A stretch of DNA of 64,000 bases from Sarea resinae (lineage: Eukaryota), in assembly GCA_026026165.1 (NCBI GenBank), contig JAPEUD010000018.1, positions 186,001 through 250,000 on the forward strand, read 5' to 3'. Shown piece by piece: positions 1-64,000 of the stretch. The position numbers and the translations under genes were made by a program. Every line of letters starts with the position of its first letter. Positions within the stretch are counted from its first letter, which is position 1. Below the pieces are notes generated by a model. That model saw nothing but the letters and a program-made list of their open reading frames with translations. It had not been told where the DNA came from and ran no database searches.

Positions 1-1597
1 TGAAACGGTATTAACACCTGCTACCTGAATGATCATGGACTAATACTTTTCATGACAAGTCTGAGAACGCGAATGGGCTATGTAGAGCAAGCCGAACAAA
101 GCTTGGAGGAGAAAAGGGAACATTGTACGTTGTTCGGCCATGATAAGCCCGCATGGTAGCTGACCGGCCTAAGATATCAAGGTCGTGAAAGCATTCGAAA
201 GTGCGCTAGCTCTCCTCAGCAGTTCGTGATGATTTGGGCGTCCTGATGACCTTTCTCATCGCGTTTACTACTCAGGAGACTTCGAACTGTTTGGGTCGCA
301 ATGGTCTCCGACATCACCAGTGAGAGACTCTGGAGACGAAGCCGCCGGGACGCCGGCGCCCCGACTTGCGACTTTGTCTGTTCAGAACGTCGCTTCTACG
401 GTCCGACAGAGAGTGGCCCTTCTGCACCCGGAATGGTGTAGTATTTTGTGATCGTTAGAATGCCTTATGGACAGGTACGATTATGTTATGCCTGGGAATG
501 TTCGCGCCGGCCGTCCCTTAACATACGCGCGGATGGAGCTTGGAGATGTGCTATTCATCAATTTTCGAGAGGATATGGCGAGGCTGCATTTTCTTGCTTG
601 GTGACGATGTGTCAAAGCGAAGGAAGACTGTTGCCAGAAAGAGTAGCGGCACCTGATTTCAATGACTTGCCACGAATATCGCGAGGCTTCAGCTCGAGTG
701 CAATCAATTCCCAAAGATTCTGCTACACTACAATAGACTCGGTGCTGCAAGTAGATGCAGAGTCGGCCAGCGAGCAGGATCTCGTTAGGTATGGCTCAGG
801 TATTGATTCACACCATCCTCGCGACCTCGCAATGCTCCTGTGCCGGTGCCAATGAATGCTTATGATCCCTAGACTCCCTCCTCCTCCCTCCTCCCTCCTC
901 CCTCCCCACTTCTACCTTTCAACAGTGCAGTACAGGCTTGGCCCACCTTCCAGAGCGGAGATTACTCTAGTGTTCTTATCCGTCCCAATGGCTTCGCGAG
1001 CTGAGATCATCTCTTTATATCCGTCTCTCCGTAGCCGTCGGCGGGTCGTACAATCTCCACAATATATATCCTGTACCCCCTCGCCCCTCAGCCATGACAG
1101 GTAAGATTCGGCAGGAATTGTCATGCATGCGGTCTGGCGTAGGCACTAGACCATTCATATTACTTGTCAGATATCCGACAGATTGTCCGCCAGATACCCG
1201 ACCGGGCGCTAACTTCTAGGCCTACGCACTCCCTATCATACCCGCTATCCGCTATCTTAGCCGCGCGTTATTCCATCGTTCATTCGTCGAGAGGCTGCGC
1301 TGAGCCGATAAGACAAGGTGGCATTCATGGCAAAGCCGCTGCTCATGCTTTGGGAAAAGAACAATTCTGGCACGCCTTGGACAGCGTCCAATTCTCCAAC
1401 ATTATTGTTCGGACTTGACGGTCGCGACACTCTCAAAACATACTACGCCCAGCCATAACAACAAACTTCACCACCGCCAAATCAAAACATCACGCAACGA
1501 GCATTTGCCAGAAGTAGATCACTGATCCATTTTCTAGACATCCGAGGCCCCCAGAATCTCTCTTGAACCAGCATCTTCTCAATCCCGCACGCTCAAC

Positions 1598-2256
1598 ATG
1601 TCCACCCACACCGTCTATCTCGTAACCTGCCGCAACGACGCAAAACAGCGCGCCCACTTCTCCATCTTCATCCCGCAGGAAGCGGACCCCGAGCGCGGGA
1701 GCCTGATCGAAGTCATCGGCGCCCCGATGGTCGGCTACCGCCTCGAATTCCGACGCGCATATCGACTAGCCGACACCCCACAGCGCTACACCCTCGTGCC
1801 CCTCGGCCTCGTCCAGGCACAGCATATGCAATACCCCCCGGCCCTCGAGGAAGGCTCCGACGAGACAGTCCCTAAGAACGACATGGAGCGCGCCGCCAGC
1901 GCGGTGCCCCCGCCTCGAATCAGCCAGAACTTCATGGCGCCCGTCAACGATGTCAGTGTGTTGAAACCACCTACCTACCAACCTATTGATTTTTGCCCGC
2001 TGCCCCCCTCCCCCCATTCCCCCAACCCCGAAATGCGACGTCTGTCTGTCTTGCTTTCTTTCTTTTTTTTTCTTTTCTAAGTCTCATGCAGACCACGAAT
2101 CAGCGGTGCCAGGAATGGACCATGGCGTACGTGCGGCGGCTTGTTAGCTTGCACTACCTCGAACCAGAAGCCCTTCAGATTGTCCAGTCTCACCGCGACC
2201 CGCCATCTCATGGCATCGGGTTGCAGCCCGTGGGCGTGGGGTTGGGACGTGCGTGA
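1598..2256 (+). CDS. Conserved fungal hypothetical protein (DUF6540-like), 2 exons
   Basis: Exons 1598-1951 and 2092-2256. Intron 1952-2091 (GTCAGT...CTAA...CAG) joins ...MAPVND to TTNQRCQEWT in frame. Motifs AHFSIFIP, VIGAPMVGYRLEF and CQEW are typical of this family (name from memory). Confidence 0.8.
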
Positions 2257-2655
2257 TGAGTAGATACTCTGAGTACTGGGGGCCTTGTGTGATCAGTGTG
2301 TTAGCTGGCTTAGATAGAGTATCTCTTGAGCTGTGGAGAAGGTGCGTGGGTTTGGATATCATTTTTGGTCTGTAGTCTGAGCGCCGGCTGCCTCTGGGGC
2401 CTTTCTGCTGCTGGAAAGGGGGCCAGTGGCTTGAGGAAGAGTCCTTTCTTGATTGCTAGGTATTTATGATTCAAAAAGAGACATTTTCTAAAAGGAACTG
2501 ATGGACCGAGTGTCTATCACAACACCATTCTCCTTGATCGGAATTGCTACAAGGCCAAGTAAGACACGAGAGAGAGAGAGAAAAGCTCTGAATTCTACTA
2601 TATCGTCATTCCCCAGCTACGTTCGCGACACAGACACATGATCTCAACAAGACAA

Positions 2656-2692
2656 CCCCATGCATCCATGCATCCATGCATCCATGCATCCA
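2656..2692. repeat. (CCATGCAT)n tandem repeat just 3' of the CFT1 stop codon
   Basis: ccatgcatccatgcatccatgcatccatgcatcc read directly. Confidence 0.9.
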
Positions 2693-2702
2693 CGCACACC
2701 GC

Positions 2703-5700
2703 CTACAAAAAGCCCAATCCCGCGCCACCAACGATATCCAAATCGGCCCGGACCTCCCAATCCTCGGCGCCGATGCGCCCGCAGATCTCCGCGCGCCGCT
2801 GACTCCCCAGCATCATGTACTGGCGCAGCAGCGCGCCGTCGACGACATTCCGGCCGCTGTTGACGCCGCCACCGATGCCGACGCCCAGGCCGCCGCCACC
2901 ACCGCCGCCGATGGTGCCGGCGCTCCCGGCCGCGTGAAGGGCGGATACGGCGCGGTAGGCGCGCGGGTTCAGGCCGCAGGCGTGCTCGAGGCTGTTGAGG
3001 AGCGCGGTTTGCAGCGCCGAGAGGCGGCGGTATTGGGACTCGGTGAGTGGCGAGAGCAGGGCCAGGGTACCGGATTGCGAGGTTATGAGGAGGTGGTGCG
3101 GCGGGAGCGTGGCGAGGTCTTGGTCTTGGTGGTTGGTAGGCGAGTCTGTCATGCTGGTGTCGTTGTCGTCTGGGCTGGTGACGGAGAGGCGCGGAAGCGT
3201 CGAAGGGAGGAGGTTGATCGAGGTCGTGAAGTGGCCTGTGTGGAAGGCGCTGCGGTGGATGAGACGTTGGCCCGAGAGAGATTGAGGGTCTATCGATTTT
3301 GAAGGAGAGGCAAACGTTAGCTTTTTGGTATGCGCTGGTAGAAGGCAGTAGGGGGGGGTAAGGAGCTTTCGGGATAGAAAAAAGAGACAATGTAATGGAC
3401 TTACGCTCGGGGTCGAATTGTAGCACGTGGAGGTTGCAATTGTCGTCTGCCACTATGATGAAGAGTTGGTTGGCATCGGGGAGGAAATCGGCAGCCATGA
3501 CTGATAGGTGCGTGACGTCTTTGCCGAAGAGGTTCATTTTATACGGCTCCTCCTATTGTGAAGAGCGTTAGCTGGAAATTGCTTAACCGGTGAGCGGCGA
3601 CAGCAAACTGTCAATCGAGAAGCTGGTGTGAGAATTTACGCACCGAGTACCCAGTCAGCCAGATCCCTTTCAACGCGTCGCCCATGATACACAACCCCGT
3701 CCCCTTCAACTCCTTGGCCACAGAAACATAGCACTGCATGTCCATGAAAGCGACAGGCAGCAAACTGCCATCTTCCTTCAAGCCCCTGACCATGCATTTC
3801 TGTCCCTGGGCCGCAAGCAAGAACCCTTGAGATCCGATTTCCGAAAGCGCAGTCACAGCGCCCTTGACCTCTTCTTTGGCGATGAGCTTGAGCTTGCGGT
3901 TGGTTTCCGGGTGGCCGGGCTCTGGCACGACGGAGATGATATCGAAGATGTAGATGTTTCCCTTGGTTGAGAGGTCTTCACCTTGAAGGATCGCAGTGCC
4001 TACTGCTATGAGAGGCTTTCTTTCGTGCGTAGTTTCGGAGATTTCCAGGTTCAGGGTTTTAATGCAGATGACACTTTCGGTGGGCTCGAGTTCGTATCTG
4101 GAAGCAAGTCAGTCATACCAAGAAGAAGTTCGGACACGGGGAAAGCGGGAATGAATACGTGTCAACGACCGTCCATGTGATGGGATTCAAGATCTTAATG
4201 AAGCCATGGTCGATTTCGGGTTTGAAGCTTGTGTCTAGGACTATCAGCTGTCTGAACTAGAGCTGACCATCAATCCATAATTTACCTTCTCTCTTCCATT
4301 CATGATGGAAGTCGTCATCTTCTGGTAGCTTGAACTCTTCTTTCTCGCTCGTTCCAATGACATATACCCCCATAGGAGCATGATAACTAAGAGTGTACAC
4401 TTCCGAACCAACTGCTACTTTCCGCGTCGCCCAGCCCGTTTCGCTGAAATGGGTTTTTGGTGGCAGTTGAGACACCCGTACAATGCCCTGTAGTACTTGC
4501 GTAAGTGCCCGACAATAGACTTGGACCAAGGTCAGGATTTCTCACATTATTGTCGACATAGACGAATCCTCTATCACACCCGCCAGTATGGAATCCGCTC
4601 ATTCCACGGACGGCTTTGCCTTGAAGGTTCAGCACTTTCGGAATGCTTTGGGCACTTTTTATGATAAAGCTTGGGGAACTTCCAGGCAGGAACACCGTAC
4701 TATATCCCCCGATATTAGATACAGCGCGCAAGGGATTCGCACGGCCTCCTTGATTGCCTTCGGTATCATCATGGGCAGCCTCGGCCGGTGACTTGGGAAG
4801 ATGGGGATTTGGGATTTTTAGAAAATGGAGGCTACTAGAGAGTGAAGTCTCAGAACCACCGTCACGCCAGTGGTAGGGCTCGTAAATGGTCAAATCGTCG
4901 TTTGCGGTACGCAGCTAGACGGTATCAGTGCTGCAAACTACATGCATCGAGAGAAGCTTACGATCATGTATGGAGTACTTGCTGTCTCATCACCAAGGTC
5001 TGCGACGATGACTTCCGTGAGCGTTTCTTTCGTAGTTGAGCGTCTGACAGTATAATCAGACGACAGCATAGGAGGAAGATAACTGAGGCCTTCGGCGACG
5101 TATATTGGCTTTGTTAAGTCGGGAAGAGCATATATCTATCGTGAAAGTGATATCAGCAGCTATCGTTCAAGCCAGACCAAAAATTGGCCTATAACCGTAG
5201 GCAATCCGAAACTCACCTGCATTCCTCCTTGTGTATTCAAAAGAAACATCAAGACTTTTCCTTGGCTTTTCTCGCGACCTGATTTCATCTCGATAGCCCC
5301 ATTCCGATCCCGATACAACGAGCCTGAGAGCCACTTCATGGACATCAGCGCATCACCTCTCTCCACTTCATCTAGATCTCCGCTATCATCGGCCTCCAGT
5401 ACCACGATACTAGCATCGTCCCGCACGATCAAAAGATATGGATCCGCAAAACTGACGCTAACAACCGTGGGCTCTGCGCCTGTAAGTTCATCCGCCATGG
5501 GAAATATCTGTGAAAGGCCAAGCTCTGTAGAGACATCAGCATCAGAATAGTGACTGGCTCCATACAATAACAATCACTTGGGCAAGCAGTGCGATGAACA
5601 TGTGCAAGGTGCATAACGTATTGTATTTCGTTATGAAACATAAATGGTCTGCAGTCCCAGAATAGCCAAGGCCAACTGTATGTGGTGTCCGAAATCGACA

Positions 5701-8059
5701 GTATATCCTTCATCCCAGAGAACAGGCCTAGAGGAACAAACAAAGGTAGTGCCAAGGACCAAAGACTATTATCCTTCGAAGTCTGCTTGTCCAGACCTGC
5801 CCTTGCCAGCCAGTATTGGCGAAGAGATCCACTGCTTCGCAACCGTAGACACGGTTCCGAACTTTCCCATAGCAAGAGAGCTATCGGAACGAATATTCCT
5901 GACGAAAGAAGGATGAAAGGGGAGAAAAAGGGGCAAGAAAAGATACGGGGCTTACCTCCGTCATAGCTCCTAATTTCCGCCCCTAGCACTTGCACCACCC
6001 GCATCCCTCGAGCCAAAGTTCCCACATCGATCGTGCCTCCTGCCGACGGTTCGAATTCAGTACCTTTAAGCTCCTCAAAACCCGTTGGCGTCAAAGCATA
6101 GACAGCAGACTCATCGGCGCCGGTTGAGGACATCTTAGAAACAATCATGAATCGGTCGTACTCAATGTCAAGTGCATAAGCGGCCTCGGGTCCTTCTTTG
6201 CCTTTGGCAGAAGACTGCGAGACCATGCCCTTGGCAATAGGCCTCTTGGCGCAGACAGACCAGACGCCTTGTGCTTCAAGAAACTCAAATCGCCCTATCA
6301 CCTTCGGGGCAATCCCGCGGCCCATTACAGCAACCCCTCCCGCCCTGCCCCGCCCAGACGGCGTCACAAGCTCGAGGTCGGCCACGACGTCTCTTGAGTT
6401 CTTTTCCTGCTCGCTATCTGGAAAGAACGCAGGACTACCTAAGGCAATCTCTCGCGTAGGGGCGACATTCGGCAAGATATCGTGGATTCTAAAGACATAA
6501 TCACCAGCTTGGCTACGCTCAAGAGCAGCAGACGCATCTTTCCGCTCCTGAGTCTGCTCTGCCTCGCCGGAATACAAGTCATCCTGGTCTTCTCCATCCG
6601 CCGAGTCAAAAAGATCGTCTTCGTCATCCATTTCCATATGTTGGCGCTGTTTTGCTGATCGATTCGATCTTTGCGTCCAACCAAGCAGGACAGAATCCGC
6701 ATCTTCGCTACCAACTAGAATCCTGCCACGGTCGACAAGAGTGGTACAGAAAGCTCCTGCCTGCAAGATCTTCCCTCCATGATCAACCGTAACCCGTCGA
6801 ACGTTGACACTGGAGACTGATCTACCGTCCATGGCAAAACCCAGAATAGCAAGCTCTCCGGTGTTCAGGATGATGGCCATGTCTCCATTATCGGCCCCCA
6901 GCTGCTGAATCGAACACCCCTCCAGCTTCAGTTGAAGGTCGGATTGGTCCGCCATTGCAAAAGAGGAGGATTGCTTTGCGAACTCATTCACACCGACTGC
7001 ATTAGTCTTTCCGGCTTGATCCACGTGTATGAGCTCGTTGGCACCCACGAGAAGTGCTCCACCGACAGGCAACGGAAGTGGTATGACTCTGTGAAGATCG
7101 TACGGGAGCCCCGAGATGGAGAGTAGCTCTGTAGATTGGCGTTGTTCCAGTTCCAACGTATATACACCATATGAGAGCATATCGCGGCGCTCATGGAGAA
7201 GGGAAGAAGATGGCGACTTCTCGCAAGAAAGAACCCCAAAGGTGGGCTCGCGGTATTCGTAGAGGAAAGCCAGGTGTAATGGATGGATGAGCCGTGGTTG
7301 AACGGTAGCGAGAGACAGCACAAAGGAAGATGCGTAGGGTGTTGGCCATGAAGAAGTATTTCCACCGACTGTTTTCAGACTAGACTTGGGCTCCGGATTC
7401 TCTCCATCCAGGTCTGGGTCATAATCATCCATGACAAGATCATCGCCCGCCTGGTGAAATGGCAGGACCGCCAGACTCCGGGCTCCAAATTTCAGCACGG
7501 CGCACCGGCTGCTCGGATCAACACTCAGATAGCTAGCATATTGGCTGAGATCAGAGGCCCACGGGCTCTTGAGTAGGTCATCGCCCTCGTAATAGTGTAT
7601 TGAGATGGTCGAGAGACTATGTCGTTCCGGATCCCACTCGACCAGACTCAGCTTGGCGTCTCGAAATGCGACGAGGAGCGCTTCTCCGCCCGCTTTCGAA
7701 TTCAGCGTCTTGATGCGAGCGAGAGATGTGACGGTGCCCGGTAGACTGTACTCGGCGACCAAGATGAGCTTGGTGGAATGGATGCGTTCGGCGCGTTGAA
7801 TGGTCAGATCGGTCCCTAGAAACGTCTGCTCATTGTTTTCGCTCTCAAGATCGCGCCGACTGGGAACCTGAGGATTCTCGTCGACGGCCGCATGGTTGTC
7901 CTGGGTCCCATCGACCTCGGTGATAATTGTCTTCCATCTGAAGATTTGAAGAAGGGAGGTCTTCGCTACGACTAAATTATTCGATGACGGTGCCAGGAAC
8001 GGAAGGGTCAAGGCATGCGTGACCGCAGTCGGAGGAGTGAGTTCGGTATAGCACTGCAT
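2703..8059 (-). CDS. CFT1: Cleavage and polyadenylation specificity factor subunit 1 (CPSF160/Cft1), multi-exon
   Basis: Starts [15 protein letters not shown]. Contains [68 protein letters not shown] and [14 protein letters not shown] pieces at 5429-8119, 5160-5573, 4387-4893, 4257-4529, 3611-3928 and 2703-3152 are joined by GT-AG introns. Confidence 0.96.
5525..5955 (-). other. Long (431 nt) first intron of CFT1 with multiple hairpins; candidate intronic structured RNA
   Basis: Donor GTAAGC at 5955, branch-like GCTGAT and acceptor CTACAG at 5525. Splicing restores [13 protein letters not shown]. Inverted repeats at 5864-5889, 5841-5856, 5819-5840, 5780-5797 and 5612-5635. Confidence 0.6.
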
Positions 8060-8582
8060 GCTGAACGGCGCAATGCTTCCTGATCTCTCCTCTCGGTCAT
8101 CGGCCTGAGCACATCGCACTATCGAAGTCCCATGAAAGGTGGATGAGTGCTGTAGATGTTGTTGATGGGCGAAGAAGACAAGAGCAGAGATGATGAAGAT
8201 GCACTGAATTGGTGCTTTGATATGAAAGACGAAAGTTCGAATTGGAAGTTGATACGAAACTGCACCTTTGGGTGCCGTGTGTAGCGTACAAAGTAGTCGT
8301 GTACCCTGAAGCTCCAGCTATGACGGTGATGATGATGGACGACGCGATACACCGCAAGCTGCAGCTCCCTCCATACGCCTCACTTTGCCATCAACACTCC
8401 TCCACCGTCAACCACCCACGTTGAGTCTTCTCACAGTCTCACCGGGCCACCGATCTCACCATTCTCGGATCATCATCAAAATGCTTGCGAGGAGCATATA
8501 GCGAACATAGAACCATTGCCATTGCTCAACTCCCAAAACAACAAACTCGTCGTGAAGCAGGCGAACACCCGACATCAGCACC

Positions 8583-10559
8583 ATGGCGCTCATCCAGACC
8601 AGTCTGATCTGGGTCACCTATGCCGTCGTCGTCGTGCTCTTGATGGGCATCGCATCCATCTTCGTCTACACCTACCAGACGCCGCGTGATCGTGCGGCCT
8701 CCGTCACGACGGTGTGCATCTTCACCCTGACAGCTCTACTGGCCACCGTTCTCTTACTGCCGGTCGACATCGCCCTGGTTTCCTCGACTACGGCCTCCAA
8801 GCTGGGTCGCAAGAAAGACTGGGCCACTCCGGACAAGGTCGACAATATCCTCTTCACCTTGAAAGTGGTCTACTATACTCTCTTTTCGCTGGATGCGCTT
8901 CTGTGCTTGATCGTGGTGCCTTTCACCTACTTCTATTATGAAGAGTACGATGAAGTGGAGGAGGCAGAAGGCGAGCAGTCGATCGCCAAACGGCTCTGGG
9001 GAGCGCTGAAATACACCATTGTGCTGATTCTCTTGGTGGTGATCTTGTTCCTCGTTGGCTTCTTCGTTCCGGTTGCTGGAAAGAGGAACGGCAAGCACCT
9101 GGACCTTGACTACTTTAAGAAGCTTTTGGCCGAAAATCGTGAGCCACTTTCTTCCTCTCACGTGAGTGAATCCTTACTAATATTTATCGTAGACGGAGAA
9201 CGTGCATTGACATTTGCCCTTGGACTTCTGATTACAATCGGAACGGTAATTTACGTCCTCTATACAGCCTCCGGCTTTGCACTCCTCCCCATCAGCTTCA
9301 TAAAGTCCGCGCCTTCGATCTCCGCTCCGACACTCGCCGCAAACACCGCGTCTGAGCTTGAAGGCAACCGCGAGCGTCAGCGCCAGCTTGAGGGTCGCAA
9401 TGCCGGCCGCTCAGGAGGCCTTGATCCAAAGGACCGCCGTGAACTCGAAGCTCTCCACCGCGAAGAGCGGACCCTCATTCGCCGCGAGCGCCTAGCTGCC
9501 GAAGCAAGCGGCGAGGGCCGCAGCTGGCTCGTCAAGACCTGGACGAAAACCGAAGCAATCTTCCGACCGGTCAAGCTTCTCGGTGGTATCTTTCTTCTGC
9601 TCATCGCCATCTTGGTCTGGGTCTCTATGCTCCTCACATCTATCGACAAGGCCAAGAACTCCATCTGCAAACAGCATTGCGGTTACGTACTGGGCCACAT
9701 CAATGTCTTTAACCCCGTCAACTGGATCTTCGTCCAAGCGGCCAAAGTCTTCCCAATCGACTACATCATTGTGTCTCTCCTCGTGCTCTTCTTCTTCAGT
9801 AGCTCCGTCGTTGGCATCGCTGTTGTGGGCATTCGTTTCTTGTGGATTACGATCTTCCAGATCAGAAAGGGCCACACATCACCACAGGCGCTGCTGATGG
9901 CGACAGTTATGCTGACTTTGATGGCTCTGGCGATCAACTACTCTCTCGCCATGATAGTCGCCCCGCAATATGCTACATTTGGTCCGCAGACCTTCTGCGA
10001 TCGGCCTGCAAAGCATCCCGGTGAACAGCCCGATTGCATAAATCATAAAAGCCGCATCATCCCTTGCTCGGAAGTGTCAGAATCGGCGACTGCAAAGGAT
10101 GTTTGCACGCCTAGTTTCGTGAGCACGTTCTTGAACCGCGTCACGCTCAACTGGCCATTCTTCGGCGTCGTTGACTTCTGGGCCCAATTCGTCTTCCTCG
10201 GTATGTCTTCCTACTCTTCGATTCCGCTTCTTTTCTGAACACGACCCACTCCTTCCCCTCCCCTTCCTCCTTAACTTGTCAAATAAGTATCAGCTAACGT
10301 GCTTGCCAAATCAGCCGTCTTCCTAATCGTCTTCCTCCTGTCCCTCTTCCGCACCCCGAAACTCGACGTATCGCAACTCGACCGCGACGCCGAGGAGGAA
10401 GAAGAGGAAGGCCTCCTCTCAAGCACCGGAAGGAGGTTCGGCGCCACGTGGCAGGATATCACGGGCAGGGCGAAGAAAGCGACATCAAGGACGCGGGCCA
10501 GTGGCGTTGATGGTGCAGAGGGCGGCGAGAGCAGCCGGAATGGTTTGAGTGAGGCCTAG
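8583..10559 (+). CDS. LMBR1-family membrane protein (LMBRD1-like, 'probable lysosomal cobalamin transporter')
   Basis: Multi-TM protein with [19 protein letters not shown] and FPIDY motifs. Introns 9139-9192 and 10201-10314; last exon [15 protein letters not shown]...; stop TAG 10557-10559. Confidence 0.9.
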
Positions 10560-11011
10560 GAAAGTATATCTATGCACTATGCGCGTAGGAGAACGAGAAG
10601 GAGATCGGGTATATTGAATGAGAAAAATATTGAGTGTGACCTCTCGGCTTCCGTTTCCGGCCACAGGCATACACCAGATTGCTTGCGGTGCTTTCTTTCT
10701 CACCTCGTCCTCGGTCTTTTCGGTCTCTGTCGGCGTTGTCCTTGGTCCCCTTTTACCTCTTTCCACATTGCTCTTGCCCACTCATGTCCGTTTGATTTCC
10801 TTTTCTTTTCCATGCAAGCATTGGCGGGGCCTATCTTTTCGTCTCCGCCCTTTTCCCCTTTTTCCCTTTCAGCCATCCGCTTATCCTTCAGACCCACGCA
10901 TCTCACATCTCACATCACTATACCATCGTGTTCCCGTAGCTCTCTCTCTCTAGCCCATTCCATATATATGTCCCGGAGTTAGTCCCCTATTCATTCATTA
11001 TGCAAATCTTC

Positions 11012-11270
11012 GCCCCCCCCCCCCCCCCCGGCGCAACTAGATCCACGATGCCTGTCCCAAATGTAGGTAGGCAATAGAAGTCTTCTTCTTCTTCTCAAGG
11101 TCCCTTGGCATTTTGGGATGGGTGGGTGGATGGTATGTATGGCTTGGCGAGAGAGGCTCTCGTTACGTACGGGTGTGTGTGTGTGTGTAGGCTATGTGTG
11201 CTATGTAAAATGCTTTTGTCTCTGATGCTGAGTCCATCCCATCCCATCCCATCCCATCCCATCCCATTCC
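11012..11270. repeat. Poly-C run, (GT)n and (ATCCC)n microsatellites between convergent genes
   Basis: C16 at 11013-11028, (GT)n about 11173-11188, (ATCCC)n about 11236-11265. Confidence 0.9.
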
Positions 11271-11412
11271 ATTTCATCCATCTCTCTCGTCCATGCCCTA
11301 CCCAGGCCCTTAGACTACCCGCCACCAGGCACCAGGCGCTTAGACACCCCCGTCCCCCTTGGCCCCGCGCACAACGCCACCGCCGCCACCGCCGCCGCCG
11401 CCGCAACCGCCC

Positions 11413-12442
11413 TTATCCAGCCCCCGCATACCGCACCCAGCGATGGCTCTTCTCCTCCCATCCGGCGCTCGGCCCGGAATGGCCTCGTTGCCAGCAAGGG
11501 GTGCAGTACAGGTCGCCGTCGCAGCCGAGACAGCGCACGCTGGCTCGCGAGACGCAGATTGTGCACCACGTGTCGATGTCGTCGTCGTTGGCGGGTTTCG
11601 GGGATGTAGAATTTTGGCTTCGTGTGCGCGGGAGGAGGGACGGGGGTGTGGAGGGGACGTTTGGGAGGTTGGGAAGATGGGGTGGGTGGGTTGTTGAGGG
11701 CGAGGTGGGGTTTGCTTTTGAGGTTTTGCTATTTGGAACCGGGTTGCGGTTTCGGGGGCTTCTGCTGGAGTCGTGGTTGTCGTGGTCGTTGTCATCGCTA
11801 TCGCTATCGCTGTCGTGATTACTAGGGTCCCGGTGTCCGGCGCCCCCGTTGTGGCTCTTGTCGTCATCGTCGTTGTCCTCGTTGTTGGGTTCCGAGGAGG
11901 ACGCGCCGTATTTAGATTCGACCTCTAGCTCTGCGAGGACACGCGCGACGTAGGCAGCTGCTTCGTCGTCGTCGTTGGCGTCGTCATCGTGCTCCTCGTC
12001 AGCCGAGGATAGGGTCTCATCTGGGCCTTTCTCGCTCGAAGGCATCTCTACAGAGCCGTCTTCAGCGGCAGTATCGCCCTCCCGCGCCTGCTCATTCTCA
12101 GCAGTCGTATCGTTTATCCTGTCACCGTTCCGGCGAGGGAGATCCTTTGTTCTTTTCGCGGCATTCCCCTTCGCCTGAGATCCTCCGGTTTCTCCCTGCT
12201 CCCGTTGCTCCTGTAGCGCACTAGGCGCATCGGGCAGCATCTCCCTTGCCTGGCTCACGAGAGCGTGGATATCGTCCTCGTCGTCCGGATCGAGCGTCCA
12301 TTGTTCGTCCGGTCCCAGATCGGCTAGGAGCTGCTCGAGCGAGACGTCGTCTTCGGCGTTGTGGGGCGTGGGCTCCGGATCTGAGGGTGTTGGGAGAGTA
12401 AAGGGAGGATGGTCTGATTGTGTGGTTGGTGGGGCGGCAGAG

Positions 12443-12479
<37 letters not shown>

Positions 12480-12690
12480 CAGGCGCAGACCCGCCTCCTA
12501 ATCGCCGGAAGCGCGTCGCGAGCGCATCGTCGATTTCCGCGCGGGTGTCGAGGGCAGTGGGCGAGGAGGTGCGCGGAATTGTGGGGATGGAGGCGTTGGG
12601 GTCGAGGGATATGGGGGTTGCTTTGAGGGCGTTGAGACGGGCGAGAAGGTCGTCGTCTGTATTTGTGTTTGCTGGCGGAGAGCTGGCCAT
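11413..12690 (-). CDS. ANCHR/ZFYVE19-like protein with C-terminal B-box-type zinc finger
   Basis: Single ORF of 425 aa. C-terminal WCTICVSRASVRCLGCDGDLYCTPCWQRGH...H, N-terminal DDDLLARLNALK, acidic low-complexity middle. Confidence 0.8.
12439..12480. repeat. (AGAGCC)7 coding hexamer repeat encoding a poly-GS tract
   Basis: Direct reading; gives GSGSGSGSGSGSGS in the minus-strand ORF. Confidence 0.95.
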
Positions 12691-13799
12691 TTGCCCTGCT
12701 CGTTGACTCGAGTAGAGTGGTGAGTGGTGAAGATGATCTACAGCGTACCTCGAGCGAGCTGCCCGCCATCGTTTACCTGCTATCTGACCCTTGTCATCAA
12801 ACTAAAAAAGTCCGCTAACGGACCCCGCGCCCGTCTCTCCACACACCGACAATTTAACGAGTAACGCTCGAGATAGCCGCTCCTGACAGCTTATTTGACG
12901 TGCTTAGACCCCTCCCTGCCGCGTGCAGAAGACATGCAGAGGCCGTGCAGGAGCCTTATCGGCACCCACTCAGATCTCGGCGAAAAAGCGTGTTGGCCCG
13001 ATCAGATGCACTTAATCAGCATCGTGAAGGGCGACGGCCTAGGATGGGATTTGTGGCTTCATACCGTAGCCGTTGTCGGGTGTGTGTATCTGTGTGAGCT
13101 CGTCGGTGCCGAGGGGAATGCAGTGGATGCATGGGATGAGTGAGAGCTATTGGCAGTAGTATGCTGTCATTGTTTGTCTTGCTATCAGACATATCGAGAT
13201 GCCTCTTTGCGGCGCGAGTGATAACATGCAAGTTCAATTAACCTGGCGGTGCAGAAAACATATCGAGGCGGGGATTTGGTTCCTCGAGAAAGAAAGACAG
13301 TGTGGACTGCGGTGCAGTGCAGTGGAGTAGGGGGGTGACAGGACACACCCACCACACCTTGTCGTGCGTGCATGCGGCGTAGTCCACAGGGGTCGTGAGA
13401 ACACCCTCGGAAGAGAGGGCCCTGAAGAAAGAGGAAGCATATGTCTCTGTGCTGGAAGAGCAGTCCTAAAGAGCATCTTAACATCTCGACCTCGACCACA
13501 TATCTCGTTTGATAGATGAGAGGGGGAAACTCATGCTTTGCTGTCTTCACGAATGATATAGAAGGATTTTCAAATCTGGGGGTTCACATCTGGACACGGA
13601 ATAAAGGATTGGAAGGGGAGATCAGGGATAGAACGAGAGAACGAGCTGGATTCTTGGATCTACGAAGCTCTGCTTTGGGATTTCTCTTGATTCCGCGTTC
13701 TCTGCCGCCGCGGAAAGCAATAGCTGGGAATTACGACTCACCACACTGGTCTCGGAACAGTATAATTCTAGCATCTCATCCGTAGCGAGTCCGCCAGCC

Positions 13800-15282
13800 A
13801 TGGAGGCCAAGCGCACTGATATCACAGACACGCCCGAAACCCTTACCCCCACAGCTGAAATCTCTCCTTCCCCCATCCCTTCGCCCTCTCCGTCAGAAAA
13901 ACAGTCCATCTTTACCGCCGGAGCCACCAGCTTTCTTCCCTCGTTTCTCAAGCCCTTGACACCGCTCTCTTTTGCCCGCGCCCAAGCCACAAACACCACT
14001 CCACCACCCCCACCAGACGGCGGTCTGAAAGCCTGGACTCAAGTGCTAGTAGGCCACCTAGTGCTCTTCAACACATGGGGCTTCATCAATAGTTTCGGCT
14101 TCTTCGAATCGTACTACATCGCTACACTACACCAATTGCCCAGCGCTATCTCCTGGATCGTCAGTATCCAAGTCTTCCTCCTATCTTTTATAGGCAGTGT
14201 CTCCGGCCGCGCCACAGACGCCGGCTGGTACCGCTTGGTGCTCGGCCTTGGATGCTTCTTCCAGCTGCTAGGCATGTTCATGACGAGTCTCGCGACTAGC
14301 TATTGGGAGGTCTTTCTCGCCCAGGGCGTATGTTGTGGGATTGGACACGGTCTCGTCTGGACGCCAACCGTCTCGCTCATCAGCACGTATTTTGCGAGGA
14401 AGAGAGCCGTGGCTGTGACGGTAGTATTAGCAGGATCCAGCACCGGCGGCATTATCTTTCCGCTGGTAGCACAGCAGCTGTTCCCAAAGGTGGGATTTGG
14501 TTGGACGGTCAGGGTCATGGCGTTCGTGGTGATGTTCAATGTAGCTGTCATTCTGGCACTTGCAAGAACGAGATTGCCGCCGAGGAAGACTGGGCCGCTT
14601 TTTGAGTGGGCGGCTTTTAGGGAGCCTGATTATGCGCTGTTCGTCGTCGGCACCTTTTTGATATTGTGGTCGACTTATTTTGCGTATTATTACGTGAGTC
14701 CGCTCTTCTGAGTCGCATTTGACTTCCTTTGGCTCCTAATTGACCAGTCCATCTATTAATTTCGTCCAGCTGAACTCCTATGCCACCTCGGTCCTCCATA
14801 CCAATGCGGCAACTTCCTTGGATCTCCTCTACACTATAAATGCTACAGGCATCCCAGGCCGTATCCTTCCAGCCCTTCTTTCAGACTTCCTGCTGGGACC
14901 CTCCAACACCTTCATTACCCTTGCCTTCCTAGCGGGCATGTTACTATATGTATGGATAGCCGTCAAATCAATCGGAGGTATGTTCGCCTTCGCTGCCGTC
15001 TACGGACTCGTTGCGGCTGGAGTACAGGGAATGTTCGCACCGGCGCTGGCAAGCATGACCAAGGATCTGAGCAAGATGGGTGCAAGGATGGGGATGGCGC
15101 TGAGCGTGGTGAGTGTAGCTTTCTTGACTAGTGCACCGTTGGCAGGAGCATTGATTCAGCGTGACCATGGAGGATATCTGTATGCACAGATCTGGGGCGG
15201 GACGTCGCTTGTGGTTGGAGCATCGATCGTGGTGCTGGCAAGAGTGCCGCGATATGGCTGGGATTTCAGCCGGAAGATGTGA
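13800..15282 (+). CDS. MFS monocarboxylate-porter family transporter (MCH4/MCH5-like)
   Basis: PPDGGLKAWTQV, TWGFINSFGFF, YFARKRAVA and GFGWTVR motifs. Intron 14694-14769 (GTGAGT...CTAAT...CAG) joins the two ORFs. Confidence 0.92.
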
Positions 15283-15589
15283 TATGAATGCCAGTAAAGC
15301 AGCTCAAAGAAGATATGGATGCGTGCTCTTGTGCATTATTTTGAGCTTTCGGGTTCGGATGAACCGAAGTGTTCTGTCTCCCTCGTGGGCCTGAAGTCAT
15401 AAGTGAAGTGTCGGGCACTTGGCTCAATCACCACTTAAATCAAGCGGCAATTTTCCGGGAGTAAATCTTTGACCACCGCTGCCACATCCTAGCAATGACT
15501 TGCAAGGGTCTGGGCATAGTTAATATTGAGGGTGTATAGGAACTAACGTGAATAATGGCTTTTGCGTGGTATATTATAGCTGTGCTAAG

Positions 15590-17376
15590 TCACCGCCACT
15601 GCTTGCAATTTTTGGCCAACGGCTCGATAACACCTTCGCATATGTCTTGCCAAACCTTGATGTCCTCCCAGTCCCGAGCGCGGGATTCATTAGGGATCAT
15701 TGCCTGGATGCAGCGGGAGACAGCCTTCCGGTAAAGGTCTAGCAATGGATTGCTAGTATCGTCCAGCCACCTTGCCGCCAGTGCGAAGCGTTCCCAAGGA
15801 TTCTTAGGAGCCTCTATATCAGGAAATCGACTTTCGAGCGTCCTCTCATGCCAGATTTCTAGGAGTAGGATTCCGAGCTCGAGAAGCACAATCTTTGGAT
15901 CTATATTCCGCTGAGATTGTGTATTCCGGGTAACGCCGTCGAAGGTAACAGAGACAAAGGGCCGGTCGGCATCGAGCTTTTGCCCTTGAGTGACATCGTT
16001 GGCCTGGCCCGTCGACCGAAGCAGAAAACATACATCATCCTTTGACCAAGCCTTTTCAAGCCACCGTGTCTGTAAAAGCTGAAGGAGATTTGATGCCAGT
16101 CTAAGCGCAAGCAGCATCCGGAATTTCCATGGCAGAATAGAATTGCGGCGAATTGACGCATCTGCTCGGAGGAGAAGAGCCTTCAAAGTCATCGTATCCG
16201 CTTGCTCTTGTGGAATCAACGTATTTTGGGCGGTTGATATCGTTCCTATCTTCCGGTTCTTTGAAAGCGCAAAGGCAACCTGTCGCCGGTCAAATCGAGC
16301 TGCTTCAATGGCACTACAGATATTAGTGACGGGATTCATCCTAGGCAGCATTCCCGGTGTAGTCTGAGGGAGTATCATTTTTGGCCGGGCCGATCCTGAA
16401 GGCCAATTGGAAGAGATTTGACCGGGGGCACTATCGGTGTCCAATTTGAAGACTTGCACATTCGTCTCATACCACAACGGTTTTCCTTGGTCAAGGCTTG
16501 CGGCGAAGATGAGCTGGAAGACAAGAATAGGTACAGAGCTATCTTGTCTAGTTCGTCTCAAGATATCCGTGGCCGTATCGACTCGGTCTTCGAGAAATAA
16601 TTTGGTCTCGTGCTTACTATGACATCCAGCTCTCCAACCCGAAACAATGGCGAGATATAGATGGCCTGCCAAGTCTCGGACTTGGCGAAGAGCCCTTGCG
16701 AGCTTGTCGGCCTTTCTGGACGATGTGCCCATGGCAATGTCGTGACTTGTTAAGGTGATCCTTGTGAAGCGGTCGAACGTATTGGTGTTCTCGTCGAGTT
16801 CTACAATCGCGTCTTTGAGTTCTTTGAATTCAAACATCAGCTTTATCTTGCCGGAGATGTCCCGCCGCATTCCGTTCGAATCCCGATTTGCATTGATGAT
16901 CTCAAGCAAGTCATCAGTGGGACCCTGTCGCCCATATCAGCATCGTTGTGTGGAAGAGTTATTGCAGACACGTATTGGGAAGAACCGACCTCAATGGCAG
17001 GCACAAGACCTGCTATACTCCTCGCTAATCTCTTGACGATATCACTGCTTTCATTGATCATGTCGTCAAATACCCTGTAGTTCTTTGGCCCCAAGTAATC
17101 CTGAATTTGCTCGCAAACGTCTTCATCCTTCAGATACTCATATGGGTCATCTTCAAGGCGCGAGACGTCCTTGCACCCGCTCTTGAGGACAACCAGCTTG
17201 AGAGTTCCCTCGAGTACCTGTTGTTGAGACAGGAGCGCCAAGGTGAGCTTCTCGATATATTGTCGCTTCTTGAAGGCTATTCCGACTCTGCGTAGACCTT
17301 TCTTATACAAGTCAAAGGCTGGCGGTAAGAGTGGGATGGCTCCAAGCACGAGACCTGCAACTTCAATCCCAGACAT
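15590..17376 (-). CDS. HeLo-like N-terminal domain plus C-terminal degenerate kinase-like (DUF7580-type) protein
   Basis: Starts MSGIEVAGLVLGAIPLL, a typical fungal HeLo-like/STAND-associated N-terminus. Intron 16989-16925 joins AIE to GPTDDLLEII. C-terminal RMLLALRLASNLLQL...WL...WSKDDV, LLELGILLLEIWH and YRKAVSRCI...VIEPL. Confidence 0.8.
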
Positions 17377-17622
17377 GGCGAGAGGACTTTGGACAAAGTA
17401 TGGGGAACATGTGGTTACATGCAGCGTGTGGATGCAAGCGGTCTTGGAGGGCTTGAGTCGAGATAACACGCCCGCAAGGGGAGCATTTACTGCGCAGTAC
17501 TGAAGTAGGCTTCCAATCGTGCAATCTTCATTCGCCTCTATTGACGCATTGCGGACGCATACTCTCAACAGCTTTCGAGCGCCGAGCTTCTTCTTCAGAG
17601 CGTCCTGGAGGCCCTGGGAAGA

Positions 17623-20430
17623 ATGGCGCAGTCCGACTATGACTCTATGGCAGCGCCATTGAAAGGAGAGTCTTTGGCAGAGACGGGTTCAGAGACTATG
17701 AGGCTCTTCAATCAGATCAAGGTCACGGAAACGCCGCTCGACGGTCAGTGGCCAAAAGAACAATTCGTAGCTGAAGCCGATCGTTTTGAGCTTTGGGCCG
17801 TGAACATGGGTCTTTTTGTATCCGGCCATGGCTCCTGAATGCCCTCACTGTTTTACTTTGTGCTCGACGGAAGTATTGGCCGAAAAAGCATGGAGGTGAG
17901 AAAGACTCGACATTATGCTGACCATAACGAAGACACTGATAATATTATTTACAGAGCCCACCTCATTCATGACTTGCGCCCTTATATATGTACATACGAA
18001 GACTGTAGGAATCCTGACCAGCTTTACGATACGCGTCAAGACTGGATCCAACATGAGAATTCATCACATCGAAGAATATGGCGTTGCCCAGAGCACCCAG
18101 CTCAGACCTTCGTCCAACTCAAAGGATTTCGAGAGCACCTATGCAACGAACATGCAAACTACAGTGATGAGGGGTCAGCAGACGCCATAATTCGCGCTAG
18201 CGAGTCGACTTCGGCATCTACGGACAGATGCTGCCCGATCTGCTTACTATCTCTGACAGATGCAAAAGCACTACAAAGTCATATTGCGCTCCATCTGGAG
18301 CGGTTTTCTCTATTTGCGTTGCCGCGATTCACTGACGACGATGACATGGGTTCTAATGAAGGGGAGTCTGACAAGGCCAATGTTGCTTTCGACGGCTCCA
18401 GAGACGGCGACTTTGACATGGACGTGGTAAAGAAAGACGAGAATGATCTGAAGACATCAGCTATTGCGCGGCAACGTTGGAAGATAGCCCTGGAGAAAAC
18501 GGGCTCAAATAGGGCGGGTAGGCGAAGATCAAGCCCAGTATCTGTCCAGTGTGTACTCAGTCGTTGGCTGGATAACCGATATCCAACAAATCCGAGTGAT
18601 CCGAAAGGAATGCACACTCTGGCACGGAACGATTTTACCAGTGGATGGAGACGGATGGCTGAACGGACGTTGGTGGAGATGCTCGAAGTAAGGAAGATGG
18701 TGCTGGGCCCAAGAGATGAACGTACCTTGACCATCATGTTCGAGCTAGCCTTGATCTATCTTGAGGTTCACCAATGGGACAATGCTCTCGAGTTGCTATA
18801 TGGTATACAAAAGCAGCTGCAGCCACAAAAAGCCCTTGCAATACGCCAACATATACTTCGAACACAAAACAATAGGAAATGGGGACAACATCCTCGTGAA
18901 GCTGGAAAGAGAATGTTGAAAGTGATGATGCTGCTATTGCAGGGAAGGCTACTATCCCTGGAGCACCAAGATGCGGAGTGGTGTATGGAGATCATGGGAA
19001 AGATGTGTCGAGATCAAGAACCAGTGTACGATGCGGAAATGCTGCAGAAGCAGGCTATGAAAACGAGCAGTCAATTGCTTGGGCAAAGACATAAAGTTAC
19101 GCTAGAGATCGTATCAGATCTAGCATCACTTTATAGTCAGGAAGGCAAATGGGACGAGGCCGAAGAGATGCAATTGCAAGCCTTAGAGGCAAGCAGAGAG
19201 ACACTAGGGCCGTATCATGAAGACACGCTAGAGATCATGTCAGACCTAGCATCGACCTATATCCATCAGGGGAAAGAGAAGCATGCCGAAGATCTGCTAT
19301 TGCAAATTTTGAAGGCAAGTGAAGAGGATGAAGAGGAGCTAGAGCAGGATGATCCAGGTAGGCTTGAGATTGCATTGCGTCTAGCATCTCTCTATAAGCA
19401 GCAGGGAAGATGGAAGGAGGCAAGCAAGACAATGCTAGGGCAGGATGATCTATATGGAATCAACTACACCTTCTATCCAGCATTCGGTTCCAACCAGGCA
19501 AAGGAAAGGACGAAAGCCGAAGAGCTGCAGTCTCAGGTCTTGGAGGAAAGCAAGAAGACATTAGGGCGGGACCATCCAGATACGCTAGCGATCATGTCGC
19601 ATCTCGCATCAACTTACTGCCAGCAGGGGAGATGGAAGGAAGCCGAAGAGCTCCTGTTGCAGGTCTTAGAGACTAGCAAAAAGGTTTTAGGGAAGGGTGA
19701 TCGACGTACGGTGGAGATACAAACGCGTCTAGTATCAGTTTATCAGCAGCAAGGGCAATGGAAGGATGCCCAAGAGTTGTTGCGGGTGCTGGAAAGGAGC
19801 GACCGATTTCCGACACCAGCGTACCAAGGATCTTTGAGTAGTCCAGAAATCCTGGCATCGACGTCTCAACACCAAGGCGGGACGAAGGATGCCAAAGAAC
19901 CGCTGCCACCGTACCATATGCAAGAGCAGCAGCAGCAGAAGGAGGAGGAAGAGGTCTTTGTAGTAGGACCGGACAGAGGAAGGGGGGAGGTCGAGGAGGT
20001 CGTTATAGTGGGGCCGGACAGAGGAAGGGCCGAAAGTGCGCGAATTTCCCCCCTTAAGTTCAGGGCACCCGGGGACGACACGATCGATAGGGCAGAGGAT
20101 GACGACATAATAATCGTCGAAAGGGGGAGACGTTCCCCCATTGTTTCAAGGCAACTCGATAACGAGACGATCGATTGGGCAGAGGAACCCAACAAAGGAG
20201 TTACCGAAAGTGAGAGACTTACCCCCCTTAAGCTCAAACCACTGGGAGACGACACAATCGATAAGGCAGAGCCGTTTAACAGAGGAATCGCCAAAATTGC
20301 AAGAGAACTCCCCGCGGACACCAGCGCACTCGGAGACGAGAAGATCGATAGGACAGAGGAATCCACCTCAGGCCCTGCGACAAAGGACCCCCCCTTCCCA
20401 CCAAACCAATTCTCGCCTCGTCTCACTTGA
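17623..20430 (+). pseudogene. Disrupted C2H2-zinc-finger / kinesin-light-chain-type TPR protein gene
   Basis: N-terminal segment ...ADRFELWAVNMGLFVSGHGS stops at TGA 17836-17838. The next conserved block ECPHCFTLC...AWR|AHLIHDLRPYICTYEDC starts in the +1 frame at 17837 (intron 17896-17954). It is followed by ~42-aa TPR repeats (e.g. LGRDHPDTLAIMSHLASTYCQQGRWKEAEEL). Confidence 0.7.
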
Positions 20431-21559
20431 TCAGATCGTCATCTCGCTATATCATCACAAACCGAAGCGCGATCGAAGCATCGATACCGCTGGGCTCCGC
20501 CGCAAATCACAGCCCGGAACCCGGGCAGCGACAATACCAAGCCAAGCATCCTGGGTGGACGACGCCCATCCCCAAGCCCTTCCCATAACACGAGAGCTAC
20601 CGGATCAGCTTTGAGAAAAAACCCCCAACTTCAGTCTTCCCGTACAGGTGCACTGCAGCAGACGTATTCGAGCCCACCAAGCCACCTCATCCATTCAGGC
20701 ACAACAGGAACAATGAATCTCTTCAAACAATGGTAATGAAAGACTTTCGATAGTCTAGAAGGCCCCAGGTTGTCGAAGCGCTCAAGCAGTCCATCCAGTT
20801 CCGGGTATATCACAGACCCTCGACAGTCCTCTGCCCTGCGGCGATCGACCCCGCCACCCGCGGCACTAAGAGCACGTCTCGATACGGAAGCAGATCCAAC
20901 CAGACTTCTCTTCCCAACCCAACGCCGTCTGCTTCTTTTCACACGAGAAGAATCCCCACTGGCCGACCAGCCGTGCCCTCGGCAGGAGTGGGAGACCAGG
21001 CGGTGAGAACACCGTTTCCTCCCTCCCTACTCGATGGTACTGTTTGCCACGGCGGCTGGTCAAAAGGAGGGGGGGAGGTGGCCAATCAATGCCATGTGGT
21101 GAAAGGGAGCAGGAGAGCATCTCACGCAGTATCATTATCGAAATTTGCAAGGAGCCAGTTGAATTACCCACGACGCACGAGGGTTACTACCCACGACGCG
21201 CGAACGGAACAGAACATCTTGGACGCCCCTTAACCCACCACCGGCCAGAGAAGTAGGGAGGCAGGCAGTGAAGGCGGAAGGGAGGGCCGCAGTAGGAATG
21301 ACATACAGATCAACAAAAGGTATAAAGTCATTGATTTAGTATGCTAGCAGGTCCAGTAATACATGTATATCACAGTCATCAGAAAAAGAGAGGCACCTAT
21401 CCACATTTAAGCATACGTATATCTACATACATATGTATAACAGGACATTCCAAAACAAAAACAAACGAGAAGAATACCAGCTCTGTAGTCCAGTGCTATC
21501 CTGTAGTCCAATCCATTCACAACCGACCACTACGATCATAGAGAGAACACCCTCTTCGT

Positions 21560-22220
21560 GGTTTTTTTTTTCATTCTGTTAAGTAGGAGAGGAGAGGGGA
21601 GAGAGGAGAGAAGAGAGAGGAAAGAGAGAGTAGATGGATATAGTACAGTACACTCTCTCCAGAGATAGAAAGAGACAGTGAGAGGGAGAGTGTGTGTCTG
21701 TAAGAGAGAAAGTCAAGGTGACAAATCTACTACATAAAAGTCCTGTTTCCCCCTCTCCTATCCCCTATCCACCCCTATTATTTCATATTTCATATTTTCA
21801 TATTTTGTCGTCGGCTAGAGAGAGAGCCCATCAGCCTATCAACCTATCAACCCATCAACCCATCAGTCAGTTAACTAAACACTTATTCAATCAATCAATC
21901 AATCAATCAACCACAACAAACACAGAACGCCTGTATGCCGAAAAAGGATAGCTGTAGCAGACATAGCTGGCGCATGTGATGAATCTGGGGAGGGGGCCAC
22001 CACTCAGGAACAATAAAGTGCCGGTAGAGGCCAAAAACACGGCCAAGGCCAAAGCCACGGCTCAGGTCAAGGACAAGGCTCAGGTCAAGGTCAAGGCCAA
22101 GGCCAAGGTCAAGGCGTAGCTGTACTTTTCTCGCGTCATCGTGGCGGCAGCGAAAGTAGAGCGTTAGGTTTGGACTATTACTATTGTTACTATGACTACT
22201 ATGACTACTCCTCCTCCTAC
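21560..22220. repeat. Cluster of simple sequence repeats: T-run, GA-rich tract, (TCAA)n, (GGYCAA)n, (CTATGA)n
   Basis: GA-rich 21585-21690; TCAA repeats about 21887-21910; ggccaa/ggtcaa hexamers about 22041-22113; ctatga repeats about 22189-22208. Confidence 0.85.
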
Positions 22221-25200
22221 GAGACGAAACGCCGAAACCCTCTCCTTCTTCTTCGTGCTTTGTTTTCCTCTCATCCTCCCGAGTCACCCCGGCGGGCCGA
22301 CTCGCCCCAGCCCTAGCCCGACATCTCTTTTGCTCTTCCGGGCTCATGTGTATAAAAGTTCCGCTTGAACAGGCGGGTTGAACGGGCTGGGTTCCTGTGC
22401 TGAAACGACAAATAGAAAGGAAAGCGGTCCACCAATGATAGCATGCCCATTCCTGTAGCAAAAGATCAGCGACCAGACGGGGCTGCCCGATACCGCAAAC
22501 GAGTCGACTTCAATGGGCACGGCTGCTTGAGTGACCATTCGCATCATGCTTTTCTTGGCCAGGCAAGGAGCTTGAATGATTTCAATCCGTGCCTCTGGTT
22601 TCCTGAAACGAACTATGTATATCCCTTTCTTAACAATTGGTGTACTGGGCCAGTGTCGGTGAAAATGTAATGGCCAGCCATTTCATCTGCAAGGTACTGA
22701 GCGTGGCAGTAGCAATTGCCACCGTTCTGGTACAAAGAACAGCCTGTTCCGCATCGAGTAGGCTAGACCATGCAATGTGATAGCACTTGCAGCAAATGCC
22801 GAAGCATTGCATGCATCTTTATCGACCCGGTATGCCGTCAGAGAACTCGGCGGAGAGTCGGCAGATCATGTCCCGCGCCTCTTTTTCCTCGTCAACAAAC
22901 TATATCGCCTGCCGCAGACGAAGCAGTAAGATGCGATATAGTCTTGATTCGTCGGGTCGACCCTTGAGCCTGATGCGTCTAGAATAGCGGGCGCGTGGCC
23001 AGGAATAACGTAAACCCTCGCTGATGGATGACCCGTTGACCTCGCCCGTAAAGCATTGAAAGCAGGCAGCACTTCCCGGCAACAATACTCCACCTAGCGT
23101 GTGTTGAGTTGCCTAATGCGTTCTATGCAATACCACAACCGACGGCGACCAGGTAAAATGTAATTGAAAGATACCCATGACACGAGGCACGCTCCTCCCA
23201 TCTGGAAATGCGGCCCGTCGTGCCTGTATGGTCGGCTCAGAGGTGGACTCGCTGCGAACATGGCTCAATGGCTCGAGGCCAGTCTGGCCTCGGCTTTCTC
23301 TAGCGTTCCGCGGCTGCGCCATTGCTGCACCGGCCGGTAGGAATAGCAACCCAATAAGCTTCCGTGATGGTGGCGCGCGGGCGCGACGGGTACACCCACA
23401 CCCCGCGCTCGCAGACGGTCCGTTCGCAGTGACGCTAATATGACCATTTGTCCACTCTTATTTCTTTCTCGCTAAGAAGTAGGCATCCGTCTCTGTCACT
23501 TTGTAGTTTCGTATGCTGCAGCCTTGTGGGCGGTGAATGATGAGGGTGGTGAGGCTACTAGCCAAATCCAATGGCAAGGTAATATGACCGTCTGCACTAT
23601 GTTCAGTACGGTGCCAGGAAAAAGGACAAAGATGACGTCGGAAGATGCACAGGGGCCGTCAACACTCGAAGACAATGACAGGCTGTATCGACGTGAACAC
23701 CACCCGTTGCGTCCTTTGCGCCATTTCCCTGGCTGCTGAAGTCGCACGAATGCAAGAAGTAAATAGCAAGGGTGTCTGGCCTACAGGCCTACCGGATCAT
23801 CTCCAACCTCTGATTCCCTGTCCCAATGATTCCCGATCGGTTGGAAAATAGACGATCTTGCTTCTCGTGACTTATCACTGCAGTGGAACTGGTTGTCTGC
23901 GACGATTGGCTGAAGGGAGAATGGTCTAGCATGAGTCGAGGACGCAGAGCCTCATCGCACATTCCGGTGGAATATGTGTGCTCGCATGATGCAAGATCAT
24001 ACTATTGTCGTCAAGATTGACTTGCGATACCTAGCACACGCAACCCCGACCGAGGAGATCTAATGTAGCTAGATCGCTAGGGTGTATTAGGTGTCATAGT
24101 AGATCGTTCCGATCTACCCCAAGTGCATGTGCATGAGCTGTCTCGTCCGGAGATTTCAAACCACAAGGAACAATACCGCGTTGGTCTTTAAAAAGTACGT
24201 ATGCTGGCAAGGACAAGTCTGAGGTAAGATTAATAAGATTTTTAACTATAATCAAATCGACTGGCTTACCGCTCACACGGGGCCAAGCGAACTCCTTCCC
24301 GCTTCCCCGCGTCCACCGCCTTCGTGCTGCGCAAGGATGGTCGTCGAATATTGTTTGTCAATGAGTTCTGCCCGCCAGGGTCCAGAGCTCGGCAGAGAGG
24401 GCCATCTTGAGCCGACCTATGACGGGCATTCGTCTCTTCTGATGTTCGCCGTTGACCTGGCTTGCAAGGGATAGTTATCGGTGGGACGACGGGAGTTGTT
24501 GCCGGTATGTTGGGGTCATGGCACTTCTGGTGCTCAAGACGATTCCGACTGCCCCGACCAGCGAATTCGCATGCTGAGTGACCGCGTACTATAGTAACTT
24601 CGGGTATTCGCCTAAACATGCACTTACATGTTCGATGAGGATATCCGGGGCGCTCCAGCCGTCATCCCTTACGATCCCATTTGTTCGTGCATAGAATGAC
24701 TTGCCAGGGGCGCTCCGTAGACTTGAAGATGAGCGGCTAAAAGAGCGATGATTCTCTAGTCTCCTTTCGAGAGACCATGTATTTAAAGATGATTGGGACC
24801 GCTTCATTGGGGTGTGATACCAGACCACCCCTCTTTTGGTGACGTACAAAAAGCCAGGAACGAGAAAGCCTGCCAGAGTCCTTGATCCTATCTCATTCAT
24901 AAGGATGACATCCACTAAGAGTGGTTCATCGACAGGCGCTGCGTGTTCATCCCAGAGGCAAGCGATCAAGCGACAAGACCCGCCGGTCAACTTTCATGCT
25001 GATGCTACGCTTCCAGTGGTTCAGAAGAGCGCGCCAACGAGAGCCCCTCTGAGGCCGCCAGTCTCCCTAGTCCGGCAATCGAGCGTTATCTGCAGGACCC
25101 TCAAACCCACGAACAAGTCGCTCTAGGCCTTTCGGCTAGTCGAACAAACAGCGAGAATGGCTACCAAGAAAATCCTCAGGACACAAAAAGCTTGAACTCG

Positions 25201-25920
25201 GAAAGCTCGAGTTCGGAGGAAGAACATGATACCACAGATGAGAAATAGATATGATGCTATGAGGAGTTGGGAGTAAGGGCCAGTGTATGCCAACCGGTCA
25301 AAGTAAAGTTGACCTCTTCTGACGCGACTCTCAGAAGATATACGCCTGGAACCGAGACAGCAGAGACCTTTCCAAGCCAGGGCAGGACGGAAGTTGCCAT
25401 GGGTTGCTTCTTGGACGTCGATAAGGCGACAAGTCACGTCGTATTACAACTGGCTGAAGTGTTCGGTATGGCGTTAAGGTATACTTGGACTTCGTCGCGA
25501 TTTTGGGCGAAAGATGTGGATTGTTGACATAGGGGCCACCTTGAATATTGCGAAGGCATACGCCGCTATTTGAATATTAGCATAGACACTGACATTACAA
25601 CTAGTATAATTCTTAAAGGCAACTGAGATGCTCAGAGAGAAGATTATGTGCTCGTCATAACCACTTATGAGTCAGCAGGCCCAGGAGGCTTGGCGTCAAA
25701 GCGAAACCATCGTGGGCTTGTATGACTCTGTGATATCCGACTAAGGATGATTGCTTTCATCATAGCATCTGATTTGGATGAGGGATAAGATCTGACTAAA
25801 CTTGAACGTAAAGCTCACCTCAACTTGCGGCGAAGTTACTGGTAATCTTGCAAAGACCCAGGGATGCTATCGTAAGCTCCAAAGCTTGCAAGCAGTACAA
25901 GTACTCTGATTACTAGGTAC

Positions 25921-26684
25921 TCAATCGCGTCCGAGCTGAGGCCAGAGGAAAACCTTGCTTTTCGAGACGGCCTGCTGCACAGGTTCGGCTGGGATTGAAT
26001 CTCCATCTTCTTCGCCGTATACAACTCGCCGTCGACGTCGAGGGTCGTCTTCCCTTAGGTTCTGCCTCGGATCGTTGGAGGGAGGCGGAGCATCATCATA
26101 ATTGAGCTCGGCGCCTGCTTCTTCTCTTGACTCGTCTGCTTCCCTGGCGATTCTGCGTGGTTCCTTCCCTTCGCCTTGAGAATGTTTTCTCTTTTCGTGG
26201 TTTGTGTCCTGATTGCCAAGCTCTTGCCGTTCCTTCTCGAGGAATCTTGCGTATTCTTCTTCCTCGCCCAGGTCGGCAGCGGTGCCTTCGGTACCAGCAG
26301 CCGCAGCATCGCCGCCATCAAAAATCTCCCCTTCCTCTGACGAGTCCTGATTCTCTCGCTGCCGTTGTCTCTGCCTTAGAAGAGCGTGAATCTCACTATG
26401 CCGGAACATTGCGATTTGCTGGTCGGTAAGCGTTCGCTTCACGCCGTCCGGATAGTAGCCTAGGCCATCATCTTCAATCAGGTGATGAGATGTGTCTGCA
26501 GGCGTATGATCGACACGGGCAGAGCCGTTGAAATGCTGGCTATGAAAGCTATGTAGCTCATCCTGGAGTGCAGACCCGAGGTCAGCAGCTGCCTGGGCGG
26601 CGAGTACAGCCAAGTATCACCAGGAGGAGAACGTACAGCGGTGACCACGGGTGGCACTGCAAGTGGCGGAGCGGATACAGCCAT
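25921..26684 (-). CDS. Conserved fungal protein (DUF3807-like), 2 exons
   Basis: Exon 1 26684-26637 MAVSAPPLAVPPVVTA, intron 26636-26563 (GTACGT...CTGAC...CAG), exon 2 DELHSFHSQHF...GLGYYPDGVKRTLTDQQIAMFRHSEI. Confidence 0.88.
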
Positions 26685-28186
26685 CTTGAAGCAGAGCTTG
26701 CGCTCAACCCTAAGACCAGTCTTGAGATTGTTTATGGATGGCTGTTGCGTCCATGGATGCTGGCCGATCGAATAGCGAGTGAGAAAGGCAACACTCGAAG
26801 CTCGAACAAAGCTTCGGGGCCGGCACGCTCGGGTGGTAGAAAGTGGACCTTTGAAGATTGCACGAAGATGAAGATGCGTTCGAAGAATGGCACCGTCCAA
26901 GACGCGAATCCGGGGAACAGCAAGCAGCTCCAAGTCGATGATTGCCTCTCTGGGAATTTAGCCGATGCCGTGTAGCGACTCGACTGGCATCAAGGAGAAT
27001 CATGGAGAAGCGCCCGCGGTTATGATTTAGGTGTACTCTATGCCTACCTAGTAGATGCTATCGATTGATTCATCGTTCTAGTGACTTTTGGTTCCGTTAT
27101 TCGCCCAAGCTTAGAAAAATGATGCCTGCAGAAGTGCTCGCTTTGCGCAAGGATTGACATTGATCTGTGGGTGCGGGCGCGGGTGCGTCAAACAGGCCCC
27201 AGATGACGCGAGATGGGATCAATTGATGTGATCGTAGACCGCGAAGACATATAAAGATCCAGTGTCCCCCTTCTCCTCGACCTTCACCTCGACGTTCAAT
27301 TATGCTTTCCATCACCGTATGCTATAGACTTCTAGTCTACTAAAGAAGCGCTCGCATCTGCCATGGAAACGATGAAATCCCTCAATACCAGAAGCGTAAC
27401 CAAAAGCCTTGGCTTGGTGAAACGAAGGGCCGGAAGGTCAGACAGGATGGCCGACGAAGAGACTTGGCGATGAAATAACGGCCAACAACCAATCGCCAGA
27501 ACGACATCGGTGGTTGCACCTGAATTTGCAGAGACGATGAATCTTTTGCATCAAGAGACCCGTCGGCAGTCCTGTCTTCAATGGAACTTTGGCACAAGAT
27601 GGCCCAAGCGCGATCAACAGGACTGTTGCAATGGACGACTGCAGAGAAAAGGACTGAGATGCAAATCAGGGGTGTCTCTTGTCCGAATCACCTCTGGGTT
27701 GGGCTTCCCTGATGAATGATGGCGGGTGAGAAAGAAATGCTGCTTGGCTCTCCAGACTGCCAGCGGTGAGAATGAGGCGCCCTGACCTCCAAGTGGCGGA
27801 TAGCGGGACGGGCCCCATCCGTTGAGCACTGGGCAGTCTACTTCAGTAGATGGTTACGCTTGATACGAGGGGAAGGGGACTTTGAGGGAACCTGATCCAG
27901 CGAACGCTTTTATATGCCGTCTCGCTATTCCAACGTCATCGATCGAAGTCACTGCGGAAGTACCGATGGTGGCTGCATTTCTTATCTCATTATCTCCGCA
28001 GGAGATCTCCAGTCTCCCGTCTCACCGTCAGCAAGCAGACCATTGCTGACGAATGACTGCAATTCCTCTTTTTCCCACTTTTTGGCTTCATCTTTCATCT
28101 TTCCCTCTCCTCGGATTCGTCAATTTCGTTGGTCGACGCGCTGCTATTCTTCATCTCCCCTTCTGTGTCTAGTCCAGCCAACAACA

Positions 28187-29882
28187 ATGACTGTTCGCAA
28201 GTCCACCTTGTCGACGAGGGGCCTTGACCTGGCCCTCGCCGGTGGCATGAGGGACAACTTCAAGCCAATTCTCGATGACCCCTACGACCCAGACAAGAAT
28301 CCTAAAGGCTTCGTGAATATTGGCACAGCAGAAAATGTATGGAACCAGTAGCTGAGTTTGTTCGGCTCGAATGCATGTACTTGATTTACAAAGTGATTAT
28401 CCTCTTCTGACACTTTTCTTGCCGTCAGTATATAATGCTTGAAGAAGTGGCCGCATTCATCAATAAGAACGTATGGCCTCCTCGCGATGCATGAGCAGAC
28501 CTCATACAGGCACTGAAGTTTCCTGCCCAGCTCGAGCTCGATGCTTTCAATTTCAGCTATGGCGAAGGCCCATGGGGATGCGAGCGTCTGCGCAAAGCCA
28601 TGGCCAAACATATGACCAAATACTTCCATCCTCTGAAGCCGATTACCTCGGACGATCTGCTTTTTGCCAATGGCGTCACTTCACTGTGCGAAATGCTAGG
28701 GTATGGCATCGCAGACCCCGGCGATGCCATCTTATTGTCTCGACCGATTTACCAGGCGTTTCAGATGGACTTCGGAACCAAGGCTAAGTAAATACCCCGA
28801 GCGTTCTTCATAAATCGAGTTCCTGACGACGGATCAGGGTTCAATCTATCTTTACCGACTTTGACGGCGTCGATCAGTTCTCGCCCAAAGCCGCCGAAAA
28901 ATACGAAGAGGCATTCCTCAAAGCCAAAGCCAACGGCGTCAGCATTCGTGCCCTCCTCATCTGCAACCCACACAATCCACTCGGCCAATGCTACCCGCGA
29001 GAATCCCTGATCGCCTTCATGGAACTCTGCAACAAATACCAAATCCACCTTCTCGTCGACGAGATCTACGCTCTGTCCGTCTTCGACGTGCCCTCCGACC
29101 CGCACGCTGTTCCCTTCACCTCCGCCCTCGCCATCGACTATACCAAGCACATCGACCCGTCCTACATGCACGTCCTGTACGGCATGAGCAAAGACAACGC
29201 CTGCGGCGGCCTCCGGCTCGGCTGCATCTACATGCAGAACACGGAGCTCATGCGCGCCATGAGCGCCATGTCGAACTTCCACTGGAGCGGCAACACGTCG
29301 GAACGGATCGCGATCCGCATGCTCGAGGACGAGAAGTGGATGTCCTGGTTCCTCGACACGAGCAAAGAGCGACTGGCGGCCAAGAACAAGCTCGTGCGCC
29401 GCATGCTGGACGCCGAGGGCATCAATTACCACCGCGGCTCCAATGCCGGCTTCTTCATCTGGGTCGACCTGCGGCCGTTCCTACCCAAGACCGTCGACGA
29501 ACAGGGTAACGCCGATGGCTGGAAGGCCGAGGCCACGCTGGTCCAGAGTTTCATGAAGGCGAAGATCTTTCTGACGCCCGGCGCCATGCTGTCGGCCGAG
29601 GAACCGGGCTGGTTCCGCCTGATCTTCTCCCAGAACGACCGCGTCATCAAGGAGGGCTTTAAGAGGTTCGTCCTCGTTTCGTGTCTCACCTTTTCTTCTT
29701 ATGATATCCTTTGGATCAATTCCATATGTTCCACCGTTTCAAGACCGCGGTTTGAGCTAATATTTCTTGCGTCTGCTAGGTTGATCGATACCATCAAGGG
29801 CGATGGGGCTCTCGATGAGAAAAATGGTGGAGCGAGCCATTTGCCTATCAGGGAACGCGGTGATATTCCTCTGCCTACCTAG
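28187..29882 (+). CDS. PLP-dependent class I/II aminotransferase, ACC-synthase-like
   Basis: NPKGFVNIGTAEN, LICNPHNPLG, VDEIYALSVF, PLP-lysine motif YGMSKD, GGLRLG and EEPGWFRL. Introns 28337-28428, 28471-28530, 28788-28837 and 29666-29779. Confidence 0.92.
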
Positions 29883-30208
29883 GTAGATAGAAATTCCATC
29901 ATGAATATCTCTCTCTCTCTCTCCTTCTTCTCCCTCTCTTTCCTCTGCCAAACCAAAAAAGCCAAAAACAAACAAAGACAAGCCAAACGACCACCCAAAA
30001 AAAAGAAAGAAAACACATACGGCAGCGGGTATTCGCTGGTCGTCACCGACCCAACTACTAATCCGCCGGTTTGTGGCTTGAGAGCAGGAGAGCGGACGGG
30101 ATCCTCTATATTCCACAACCTATGGCCGTATGTGTCTGACATAGTGTGTACTGCTGTATATATCTTTCATAAACTGGGTCACGGACGCTTAGCACTCATG
30201 TGAGGCCG

Positions 30209-31921
30209 CTATTGGCTCACACCGGCCATCTCCACATTCTTCAACGCCCTCTCACTGCTTGCACCCTCACCAATGCGATTGACCACTCCCACCTTTTCCG
30301 TCCCCCTTTCCCTCCACGCCCAAGCCCTCAATTCCTCTCCCCCCCTTTGGCCCTCCACGAGATCAGCCACGTACCCTCCGAGCACAGGCAGCATCTTGAA
30401 CGCGTGTCCGGAGCCGCCGGTCGCGACGACGAGGCCGTGCGTGCTGGGTGTCGGGGCCACGACGTAGTGCGCGTCGAACGTGTCCGTGTACCAACAGAGA
30501 CGCGAGCGGCTGATCCCGATCCCTGCGGCTTGCAGCTCGGGGAGGTGCGTGGACAGGAAGGAATTCATAACTGCGAGGGAGGCGGCGGGAATAGAGGCGA
30601 GAGAGGGCGTCGTGTGTGCTGTTATTGGTGTACTGCGTTCTTTCTTAGGGGGCGTGGGGAGTGTCTGTTTGTCTGTGGACGGCGGGGAAGAGGGGGAAGG
30701 GGCTATGGGTATCGGGTTCGTCCACTGCACGCCGCGGTACCCTAATTTTATCACGCCCTTTTCGGTGCGTGGGAAGCCGTAGAGTCCGTTGGGCAGACAC
30801 CAGGTCGGGAAGTTCTCCGGCGCGAAGCGGTCCCAAAGCGAAGACGACGACGATGGCGGCGGCAGCTGGATGAAACCCAAACTGCCGGCCGTCGCCTCCA
30901 GCGTGTCGTCTAGGGTGTCTTCCCGCGGCACCAGCGATGCCGTCAGGGCGCCTGTGGCTAGGATCGTGCATGTGGCCGCATGGACGTAACCGTCAGCTGT
31001 TACGACACCTGTGATTGTTTGCTTCTCCTTCTCCTCTGCCTTACCCGTGGAGGACAGAGTGGTCGTTTGGAAGGATGAGAAATTTCCATGCTTCGGGTCG
31101 AGAACGAGATGGATGCCGAGACTACGCGCGCGGTGCAGAGCGAAGAGCATCGCCTTATCCGCGTAGACGAAGCCGCCTAGGCCGTCCAGAATACCCTGGT
31201 GCGGCTCTTCGCCCCTCGCGACGCGGCGAAACGGGTCGATGGCGTGCGCGTATCCGTCCTGTTTTGCGCGCGCTACCTCGGCTGGGTCCAAGAGACGGTA
31301 TTGCGTGGCGGCGTGGCCGGCGCGAGAGATGTTTTCGAGCGAGGCGACGTCGAAGTCCGAGAGCGTGTATGGCGGCGTGCTGGACGCCGAGCTCGACCAG
31401 AATACCCCTGTGGCGGCGAACAGCGTATCATTCTGGGTGAGGCCCTCGGGGAGCGCCGAGGTGGGCGTGCTGCGCAGGCTGGCGTTCCAGGCGTGCCACT
31501 CGCGGATGGAGCCAAGGGCAAGGTTTTGATAGAGCGTGCGCTCGCCGTAGGCTGCGCGGATCACTTTGTTTGTGTCTGTTTGGTAATTTTGAGGGGATTA
31601 GGGATTGGAGACCTTGGGGGGGTTGGCTTCGCTTGGTTTCATTGCGTTCCTTCTCTTGCCATATTGCTTGCTTGCTCAGCAGCAGGCGGGGGGATAGAAA
31701 GGGAAAGGAAAACAGATAGGTCAGGGATCACCTGCGGAAGCGGCATCGCAGCCATTTTCAAATGAATATTTGGTTTCGTGGTAGGGTTGTTTGTCGAGCA
31801 CGGTGATGTTCTCGAATCCCCGCTCGGCAAGGTGGATGGCACTGCTCAGACCGAAGACGCCTGCGCCGATGATGACGATTGGGGAGCTTTTGCTTGCAAG
31901 AGGCTCTGCAACTTTGGCCAT
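30209..31921 (-). CDS. FAD-dependent oxidoreductase, sarcosine oxidase / fructosyl-amino-acid oxidase / pipecolate oxidase family
   Basis: Rossmann motif IIGAGVFGLSSA; AASA|DTNKVIRAAYG across intron 31731-31576; RLCWYTDT (flavinylation-type Cys) and GGSGHAFK. Confidence 0.92.
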
Positions 31922-32369
31922 GGTGTCTCCAGCTTCTGGCGATAGGTATGAATGCTATTCATTTGCCCTTACAATTTGGTTTTGTGATAGTGGTGTGTAG
32001 ATGCGCAATGCCCCATCGCGCTCCGGGTGTTTATTTGATGTTGGCCAATACGTGATAAGAACTTCCGATAACGAATCCCCTCCGATTCAGTGCGGATGAC
32101 TAAGCTCACGGATTAGATTAGATTCGATTCGAAGATTAGATTTGATGGAGGTACCCCTTGAAGGTACCTCGTGACCATGCTGCGTCCGGCGATGGGACGA
32201 TTCGCACTCCGATTCGCAGTATCTCGTACTTCAGTACAACTAACGTAATCGTCAGCCATACGTCGTACTGCGGTAGAGTAAGGTAGGGCGGAGACTTGTG
32301 TTCATGCCTTGAATTCGCTCGGTATCCGAAACCCTTACAATCTTCACTTCTCCGAGTTTCCTCCTAATC

Positions 32370-33085
32370 ATGATGAAGACCTCAATATTGCTGTTGTATC
32401 CTATCCTGGCCTTCTCGTTTCCAAGCGTCGCATCTTCTCAGCGATTCCTACCATCTTTCTGGAAGCAGCGCACCTCGCCTGCCACCGCTCAGATGCCGAT
32501 CGTGAACCCGCCAGAGATCGCTCTGCCGCCATCCAACCAAGACAACCCGACTCCGGGCTCTTCGGGCGATATCATCATCTCAGATATCCTCGGTAAGGAG
32601 CGCGGCATCAACGTCTTTGCCGGCTTCACTCGCGACATCGAGTCCGTGTCTGATCGGCTGCAAGACAGCTCAGTCAACACCACTGTTCTAGCCCCGCTCA
32701 ATCCTGAAATCACCAAGTTGCCCAGGAAACCCTGGGAGGACCCGCAAGACTACGAGACCTTGGGGGAGACAGCCTACGACGGGCAAGAGGGCGAAGGCAG
32801 AGCGCATAAGAATCTGCGCCGATTCACCGAAGCACATATCATCCCCGCCAGCCCGTGGAGGGAGGGCCAAAAGATCAAGACCCTAGCGGGCAATACGGTG
32901 TGGTTCGAGAGCAAAGGCGGGAAGAAGCTGGTGAGATACCCTTGGAAGAGAAGAGCAGCGCATGAGGGAAACTAATGTTTATGACTGTCTAGGTCCAACC
33001 CGGGTCGCTTGAGGTGGAAGGCGTGCTCACAAAAGCCACGAACGGGGAGGTTTGGCTATTGAGGGGTGTTTTGAACTACGCTTAG
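32370..33085 (+). CDS. Secreted FAS1 (fasciclin) domain protein
   Basis: Signal peptide MKTSILLLYPILAFS; TTVLAPLN...LPRKPWE and NLRRFTEAHII. Intron 32931-32992; last exon ends NGEVWLLRGVLNYA*. Confidence 0.9.
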
Positions 33086-33881
33086 TTGCTACCTGCTCTT
33101 GCGTCGGCCGCTTGTATGGGATGGCTGGATATGAGTGATGAGGGATGGCGTTCAGGAAGCAGAACAATGGGGTTTGGGGGCTCGGTGGATGGGTAAGGGT
33201 CATTAGGTATACTTAATCCGTAGCGTTCATATGAAGTCTTTTTCACATCCTCCATACGCGCACGATCGTGGACGATAACATCGCAGGTGGAAGGGGAGGG
33301 CTCTATTCCGTCTGCTGCGTACCTACTGTACCTTCGTAGTCGTAGAGGGGAATCCGCGGATGACGAATGACGCTCCATGATAGTGCGCAGATGGCGGGAG
33401 CCGGCAACCCCATTTAGCGTTGCCAAGTCGGCATCTGCCGTGAATGCTCCAAGCTTGGGGGGTCACGGTCCCCGTCACCGGTGTGTGCGATCTGCTTCTG
33501 TCTCTTCCACTTCTTATCCCCCAACTTTGCACGATGAATGCCTTGACTGCGGTGAGTTGACGCTTGAAGCAGTTGAGAGTGAGGCATATCAACCCTCGGA
33601 TTCAGTCTACGCCGATAATCCGGCCCCTTTCCGCCGATTTTCCGATAGGAAAAATCACTCTGCTGGATGCTGGGCGCACGGAGAACCCTGCTCATCAGCT
33701 TCACGTCTGCCGTCGCAAAGCCCTAGGAGCGCTCTCCTCCCGAGACCCCTAGACTCATCGTCACACTTACCCAGGTCTCGGACATCTATCGAGACAGCCA
33801 ATTTTGGGCTTGCACTCCTCCAGTGAGACGCGTCCTCGGAACGTTCAGTCGCAAACACGCACAGAGCCTCTGCAGCCGACA

Positions 33882-36800
33882 ATGAGCTCCGGGAACAAGG
33901 ACAGCTGGCCGCCGGGAGGCGGTGCCAGCGCCCCAGGCGGCCCTCATAACAATGACCATGGCCAGCCTTCGCAGCAGAGACCACTTGGTGGCTTCGCGTA
34001 AGTTTCCTTCCCCCATCGCTCTCATGCGGCTGTGCTGTGAGGCGCGAAAAAGCACAGGAGGAAGACGCTTCGGAAAATGCCTGGTAATCCATTGATGATA
34101 TGATCTAATTTGGTTGTGTTGTGCTATAGTCCAAATAATCAGGGTCAGCAGGGTCCTTCCGGTCAACCGGGTGGCCCAGTCCTACCTCCACCATCTGGTA
34201 AGATAAATTTTATTGTTTGGATTCCTTGCCCAAACATTGCTGACATCCTTTCTACTAGGACCGTTCTACCCTCAATCTGGCTCTCATAACCTCCCTACGC
34301 TTTCTGGACTTACTCAGCCATCCCCGGTGCAGGCTTCACAAGGCCCGCCTCCTCCACCCTCACAACAGCAGCAATCGCTAGGGCCTCAGCCGCATCATCC
34401 GACACAGCAAGGCCCTGGATACTCCTTACCAGGTATTGGTCAAGCAGTGCAACACGCCCCTCCTTCACAATCGAGCTTAGACCGTGAGCACGAGATGAGG
34501 GAACGGGAGCTTAGGGATCGAGACATGCGTGAAGCCAGAGAACGCGAAATGCGCGATAGGGAGATGAGGGAACGTGAAATGGAACGTGAGATGAACGAGA
34601 GAATGGCGCGAGAGCGACAACGCCAACAAGAAGAAGCCGCACATCGTGAACGCGAGCAGCGCGAACGCGACCTGCGAGAGCGTCAACAACGCGAGCAACA
34701 CCATCCGCAGCCGCATCAAACCCACACTGGGTCCATCCCAATTCACCAGCCAGTCGCTTCGAAGGTAATAGGCGCCATTCATGGCCCAAATGGTCTTTTA
34801 TCAAGTATGGGCGGCAATGCCGGCCCCACTCATCCTCAGGGAGCAATGGGTGGCAACGGCGGACCAGGGCCGATCTTTGGGCCTCCTCATCCAAACGAAA
34901 ATCCATCAAGACCTTTAATGCAACAGCCTGGGCAAATGACTCAGCAGCAGCAGATGATGGGAATGAGTGGTCCTGGTGTCCATCAAATGCAGGGTGGACC
35001 AGTCGCTGGTCTTCCGCAGGGTCAGCAACCTATATTGAACGTGAGTATGCTTGATATGCCTCTGCATTTGTTATCAGTGGATTCTCTTGTTATAAGGCAG
35101 CGCTAATGTCATTCGCTCATAGGATGCTTTAAGTTATCTAGACCAAGTAAAGGTTCAGTTCGTGGACCAGCCCGATGTTTACAATCGATTCTTGGATATC
35201 ATGAAAGACTTCAAAAGTCAGGCGATCGATACACCGGGAGTCATCGAGCGAGTCTCCACTCTATTTGCAGGTCATCCCAACCTGATCCAAGGTTTCAATA
35301 CCTTCCTTCCTCCCGGATATCGCATTGAGTGCGGAACGGGAGACGACCCGAATGCCATTCGAGTAACAACACCCATGGGAACTACCGTATCCTCGATGAC
35401 TACCGGGCTTCGTCCTCCTGTTGAACCCCCAAGTGGTCCTAGCATCACTAATGGATCTGGACCGGCGGGTAGACAAGGCTACTACGAACAGCAGTCTCGT
35501 GTTCAGGGTGGAGGATGGCAACAGCAGCCACCCCCGCCGCCGCCGCAGCCACCGCAGCAGCGCCCTGCTAATGGGCCTGAAGGGATGTATAGCCCAGGTG
35601 GACGTCCTGTCGGCGGCCCGGCACTTGGCGCCCAGACTGGGCCTGTCCAGAACCAAAATTCTCAACTTGAAGGTCAAGCATATAGAGAACAGCAAGCCGC
35701 CGCCCATGCTGCCCATACCGCAAGTATTGCACAGCAAGAGCAGAGGACTATCTCGCAATTACAAAACGCCATTTCTGCATCCAATAGTGGGCCTCAAGGT
35801 AGGCCGCCGGTGATGCAAGCTTCTCCCCCAGATGGTCCGAGCACACCTCTGAACCACGGCGCTGGAATGAATGGTACAGGGCCCGGCTCGCAGGCCGGAC
35901 AGGTTGGCATGGAGAAGAGAGGTCCAGTGGAATTCAATCATGCTATAAGCTATGTGAACAAGATCAAGGTAAGCTCGAGATCTCCAATTGACGCATTCCG
36001 ATTCACTGTCACGTCAAATGACCAAATTTGCGCTCTGACTGAAACTAAATTGAATGTCTTTGTTTAGAACCGTTTTGCATCACAGCCGGACATCTATAAG
36101 CAGTTCTTAGAAATTCTCCAGACCTATCAACGCGAACAGAAGCCAATACAAGATGTCTACTCCCAGGTTACTCATCTTTTCAATTCCGCTCCTGACCTGC
36201 TCGAGGACTTCAAACAGTTTCTTCCCGAGTCTGCTGCGCAAGCAAAAGCTCAAGCTGCGGCCAAAAAGGCAGCCGAAGATGCGGTAATGCTGAGCAACGT
36301 TCGAAACGAGCCTGGATATATGGGAGGTGCGCAGAGTAATCAAGCTCAACAGACACCTCACCGCACCGAAGCAAGGATGCCTCCCGTTGGGAACTTTGCA
36401 CCGCCGCCAAGCGTGGGCAAAGAGAACAAGAAGCGTCAGCGCGGTGGTGCAGGCCAAGTCATTACATCTGCAGCGGCTCAAGCAGCAGCCGCAACAGCAG
36501 CAGTCGCACCCACAGCTATAACAGATACGACAAACTCTGCAGCTCAAGGAGCGAAGACAGGTATCGCACAAGTGGGAAATGCGAATAAGGTTGGTCACCA
36601 TTTCAATAACTAGAAGCGTCTCCTGGCCTTGCAGAATTGACTTTTTATAGCGCTCAAAATTGCATCACAACAAGCCCGTTCAGCCAGAAGCCCCCACCGT
36701 CTCTCCAACTCTCACGCCCGCTCTTCCAGAGCCTATCCCTCCTACTTCTTTCTCTGGTGGTCAGACAGAAGAGATCGCTTTCTTTGATCGGGTGAAGAAA

Positions 36801-39506
36801 TTCATCGGCAACAAGCAGACTTTTAACGAGTTTTTGAAACTCTGCAACCTCTTCTCGCAAGATCTCATCAACAGAAATCTGCTCGTTCACAAGGTTTCTA
36901 GCTTCATTGGTGGGAATCCGGAGCTGATGAACTGGTTCAAGCGGTTCATAAGATATGATGGAAAGGATGAAATTATCGAGAACAAGCCTAGACAAACGAG
37001 TGATAGGGTCTCTCTGAGTAATTGCAGAGGCTTGGGCCCAAGCTATCGGTTGCTTCCAAAACGGGTAAGCCAACATTGTATCCTTGCGAGGCTAGTGCCT
37101 GGGGTAGAGTCTGACTGGCATTTTTGCAGGAGCGATTGAGGCCATGCAGTGGCCGCGATGAAATGTGTTGGGAAGTCCTCAATGACGAGTGGGCGTCTCA
37201 TCCCACTTGGGCTTCTGAAGACTCGGGTTTCGTCGCTCATCGCAAGAACCAATACGAGGAGGGCCTACACCGAATCGAAGAAGAGCGTCATGATTACGAC
37301 TTCAATATTGAGGCGTGTCTGAGGACGATCCAGTTGTTGGAGCCTATCGCCCAACAGATCGGACTAATGTCTGATGAAGAGAGGGCGTCGTTCACACTAC
37401 CTCCAGGTATCGGTGGTCAGAGTGAGACAATCTACAAGCGGATCATCAAGAAACTCTACAGCAGAGATCAAGGCCAGCAAGTCATCGATGATATGTTTGT
37501 CAGACCTTGCAGTGTTGTTCCCATTGTCTTGTACCGCCTCAAACAGAAAGCCGAAGAATGGAAAGCCGCTCAGGTAAGCCCCATGCTCAATCGGCAATTA
37601 TAGGCGCTAACAATTCATAGCGCGAATGGGAGAAAGTCTGGCGGGAGCAGACTCAAAAGATATACTGGAGAAGTCTGGACCATCAGGGGCTTCACGCGAA
37701 GCAAGCCGACAAAAAGAAGTTCCAGACCAAAACCCTTCGAGATGAAATTCACACCAAGTTGGAGGAACAGAAACGCCAGCGACTTGTTCCTTACGCAAAT
37801 GTGCCTCGCTACCAGCTTGCCTACACATTTGCAGACACCGATGTTGTCCTCGATGCTACTCACTTGCTACTATCGTACATCGAGCATGCCCATCCTGGAA
37901 ACGTGGCGGATCATGTGCGGGCCAAGACACTCATTGATCAGTTCATTCCCGCGTTCTTTAGCATAGACCCCGAAAGGTATGAGCAGCATATGAAGGATGT
38001 GTACTACGGATCTTCCCCTCCTAATGAAGGGGTGGATGAAGAAACGCCTGGCTCAGAAGAGGCTACGTCTACACGTGGTAGGCGTGCTGTCAATGGAACC
38101 AAGACAAACCTCCTCCGCGGTGTTCTTGAGCGTGGCCGTAACGGTCGGCCTAGTCGCAAAGAGAAAGAAGGAAGTGCCTTGTCCGGAAGCAAAGAATCTA
38201 CTCCCGACGTCGGATCCACAGCAGACGATGAAGTTACTGGCACGCCAAAAGACCGGGCCGGCTCACCTTCGCCGGCCGATGCTCCTGTTGATAAGTGGCT
38301 CGAGCATCCTACTTCCGGCAACATGCAAGGAAAGCGCGATTTCCCGCACAATGAACCGTATCACCGCGACACATTCAACCTCTATTGCAATCTGAACATC
38401 TACTGCTTCTTTAGATTGTTCCAGATCCTTTACGAGCGTCTTCTACTTGTGAAGGAATATGAGTTCAGGGCTTCCGAGGGTGTCCGAAGGGCGAAAGCAC
38501 CGAAAGCAGCTCTCGATCTCAAATTCATTGACAAGCGACCTGAGGACATGTTCGCAGACACCAGTAAGGGCGTCAATTACTATGAACAGATCAGGAAGAT
38601 GTGTGAAGAAGTTATTCGAAGTGAGCTCGACATGAGCCATCTCGAAGAAGTGTTGCGTCGTTATTACAATCAGGTCGGCTGGAAGCTCTACACAATTGAA
38701 AAGCTGCTCAACAACCTTACCCGGTTTGCACTATCGATACTGTCAAATGATGCCAAGGATCGCAGCAACGATATCATGAATCTTTTCCTCAAGGATCGCG
38801 AAAAGGTTAAGACGACTCACCAGAATGAGCTCAACTACCGAAAGCAGGTAGAGAAGCTCAATAAGGAAGGAGATATCTATCGCATCAGCTATGTAAGTTT
38901 TCTTGAAGATGTTTTACGTGGTCATTCAACTAATGGACATAGACCCCACCGACTTCGCAAGCCACCGTTATGATCTTCCAAAAGGACGACACGACCTTTG
39001 ATGCGGATGAGATGACCGAGAAACTGAGATGGTCCTACTATATCACTTCGTTCCAAATGATCGATCCCACTGAGGGAGTTCCGCTCAATCGTCTCCGCAT
39101 GCCGATCTTAAAGCGCAACTTACCTTCCAAAGATGAAAGTGACGAAGAAGCTGCGAAGCGCCTTTTGCCTTCGAAGCACGTGGAGGATCTCATCGTCCGC
39201 ATCTGCATGAAAACTTACAAGATGCTCTATGAACCGCATTCAGAAGAATGGTGGTACCATACTCGAAAGGCCAGCTCCAGCGTCGACTCGTCAACTGCGC
39301 TGGCTGAGAGAATCAAGGAAAAGCGCAGCAGCCGGTTCGAGGACAAATTCGTCATGAACAACGCGTGGATGAAGGGGCTCAGCAAGGATGAGGTGGACCA
39401 GAAGAACGATGAGTTCAGAAAGTGGGTCAAAGACGGACCTCCGGGTGAGTCGTCCGACGGAAAAGGCCAAGCTGGGGACGATGACGAGATGATGACCGAC
39501 CTTTGA
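33882..39506 (+). CDS. SIN3: Sin3 transcriptional corepressor (PAH domains, HDAC-interacting domain, Sin3 C-terminus), multi-exon
   Basis: PAH1 [46 protein letters not shown]2 [17 protein letters not shown]3; [12 protein letters not shown]...[29 protein letters not shown]; several GT-AG introns. Confidence 0.97.
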
Positions 39507-39937
39507 TTTGATTGCGGTCTGAATGTTTGGTCTGGCCATCTTGCTTGCCTTGGAGGACGTCTTCTCTGAACTTTATTCTGGCTTGGTGTGAACTGGAAAG
39601 ATGGGTGGGTACTATACAATACGGCGGGACCGCGGTGGAAGGCGTCAATGGAAAACCCCTTTTCTTTAAGTTTCATGTACTTTAGGCTTGATGATGGAAT
39701 GGGTGGATTGCTTGGGCGTGCTTGTCATGCCGATTGTTATCCGCGATGCTCGATCTCTTGATTAGCAGTAGCATGGGCACGCATTGTGGCTTGGCATTTG
39801 CCTTTAGCAATTAAATGTCTTGGATTCTTCACATTTTCATTTCTGGCCGACGTGCTCGTGGAAGGAAGATATTATTCGTAAAAGCATTAGCGAATCCACG
39901 TGCTTTCGTGTCTTGGAAGTTGGTGATAGTCGCGACA

Positions 39938-39943
39938 ACGCGT
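39938..39943. promoter_or_regulatory. Candidate MCB element ACGCGT upstream of the MutL homolog
   Basis: ACGCGT with an adjacent CGCG about 100 nt upstream of the ATG at 40045; function not shown. Confidence 0.35.
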
Positions 39944-40044
39944 TCTCGCCAGCCAGATGGATGATGGAGAGCTCGCAGCGCAACAGCGAAACGACTTGAT
40001 ATTTGCAATGGGTGATATGGAAGCTCTGATACAGGTCCTTGATC

Positions 40045-43000
40045 ATGACGATCAAGACTTTACCTCCTGCTACCATCCAGGCCATCGGCTCCAGCCAAGT
40101 ACTCACCGACGCATCCTCCGTCGCGAAAGAGCTCATCGACAACGCCCTCGATGCCCGAGCAACATCTATAGTCGTCGAGATCGCGACCAATACCCTGGAC
40201 GTCATTCAAGTCCGGGACAATGGACACGGTATAGCTCCGGAGGATCGGCATATGATATGCAGGCGACATTGCACGAGTAAGCTCAGAGAATGGAAGGATC
40301 TCAAGGACATCGGCGGGACTTGGCTGGGGTTTCGTGGAGAGGCTTTGGCCAGCGCGGCTGAGATGAGCGGAGGCTTGGCCATCACTACCAAGGTCGAAGG
40401 GGAGGCTACAGCGGCTCTTCTGAAGATTGGAAAGAGCGGAGATATTATCAGGCAAGTTTGGTCTTTGCAGAGAGGGTCTCGAGTGGAGCGGCACTGACGG
40501 CTTCGACCTCAGTGAAGAACGAGCATCTCATGCTGTCGGCACCACAATCCGAATCACCGACTTCCTGAAAAGCTTGCCTGTGAGGCGGCAGACTTCTTTG
40601 AAGATTGTCTCCAAGACGCTGTCCAGGACCAAAGATCTCTTGCAGGCGTACGCCTTTGCAAGGCCAACAGTGAGGTTCTCGTTGAGAGTGTTGAAGGCTA
40701 AGACGGAGAAGGGCAACTGGACGTACGCCCCGAAGGCTAGTGTGCTTGTGCCAGATGCGGTGTTGAATATAATGGGCAAGGATGTTGCTTCACAGGGTCG
40801 TCTTGTAACCTACTCGTGGGACGATCAGACGCCTACTGAAGGGGGAATATATAGTCAGGAACATGAGAGGCAAAAGTTCATTATCGAGGCGTTCTTGGTC
40901 AACTCGAATGCAGGCACGTTTCATTGAGGAAGATTCAAACTTTTCTCGAGCTAATGAATTCAAACAGAGCCAGGAAAGATTGCTGATAAGGGACATTTCG
41001 TCTCCATTGACTCTCGCCCTGTATCATCATCACGGGGTGCGGTCAAGCAAATAATGACTTTATACAAAACCTATGTCAGGTCATCTATCTCGTCGGAGTC
41101 TTCTGAAAAGCTTCGCAATCCCTTTATCTGCATGAACATCAAGTGTCCTGCGGGGAGCTATGATCCAAATGTCGAGCCAGCCAAGGATGATGTAATCTTT
41201 GAGGACTCGGCTTCTCTGCTCTCGCATGTGGAATCGTTTTTCCAGTCTGTCTACGGAGACTTGGCTAAAGAAGGTGGCAAGGACAAGAGAGCCGCGCAGC
41301 ATGATCCAAAGAAAAATAGCTTTGAGCTTTTGCTTTCACGCAGGAAGACTGCTGGGGATTCTGCAGGCCATTCAGACTGCGCAGCAAACGATCAAGCCTC
41401 GGAGATCACGAATAATGGTCTGCTGGATGCGGCAAGGTCATCGACTCAAGTTCACAATCACCCAAGGCAGTCCCCTACACGTCAAGTACCTAGCCGTCCA
41501 TCAACCCCTACAGAAGATGAACCTTCGATTGCTCTAATGCAACAACGTGCCTCGCGGCGGAACATGTACTCGACGAATGAGGACATTGGAGAGCATGACG
41601 AAAGCTTTGCAGATGAGCAGTCTAGTCCGGAAACAGAGGATGACCCAGAGCCAGAGGAAACTATGCAGAGTGTTAATATATCTAATCCCTGGGTACTAGC
41701 AAAGATGAACGCTTCAGTTCGCCGGCCGCTGGACATTCCTGGCAGAGGCCTCAACACCGATTTTGGTTCGTCGTCTCCGGCCGAACTAAGTCGGAATAGC
41801 TCTCGTGCTTCTCGTGCGCCTCGGTCCCGGCGTTCCAGCCCACTCAGAGAAATGGATCCACTATTGCCAACCCCGCAACGGTCGCTGTCGGGCTCTTCTT
41901 CTCCAGCCCGAGAACTGCAGACCACTTCGCGTTTACGACCGAGACTTCGGACAACGAACAACATATCTAGGGCCGAAGCAAAACGACGCTATGGCGCTGG
42001 TGCTCTGGATACTTGGGTACAGAAATCCCTTGGCAACAGCGGTCGACATGTCAATGCATACGACGGTAAGGAGACAGATATTCAGCAAGACGATGACGGG
42101 CAAAGCATTGAAGGGTCGGTCGATGGGGATTCTGGAGCTGCATCGAATGACTTCGTCATGGCCCGGGATCTTGTGGTCGATCGTCGGTCTGTCAGCCCCC
42201 TCAAGGCAACTACGTCTCGAAGACAGACACAGACGCCTTTGAGGAGTCCGAGCCGACTTCCTCCACCCAGACATGCCAGTGGTAGTGTTGTGTCCCCGAT
42301 GAACGATCTACGCAATGTCTGGTTCGATATGGGATCTTCTTCTCCTCCGAAAAAGCGTCCGAAAGTCTCATCAACCGCTTTCGAAGGAAAACAAGCCCTC
42401 AACTTCTCACCGTCTAGAGAGATCCGTAATGCGTCTGCAGAGACCAGCCTGTTATCTCTCCGACCAGCGTCGGTCCACCCCGATGTCGAGGAACTTCTCG
42501 ACTACGAGCGCCGCAAGCAAGAAGCTATGAACGAGCGCAAACGCCTCATGGCTCAGAAAGCCGAGCTCGCAACCGCCGCCGCTGCTGTAGCTGGAAATGG
42601 CAATCCTGATGACCTAGAGCCGGCAAGCAGCTCCAACGCGGCCAGCACCAACACGCCGCATCAGAACCGGTTCAATGCGGCTATCGCGGCTCTTTCTTCT
42701 CCATCTACCACGAAGGATGCCGGATCATCTCCATTCAAAGACGGAGACCCACGTGGCTATTTCATACGGGCTGGTCAATCCGCATCAGCCAGTGGTAGCG
42801 GCCGTCTGCGACGAACCAAGACAGCCCTACTGCCGTTAGAAACCGTACCCCCGCAAGCACGAACGCAGAACCTCACCGCCACGCTCGAGACAGACGTATC
42901 GGAGATAGCCAATCTAGTCAGGCAGACGCGCCTGATGGATGACCGCGGCGGCGACGAATGCGACGGCGATACCTGTGTCTCGGGCGAGAAGTCCAAGCGT

Positions 43001-43219
43001 GAGCCGGACCCGTTTTGCGTCTCGCGTTCGCAGGCTCTGGTATGGCAGCATCGACTCGAGGCGTTGATATTGGCTGCACCGTCATCGTTATCGTCATCGT
43101 TATCGGCGGCGGCGACGACGGTGGAGTCTTCTTCTACTGGGGCCCGGATCGGCAACGACCTGGCTCTGGATCTAGATCTGTGGTCGGCCGTGAAAGCGCG
43201 GATGATTTCCCACCTCTGA
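40045..43219 (+). CDS. MutL-family DNA mismatch-repair protein lacking the endonuclease motif (MLH2 / human PMS1-like)
   Basis: GHKL ATPase motifs KELIDNALDA, VRDNGHGI, TSKL, GFRGEALAS and GTTI; SYDPNVEPAKDDV. Introns 40452-40512 and 40914-40967 (both GC-AG). No DQHAx2Ex4E motif seen. Confidence 0.88.
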
Positions 43220-43419
43220 AAATCCTCTTTCTTCTTCTTCCTCCTCTGCCTCGCCCTCTCTTGCGCACGCTTCTGCCTCCTTGCTCTATCACGCATACAA
43301 TTTCTCTCTCTCGCCCTCTACACACATCCCAAACAACAGTAATACCCACAGCTCTAGATAGCGCCAGGCTCATTTAGCCAGCCAGGCTAGCTAGGCTATA
43401 CAATACTAAACACCTGATA

Positions 43420-43800
43420 TCCGACGGTCGGCTGTCCGCTGTCCGCTGCCTAACGTCGTCCGTCGTCCGTCCGACCCAAGAACAAATCACCCCCTTTCTT
43501 GCTACCCTGCTTGCTGATACCACGAGTTTTGCTTTGAAATTGGGATTTGTGGCATGTCACAATCACACACACGGGACCAAAGGCGGTAAGGCGCTAAGGC
43601 GGTATAGCTAGCTGTTTTTCCTGTTTAAATTGGCCGTGGTGCTGGCTACTGTCTTGCCGTCTGCCGTCTGCCGTCTGCCGTCTGCCGTCTATTTTCATTG
43701 GCTGCCTACCGTCTACTTCCGTTGGCTGTCTGCCTTCTGCTGTCCGCTGTCCGCTGCACTGCGCTGGCTGACTGGCTGACTGGCTGACTAGCTAGACGGC
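43420..43800. repeat. Short tandem repeats (TGTCCGC, CGTC, TGCCGTC, CTGG/CTGA) in a convergent intergenic region
   Basis: e.g. (TGCCGTC)5 at about 43655-43689 and ctggctgactggctgactggctga at about 43764-43788. Confidence 0.8.
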
Positions 43801-44706
43801 TAGTTAGGGAATGGTGTAGAGAGCAAGAAAGATAGCCAGATGGCCAGAAAATAGCGTAGATAGGTAGCCAACTACACATCCACACATGCACATCTCTCGA
43901 ACCAATCGACTATTTCATTATAGTTCACAACTTCCAACCGATATCAAATCAAAAATAGAGATCGAAAATCAAAAAGCAAATCCATTCACTCACTCAACTG
44001 AAAACTTTAGTTTCTCTATGACAAACAAACAAAGACATCTACGTAGAGTATCCATCAAGTCAACCAGAGGTGTTATAATGATGACAACAATGATATCAGT
44101 CATGTATCAATATCAATATCAATATCAATTGCCTGTAATTTTCTCAAACCAATCAAATAGACAAGAGAAAAAGCGATAAAAAGTCAAACGTTAGAAGGGA
44201 AAAAGTCGAAACCCAAAGTCAAATAAGAAAAAAAAATAAAATAAAACAATAACCCCGACTCCACCCGAAGCAAAAACCAAATGAATGAAAGAAAAGAGAA
44301 AAAAAGGGGGGAAAATCCCATGAATCAAAACGCCGCCGCCGTCACCGTCCTCACCTCTGCCCACCTCTGCCCCTTCTTTCCTTGTGCCCCCCCTTCCCCC
44401 TTCTCATTTGCTGACGGCCGGCTGCTCTTGAAATTGAAAAAGAAAAAAAATTGAAATGGAAAGTAAAATACAAGAACGCCAGCCTCACAGCCCATGAGCC
44501 CCGAGTAGGAAATGCGTCCCATAATCGTCATGATCATCGTTGTCATCGTCATCATCATAACGCATATGCAGATGAGAGAACCTCATCGAGATCGAGAGAG
44601 AGACCGAGGATAGGATAGGACCAAACAGACAAAAACTTGTCAACACACACAAACAAACACGCACACAAAGACGCACCCACTCACTCACTCAATCCAGTCC
44701 CAGCCC

Positions 44707-47700
44707 TCACACCTCCTCCACAACCCTGGAATCGCCGCCCTTGGCCCCAACCGTGACCCAGACCAGTTTCTCCCTGCGACCAGAGAGGTCATTGCGTTCT
44801 CTGAGGCCTTGCCACATGATCCTGTCACCCGCAGCAGCAGCAGCTCCAGTAGCTCCAGCATCGCCGCCGCCGCCACCACCACTTCCCAACCCACCGTTCT
44901 CGATCCAGCCGCCCACGACTCTGACGACGAACCTGATCTTCGCCTCCAATTCGTTTGCATCGACGATATCGCCGAAGGAATGCACGATTCCGTTCGCGTT
45001 ATCCCGAACGCTGCCACCGCGGAAGGTATGAAAGCCGTGTAAGAGCGTCTGGACCGGATAACTGAGAACCTCCCTCTTATTGAGCGATGCGGTAGGCACG
45101 ACGCCATCCCGTTTGAGAGCGCGGGCCGCTTGGGGCGGCAGATGGTAGAAGTCGGCCCATTTGCCATCTTCGGAGAGAACGAGCTTGGTGTGATCGGGGA
45201 AATTGAACTATCCAGCCACCATGATTAGAGCACCGTTGACATCATACGAACGAGCGTCATGGAAGACAGAAATCAGAGAGTTAGAAAGAAAAGCTTACCT
45301 GGAATATGCCTGTGCCGAACCCCCAAACGCCCACGTTGCCAAGTCGCTGATAGAAGCGAATGAAGTTCTTCCTTCCAGCTCTCAACCCACCACCCTCAAG
45401 CTCGCCATCATCTCCCCCCTCGTCCTTGCCAAGGGTATTGCACATATAGTTGGCAAACTTGCGCCAAAGCACGACGGTCTGCCTCTTCTTATTCTCAAAG
45501 CAATCCTCGCTCGGTCCCAACTTCTCCACGGAGCCGTCATCAAGGACTTTTAGCTTGAATCTCTTCGCATTGACCAGCGCACGCTTAAAGCCGTCATCAC
45601 CGTGGTTCTCGAAGAACTCAATGGGCTGGTGATCAACCATGGGCACAATCTGGAGTCGACCGGCGTAGGAAGGGTCGCATTGTTTTTGAAGATGCGCCTC
45701 GCCGCTGCGGACAACGACACACGACTGAGGGTTATTGTCTCGGGCATTGAGGACGCAGCCGATGCTGCCATCATTGAGAATGTAACCGATGCCGAACTTG
45801 TTTGTGTAGTCCACCCATTTGATCACGACAGGACTATTCCTCATGCTGCTAGGCTTGAGAGGTGGATATCGGGGCTCGGTGTCCTTACTCTTCAGTGCGT
45901 TCTCGAGGTTGTCTTGCAGTTTGGTGAGTCTCGTAAGCACCTGGTCCGGCAACGTGAATGGCAATATTTCTGCCGCATCATTTGGATGTATCAGAGTGGA
46001 GTGGATGGGGCTTGAAGGCTTTGGGAGCTGTCGGGAGGAAATGCCAGCGCGAGTTGTTCCTGCATTGCTGTCTGTGGCCCTTGTCTGTCGAGAGCTTTGG
46101 GCATCACCAGGTCCAGCCACGGCCGTAGTCCGCGTTCCTGAGCGTGTTCGCATAGACCTACTCGAACTTGCCCTGGCCAGCGGCTCCGGTGCCTTCTCTT
46201 CGGCCGCCTCAGTCCTCGAGGCAGACTTCTGAACTGCCATTCTCGTCGAGGCAGTCCTTCGAAGGCTGGCAGTAACTTTGAGGGCATCTCGGTCTAAACC
46301 CCCGCTCACGGACTTCGGTATACGCTGGGTATGGCTAGCATATTGCTTAGGCTTCCCCTCTTCAGCCTCTCTACTAGAACGACGAACAGGACCCTCTCGT
46401 AGTAGACCCAAGCCACCATCAACCTTGCGACGCTCAGCAGGTTCAGTCGCTTGTTTGGAAGATTTCTCATTTGCGATACGCTCTGCTGCTATGCGGTCAG
46501 CCTCCATGCGTTCCGCCTCTAAGCGTTCAGCTTCTGCACGCTCCGCCTCTGACCGCTCATTCGCTGCACGATCAGACGCCGAGCGCGCAGCTGCTGAACG
46601 CCCATCAGACTCTTTTGCTTCTTGCGCTTTCAAGACCGATTTAAGGAGTCCACCCTTTGGATGAGCTTCTTGACGGAGAGTAGCAGCATGGCTTCGCGTA
46701 TCGGGTCTTCGAGCCGCCGCTGTGAGCACTGGATACGCCTGCCTGACGGGCTTCTTCTCTTCGGGCAGTTTCGGCAAAGATGCCGTCTCGCAGGATGTCG
46801 GGTTACTCGGTGCGAAACCCCTCTCGCGGCCATCGCGTGCGAGTTTCAACAAATCTTGGCCCTCTTCTTGTGGCCGCGTAGATGGGAACTGGGCAAGCTC
46901 TGGATATGAAATATAGACTTGGTCGGTCGGAATCGGCACAACAGGAGTGCGGCCCGCTTTTTCTTCCTTGACACACTCTTTGAAGATGGTTCTCTGATGG
47001 CCTGTGCCAACTAGCGGGAAGGTCTCTGTTTCGCTCATTCTTCCAACGCCGCATTCTCCGCATACTTTCGTCCATTGGGCAAGATACTGGGATCTGATGG
47101 CATCGGTGATAGGAGGCCGATTCTCCAGCCATAAGGGTTTCATTTGGCGGCAATTTGAGTCGAGGTAATCTGGAATGAAGCCACGCTTGAAGAATGGATG
47201 GCTGACGATCTCGTCCGCTTCGGGACGGTCCTCGGCTTCGACGAGAAGAGCACTGACGAGGTCTTTCGCATCGGAGGGTATGTCGTTGGCGCAGTTCTTG
47301 ACGGTAGGCCAATCGTATTCCATGTGTTTGACCTTGCGATAAATCTCATCCGGAGTTGACGACTGGAATGGTGGGCATCCCGTGAACATGGCAAAGCTGT
47401 CATAGATTAGTCAAGTCCGAGCTGGAAACCGTACAAAGTCTCACATGATAACTCCCACGCTCCAAATATCAACCTTGTGATCGTGGCCCTTTCGTCCCTT
47501 GGCCAGGATCTCCGGAGCGATGTAGTTAGGCGTCCCGCACAGAGTGGTTCGGCGTTGATGGGAGTGCGACTCCTTGTCGGTGATCAAGATAGCTGCCAGT
47601 CCAAAGTCTCCGATCTTGAGATTCATATCTGCGTCGAGGAAGAGATTGCCCATCTTCAAATCTCGATGGATGACGTTTCGATGGTGCATGTACTTGATCG

Positions 47701-48292
47701 CTCCGCACAGCTGGATGGTGTATCGCCTGATTTCTGGCGGGGTAAGAAACTTGCGCCTACGGACCATGTCCATAATCGACCCATTCGGACACAGCTCCAA
47801 GACCAGGTAGGTGCTCTCTTCGTACGTAAAAGCTCGGTAGAATTCGACGATGTTCGGGTGGTGCATCTTGGAATGAATCTGCAATTCCGTCCGGAACTAT
47901 GGAAATGGTCAGCTTTGAACGATCACCGGCATAATAAAAGTAGCGGATACCTTTTCCTCGGCCTTTTTGGCACTCAGCTTCGCCTTTACAATCTTCAAGG
48001 CAAAAAGATGTCCGGTCGACTTCATCTGCTGGTCTCGCAGCTCACCCTCATAGCAAATGGCAAAGCCACCTTTTCCTAGAAAAGCCCCAGTCGAGTATTG
48101 CTCTCCCGGCTCTCCATTGGGGCCACAGGGTTCGTAGACATAATTCGGTGGTGCGGCGGCATGGTCTCTGGGCTTTTGAGTCTTCGAGAGGGTCGCCTTG
48201 GCGATGGCGGCCTTGTTGTCGAGCTGTTGCTTGCTGGATACGGCTTTTGGCTTCACTTGCACGTTGACGGACAGCGGAGAGAGAGCTTCCAT
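44707..48292 (-). CDS. CDC5: Polo-like serine/threonine kinase (Cdc5/PlkA)
   Basis: LGKGGFAICY, FALK, IHRDLKMGN, KIGDFGLAA and TTLCGTPNYIAPE; polo-box KWVDYTNKFGIGYILNDG and FQFNFPDHTKLVL; three GT-AG introns. Confidence 0.95.
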
Positions 48293-48515
48293 TGCGCTGG
48301 TTGATCTTCTGGTTTGTTAGTACCCCTCCAATCCGCCACCCAAGACAGCAATTGAGCAACCGACGTAGTGACAGTGCATGTAAAGAAGCAAATTGCAGAG
48401 AGAGCGATCTTTTGAGGCCGTTGTGAGTGTCGCTGTTGCTGGGCAGAGCCGTCGGGTGCAATCGTGGGAGCTGGATCGGTCGTAGATGTGGGTGATGATG
48501 GGCGGAGTCGGCAAA

Positions 48516-48523
48516 GTAAACAA
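48516..48523. promoter_or_regulatory. Candidate forkhead-binding site GTAAACAA in the polo kinase / OPA3 divergent promoter
   Basis: Exact GTAAACAA about 225 nt upstream of the kinase ATG; function not shown. Confidence 0.4.
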
Positions 48524-48820
48524 AGGAAGTACGTACCTGTCTGGCCCAGGTTTGGCTGAGTCATCACGTCGTTGCCGGCCGACCAGGAATATGCAGGGAC
48601 AAGCGCCTCGCGCCTCGCGCCTCGCGGTACTCGGGAGTAGAAGCCGACGTCAGACGCAGACGCGGACCGGACGTCAGACGGAAGAGAACGGACAGGACAC
48701 GACAGCATGGAAATCAGCTAGCATTCATCTTCTACGCTCTCTCAAAGCATCGACAATCCATTCCTCCTCTTCTTCTCCCCGTCCTCATGATTATTCTATT
48801 CCGAACATCATAAATGGACC

Positions 48821-49778
48821 ATGTCGAGCATCACCTTGAAACTGACGTCGCTGGTCATCCGGACCCTGTCGAAGCCGATAGCTGTAGGCCGCCTCCATCC
48901 CCCCCACCCCTTCCCAAATCTTCCCACCAAAAAGGTCCCTCGATGCTAATGGGACACCAAACCGATAGAACCAAATCAAAGCACAAGCCCGCGAGCACGA
49001 GCGCTTCCGTCGGATATGCGTCAAGTTCGCCCAGTCGCTGCACCGAGTCGACATGCGTCTGCGGCTCGGTCTCCTGCGCGACAGCGCGGCGATCGAGCGG
49101 CAAATGCAGCGCGAAGCCGCCGAAGCGGCCGCCAAGAAGAAAAAGGCTGAGATCCCGACCGTGAAGACGGAAGCGCAGATGAAGGCCGACCAGGCGCGAG
49201 AGGCGCGAGAGGCGATCAATAAAGACAAGGACAACACGGCCGAGAAGAAAGCGGCGGCGCCCCCCAAGCCGAAGATCCGGCCGTTGTCGGAAGCCAAGGC
49301 CATTGATTCCGGCGCCAACTTCATCAGCGAGACGTTTCTCTTCGTCGTCGCCGGCGGCTTGATCCTCTTCGAGTCGTACCGATCTCGCCGCAAAGAGACG
49401 ACGCGGCATGAAGACGTGTCGGACCGGCTGGGCGAGCTGGAGGCTAGTGAAAAGGCGGCCAGACGAGCGTTGGTGATATTGGAAAAGGAGCTGATCCGGT
49501 TGAAGGCGGAAAAGGAGGGTGGCAAGCCGAAGAAGGTTGAGCGGATCCTCCCGAAAGAGGTTTGGGAGCTGGAGGAGCTCGAGGAAAAGGAAGACGAGGG
49601 ACAACAGGGGTGGGTGGAGAGGGTCAAGAAATGGTATGGTGAGAAAATGGGTGGTGAGGCCAAGGGCTCTCAAGGCTCGCAAGACTCGAAAGACCCCAAT
49701 GGGCTACCCTCTCCACCCATCAAACCGACTCCCGACGCCCACACGCAGCCAAAGACGGAGGCCCCTGCAAGCTCATAA
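48821..49778 (+). CDS. OPA3-like mitochondrial protein
   Basis: Exon 1 MSSITLKLTSLVIRTLSKPIA, intron 48884-48968, then NQIKAQAREHERFR; IRPLSEAKAIDSGANFISETFLF. Confidence 0.92.
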
Positions 49779-50680
49779 ATCCCCCCCACCTCATCCTCAT
49801 CCTCGTTCAAACAACCTGTCACCCCCGCCATGCCACCGCCTACAAACAACAACCCACGTCGATACATGACTACCCACGTCAACTCACAGCCCCACCACAA
49901 CAGAACCCTCGGCCCTCAGCCTCAGCCTTAGCCCTCACAAGCCCTCCCTCCTCACAGGGCAGCCCTACAAACCAAACACTCTCCCATCCATCATCTCATC
50001 TACATTCAGCACCCTCCCATCCATCCTCCCATCCACTTCAGCAAGACCTCTCCTCTTGGCGCCGGCCCTCTCGACATCCCCCCTCCCGTAAATAGCACTC
50101 GCTCGAATCACCATCCCCATCCACATTAGATCACATCACAACACATTACATGTACTTATACACTTCTGTATACATAATACCAGATCTCCCATTCTCACCA
50201 AAACCAGAATTCAATATGTAAATCGACACATCCATCCCATCCCATCCCATCCCATTCCATCCCAACACATCCGATCTCATCTCATCACCAGCTCCAACCT
50301 CTCCCCTGAGTGTGCGTGCATCTCAATCTCAATCTCAACCTCCCGACGCATTCCAAGTCAGCTTTGCATTTGCACGTGCGTCCGGTCCGGCTTTGGATCT
50401 GGAATTGGAATTGGATTCGGACTTGGATTTGGATTTTGGATTTTGGATTTCGATGGAGAATGTGGACGGCCGGGGCGGGCGGGGCAAGTCAAGGGAGAGC
50501 AGTGAGATTCTCGGGTGGGTTAGAGAGCCTAGTTTTTGTATGAGGGTAGGACGGCGGCTTTGTTTTTGTTTTTTTTTTGGTCATGGGAATGTTGAGTGCT
50601 GATTGCGGACGGGACTGCGGGAAGTAGGTCACTGGTTACTGACCTCGAACACCGGCCCCAACAGCAAAGTCTAGTACAGC

Positions 50681-50682
<2 letters not shown>

Positions 50683-50714
<32 letters not shown>

Positions 50715-50816
50715 CCAGAGAGCCAGACAACCAAACAGCGAGACAGCGAGACAGCGAGACAGCGAGACAGCCAGACAGCCAGACAGCCAGACAGCCAGAC
50801 AGCCAGACAGCCAGAC
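50683..50816. repeat. Compound microsatellite (AG)n + (ACAGCGAG)n + (ACAGCCAG)n
   Basis: Direct reading; lies just downstream of the stop codon of the minus-strand gene ending at 50873. Confidence 0.92.
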
Positions 50817-50872
50817 AAAAAACAGCACCACGAACCCCCCCCACCTCCCCCCCGCCGCCCCTCTCTCGAATC

Positions 50873-52390
50873 TCAAAGCGCCCATTCCTCATTCCAGAAC
50901 GCCACCAGCAGCGCCCGGTCTTCAGCGGAGAAGTACTCGTCGAGCCGCGCCCCCGCGTCCCCCTTTCCTTCTCCGCGATTTCCTCCCCTCGCGGTGGTGG
51001 TGGGGGGGGATATAGCCATAGCACTAGACGTAGACGCGGCATAAGTGCTAGCGTCTACATTCCTCTCCACCGTCCCCCCCGTCGCCGCGGTAGCCGCAGC
51101 AGCCACGTCCCGCAAGGAAGTGAAGACGTCGCTAAGCACGTTGCAGGTATGGGTCGAGAGCGGTGTTGGCGGCGAGAAGGGCGTCAGGTGGCTCAGGAGC
51201 TGGAGGGATTGGATGGCGAGGCTGGGGTTGGGGTTGGTGTTGGTGCTGATGTTTTCGGTGAACGTGTTGGCGGTTGGGAAGCTAGAGGGGGCCCGAGGAT
51301 TGGGATGGAGATGGGGACGGGGGTGGTGAGGCAGGCCGAAGAGATAGGTAAGGTGCGTTTTTAGTGTCTGGGATAGATGTGAGGGGTGAGTGAGGGGGAG
51401 GATGGGCGGGGGTAAGGGGGTAGAAGCAAGGCGGTGGGGCTGGAGCGGGAGAGAGAGTGGGTCAGGGAGGAGCCTGGGCGGTGGAAGTGGTGGTGATGTT
51501 AGTTGCGGGATGGAAATGTGGGAGCGAGGCGGGAATGGGAGGAAGAGAAGAGTGAAGAGTGAAGGGCAAGAGAAAGGGGGAGGAGAATATTACACACAGA
51601 AGCTGTAACTCCATCAACGCCTGCACAGCCGCACTGCTTTCATCGCCACCGCTATTGTTGCCAGTCCCTCCAGCTAGTGTTTTGTGTCCGTTCCCTCTTG
51701 TTTCTCCTCCTTCGCCGCCGCCTCGGTCTGCGTTATCCATAAGCAATACCACACCCACACCCACACCGCCCGTGAAAACCATCATCCTCTCCACGCGTCC
51801 CACCGTCTCTTCTTTTCTCCCGGGGGACAGCGAAGAAGGGGTCAGGAGGATGAAATAGAGCCGTGAGGGTGTATTTCTGCCTTTCTCGTCCATTTTTTCA
51901 TCGTTGTCGTAGTCGTTGTTGACTACTGCCACGGGGCGAGATGAGAACTGCGATGATTGTAGCGGCCGGGGTTTTAGAGGTGGTGCTGGTGGAAAAGAGG
52001 CAGGGATGGCGAGGCTGATGTCGTGGGTTTTGAGCTCGGCCGCTAGAGGGTGGGTAAGGGTCGTTAGCCTGAGAAGGGTGAGTGCAGATGCTGTTGGCAG
52101 TTTGAGTGTCTGCTTTGATAGCTTTATCGTGTATATGGAGGGTTTGCACCATGCTCTCTTTCTGCATTTCCCGTAGAGACCGTGGACAAGGCAAGACAAA
52201 CAAACGAAACAAGAAGAGCTAGCACTCGCGCGCCAGGCCAGAGAGCCCTCAAGACGCAAAAGGCGGAATCGAACAGAAGGGGAGAGAGAAACGCACCTCT
52301 AAGACCCAAGCCGCCTTCACTGGCGGGAGTCTCGAGCCCCGGGATGGCGAGGCGCCATTGTGCGTGCTGCAGAAGGCGGAGACTGTACAT
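50873..52390 (-). CDS. Conserved fungal hypothetical protein, possibly SPO16/ERCC1-like; 5' end uncertain
   Basis: ORF 51462-52259 (FILLTPSSL...VERMMVFTGG...VVLLM...ALMELQLL) is spliced via intron 51597-51474 into an open frame ending LSTHTCNVLSDVFTSLRDVA...LLVAFWNEEWAL*. A tentative first exon starts at ATG 52390. Confidence 0.6.
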
Positions 52391-52921
52391 CTCGCTCTTT
52401 CTACCATTGAATTGTAATGTGAGTTTCTTTATTTCGTTTGTGCGTGGAGCTTGGAAGGCTTTGTGGGTTGTGATTGATTGGGAGCGATGCGGGTGATGGG
52501 GGCTGGTTCGGCAGGTCGGGATGGAAATAGGTGGAAGTTGATGAAACCATCTGCATTAGATGAGATTTTTGGCGCGAAGAGGATTGTGCTCGTTGCCGGA
52601 GAAGGTAGCAGCAGACAAGTAGACCGAAATGGAGATATCCTGGCTGGAATTTATTGAATTTTCTCTTATCTTCTCTACTTACTCTACCCTGCTTTGAAGT
52701 AAGTGATTAACTAACTCTGTCTCGACTCTTTCTTCCGCACTCATCTCATCTCATCACCTAGTCCGACCCCACCTCCACTGCCTCCACAAAAGGAACAACA
52801 GAAGTGAGAAGAAATAGACAGCGCACGAAGCCAAGCCAGATCTGCTTCAGCCTTCGCCTGAGCCACGCTTACAACAACGATAACAACGGCAAGGCAGAAG
52901 GGTAAAACTTTCCGCCTCACC

Positions 52922-55900
52922 TCACCAATCATCGTCATCATCCTTTTGGCCCTGCATAGCCGATTGCCGTTGGCGTAACTAATTCAGCCTAGTCAGCCAA
53001 TCGATCATGTTTGGAAAATAAAAGCAGAGGGATAGAAAGAAGTAGAGGTAGATGGAAGGGGAAAAGATTCCAGAAGGGAAACAAAAGAATCAAATCAAAA
53101 CTCACAGCCTCAGCCAAACCACCGGCCAAACTGATATTACTAGAACTATTCGGCGTTCCCCTGCCACTCGCATCACTGCCATCCGCCATGCCGACGCTCA
53201 TTCCGCTATCCCTCGGCGCGGGTGGCGGTGCCGGCTTCCGTGCCCCCGGTCGTTTGGCTGGCGGTACAGGCGGTGTGGGTTTTGCTTTGACAACGGGGGG
53301 ACGAGAGGTGCCATTTGCAGTTGCGCGAGGGACGGCAGCTGGTGCAGGAGGCGGTGGTGGTGGAGTCGGTCTGGGAGCAGCCTCTTCCTTGAGGTAGGCC
53401 GAGGGCGTCCAGCCTTGGGAGGCGCCGTTTGATTTTTTGGCGAGCCACCAGCCTATAGAATTTCAGTACTAGAAATTGGGAAGTTGACACAAAAACTTAC
53501 CATTTGCTTCTTTCTGAAGGACGATGACGATTTCGTCTTTGACAATGGTGAGTTCGTTCTGGCTCTGGCCTGCGAAGTCGTAGAGAGCGCGGTAGACGGG
53601 TTCTTGTGATGCTGGTGGTGCCGACGGTGGTGGCGGCGGAGGACCACGCGACGAGCCTCTCGAAGAGACGGATGAGGCAGAATCGGCACGGGTGTGGCCG
53701 ATGCCGCTGAGGGCGGCTACTGACTGTGGTACTGGTCTTGGTTGTGCGGCGGCGGGTTGTGCAGGTGTTGGTCTTGGCACCGCTTGAGGAACTGGTCGTG
53801 CGGCTGCAGGACGTGATGCCAGCTTTGATGGACCACCGCCAGGACCCCCAGGTCGTAATAGCTTTCCCTTGGTGATGGGCTTCGAAGCGACTTGCTTTCC
53901 GCGAGGAGTTGGCTTAGACACGGAATTGGCTGGCTCTCCTTGTCCAGTATGGATGGTGCTACTCTTGTAGAGGTCATCTCGAGGGACTGTCGAGTCCTTT
54001 ACCACCTTGATGACCGCGGTCTTGCCCGGCTTCTTGTTGTACTCGATACTGCCAATGGTCAGCCTGGGTCTTCTTCAGCTACAAGCATGTGCTTACGATG
54101 GGCCAATTCGCAAATCCAAGCTACCTCGAAGCGCGTTCTTCAAATGCGTGAAAAATTCCGTCTTGAACACGCAACTGAGCAATGGATCCGGTTCATTAGG
54201 CGATCCGATTCCCAGGGAAAACCAATCGTCTTTGAGTTGAGAGGTGCCGACGTATCTGATAGCGCCGATAGGAACCGTCCGTTCGGCGTGTATGGAAAGT
54301 TGATGATTGACCATGGACTGTAGAACGATGTAGACATTCTTGTTGGTCTAGAGCGTCGTCAGTCTTCTCTTCAGGATGAGGCTGCGGAGTAGTCTTACCA
54401 GCACCAGCATTCGGGGACTTGGTTTACTGGATCGTCCAAGCTTAGAAACCAACAAATCACATCTGCACGAGAAAAGGACCCTCTCGTTGCCTGGTTTGGC
54501 ATTTTAGCATGGTTTCCACAATGCTAGCATGCTCGACTCACCACTGATACCGACTGAATTTCGGATGACTTCGCCCGGCCCACCATTATTCCCAACGCCG
54601 AGGTAGTCGCCCAAGAATCGCCTTGATCCTACCAGACTATATCTTCGTCGTTCCTTGCGACCTCCTAAGACTTTGTGACCCTGATCACGCAATTGAATAA
54701 ACTCCTTCCCTCCATTGAGCTTCCTCCAGAATCTCTGAATTCTTGTAGCGCATTCAATGCGATACCGAAGATAGTTTCTCCAGGCCCGCTGGATTCGAAT
54801 GGCCATGTTGTGCCAGTACCGATCTCTCATGTGCTCTAGAGCGAAAAGGGTCTCGGGTGTTTTGATGAAAGCTTTAGTGACACCCATCTGATACTCCTCA
54901 GCTGGTATGCTGGTATCTTTCAGGATCTGCTTGGTACCAGAATGCGCATCTCCTGTCCACGTATAATCTCCTGCGTACGACGTCTTTGGCGAAAGAAGAT
55001 AAAATCTCTCCACGAACTTCTCAAAGGTTTGCCGATAGGCAAAGCCGGCTCTCCGAATCCGGACATTCTCTTGCAAACCAAGGTATTTGATTTGATGAAG
55101 AACATTGGGCGAATTGTATTCAGTTGGAGATTTGTTTTCGTTGGGCTTGATTGTTCGAATGTATGAGGGTGATGCTTTCGAGAGGGTCGCAACGAGGTCA
55201 TTGGCGGAAGCCTTGATCTTATCACCGGCCGTTGGGGGTCGACGCTTGTTGTCCTGGTCGACCTGATGCGGGAACAAAGCATGGACAAACTTGTTCGAAC
55301 TTTGACCCACCAGATTGAGCAAATCCTTCAGCAGCTGGTCCTTGTTCTTGTCCGTCATGCCTTGAACGGCATAGGTCACATCACCAGCATAGTGCTTGAT
55401 GATGAACTGGCCCTGTCTTGGCTGGAAGTTGGGATTGGAAGAGAGAGCGTTCAACCGCTGCACAAATGTCTGATCAGCAGCCGTAGGATCAGCATGTGCC
55501 GTGGCACAAGCGTCGTTCAGTGCTGCAAACACTCCCGGAGGTCTCTTCTCTTCTATCAGCTCGCAAACCACCTTGTTGTCAAAGTACTTGATCGGAGTCC
55601 ATTGAATCTGCTCTCGAGCATACTCCTCCTGCTCCGTCTTCAGCGTCAATTGAATAAAAATCTGTTGCAGCTTCTCGTTGACGTAGTTGATGCAAAGTTG
55701 CTCGAAGCTGTTCTTCTCAAAGATCTCGAAGCCGTAGATGTCGAGAATGCCAATGGAATGTGCGACCGATTCTCGAGCCCGTAAAGAGACGTTCAGTCGC
55801 TCGACTATCCAATCAAATAGATTGAAATATATGGCTTTTGATAGAGCATCGCGAACCGCGACCGCCTGTGCCGGATTGAGTGGCACTTCGTAGACGGAGC

Positions 55901-57286
55901 CTCTACGACCTCCTCGGCTAGTCTCTACCACTCGTAACGTGAGGGCTTTGTTGACGTGCGAAGGGTCAACCTCTAGCAGGTAGGCAAAGAACTCCACAAC
56001 CGATTGATCAGTGATAGCAGCGTTCCCGTCATCGTTTTCACCAAATTGAACATTGCCAAGCCACAGAATAGCAGCCAACATGCGGAAGATGTCATCCTGC
56101 TCTGCTTGCGTTAAGCCTATGATTTTCATCGCACCGATAGTGTCTTTAAAGTCGTTATGGTCATCGATGCCGTCAACGTCGAAGCATTTTGATCTGCTAG
56201 TGTAAATGTATGATTGAGGCTGTTGAATGCCGAACATTTCTGTTCTCTTCGTCAATACTACCACTAATCTTCGATCACGGAAACAAACCTACCTCGATAA
56301 TTTTGTGATGCGGCTTTCGTGAATTGATAAAAAATATGGAAGTTCCGCTCGTTCGCGATCTGGCCCACCACTCTCGACTTCTCCAACAGATAATTGGTAA
56401 TGTTCGCTCCAACCGGCTCGCCCTGCCCGTTGAACTGCAGCTCCAAATATTTTCCGAAACGTGACGAGTTGTTGTTCTTCAACGTCTTCGCGTTTCCGAA
56501 CGACTCCAACAATGGGTTGGTTGCTAGCACCATATCCTTGGTCTCCTGGATTGCCGAGTTGCTTCCCCCTGATACGTTCGCAATATATTGCATAAGTCGC
56601 TTTGCAGCCTCGGTCTTACCTGCGCCCGATTCACCAGAGATGATGACGCACTGATTGTCCTTATAGGCGTTCATGTTGTAGTAGGCTGATTCGGCGACTG
56701 CGAAGACATGAGGTGGGACCTGGCAAAGGTTAGTATGGCATTGAGATTGTGACGCGCACCGCGGTTCGACAAACCTCTAATCGGTTCTTCCCTCGATAGC
56801 TATCTAATACGTTATCCGTATAGATTCCCACTTTGTCATGTCAGCGAGGGTTCAACTGCCGTGCGTGTAAGGGGTGGCTCACAATCTCGGAATGGATTGA
56901 CGGAGACCAGCACATGTCCAATGTACGTCTATCAACGCTGTCAGACGCTTCGTCTTCAATTGGAACACCAGGCTCCGCTTTCAAGCATCACTCACGTAGA
57001 TTTCCGCATTCTCGAATCGCTTCTTGAGGTTGTCGTTTATTGCCTCGTTGGAGATCTTGCTGATGAGCGTCAGATCCGAGACGCCGACTTCCTTCTTCTT
57101 CGTGGACTCGAAGATAGCCTTCTTGACTTGTGGCTTCCCTTTGGCGCCGCCTGCGCTTGGTTGCGTCTTTGCATTGGCGGCGTCCTTCTTGCGCCCCGCA
57201 CGCTTTGTTACAGCCTGAGAGACAGATAAGAGGGTTAGTTTGGAGAAGCCTTGCGCCTGTCCGTCATGATCAGAGAATCATACCAT
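52922..57286 (-). CDS. MYO1: Class I myosin (motor, IQ, TH1, SH3, acidic C-terminus)
   Basis: P-loop [32 protein letters not shown]3 ALYDFAGQ...GWW and C-terminal acidic KDDDDDW*. First coding exon is ATG only (57286-57284). Confidence 0.97.
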
Positions 57287-58242
57287 GCTGGGCTGCCTGG
57301 TCGCCCCTCAGAAACGTCTGGCAGAATGGTGCGCCGAAGATTCCGCAGAGGTGGTGGAGTTCTTGAAAGGGAGAGTTCAGACTTATGAGATAGTTGGGCC
57401 CGATACGGCGTGGTAATGGGCGCAGAAGAGGAGCTTTTGCCTAGCACATCGAGGAATCCGCCACGAGCAATGAAGGAAAAGAAAAAAGAGTCGTCAGCAG
57501 CCGGTACAGACACCGAAGACGCTTTTGCTGTCTCACGCTGGATACCCGATTCGAGGGAGCTTCGGGGGGCTGTCACCGTGCAGTGGTGGGAAGGCAAGGT
57601 AGGCAGTTTGGTGAGGTAGCCGTATATTGGATAAGGTTGCCCATACGGGCCCAACTACCTACTCAGTACTCCATTACTCGTCATCAGCCACAATCATCGC
57701 CAACTTCGCACTCGCCAGAGAGCGGGTGCGTCGTATCTGCTTAAGTCAGCATCGGCTACGCCACAGCACAGCCCTCCAGCTGTCACCATGAGAGACCGCA
57801 AAGACCCGCTGAAACCCCCTGGACGCGCAATCATCCTCACCGTGCAGCACTCAGATGGAGATGTGCTGATAAGGTTGTTCACACCTCTACAGCTGACGTC
57901 GATTCGTTCCTATTCAGGACCGAACACATCACATTCTACATCATCCTGGGAAAAAAAGAGTCTCGAGAATTCAAGCCTCACTGCTGGAGGATGATCTTGA
58001 CTTGAAACACTGCACAAGATGGCATTCGTCTTCGAGACACACATCACGAGTCATGATGGAGCAGCAGCCATGATTCTCTGCGTCGCCTCATCACGTTCCA
58101 CAGATATCGCGGTGAGATAAGGTAAAGGATGAAGGGAGATGTATTCCTATTGAGCATCGTCGCTTTTCTCATAGACTCATTACAAGGACCGTTAGAAGAA
58201 GAGCCTTTTCGGGATTTTGGAGGACCAGTAGAGGAGCTTCCA

Positions 58243-59424
58243 TCAATTCAAAAACTTGCCGGCCAATTTCATGAGTCCGCCCATCCCGCCCGACTGCCCA
58301 CTTGATTGCCCGCCTCCACCGCCGCCCATGGCACTGGCCAAGCCTCCCATAATGCCTCCCGCTCCGCCTCCGCCTCCGCCTCCACTCATCTCACTCTTCG
58401 CGTACATCTTGAACGCCATCTCCGCGGCTTTGTTGACCGCACTCTGCTTGTCCGCACCGCCAGCAACTCCACCGCCCGCGTTCTGCTTATCAAAGAGTTG
58501 AGAGGCTTCCTTCATGGCCATGCCGATGAAATCGTTCTGCGATTGCCCTCCTGTCTGTCCTTGACCTTGTCCTGATGCGCCGCCGCCACCAGTAAATTTC
58601 TTCAAAGCTTGCATGGCAGCTGCTGTACCCAGGCTTCCAGCTGTAGCACCTGCAGCCATGCCGCCGAATCCTCCTCCACCGCCACCACCCCCGCTGCTGT
58701 TGTTGTTGTTGTACATTTGTTGGTGATTTGCCACGGCCGAGGACTCATCGATATCGCCCTGAGCAATGGAGTGGTGATTTTTAGAGAGGTGCGAGAGGGC
58801 GTTCGAGAACATGGAGGATTCTTCATCATTGTGGGCATGAGAGAGCGCACCGTCGAAGTTTGGTGCGCCTTGCTGCTGGCCTCCTCCTCCTCCTCCACCA
58901 CCGCCACTGTAGCCACCACTGGCATAGGGGGTACCGGAATTGCCGTGGTCGTAGTTGCTTGGCTGCATTGGACGGGACTGGTGGCGGGGTGGGGGCTCCG
59001 AGGGCGCGCCGTATTGGTTGCTGTTATTGTCGTTTTGGGAGTAATAGTTGTCTCCGGGAGGACCGCCTCCGCCGTACTCGGAGGCGTCTTGGGGACGCGA
59101 GTATTCGCTTTGCTCTTGCTGGTGATGGTGATGTTGGCGCTGTTGACCTTCGCCGTCGTACTCTTGCGGTCTGCCTCCTCCATATTGGTCCTGCCCCTGG
59201 CCGTACTCTTGCTGCCTACCTCCTCCGTACTGTTCTTGGCCATACTGTTGTCGGCCTCCGCCACCACCTCCTCCCTCATACCCTCCTGCTCCACCTCCGT
59301 AGCCCTGCTCTCCGTAGCCTCCACCCTGGCCACCACCGTATTGGCCTTCTTGTCTCCGACGATCACCACCGTCACCGTAGCCGCCGCCGCCGCCGCCACC
59401 ACCGTAATTGTCGTTGTAGGACAT
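58243..59424 (-). CDS. Gly/Gln/Tyr-rich protein with conserved helical C-terminal domain (DUF7721-like)
   Basis: Intronless 393-aa ORF. Low-complexity G/Q/Y/N N-terminus; C-terminal LGTAAAMQALKKF...FIGMAMKEASQLFD...KQSAVNKAAEMAFKMY. Confidence 0.85.
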   Translation of the reverse strand: MSYNDNYGGGGGGGGYGDGGDRRRQEGQYGGGQGGGYGEQGYGGGAGGYEGGGGGGGRQQYGQEQYGGGRQQEYGQGQDQYGGGRPQEYDGEGQQRQHHHHQQEQSEYSRPQDASEYGGGGPPGDNYYSQNDNNSNQYGAPSEPPPRHQSRPMQPSNYDHGNSGTPYASGGYSGGGGGGGGGQQQGAPNFDGALSHAHNDEESSMFSNALSHLSKNHHSIAQGDIDESSAVANHQQMYNNNNSSGGGGGGGGFGGMAAGATAGSLGTAAAMQALKKFTGGGGASGQGQGQTGGQSQNDFIGMAMKEASQLFDKQNAGGGVAGGADKQSAVNKAAEMAFKMYAKSEMSGGGGGGGAGGIMGGLASAMGGGGGGQSSGQSGGMGGLMKLAGKFLN

Positions 59425-60534
59425 GTTTATCGAATGAGCTTGGTTTCAACCTTCGAGATTGACTCCGAGGCCAATATCGTGATATTTGCGGAGATGAGAT
59501 CTGAGAATGCTCGAAAGCGGGGTAAGGCGAAGGAAATTCAGAGGTCGTTATGGTCGATGCAGTGAATGGATAGGAAGAGGGTAAGATGATGCAAGCTTGA
59601 TGAACTGATGGATGAAGGATTGATTCAATGAATGGATTGTAGGTAAGATCAAACTTCAGGACGAGGGGATGTAGTCGTTATATAGAAGACGAATCAGCAA
59701 GGAAGAGAGAGCCCTGAGGGTTGAGTTTCAGATGTCAGGCAGGAAGATGGTATTATTGGTGTAGGCATTCGTGTGACACGCGTGGCTGCGCAGCCTGATG
59801 TGGATGTCTATGACGCAAGCGGGGCAGGCTTGGGGCTGGGCGGGCGGGCTGTTGCTAAATCCAGAACTCAACAAACTACAACCGATGGAAGTCAACGGCA
59901 TCTGGCAGCAATGCCACACACTAATCTTTCAATTACTAATTGATACAGCATAAGAATCAGTAGATGTGGATAGGGTTTCTTGACACATCAGTCTTGTTAT
60001 CAAAGAGAGGGGAGAAGGATCTATTTAACATTTGATTTATCATGTAGAGATTGGAGAATAGTGAACATGCCAGCCTATATGCCCGAGTCGGATTTGTTTT
60101 GCTCTTTCTTGACTTTCAGCTTTGGTCCCTTTCGACTTGAACCCAAAGGAGAAAACAGCACCCATCTCTCAAGTCATACCGACAGCAAGAAAATTGCTAT
60201 TGTAAGCACGTCCGAGGGAGCCTTTCACATCTCTCCAGACCCTTAGGATTCCTATACTTATGCACTAGCGATGACTTCTGCATAGAGGCAGGAGCGTTCA
60301 GGAGAGCACAACAGGAATGACAAGTAATTACTAGAAATTAAAGGCTGCGCAAAAGAGACGAGACGTATGCAGTGATGATGGCTCAATGGTACGATACACA
60401 TAAGATGAATTAAAACCGACCCCCTCACTTCTCCAAACCACCCAATTACCTATCCACGACTCGTCCAACAGTGCAATCGACACATCTTTCCAACTGATGA
60501 CTAGAATTCAAAAGATTGACTACCATATGGATAT

Positions 60535-62653
60535 CTAGTTACCGCCGAAGACGTTGCCGCAACCCCAGTTCCGCTCAACGCCGAATTCACCGGGTTGCTT
60601 CCATTCATCATTCCTAGAGGCTCATATTAGCGATGTGTGCAGAGATAGAAGACTGATGATACAACTTACTCCCATGAGAACATGACAGACTTGCTACCGG
60701 CGGCTTGGGTGATCTGCTGGATGGCAGTCGACTGCTCGCTGGTACCAGGGATGGCCTGGCCGTTGGAGCCAGATCCGGAACTGGGCCAGCCGGTCTCAAG
60801 GTTGTAGGCGTCCTTGCCGGGGCAGGCGACCTCGACGAGCTTGAGTTGAGCGGCGACGAAGGCACCGGCCATGTCGGCTGCAATGCCGGAGTTGAAGAAG
60901 GGGTGCAAGTTGGAGGCTACAACATCAATAACACCGCAGAGCGAGCCAGTGTTTTCTTGGAGGGTATTGAGGGGCTCGGTGGTGGTGCAAGGCCCAGTGT
61001 AGCCTGCGCCAGAGAACTTGCTCTTGCACGAAGAGATGAAGTTGGCGAGGTCGGAGCCACTGCAATAGCCGTTGAAGATTGCCTCGTTACCGATGACAAT
61101 CATCTCGACGAGATCCCACTGAGCCCAGTTGAGGATGTCGGTGACTTGGCTCTCGGCACCAGAGATTCCGGAGCTGGAGATGAAGATACCAAGAATGATC
61201 TTCATGCCATTTGCCTTCGCGGCGTTGCCAACATTCTCGAGACCGCTGCAGTCGGTGCTGTAAATACGGACAGCCTTGAAGCCCTTTCCAGCAATGGCAG
61301 CAATGTCGGATGCGACGGCGCCGGAATCCTTGCAGCCTCCACTCGAGGTGTATGGCGAGTATGCCATGGCCCAGAGGTTACCGTTAGCAGAGATGGAGCC
61401 ACTTGCTGAAGCAGACCAGCTTCCCGAAGCAGAAATACCCCAGCCTGAAGTACCGGAGGCAGAGCCGGAGGAAGTCGGGGTAGATGAGCTGGAAGCGGAG
61501 CTTGACCAGCTAGCCGCGCTGCTGGACGGAGATGCAGAGCTAGACCACGATGAAGAGGCAGACGAAGACCACGAAGACGAAGCGGGTGAGGACGAAGGCG
61601 AAGCGGACGAGGACCACGAAGAAGAAGTAGACCAGGCAGAGCTGCTGCTGGGCGACGCCGAGCTAGAGGAAGGAACGTAGCTCGAGGTGGGGATAGCCGA
61701 CGAAGTGCTGTTCACCGATGGCGAAGGGATGTAAGACGATGCGGCCGACGACACGGGAGTGGTGATGTTGACGGGCGCCGGCGTCGAAGTTGGGATAGAC
61801 GACGAGTAGGTGGTGTTAGGCGACGGCGTCGCGAACGGGCAGACGAACACATCCGAAGTCGTAGTGATGGTCACCGTCGTGGCAGACTGAGTGTAGGTGC
61901 CTGGGGTGTAAGTCGTTGGCACCGGGTACGTGACGGTGCTAGTCTGGTTCAGCGTCGTAGTAACAGGCGCAATCGTGTAGGTGCCAGAGGTTGGGCAGAC
62001 GTAAGTCGTCGTGTAGATCGTGCTTGTCGTCGCGGAACCAGTCGTTTCAACGGTTGCGTAAGGCAAGGTAACAGTCGTCGCCGAAGGAACAACGGTGGTA
62101 ACACCTCCAATTGTCTGGACACCCGGGGAGCAGACGGTTGAGGTTGCGACGGGAACAGTCGCAGTAGAGGTGAGAGTGATAGTCGAGGCCGGGATGGTGT
62201 AGACTCCAGTGGAAGTGAACGTCGTCGTAGACGGAGTGGGAACCGTCGCCGGAGCACTTGAAGTTGGCAAGCTTGGGGTCGACGTATTAGATGCCGCAGT
62301 TGGTGACACCACAACCGTGGAGAGCTGGGTGGAAGCTATACAGTAGAATTAGCATGGTAAAGAATGCCATATTCGAGGCTCAATTGCTTTGCGGGACTCG
62401 ATTCATTGAATCCTCAGCTTGGCAGCGGCCTCTCGTCACATCTCGACCGTCAGACGGATGAGAAAAGGAAGAACTCACTGGCTTCAGGCACGTAGACGGT
62501 CACAGTGCTGACGCATGTGCAAGTCGGCTCACGAGCTTCCAGGGCGTTGCGCAGGTGGAAAGCCTCATGAGCGTGACGGCGGTTGTGAGAGGAGCCGGCG
62601 ACCACCGTGCCCAGAAGGGCCGAGGCCGCGAGTGCGAAGGCTCCAGCTTTCAT
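60535..62653 (-). CDS. Secreted GH17 cell-wall beta-glucanase/glucanosyltransferase (BtgE/Scw11-like) with Ser/Thr-rich stalk
   Basis: Signal peptide MKAGAFALAASALLG; Thr-rich repeats; VRIYSTDC, VIGNEAI, NLHPFF and ETGWPS; last exon ENDEWKQPGEFGVERNWGC; two introns. Confidence 0.93.
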
Positions 62654-64000
62654 GTCTGGATTATTCTCTCTCTCAAGGATTGACTATTACAGAATTATGT
62701 ATTTTGACGTCGAAGGACGTGAACGAGTGCCCGCTGAAAGAGTGAAGCGGTTGTAGAGGAGCGAGATGAGAAACAATCGCAGCGCTGTGAACGGAACGAA
62801 AGGAGGGAAAGAAGAGAAAAGAGAAGGAGTGAGTAGAAGTAGTAATAGTGAGATGGGGTGGAGGCGTAGTCGAAGACAGAAGAGAACGGCGCCCGTTCGA
62901 TGTCGAGGCAGCATGGCACTAAGCCGGCAACCGTCGTAGTCAGGTCAGGGGTGGGGGGGGGAAATGGTGAAGCCCGGGGAGGATATCCTTCACCAGCTAC
63001 CTACCTCCCTCCCTACCTACCTATCTTTACCTACTAACTCTACTATGAGTAGCTTACCGTGCATCGTCCATACGCCCATATTCACCAGACCAAGATGATG
63101 GATCCAATTGCTGGATCGAATGGCAGCGATGCTCGTAGTACCGTACCTGCATTGCAGCTTGCCTTCGCGTCTGTCATCCGTCGATGGTGACACCCTTGAT
63201 CCAGTCCGACAGACCGCGCATCCGCATATGCGTTCGCGTCCGCAGCAACAACAATGGAGGCTTGAAGACAGCGAGCAAGCATGGGGAGGCAGGCTATGGA
63301 AAGGAGGACACCGCATGAGCATCTTTCCCCAATGGTAGAGGCGTGAGCAGGCCAATCTATTCTCGTAGACTCGACCTAGTTGGGTGGTGAGTGATCGTAT
63401 TAGTAGTGGCTTCCAAGGCTCTCTTCGTGCTGGGATGCACCGAATCAGGGCTCGAACGACTGCCCATGATGATTTGCCTCAGGTCCCACGAAATCTCGTC
63501 GTCGGTCCGTGATATCAGAAGTACTCCGTACATCCAATGGATGGCCCCTTGGCTGTGTGGGAGGCATTGCAGTACTAGCAGTAGGGTTGCAGTGCGGGTG
63601 GACATGGATGGGAAATGAGCACTTCCCGATCGGGACAACGGATATCCGCTTCCCCTGAGAATTGGCTGACCGCTAAGCCGCAAGGAGCCCTAGCCCTTCG
63701 AATCACGAACCTCCATCAGTCGTCACTCTTCATCTCGACCATCTCGACCATCTTCTTCTTATTACGACTCGACTCGACCAACCTTGGAAGACTACTCGGA
63801 CTACTCCTTCTACTGCGCAGTACTAGACTGCGACCAAGACTACCAAGAAGCGGCCAAGCAAAGAAAGGAGTCGGGGACGCGTGCACCTGGACTTCTCTTC
63901 CTCTCCCACGCCTGCTCGGCGTACTACCTAGTACGGTATCTACGGACTACTCCGGAGTATTAATCATCAACGATTCGATACTCTACTGTTTACATCATAT

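Follow-up and report, generated by a model that had tools for sequence, protein, structure and literature searches.

This locus raises the question of why the first intron of the CFT1 gene of Sarea resinae is so much longer than the others, and what, if anything, it contains. The window analysed is a stretch of 64,000 nucleotides (contig JAPEUD010000018.1, positions 186,001 to 250,000), to which all coordinates refer. The following features describe the 5' part of the gene:

5956 to 8059, minus strand: CFT1 exon 1 (amino acids 1-701), from the gene model, ending within the second beta-propeller.
5525 to 5955, minus strand: intron 1 of CFT1/CPSF160, 431 nt, phase 1, GTAAGC...CTACAG.
5901 to 5949, minus strand: pyrimidine-rich tract immediately 3' of the 5' splice site, found also in relatives.
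5535 to 5545, minus strand: two CTGAT branch-point-like motifs, 10-20 nt upstream of the 3' splice site.

An exact protein walk along the window with these intron bounds reproduced the deposited 1473-aa protein (P0003), with the junction SYDG/ELGL, confirming the 431-nt intron claimed in an earlier note on this DNA. The remaining seven CFT1 introns are 81, 47, 58, 51, 61, 91 and 115 nt long, so that intron 1, being 4-9 times their length, is the outlier it was said to be. Pfam domains were assigned to the first propeller (residues 93-473) and CPSF_A (1063-1437), while the match to the second propeller (632-757) is partial and below the cutoff.

The comparison set consisted of 80 orthologous loci, in 74 of which both the end of exon 1 and exon 2 are present. 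The intron after SYDG is 200-454 nt long in 43 loci (36 distinct sequences), short (47-68 nt) in 25 loci (20 distinct) and absent in 6. The proteins of three long-intron loci (L019-21) are 99% identical to Cadophora malorum, and the nearest proteins of the other long-intron loci, at 54-79% identity, are from Leotiomycetes, Lasallia and Oleoguttula. The 5' splice sites of the long introns are strong (GTAAGT/GTGAGT). CFT1 intron 1 is probably a member of a class of oversized first introns occupying the same position in many Pezizomycotina.

The long introns have in common a core, UGU..UAUAGCAUC-AAU(G/A)(A/C)AA-UUUA-CC, located 86-129 nt upstream of the 3' splice site. When at most 5 mismatches are allowed, ATAGCATCAATGAAAG is present in 31 of the 36 distinct long introns and in none of the 20 distinct short ones; loci L010, L053 and L058 carry ATAG...CAATACAA. 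A core profile built from 23 long introns matched 42 of the 43 long-intron loci, within the intron and on the sense strand, as well as locus L074, and elsewhere in the 80 loci gave only three weak matches (E 0.47-6.7). With coordinates anchored on the hexamer in 24 representatives, UGU lies at -14 to -12, UAUAG at -9 to -5, UUUA at +10 to +13 and CC at +15 and +16, and five of the seven positions of AAU(A/G)(C/A)AA are invariant in all 24. The A+U content is 72% at +6 to +16, and C accounts for 40% at +16 to +26. YCAC or ACCA is found at +10 to +32 in 19 of 24 representatives (0.15 in control windows), and GTG(C/T) at +36 to +72 in 17 of 24 (control 0.11). According to the part of the work on Neurospora drawn on here, AAUGAA is the commonest poly(A) signal hexamer in that fungus, the signal is A-rich at -30 to -10 and U-rich at -10 to 0, cleavage falls mostly between C and A, poly(A) sites lie 5-35 nt 3' of the motif, and ordinary fungal signals are termed degenerate (PMC5869017). 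As far as sequence can tell, the order and spacing of the core elements fit such a signal. The core is conserved far more strictly than ordinary fungal poly(A) signals, and a more specific binder may therefore be involved.

A second property of the long introns is their lack of stop codons in the frame of exon 1. Stops were counted in 24 representatives, chosen from 37 distinct sequences by dropping near-duplicates. Between position +8 from the 5' splice site and the hexamer there are only 5 stops in the exon-1 frame against 66 and 56 in the other two frames (binomial P for 5 of 127, 4e-16). Four of the five are in L002 and one is in L007, so that early in-frame stops are confined to two of the 24 long introns (L002/L003 and L007). 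From the hexamer to +36 the stops number 1, 2 and 5 by frame, and from +36 to +96 they number 28, 30 and 24. In the 22 stop-free representatives, for each of which the shuffle probability of zero stops is 0.007-0.117, the nearest in-frame stop always lies at least 36 nt after the hexamer. The avoidance thus ends at the core. The same pattern is seen in 84 proteins of the exon-1 open-reading-frame type (full-length models above 1000 aa and P0001-3 excluded), where the core is translated as ..IASMK.. in 28 and as ..SINE.. in 24, and its TAG terminates only 4 of the 84 (P for 4 of 56, 4e-6); 22 of the 84 have tails shorter than 55 aa. Because translation would cross the core in one of two frames, depending on the lineage, what is conserved is its nucleotide sequence and not a peptide.

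These observations can be accommodated by an intronic poly(A) site that yields non-stop truncated transcripts and provides feedback control of CFT1, as in the case of Drosophila su(f)/CstF-77, an explanation which is given an even chance of being correct. The polymerase would traverse exon 1 and then 100-340 nt of rapidly evolving intron before reaching, about 90-130 nt upstream of the 3' splice site, the putative signal composed of UGU, UAUAG, AAUGAA or AAUACA, a U-rich stretch, C/A and a downstream GUG(C/U). There the cleavage and polyadenylation factor, of which Cft1 is the scaffold, would compete with splicing for the CFT1 transcript: with the factor abundant, more CFT1 transcripts would be cleaved and polyadenylated within the intron, and with the factor scarce, the intron would be spliced to give full-length CFT1 mRNA. 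Because the intron is kept clear of in-frame stops ahead of the signal, the truncated transcript would be a non-stop mRNA, and its product, comprising one and a half beta-propellers and lacking the CPSF_A propeller, would be cleared by non-stop decay and ribosome quality control. Points against this explanation are the early in-frame stops of L002/L003 and L007, the four proteins that end at the TAG of the core, the 22 short tails, the unusual strictness of the core and the strength of the 5' splice sites.

An unlikely alternative, though the best placed of those considered, is a regulated intron retention or splicing switch without polyadenylation, in which the core either is bound by a regulator of splicing or folds into a structure that hides the 5' splice site, and the unspliced mRNA is translated into a truncated Cft1 with a variable tail. 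It accords with the stop-free continuation of the exon-1 frame into the intron and with a core stricter than a generic poly(A) signal would need. The 35 nt that follow the core form, in 8 of 24 lineages, the best or near-best duplex of the whole intron with its own 5' splice site, and there is apparent covariation between L011 (GGUG/GUAAGU with AUUUACCACC; the slash marks the splice site) and L013 (GGGUG/GUGA with UCACCACCC). Within one Leotiomycete-like clade, AUAGC..GAAAGC in the core has a pairing partner further upstream, GCUUUC..GCUAU, with a compensating GAUUU/AAAUC in L014. However, these hairpins are clade-specific, and no such duplex with the 5' splice site is seen in the Sarea window (95% of other windows pair equally well) or in L001, L002, L010 and L028. 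The intron-encoded peptide is not conserved, and if it were full-length unspliced RNA that is translated, it is hard to see why the avoidance of stops should cease just at the core (28/30/24 from +36).

The features of the Sarea intron that bear on the poly(A) site proposal are the following:

5429 to 5955, minus strand: exon-1 frame open across the entire intron (open reading frame 5429 to 8317; first in-frame stop at 5431-5429).
5597 to 5641, minus strand: diverged copy of the long-intron core, located by local alignment with relatives.
5622 to 5627, minus strand: AAUACA hexamer, the counterpart in the alignment of AAUGAA/AAUACA in relatives; its distance to the 3' splice site is 103 nt (86-129 in relatives).
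5612 to 5635, minus strand: 7-bp hairpin CAUAACG/CGUUAUG with the AAUACA hexamer in its loop, read from the sequence; formerly described as an ACA-containing hairpin.
5587 to 5617, minus strand: zone in which cleavage and polyadenylation are predicted, 5-35 nt 3' of the hexamer, from the anchored profile and the cited part of PMC5869017.
5625 to 5919, strand not revealed by the contigs: 294-nt contig of RNA (metatranscriptome) run X2, wholly intronic, with 7 substitutions and a 1-nt deletion.

From the 5' splice site 175 codons are open in the exon-1 frame, against 24 and 0 in the other two; the shuffle probability of zero stops from the 5' splice site to 20 nt beyond the core is 0.013. When the whole intron is aligned locally with that of the nearest relative, L001, the best match places core on core with a score of 30.5 (shuffles 23.3 +/- 2.8; 2.5% as good), and the best alignments with L013 and L068 are likewise core to core. 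Judging by these alignments, the supposed ACA hairpin is a diverged local copy of the conserved core. GTG(C/T) is missing from its usual place in this copy, and the core profile search was not significant there (E=32 in the window, E=2.7 in the gene). Because the copy has diverged, its activity is less certain here than in relatives. The best guess for the cleavage position predicted from the sequence is C5611/A5610, after UU-A and within GCACC.

The lack of a significant profile match, together with the ordinary fold of the whole intron and an open-frame chance of about 1%, low but still appreciable for a single intron chosen for its oddity, would suit the view that the Sarea intron is merely long and non-functional, either a decayed member of the class or unrelated to it, with open frame and hairpins due to chance. 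This is nevertheless improbable, since several independent features coincide, including the identical splice position and long size class, the hexamer lies at the distance from the 3' splice site typical of the class, and the best local alignments with three relatives pair core with core. The frame is also stop-free both in the window and in the variant strain represented by the X2 contig, despite the frameshifting deletion of 1 nt upstream of the hexamer; read with the window's own sequence downstream of 5625, the variant frame remains open to 76 nt past the end of the hexamer.

The earlier note had offered two options for this intron, an H/ACA-type or other structured RNA and a regulatory element. 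The features that it named are all present, including one further element:

5767 to 5777, minus strand: GAAGGAU arm (5777-5771) and the AUAAUA 'H box' (5772-5767); with its partner AUCCUUC (5914-5908) the arm forms an inverted repeat.

UGGUC/GACCA and the local hairpins were confirmed by sequence, the local hairpins also in computed folds, and the long-range 7-bp helix (5914-5908/5777-5771) is absent from the minimum free energy folds of the intron and of 5619-5919. The intron and its features are thus real, and their excess over chance is mild. The whole intron folds at -119.3 kcal/mol against -115.0 +/- 5.9 for shuffled controls (z -0.72; opposite strand -0.09), which is ordinary. Segment 5619-5919, whose limits were set by the RNA contig and owe nothing to folding, has a z of -2.31 (matched by 1 of 100 shuffles; opposite strand -1.65), and the intron has 11 perfect 7-nt complementary pairs against 4.6 +/- 2.5 in 300 shuffles, of which 1% reach 11. 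Since ANANNA occurs five times and ACA seven times within the intron, H/ACA-like boxes weigh little.

Two contigs also bear on possible RNA ends in the intron. The X2 contig, from an RNA run, has a depth of 8, against 2 and 2.6 for two exon contigs, although such depths are no basis for ranking the parts of a gene and RNA libraries can contain DNA. It ends within the hexamer, not 5-35 nt after it, and is not joined to exon 1; this end, the missing junction and the higher depth are not predicted by a transcript of exon 1 plus intron. The L074 contig comprises exon 1 and 185 nt of intron and ends in ...CAATGAAAGCATTT, one base short of the consensus A at +13. The two ends, that of X2 falling in the core, may be hints of RNA ends; no poly(A)-tailed reads or contigs were seen. 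The exon of the variant strain differs by 3 substitutions and one 3-nt insertion in 324 nt, against 7 substitutions and one deletion in 294 nt of intron.

Could the upstream part of the intron (about 5919-5620) be a lineage-specific stable RNA, an H/ACA-type snoRNA or another, freed after splicing? The X2 contig, intronic, unjoined to exons and deeper than the exon contigs, stops one base short of the ACA at 5624-5622, its segment folds beyond shuffles, complementary 7-mers are enriched, and AUAAUA fits ANANNA, a fit preserved by the strain variant A>C at 5769. As in fungal intron-hosted H/ACA snoRNAs, the host is an RNA-processing gene and the intron combines local hairpins, ANANNA, ACA and an RNA-library contig. 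Unlike in those, the box spacing is wrong, the ACA standing in a hairpin loop, 20 nt past the 3' helix that was proposed, while the 'H box' overlaps a helix, and the two-domain layout is not formed in the minimum free energy fold. No Rfam family matched the window intron or the introns of two relatives at E up to 10. The orthologous introns show no conservation of sequence or structure that an H/ACA RNA would share: the 'ACA' falls in a motif conserved for other reasons, where many lineages carry GAA, and the shortest relative has 99 nt before the core, insufficient for two hairpins. The upstream sequence is unalignable between lineages, that of the window being dissimilar to its nearest relatives and L001 aligning with L002 only from the core onward, and in 24 lineages it carries no excess structure (mean fold z +0.21, none below -2); the orthologous intron as such is short or unalignable in some lineages only. 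The rate of strain difference in the intron is faster than expected of a functional RNA, and one variant (5801) disrupts a pair in the strongest helix. Most tests run came out against the H/ACA option; the oversized intron is probably not a snoRNA host, and a hosted RNA of any kind is very improbable. The regulatory-element option gained support in a sharper form, that of a conserved core with a stop-avoidance signature.

Slightly less probable still is that the core acts as DNA, as an intronic enhancer or transcription-factor site (CCAAT-like), or signals a separate sense transcript starting after the pyrimidine tract, for although primary sequence is strictly conserved with little conserved structure, CAAT is invariant within the core and the RNA contig starts just 3' of the CT-rich tract, such tracts being core-promoter elements in fungi, this would leave unexplained why stops are avoided specifically in the strand and frame of exon 1 and only as far as the core, as well as the constant spacing to the 3' splice site and the ordered A-rich, U-rich, C/A and GUG layout.

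The stop-free long introns with a poly(A)-signal-like element thus suggest that a polyadenylation factor restrains its own output. Conserved autoregulation by intronic polyadenylation, in which a large intron is important, is described for CstF-77 in the sections of PMC3708835 consulted. Like CFT1, CstF-77 is a core 3'-end processing factor gene with an unusually large intron (Drosophila su(f) intron 4, vertebrate CSTF3 intron 3). That intron holds a conserved poly(A) signal in which an upstream element, a hexamer, a U-rich stretch and a GU element follow in order (PMC3708835), a layout matched by the putative signal of CFT1. Use of that site gives a truncated transcript and less full-length mRNA, as is proposed for CFT1, and the intronic isoform of su(f) lacks an in-frame stop (PMC3708835), as the truncated CFT1 transcript would. 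The 5' splice site of CstF-77 intron 3 is weak (PMC3708835), whereas those of CFT1 are strong. The gene concerned here is also a different one, CFT1/CPSF160, the scaffold of the signal-recognition module, in another kingdom, and its intron measures hundreds of bases and not 33 kb. Stop avoidance in CFT1 appears as a signature of selection across many lineages, while cleavage and feedback are proposed. The vertebrate PCF11 gene (intron 1) and the plant FCA/FPA genes are further cases of processing or termination factors whose own genes are attenuated at a conserved premature poly(A) site, and we know of no reported stop-free constraint in either. In Neurospora, premature polyadenylation within open reading frames, as covered in the cited part of Zhou et al. 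2018 (PMC5869017), resembles the CFT1 proposal in its top hexamer AAUGAA, A-rich then U-rich order, C/A site and truncated transcripts; those sites are degenerate and selected against by codon usage (PMC5869017), whereas the proposed CFT1 site is intronic and strongly conserved.

The CFT1/CPSF160 gene lies on the minus strand at positions 2702-8059 of the window. In a protein search with its first exon, 1616 of 8000 scored candidates matched with E <= 0.001 (the best 120 of the 1616 were listed), and the matches include hundreds named CFT1 or CPSF subunit 1. A 100% identical match to exon 1 is P0003, a deposited protein of 1473 aa labelled as belonging to a Sarea resinae metagenome-assembled genome; walked along the window, this protein was reproduced exactly by nine exons. 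The identity with P0003, the names of the homologues and the Pfam CPSF_A domain show that the gene hosting intron 1 encodes a cleavage/polyadenylation factor.

Intron 1 of CFT1 and domains of its protein
5955-5525, minus strand: intron 1, GTAAGC...CTACAG, phase 1, junction SYDG/ELGL
aa 93-473: first beta-propeller (Pfam)
aa 632-757: second propeller, partial match below cutoff (Pfam)
aa 1063-1437: CPSF_A (Pfam, E 5e-98)

Exon 1 (aa 1-701) ends within the second propeller, since the partial Pfam match to this domain covers residues 632-757. The remaining seven introns of the gene measure 81, 47, 58, 51, 61, 91 and 115 nt. The boundaries proposed in the earlier note, and its view of intron 1 as a size outlier, therefore hold, because the P0003 walk reproduces the protein and all other introns fall between 47 and 115 nt.

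Exon-1 relatives were aligned and the alignment was run against metagenome contigs; of 172 matching stretches, 113 could be confirmed and 80 were retained as orthologous loci (L001-L080, L001 being the nearest relative), of which 74 are informative, spanning the end of exon 1 as well as exon 2. At the codon position of the window intron, an intron of 200-454 nt is present in 43 of the 74 loci (36 distinct sequences), a short intron of 47-68 nt in 25 loci (20 distinct), and none in six loci with a gap of 0-6 nt (L008, L080, L026, L027, L029 and L059). L080 retains the next intron, indicating precise loss of intron 1. In L008, which is 96% identical to a Rutstroemia protein, the following introns are missing too, and this contig may be transcript-derived. 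The best named protein for L019-21 is from Cadophora malorum (99%), and other long forms are nearest to proteins of Leotiomycetes (59-79%), Lasallia (55-60%) and Oleoguttula (54-62%); the long form thus spans several classes. Comparison of the window intron with the 36 orthologous long introns by blastn revealed no similarity. The remaining long introns fall into 10 blastn groups, the largest of which is joined only by a short internal block. A pyrimidine-rich tract lies right behind the 5' splice site, at 5901-5949 (minus strand) in the window and over the initial ~35 nt of most long orthologous introns.

The internal block has the form ...GCTATCTGGGAAT(N10)ATGTCCTATAGCATCAATGAAAGCATTTACCA..., with variants CAATACAAA and CAATGAAAG. 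With up to five mismatches allowed, its 16-mer occurs in 31 of the 36 distinct long introns and is absent from all 20 distinct short ones; three further long introns contain ATAG...CAATACAA, and the matches in L009 and L012 are weak. A profile of this core matches the intron, on the sense strand, in 42 of the 43 long-intron loci and in L074, a figure that is partly circular because 23 of the long introns served as training sequences; elsewhere in all 80 loci it gives three weak matches only. The hexamer of the core is located 86-129 nt from the 3' splice site versus 108-339 nt from the 5' splice site.

Anchoring 24 representatives on the hexamer without gaps resolved the core in detail. UGU occupies positions -14..-12 and UAUAG positions -9..-5, followed by C at -1 in 22 of the 24; the hexamer region reads AAU, A or G, C or A, AA, with five of its seven positions the same in 24 or 23 of the 24 sequences. 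Downstream are UUUA at +10..13 and CC at +15-16, within a segment that is 72% A+U and 9% G at +6..16 and 40% C at +16..26. YCAC or ACCA follows at +10..32 in 19 of 24 (control 0.15), and 17 of 24 have GTG[CT] at +36..72 (control 0.11). Zhou et al. 2018 (PMC5869017) describe Neurospora poly(A) sites in which A-rich sequence at -30..-10 gives way to U-rich sequence at -10..0 and the transcript is usually cut between a C and an A; AAUGAA is given as the most abundant hexamer, with poly(A) sites taken 5-35 nt after the motif. The order and spacing of the core elements fit this description. Poly(A) signal elements occur in the right order and spacing in the introns of the relatives, and only in part in the window.

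The window copy of the core was located by alignment. By profile it is not significant (E=13 with the first profile; with the second, E=32 across the window and E=2.7 when limited to the gene), and the best local alignment of the whole intron with that of L001 places window positions 5641-5597 on the L001 core, a result equalled by 2.5% of shuffles. The best alignments with L013 and L068 also lay core on core. The window sequence, AUGUUUCAUAACGA-AAUACAA-UACGUUAUGCACC, retains UGU, the hexamer, UU-A and CACC, with UAUAG replaced by CAUAAC and GUG(C/U) out of its usual place. AAUACA is a common variant of AAUAAA; here it lies 103 nt from the 3' splice site, in the loop of a hairpin (5612-5635) that the earlier note had singled out. 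The best window match of the first core profile is at 13203-13167 on the minus strand (E 0.054; ATATGTCTGATAGCA...CAATGA), in the intergenic region of a divergent gene pair, ahead of the minus-strand member, and looks like chance, as does a match at 16908-16875 (E 0.19).

A second property of the long introns is the avoidance of stop codons. The exon-1 frame is open across the whole window intron (ORF 5429..8317), and in the long orthologous introns a median of 92 codons is open from the 5' splice site versus 18 in the next frame, with early stops in L002 and L003 (18 codons) and L007 (22). Stops were counted in 24 representatives of the 37 distinct sequences after near-identical ones were dropped; about 20 of the 24 have upstream parts that blastn cannot align with one another.

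Stop codons in 24 representative long introns
5' splice site +8 to hexamer: exon frame 5, frame +1 66, frame +2 56
Hexamer to +36: exon frame 1, frame +1 2, frame +2 5
+36 to +96: exon frame 28, frame +1 30, frame +2 24

The binomial probability of finding only 5 of 127 stops in the exon frame is 4e-16. Altogether 22 of the 24 representatives are stop-free, with shuffle probabilities of 0.007-0.117 per sequence, and in these 22 the first in-frame stop never occurs less than 36 nt after the hexamer. Among short introns, 11 of 20 contain in-frame stops. An independent sample, in agreement with this, was provided by 84 ORF-type proteins, running from exon 1 into the intron, among the matches listed (full-length models and P0001-3 excluded). 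The two core frames are used by 28 and 24 of these, only four end at the core TAG, a different long tail is present in six and a tail of less than 55 aa in 22; 4 of 56 stopping at the core TAG corresponds to P 4e-6. None of the 84 listed carries a poly-lysine tail. The intron size, the core and the stop desert are firmly shown as features of this class of introns.

Depending on the lineage, the core reads as ..NSINE.. or as ..IASMK.. in translation. It is therefore conserved as nucleic acid, the open frame being a separate constraint without a conserved peptide. This reading in two frames rules out a conserved peptide at the core, and likewise a coding micro-exon, poison exon or alternative splice sites; in addition, the distances between UAUAG and the 3' splice site are not divisible by three, and no conserved GU follows the core.

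Besides a structured RNA, the earlier note had offered a regulatory element as an explanation of the intron, and this option is supported by a core homologous to that of the relatives and by the avoidance of stops; it can now be specified as a poly(A)-signal element combined with a stop desert. A poly(A)-signal-like element lies within a conserved oversized intron of a gene of the poly(A) machinery, and the stop desert reaches from the 5' splice site to this element; such an arrangement is predicted by premature cleavage and polyadenylation that yield a non-stop product. With a stop ahead of the site, the truncated RNA would instead be an ordinary mRNA, translated into a 701-aa fragment that breaks off within a propeller. 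Judged on these features, intronic polyadenylation with non-stop feedback has about an even chance of being the mechanism. More tentatively, in much of Pezizomycotina a conserved poly(A) site in the first intron of the gene for Cft1, the scaffold of the module that recognises poly(A) signals, may control the gene itself, with selection keeping in-frame stops out of the 100-340 nt of otherwise freely drifting intron ahead of the site, so that every prematurely ended transcript would be a non-stop mRNA, destroyed together with its product.

Some contigs bear on intronic polyadenylation. A search of sequencing runs turned up X1, the likely source DNA run, and X2, a metatranscriptome run with a small share of words (0.11); X2 was placed on 2400-8400 and gave three contigs, with no joints or loose ends reported.

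X2 contigs on the CFT1 region
5625-5919: 294 nt, wholly within the intron, depth 7.97, 7 substitutions and a 1-nt deletion
6544-6691: 151 nt, depth 2
7275-7447: 173 nt, depth 2.6

Intron sequence of a close strain thus occurs in an RNA library, in a contig that stops inside the core. Most of CFT1 is without X2 cover; contig depth is unsuited to ranking the parts of a gene and RNA libraries can contain DNA, and the uncovered parts and the depth contrast were not counted as evidence. The strain differs at 8 places in 294 intron nt, a higher divergence than in exons, and its 1-nt deletion at 5656 shifts the frame ahead of the hexamer; the frame is still stop-free until 76 nt past the hexamer end, assuming the window sequence beyond the contig. 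In exon 1 it has a 3-nt (TCC) in-frame insertion at 6623, in an acidic low-complexity stretch. A second contig, of locus L074 (1943 nt; L074:1700-1943), consists of exon 1 and 185 nt of intron, ending just past the hexamer with ...CAATGAAAGCATTT; its end, ...AATGAAAGCATTT, corresponds to hexamer +12, one base short of the consensus A at +13. The L066 contig includes only the first 6 nt of the intron. Neither the X2 nor the L074 contig shows a poly(A) tail, and their ends in or beside the core (5625 for X2) fit a poly(A) site loosely.

Several features fit intronic polyadenylation poorly. The X2 contig has no connection to exon 1 and stops short of the cleavage zone expected at 5617-5587 (best guess C5611/A5610), a few lineages have stops where the rule allows none, the core is conserved much more strictly than generic fungal poly(A) signals, and the 5' splice sites of the long introns are strong. 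In addition, sequence just downstream of the core can base-pair in several lineages with the exon/5' splice-site junction of the same intron; this is the best duplex of the intron in 7 of 24 representatives and close to the best in L011, and the window lacks it.

Loci with 5' splice-site complementarity in the 35 nt after the core
L011, L013, L007, L069, L052, L053, L058, L067

Examples are GGUG/GUAAGU with AUUUACCACC and GGGUG/GUGA with UCACCACCC, and by complementarity this pairing looks real in some lineages. A hairpin is formed in a Leotiomycete-like clade (L011, L019, L024, L036, L069 and L014) about 60 nt before the hexamer, where upstream GCUUUC...GCUAU pairs with core AUAGC...GAAAGC; the L014 version has GAUUU/AAAUC, which looks like a compensatory change. 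Such features may serve to tune a poly(A) site, or may indicate a splicing-based switch instead.

The interpretation that had been put forward first, an H/ACA-type RNA hosted by the intron, is not supported. The observation behind it is confirmed in part: the intron and its size are real, all named helices and boxes are present in the intron sequence, and the local hairpins also occur in the predicted fold. The predicted structures do not agree with an H/ACA RNA. Neither the minimum free energy (MFE) nor the centroid structure of the intron or of 5619-5919 gives a hairpin-hinge-hairpin layout, the hinge as proposed is buried in a long 14-bp helix domain of these folds, and the long-range 7-bp helix is absent from the MFE structure. 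AUAAUA (5772-5767) matches the ANANNA pattern, with a 2-nt overlap with the proposed closing helix; the pattern occurs 5 times in the intron, and ACA 7 times. The ACA at 5624-5622 does not directly follow the 3' hairpin: it is 20 nt past the proposed 3' helix (end 5645), in the loop of a different hairpin, and the RNA contig ends at 5625.

The intron had also been described as hairpin-rich. Compared with dinucleotide shuffles, the folding of the whole intron is ordinary (z -0.72; opposite strand z -0.09), and the segment 5619-5919, picked by RNA contig coverage, reaches z -2.31 (1 of 100 shuffles as good) against z -1.65 on the opposite strand. Perfect 7-nt complements number 11 against 4.6 +/- 2.5 expected, about twofold. 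The description is therefore only mildly true, and in Sarea resinae only. Upstream of the core, 24 lineages show no excess structure (mean z +0.21, none below -2), which rules out a conserved secondary structure there, and the sole stem retained by RNAalifold over 13 relatives is the 5-bp GCUAU/AUAGC. The alignment of orthologous introns proposed in the earlier note gave a divided result: the upstream parts are unalignable between lineages, even L001 versus L002, and in the shortest relative the core is preceded by 99 nt of intron; the short internal block is common to most long forms. The Rfam search suggested there returned no credible match at E up to 10 in the intron with flanks or in the intron core region, and no relevant match in the introns of L007 and L013; the sole family in the window reaching its gathering score is a 5S rRNA gene at 30014-30133 on the minus strand (RF00001, 78.2 bits). 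Wrong box spacing, the empty Rfam result, the lack of conservation or excess structure in relatives, and a strain divergence greater in the intron than in the exons all speak against an H/ACA RNA. Matches to C/D box snoRNAs in Rfam are at chance level, with E 2-7 and scores that fall far short of gathering, and they either cross the region or lie beyond it; no C/D boxes are conserved in the alignment of relatives' introns, and there is neither a tRNA-like or SINE head in the intron nor a second copy of it within the 64-kb window.

For annotation, the long CFT1 intron should not be mined for snoRNA, and ORF callers applied to metagenomes routinely read through it. Intronic polyadenylation with non-stop feedback, if true, would be a feedback loop for CPSF160/Cft1 previously unreported in open-access text, and would show how fungi keep the level of their poly(A) machinery steady. 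No report of an intronic element or autoregulation of CFT1/CPSF160, or of such feedback in filamentous fungi, was found in open-access text, including fungal structured-RNA surveys, fission-yeast CPF work and a 2024 CPSF review. The intron would then be a rare one whose sole long-range constraint, readable from genomes, is the absence of stops, and the core would be a natural poly(A) switch of ~60 nt that is both compact and strongly conserved and can be transferred to reporters. A stop desert ending at a poly(A) signal would also be a genome-readable signature with which other genes can be searched for non-stop regulatory isoforms.

Feedback by premature polyadenylation is known for CstF-77/su(f), PCF11 and FCA. 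The nearest precedent for the CFT1 intron is CstF-77, for which Luo et al. 2013 (PMC3708835) describe a conserved intronic poly(A) site in a very large intron and feedback autoregulation. According to the same text, the intronic isoform of Drosophila su(f) is without an in-frame stop, like the product proposed here for CFT1.
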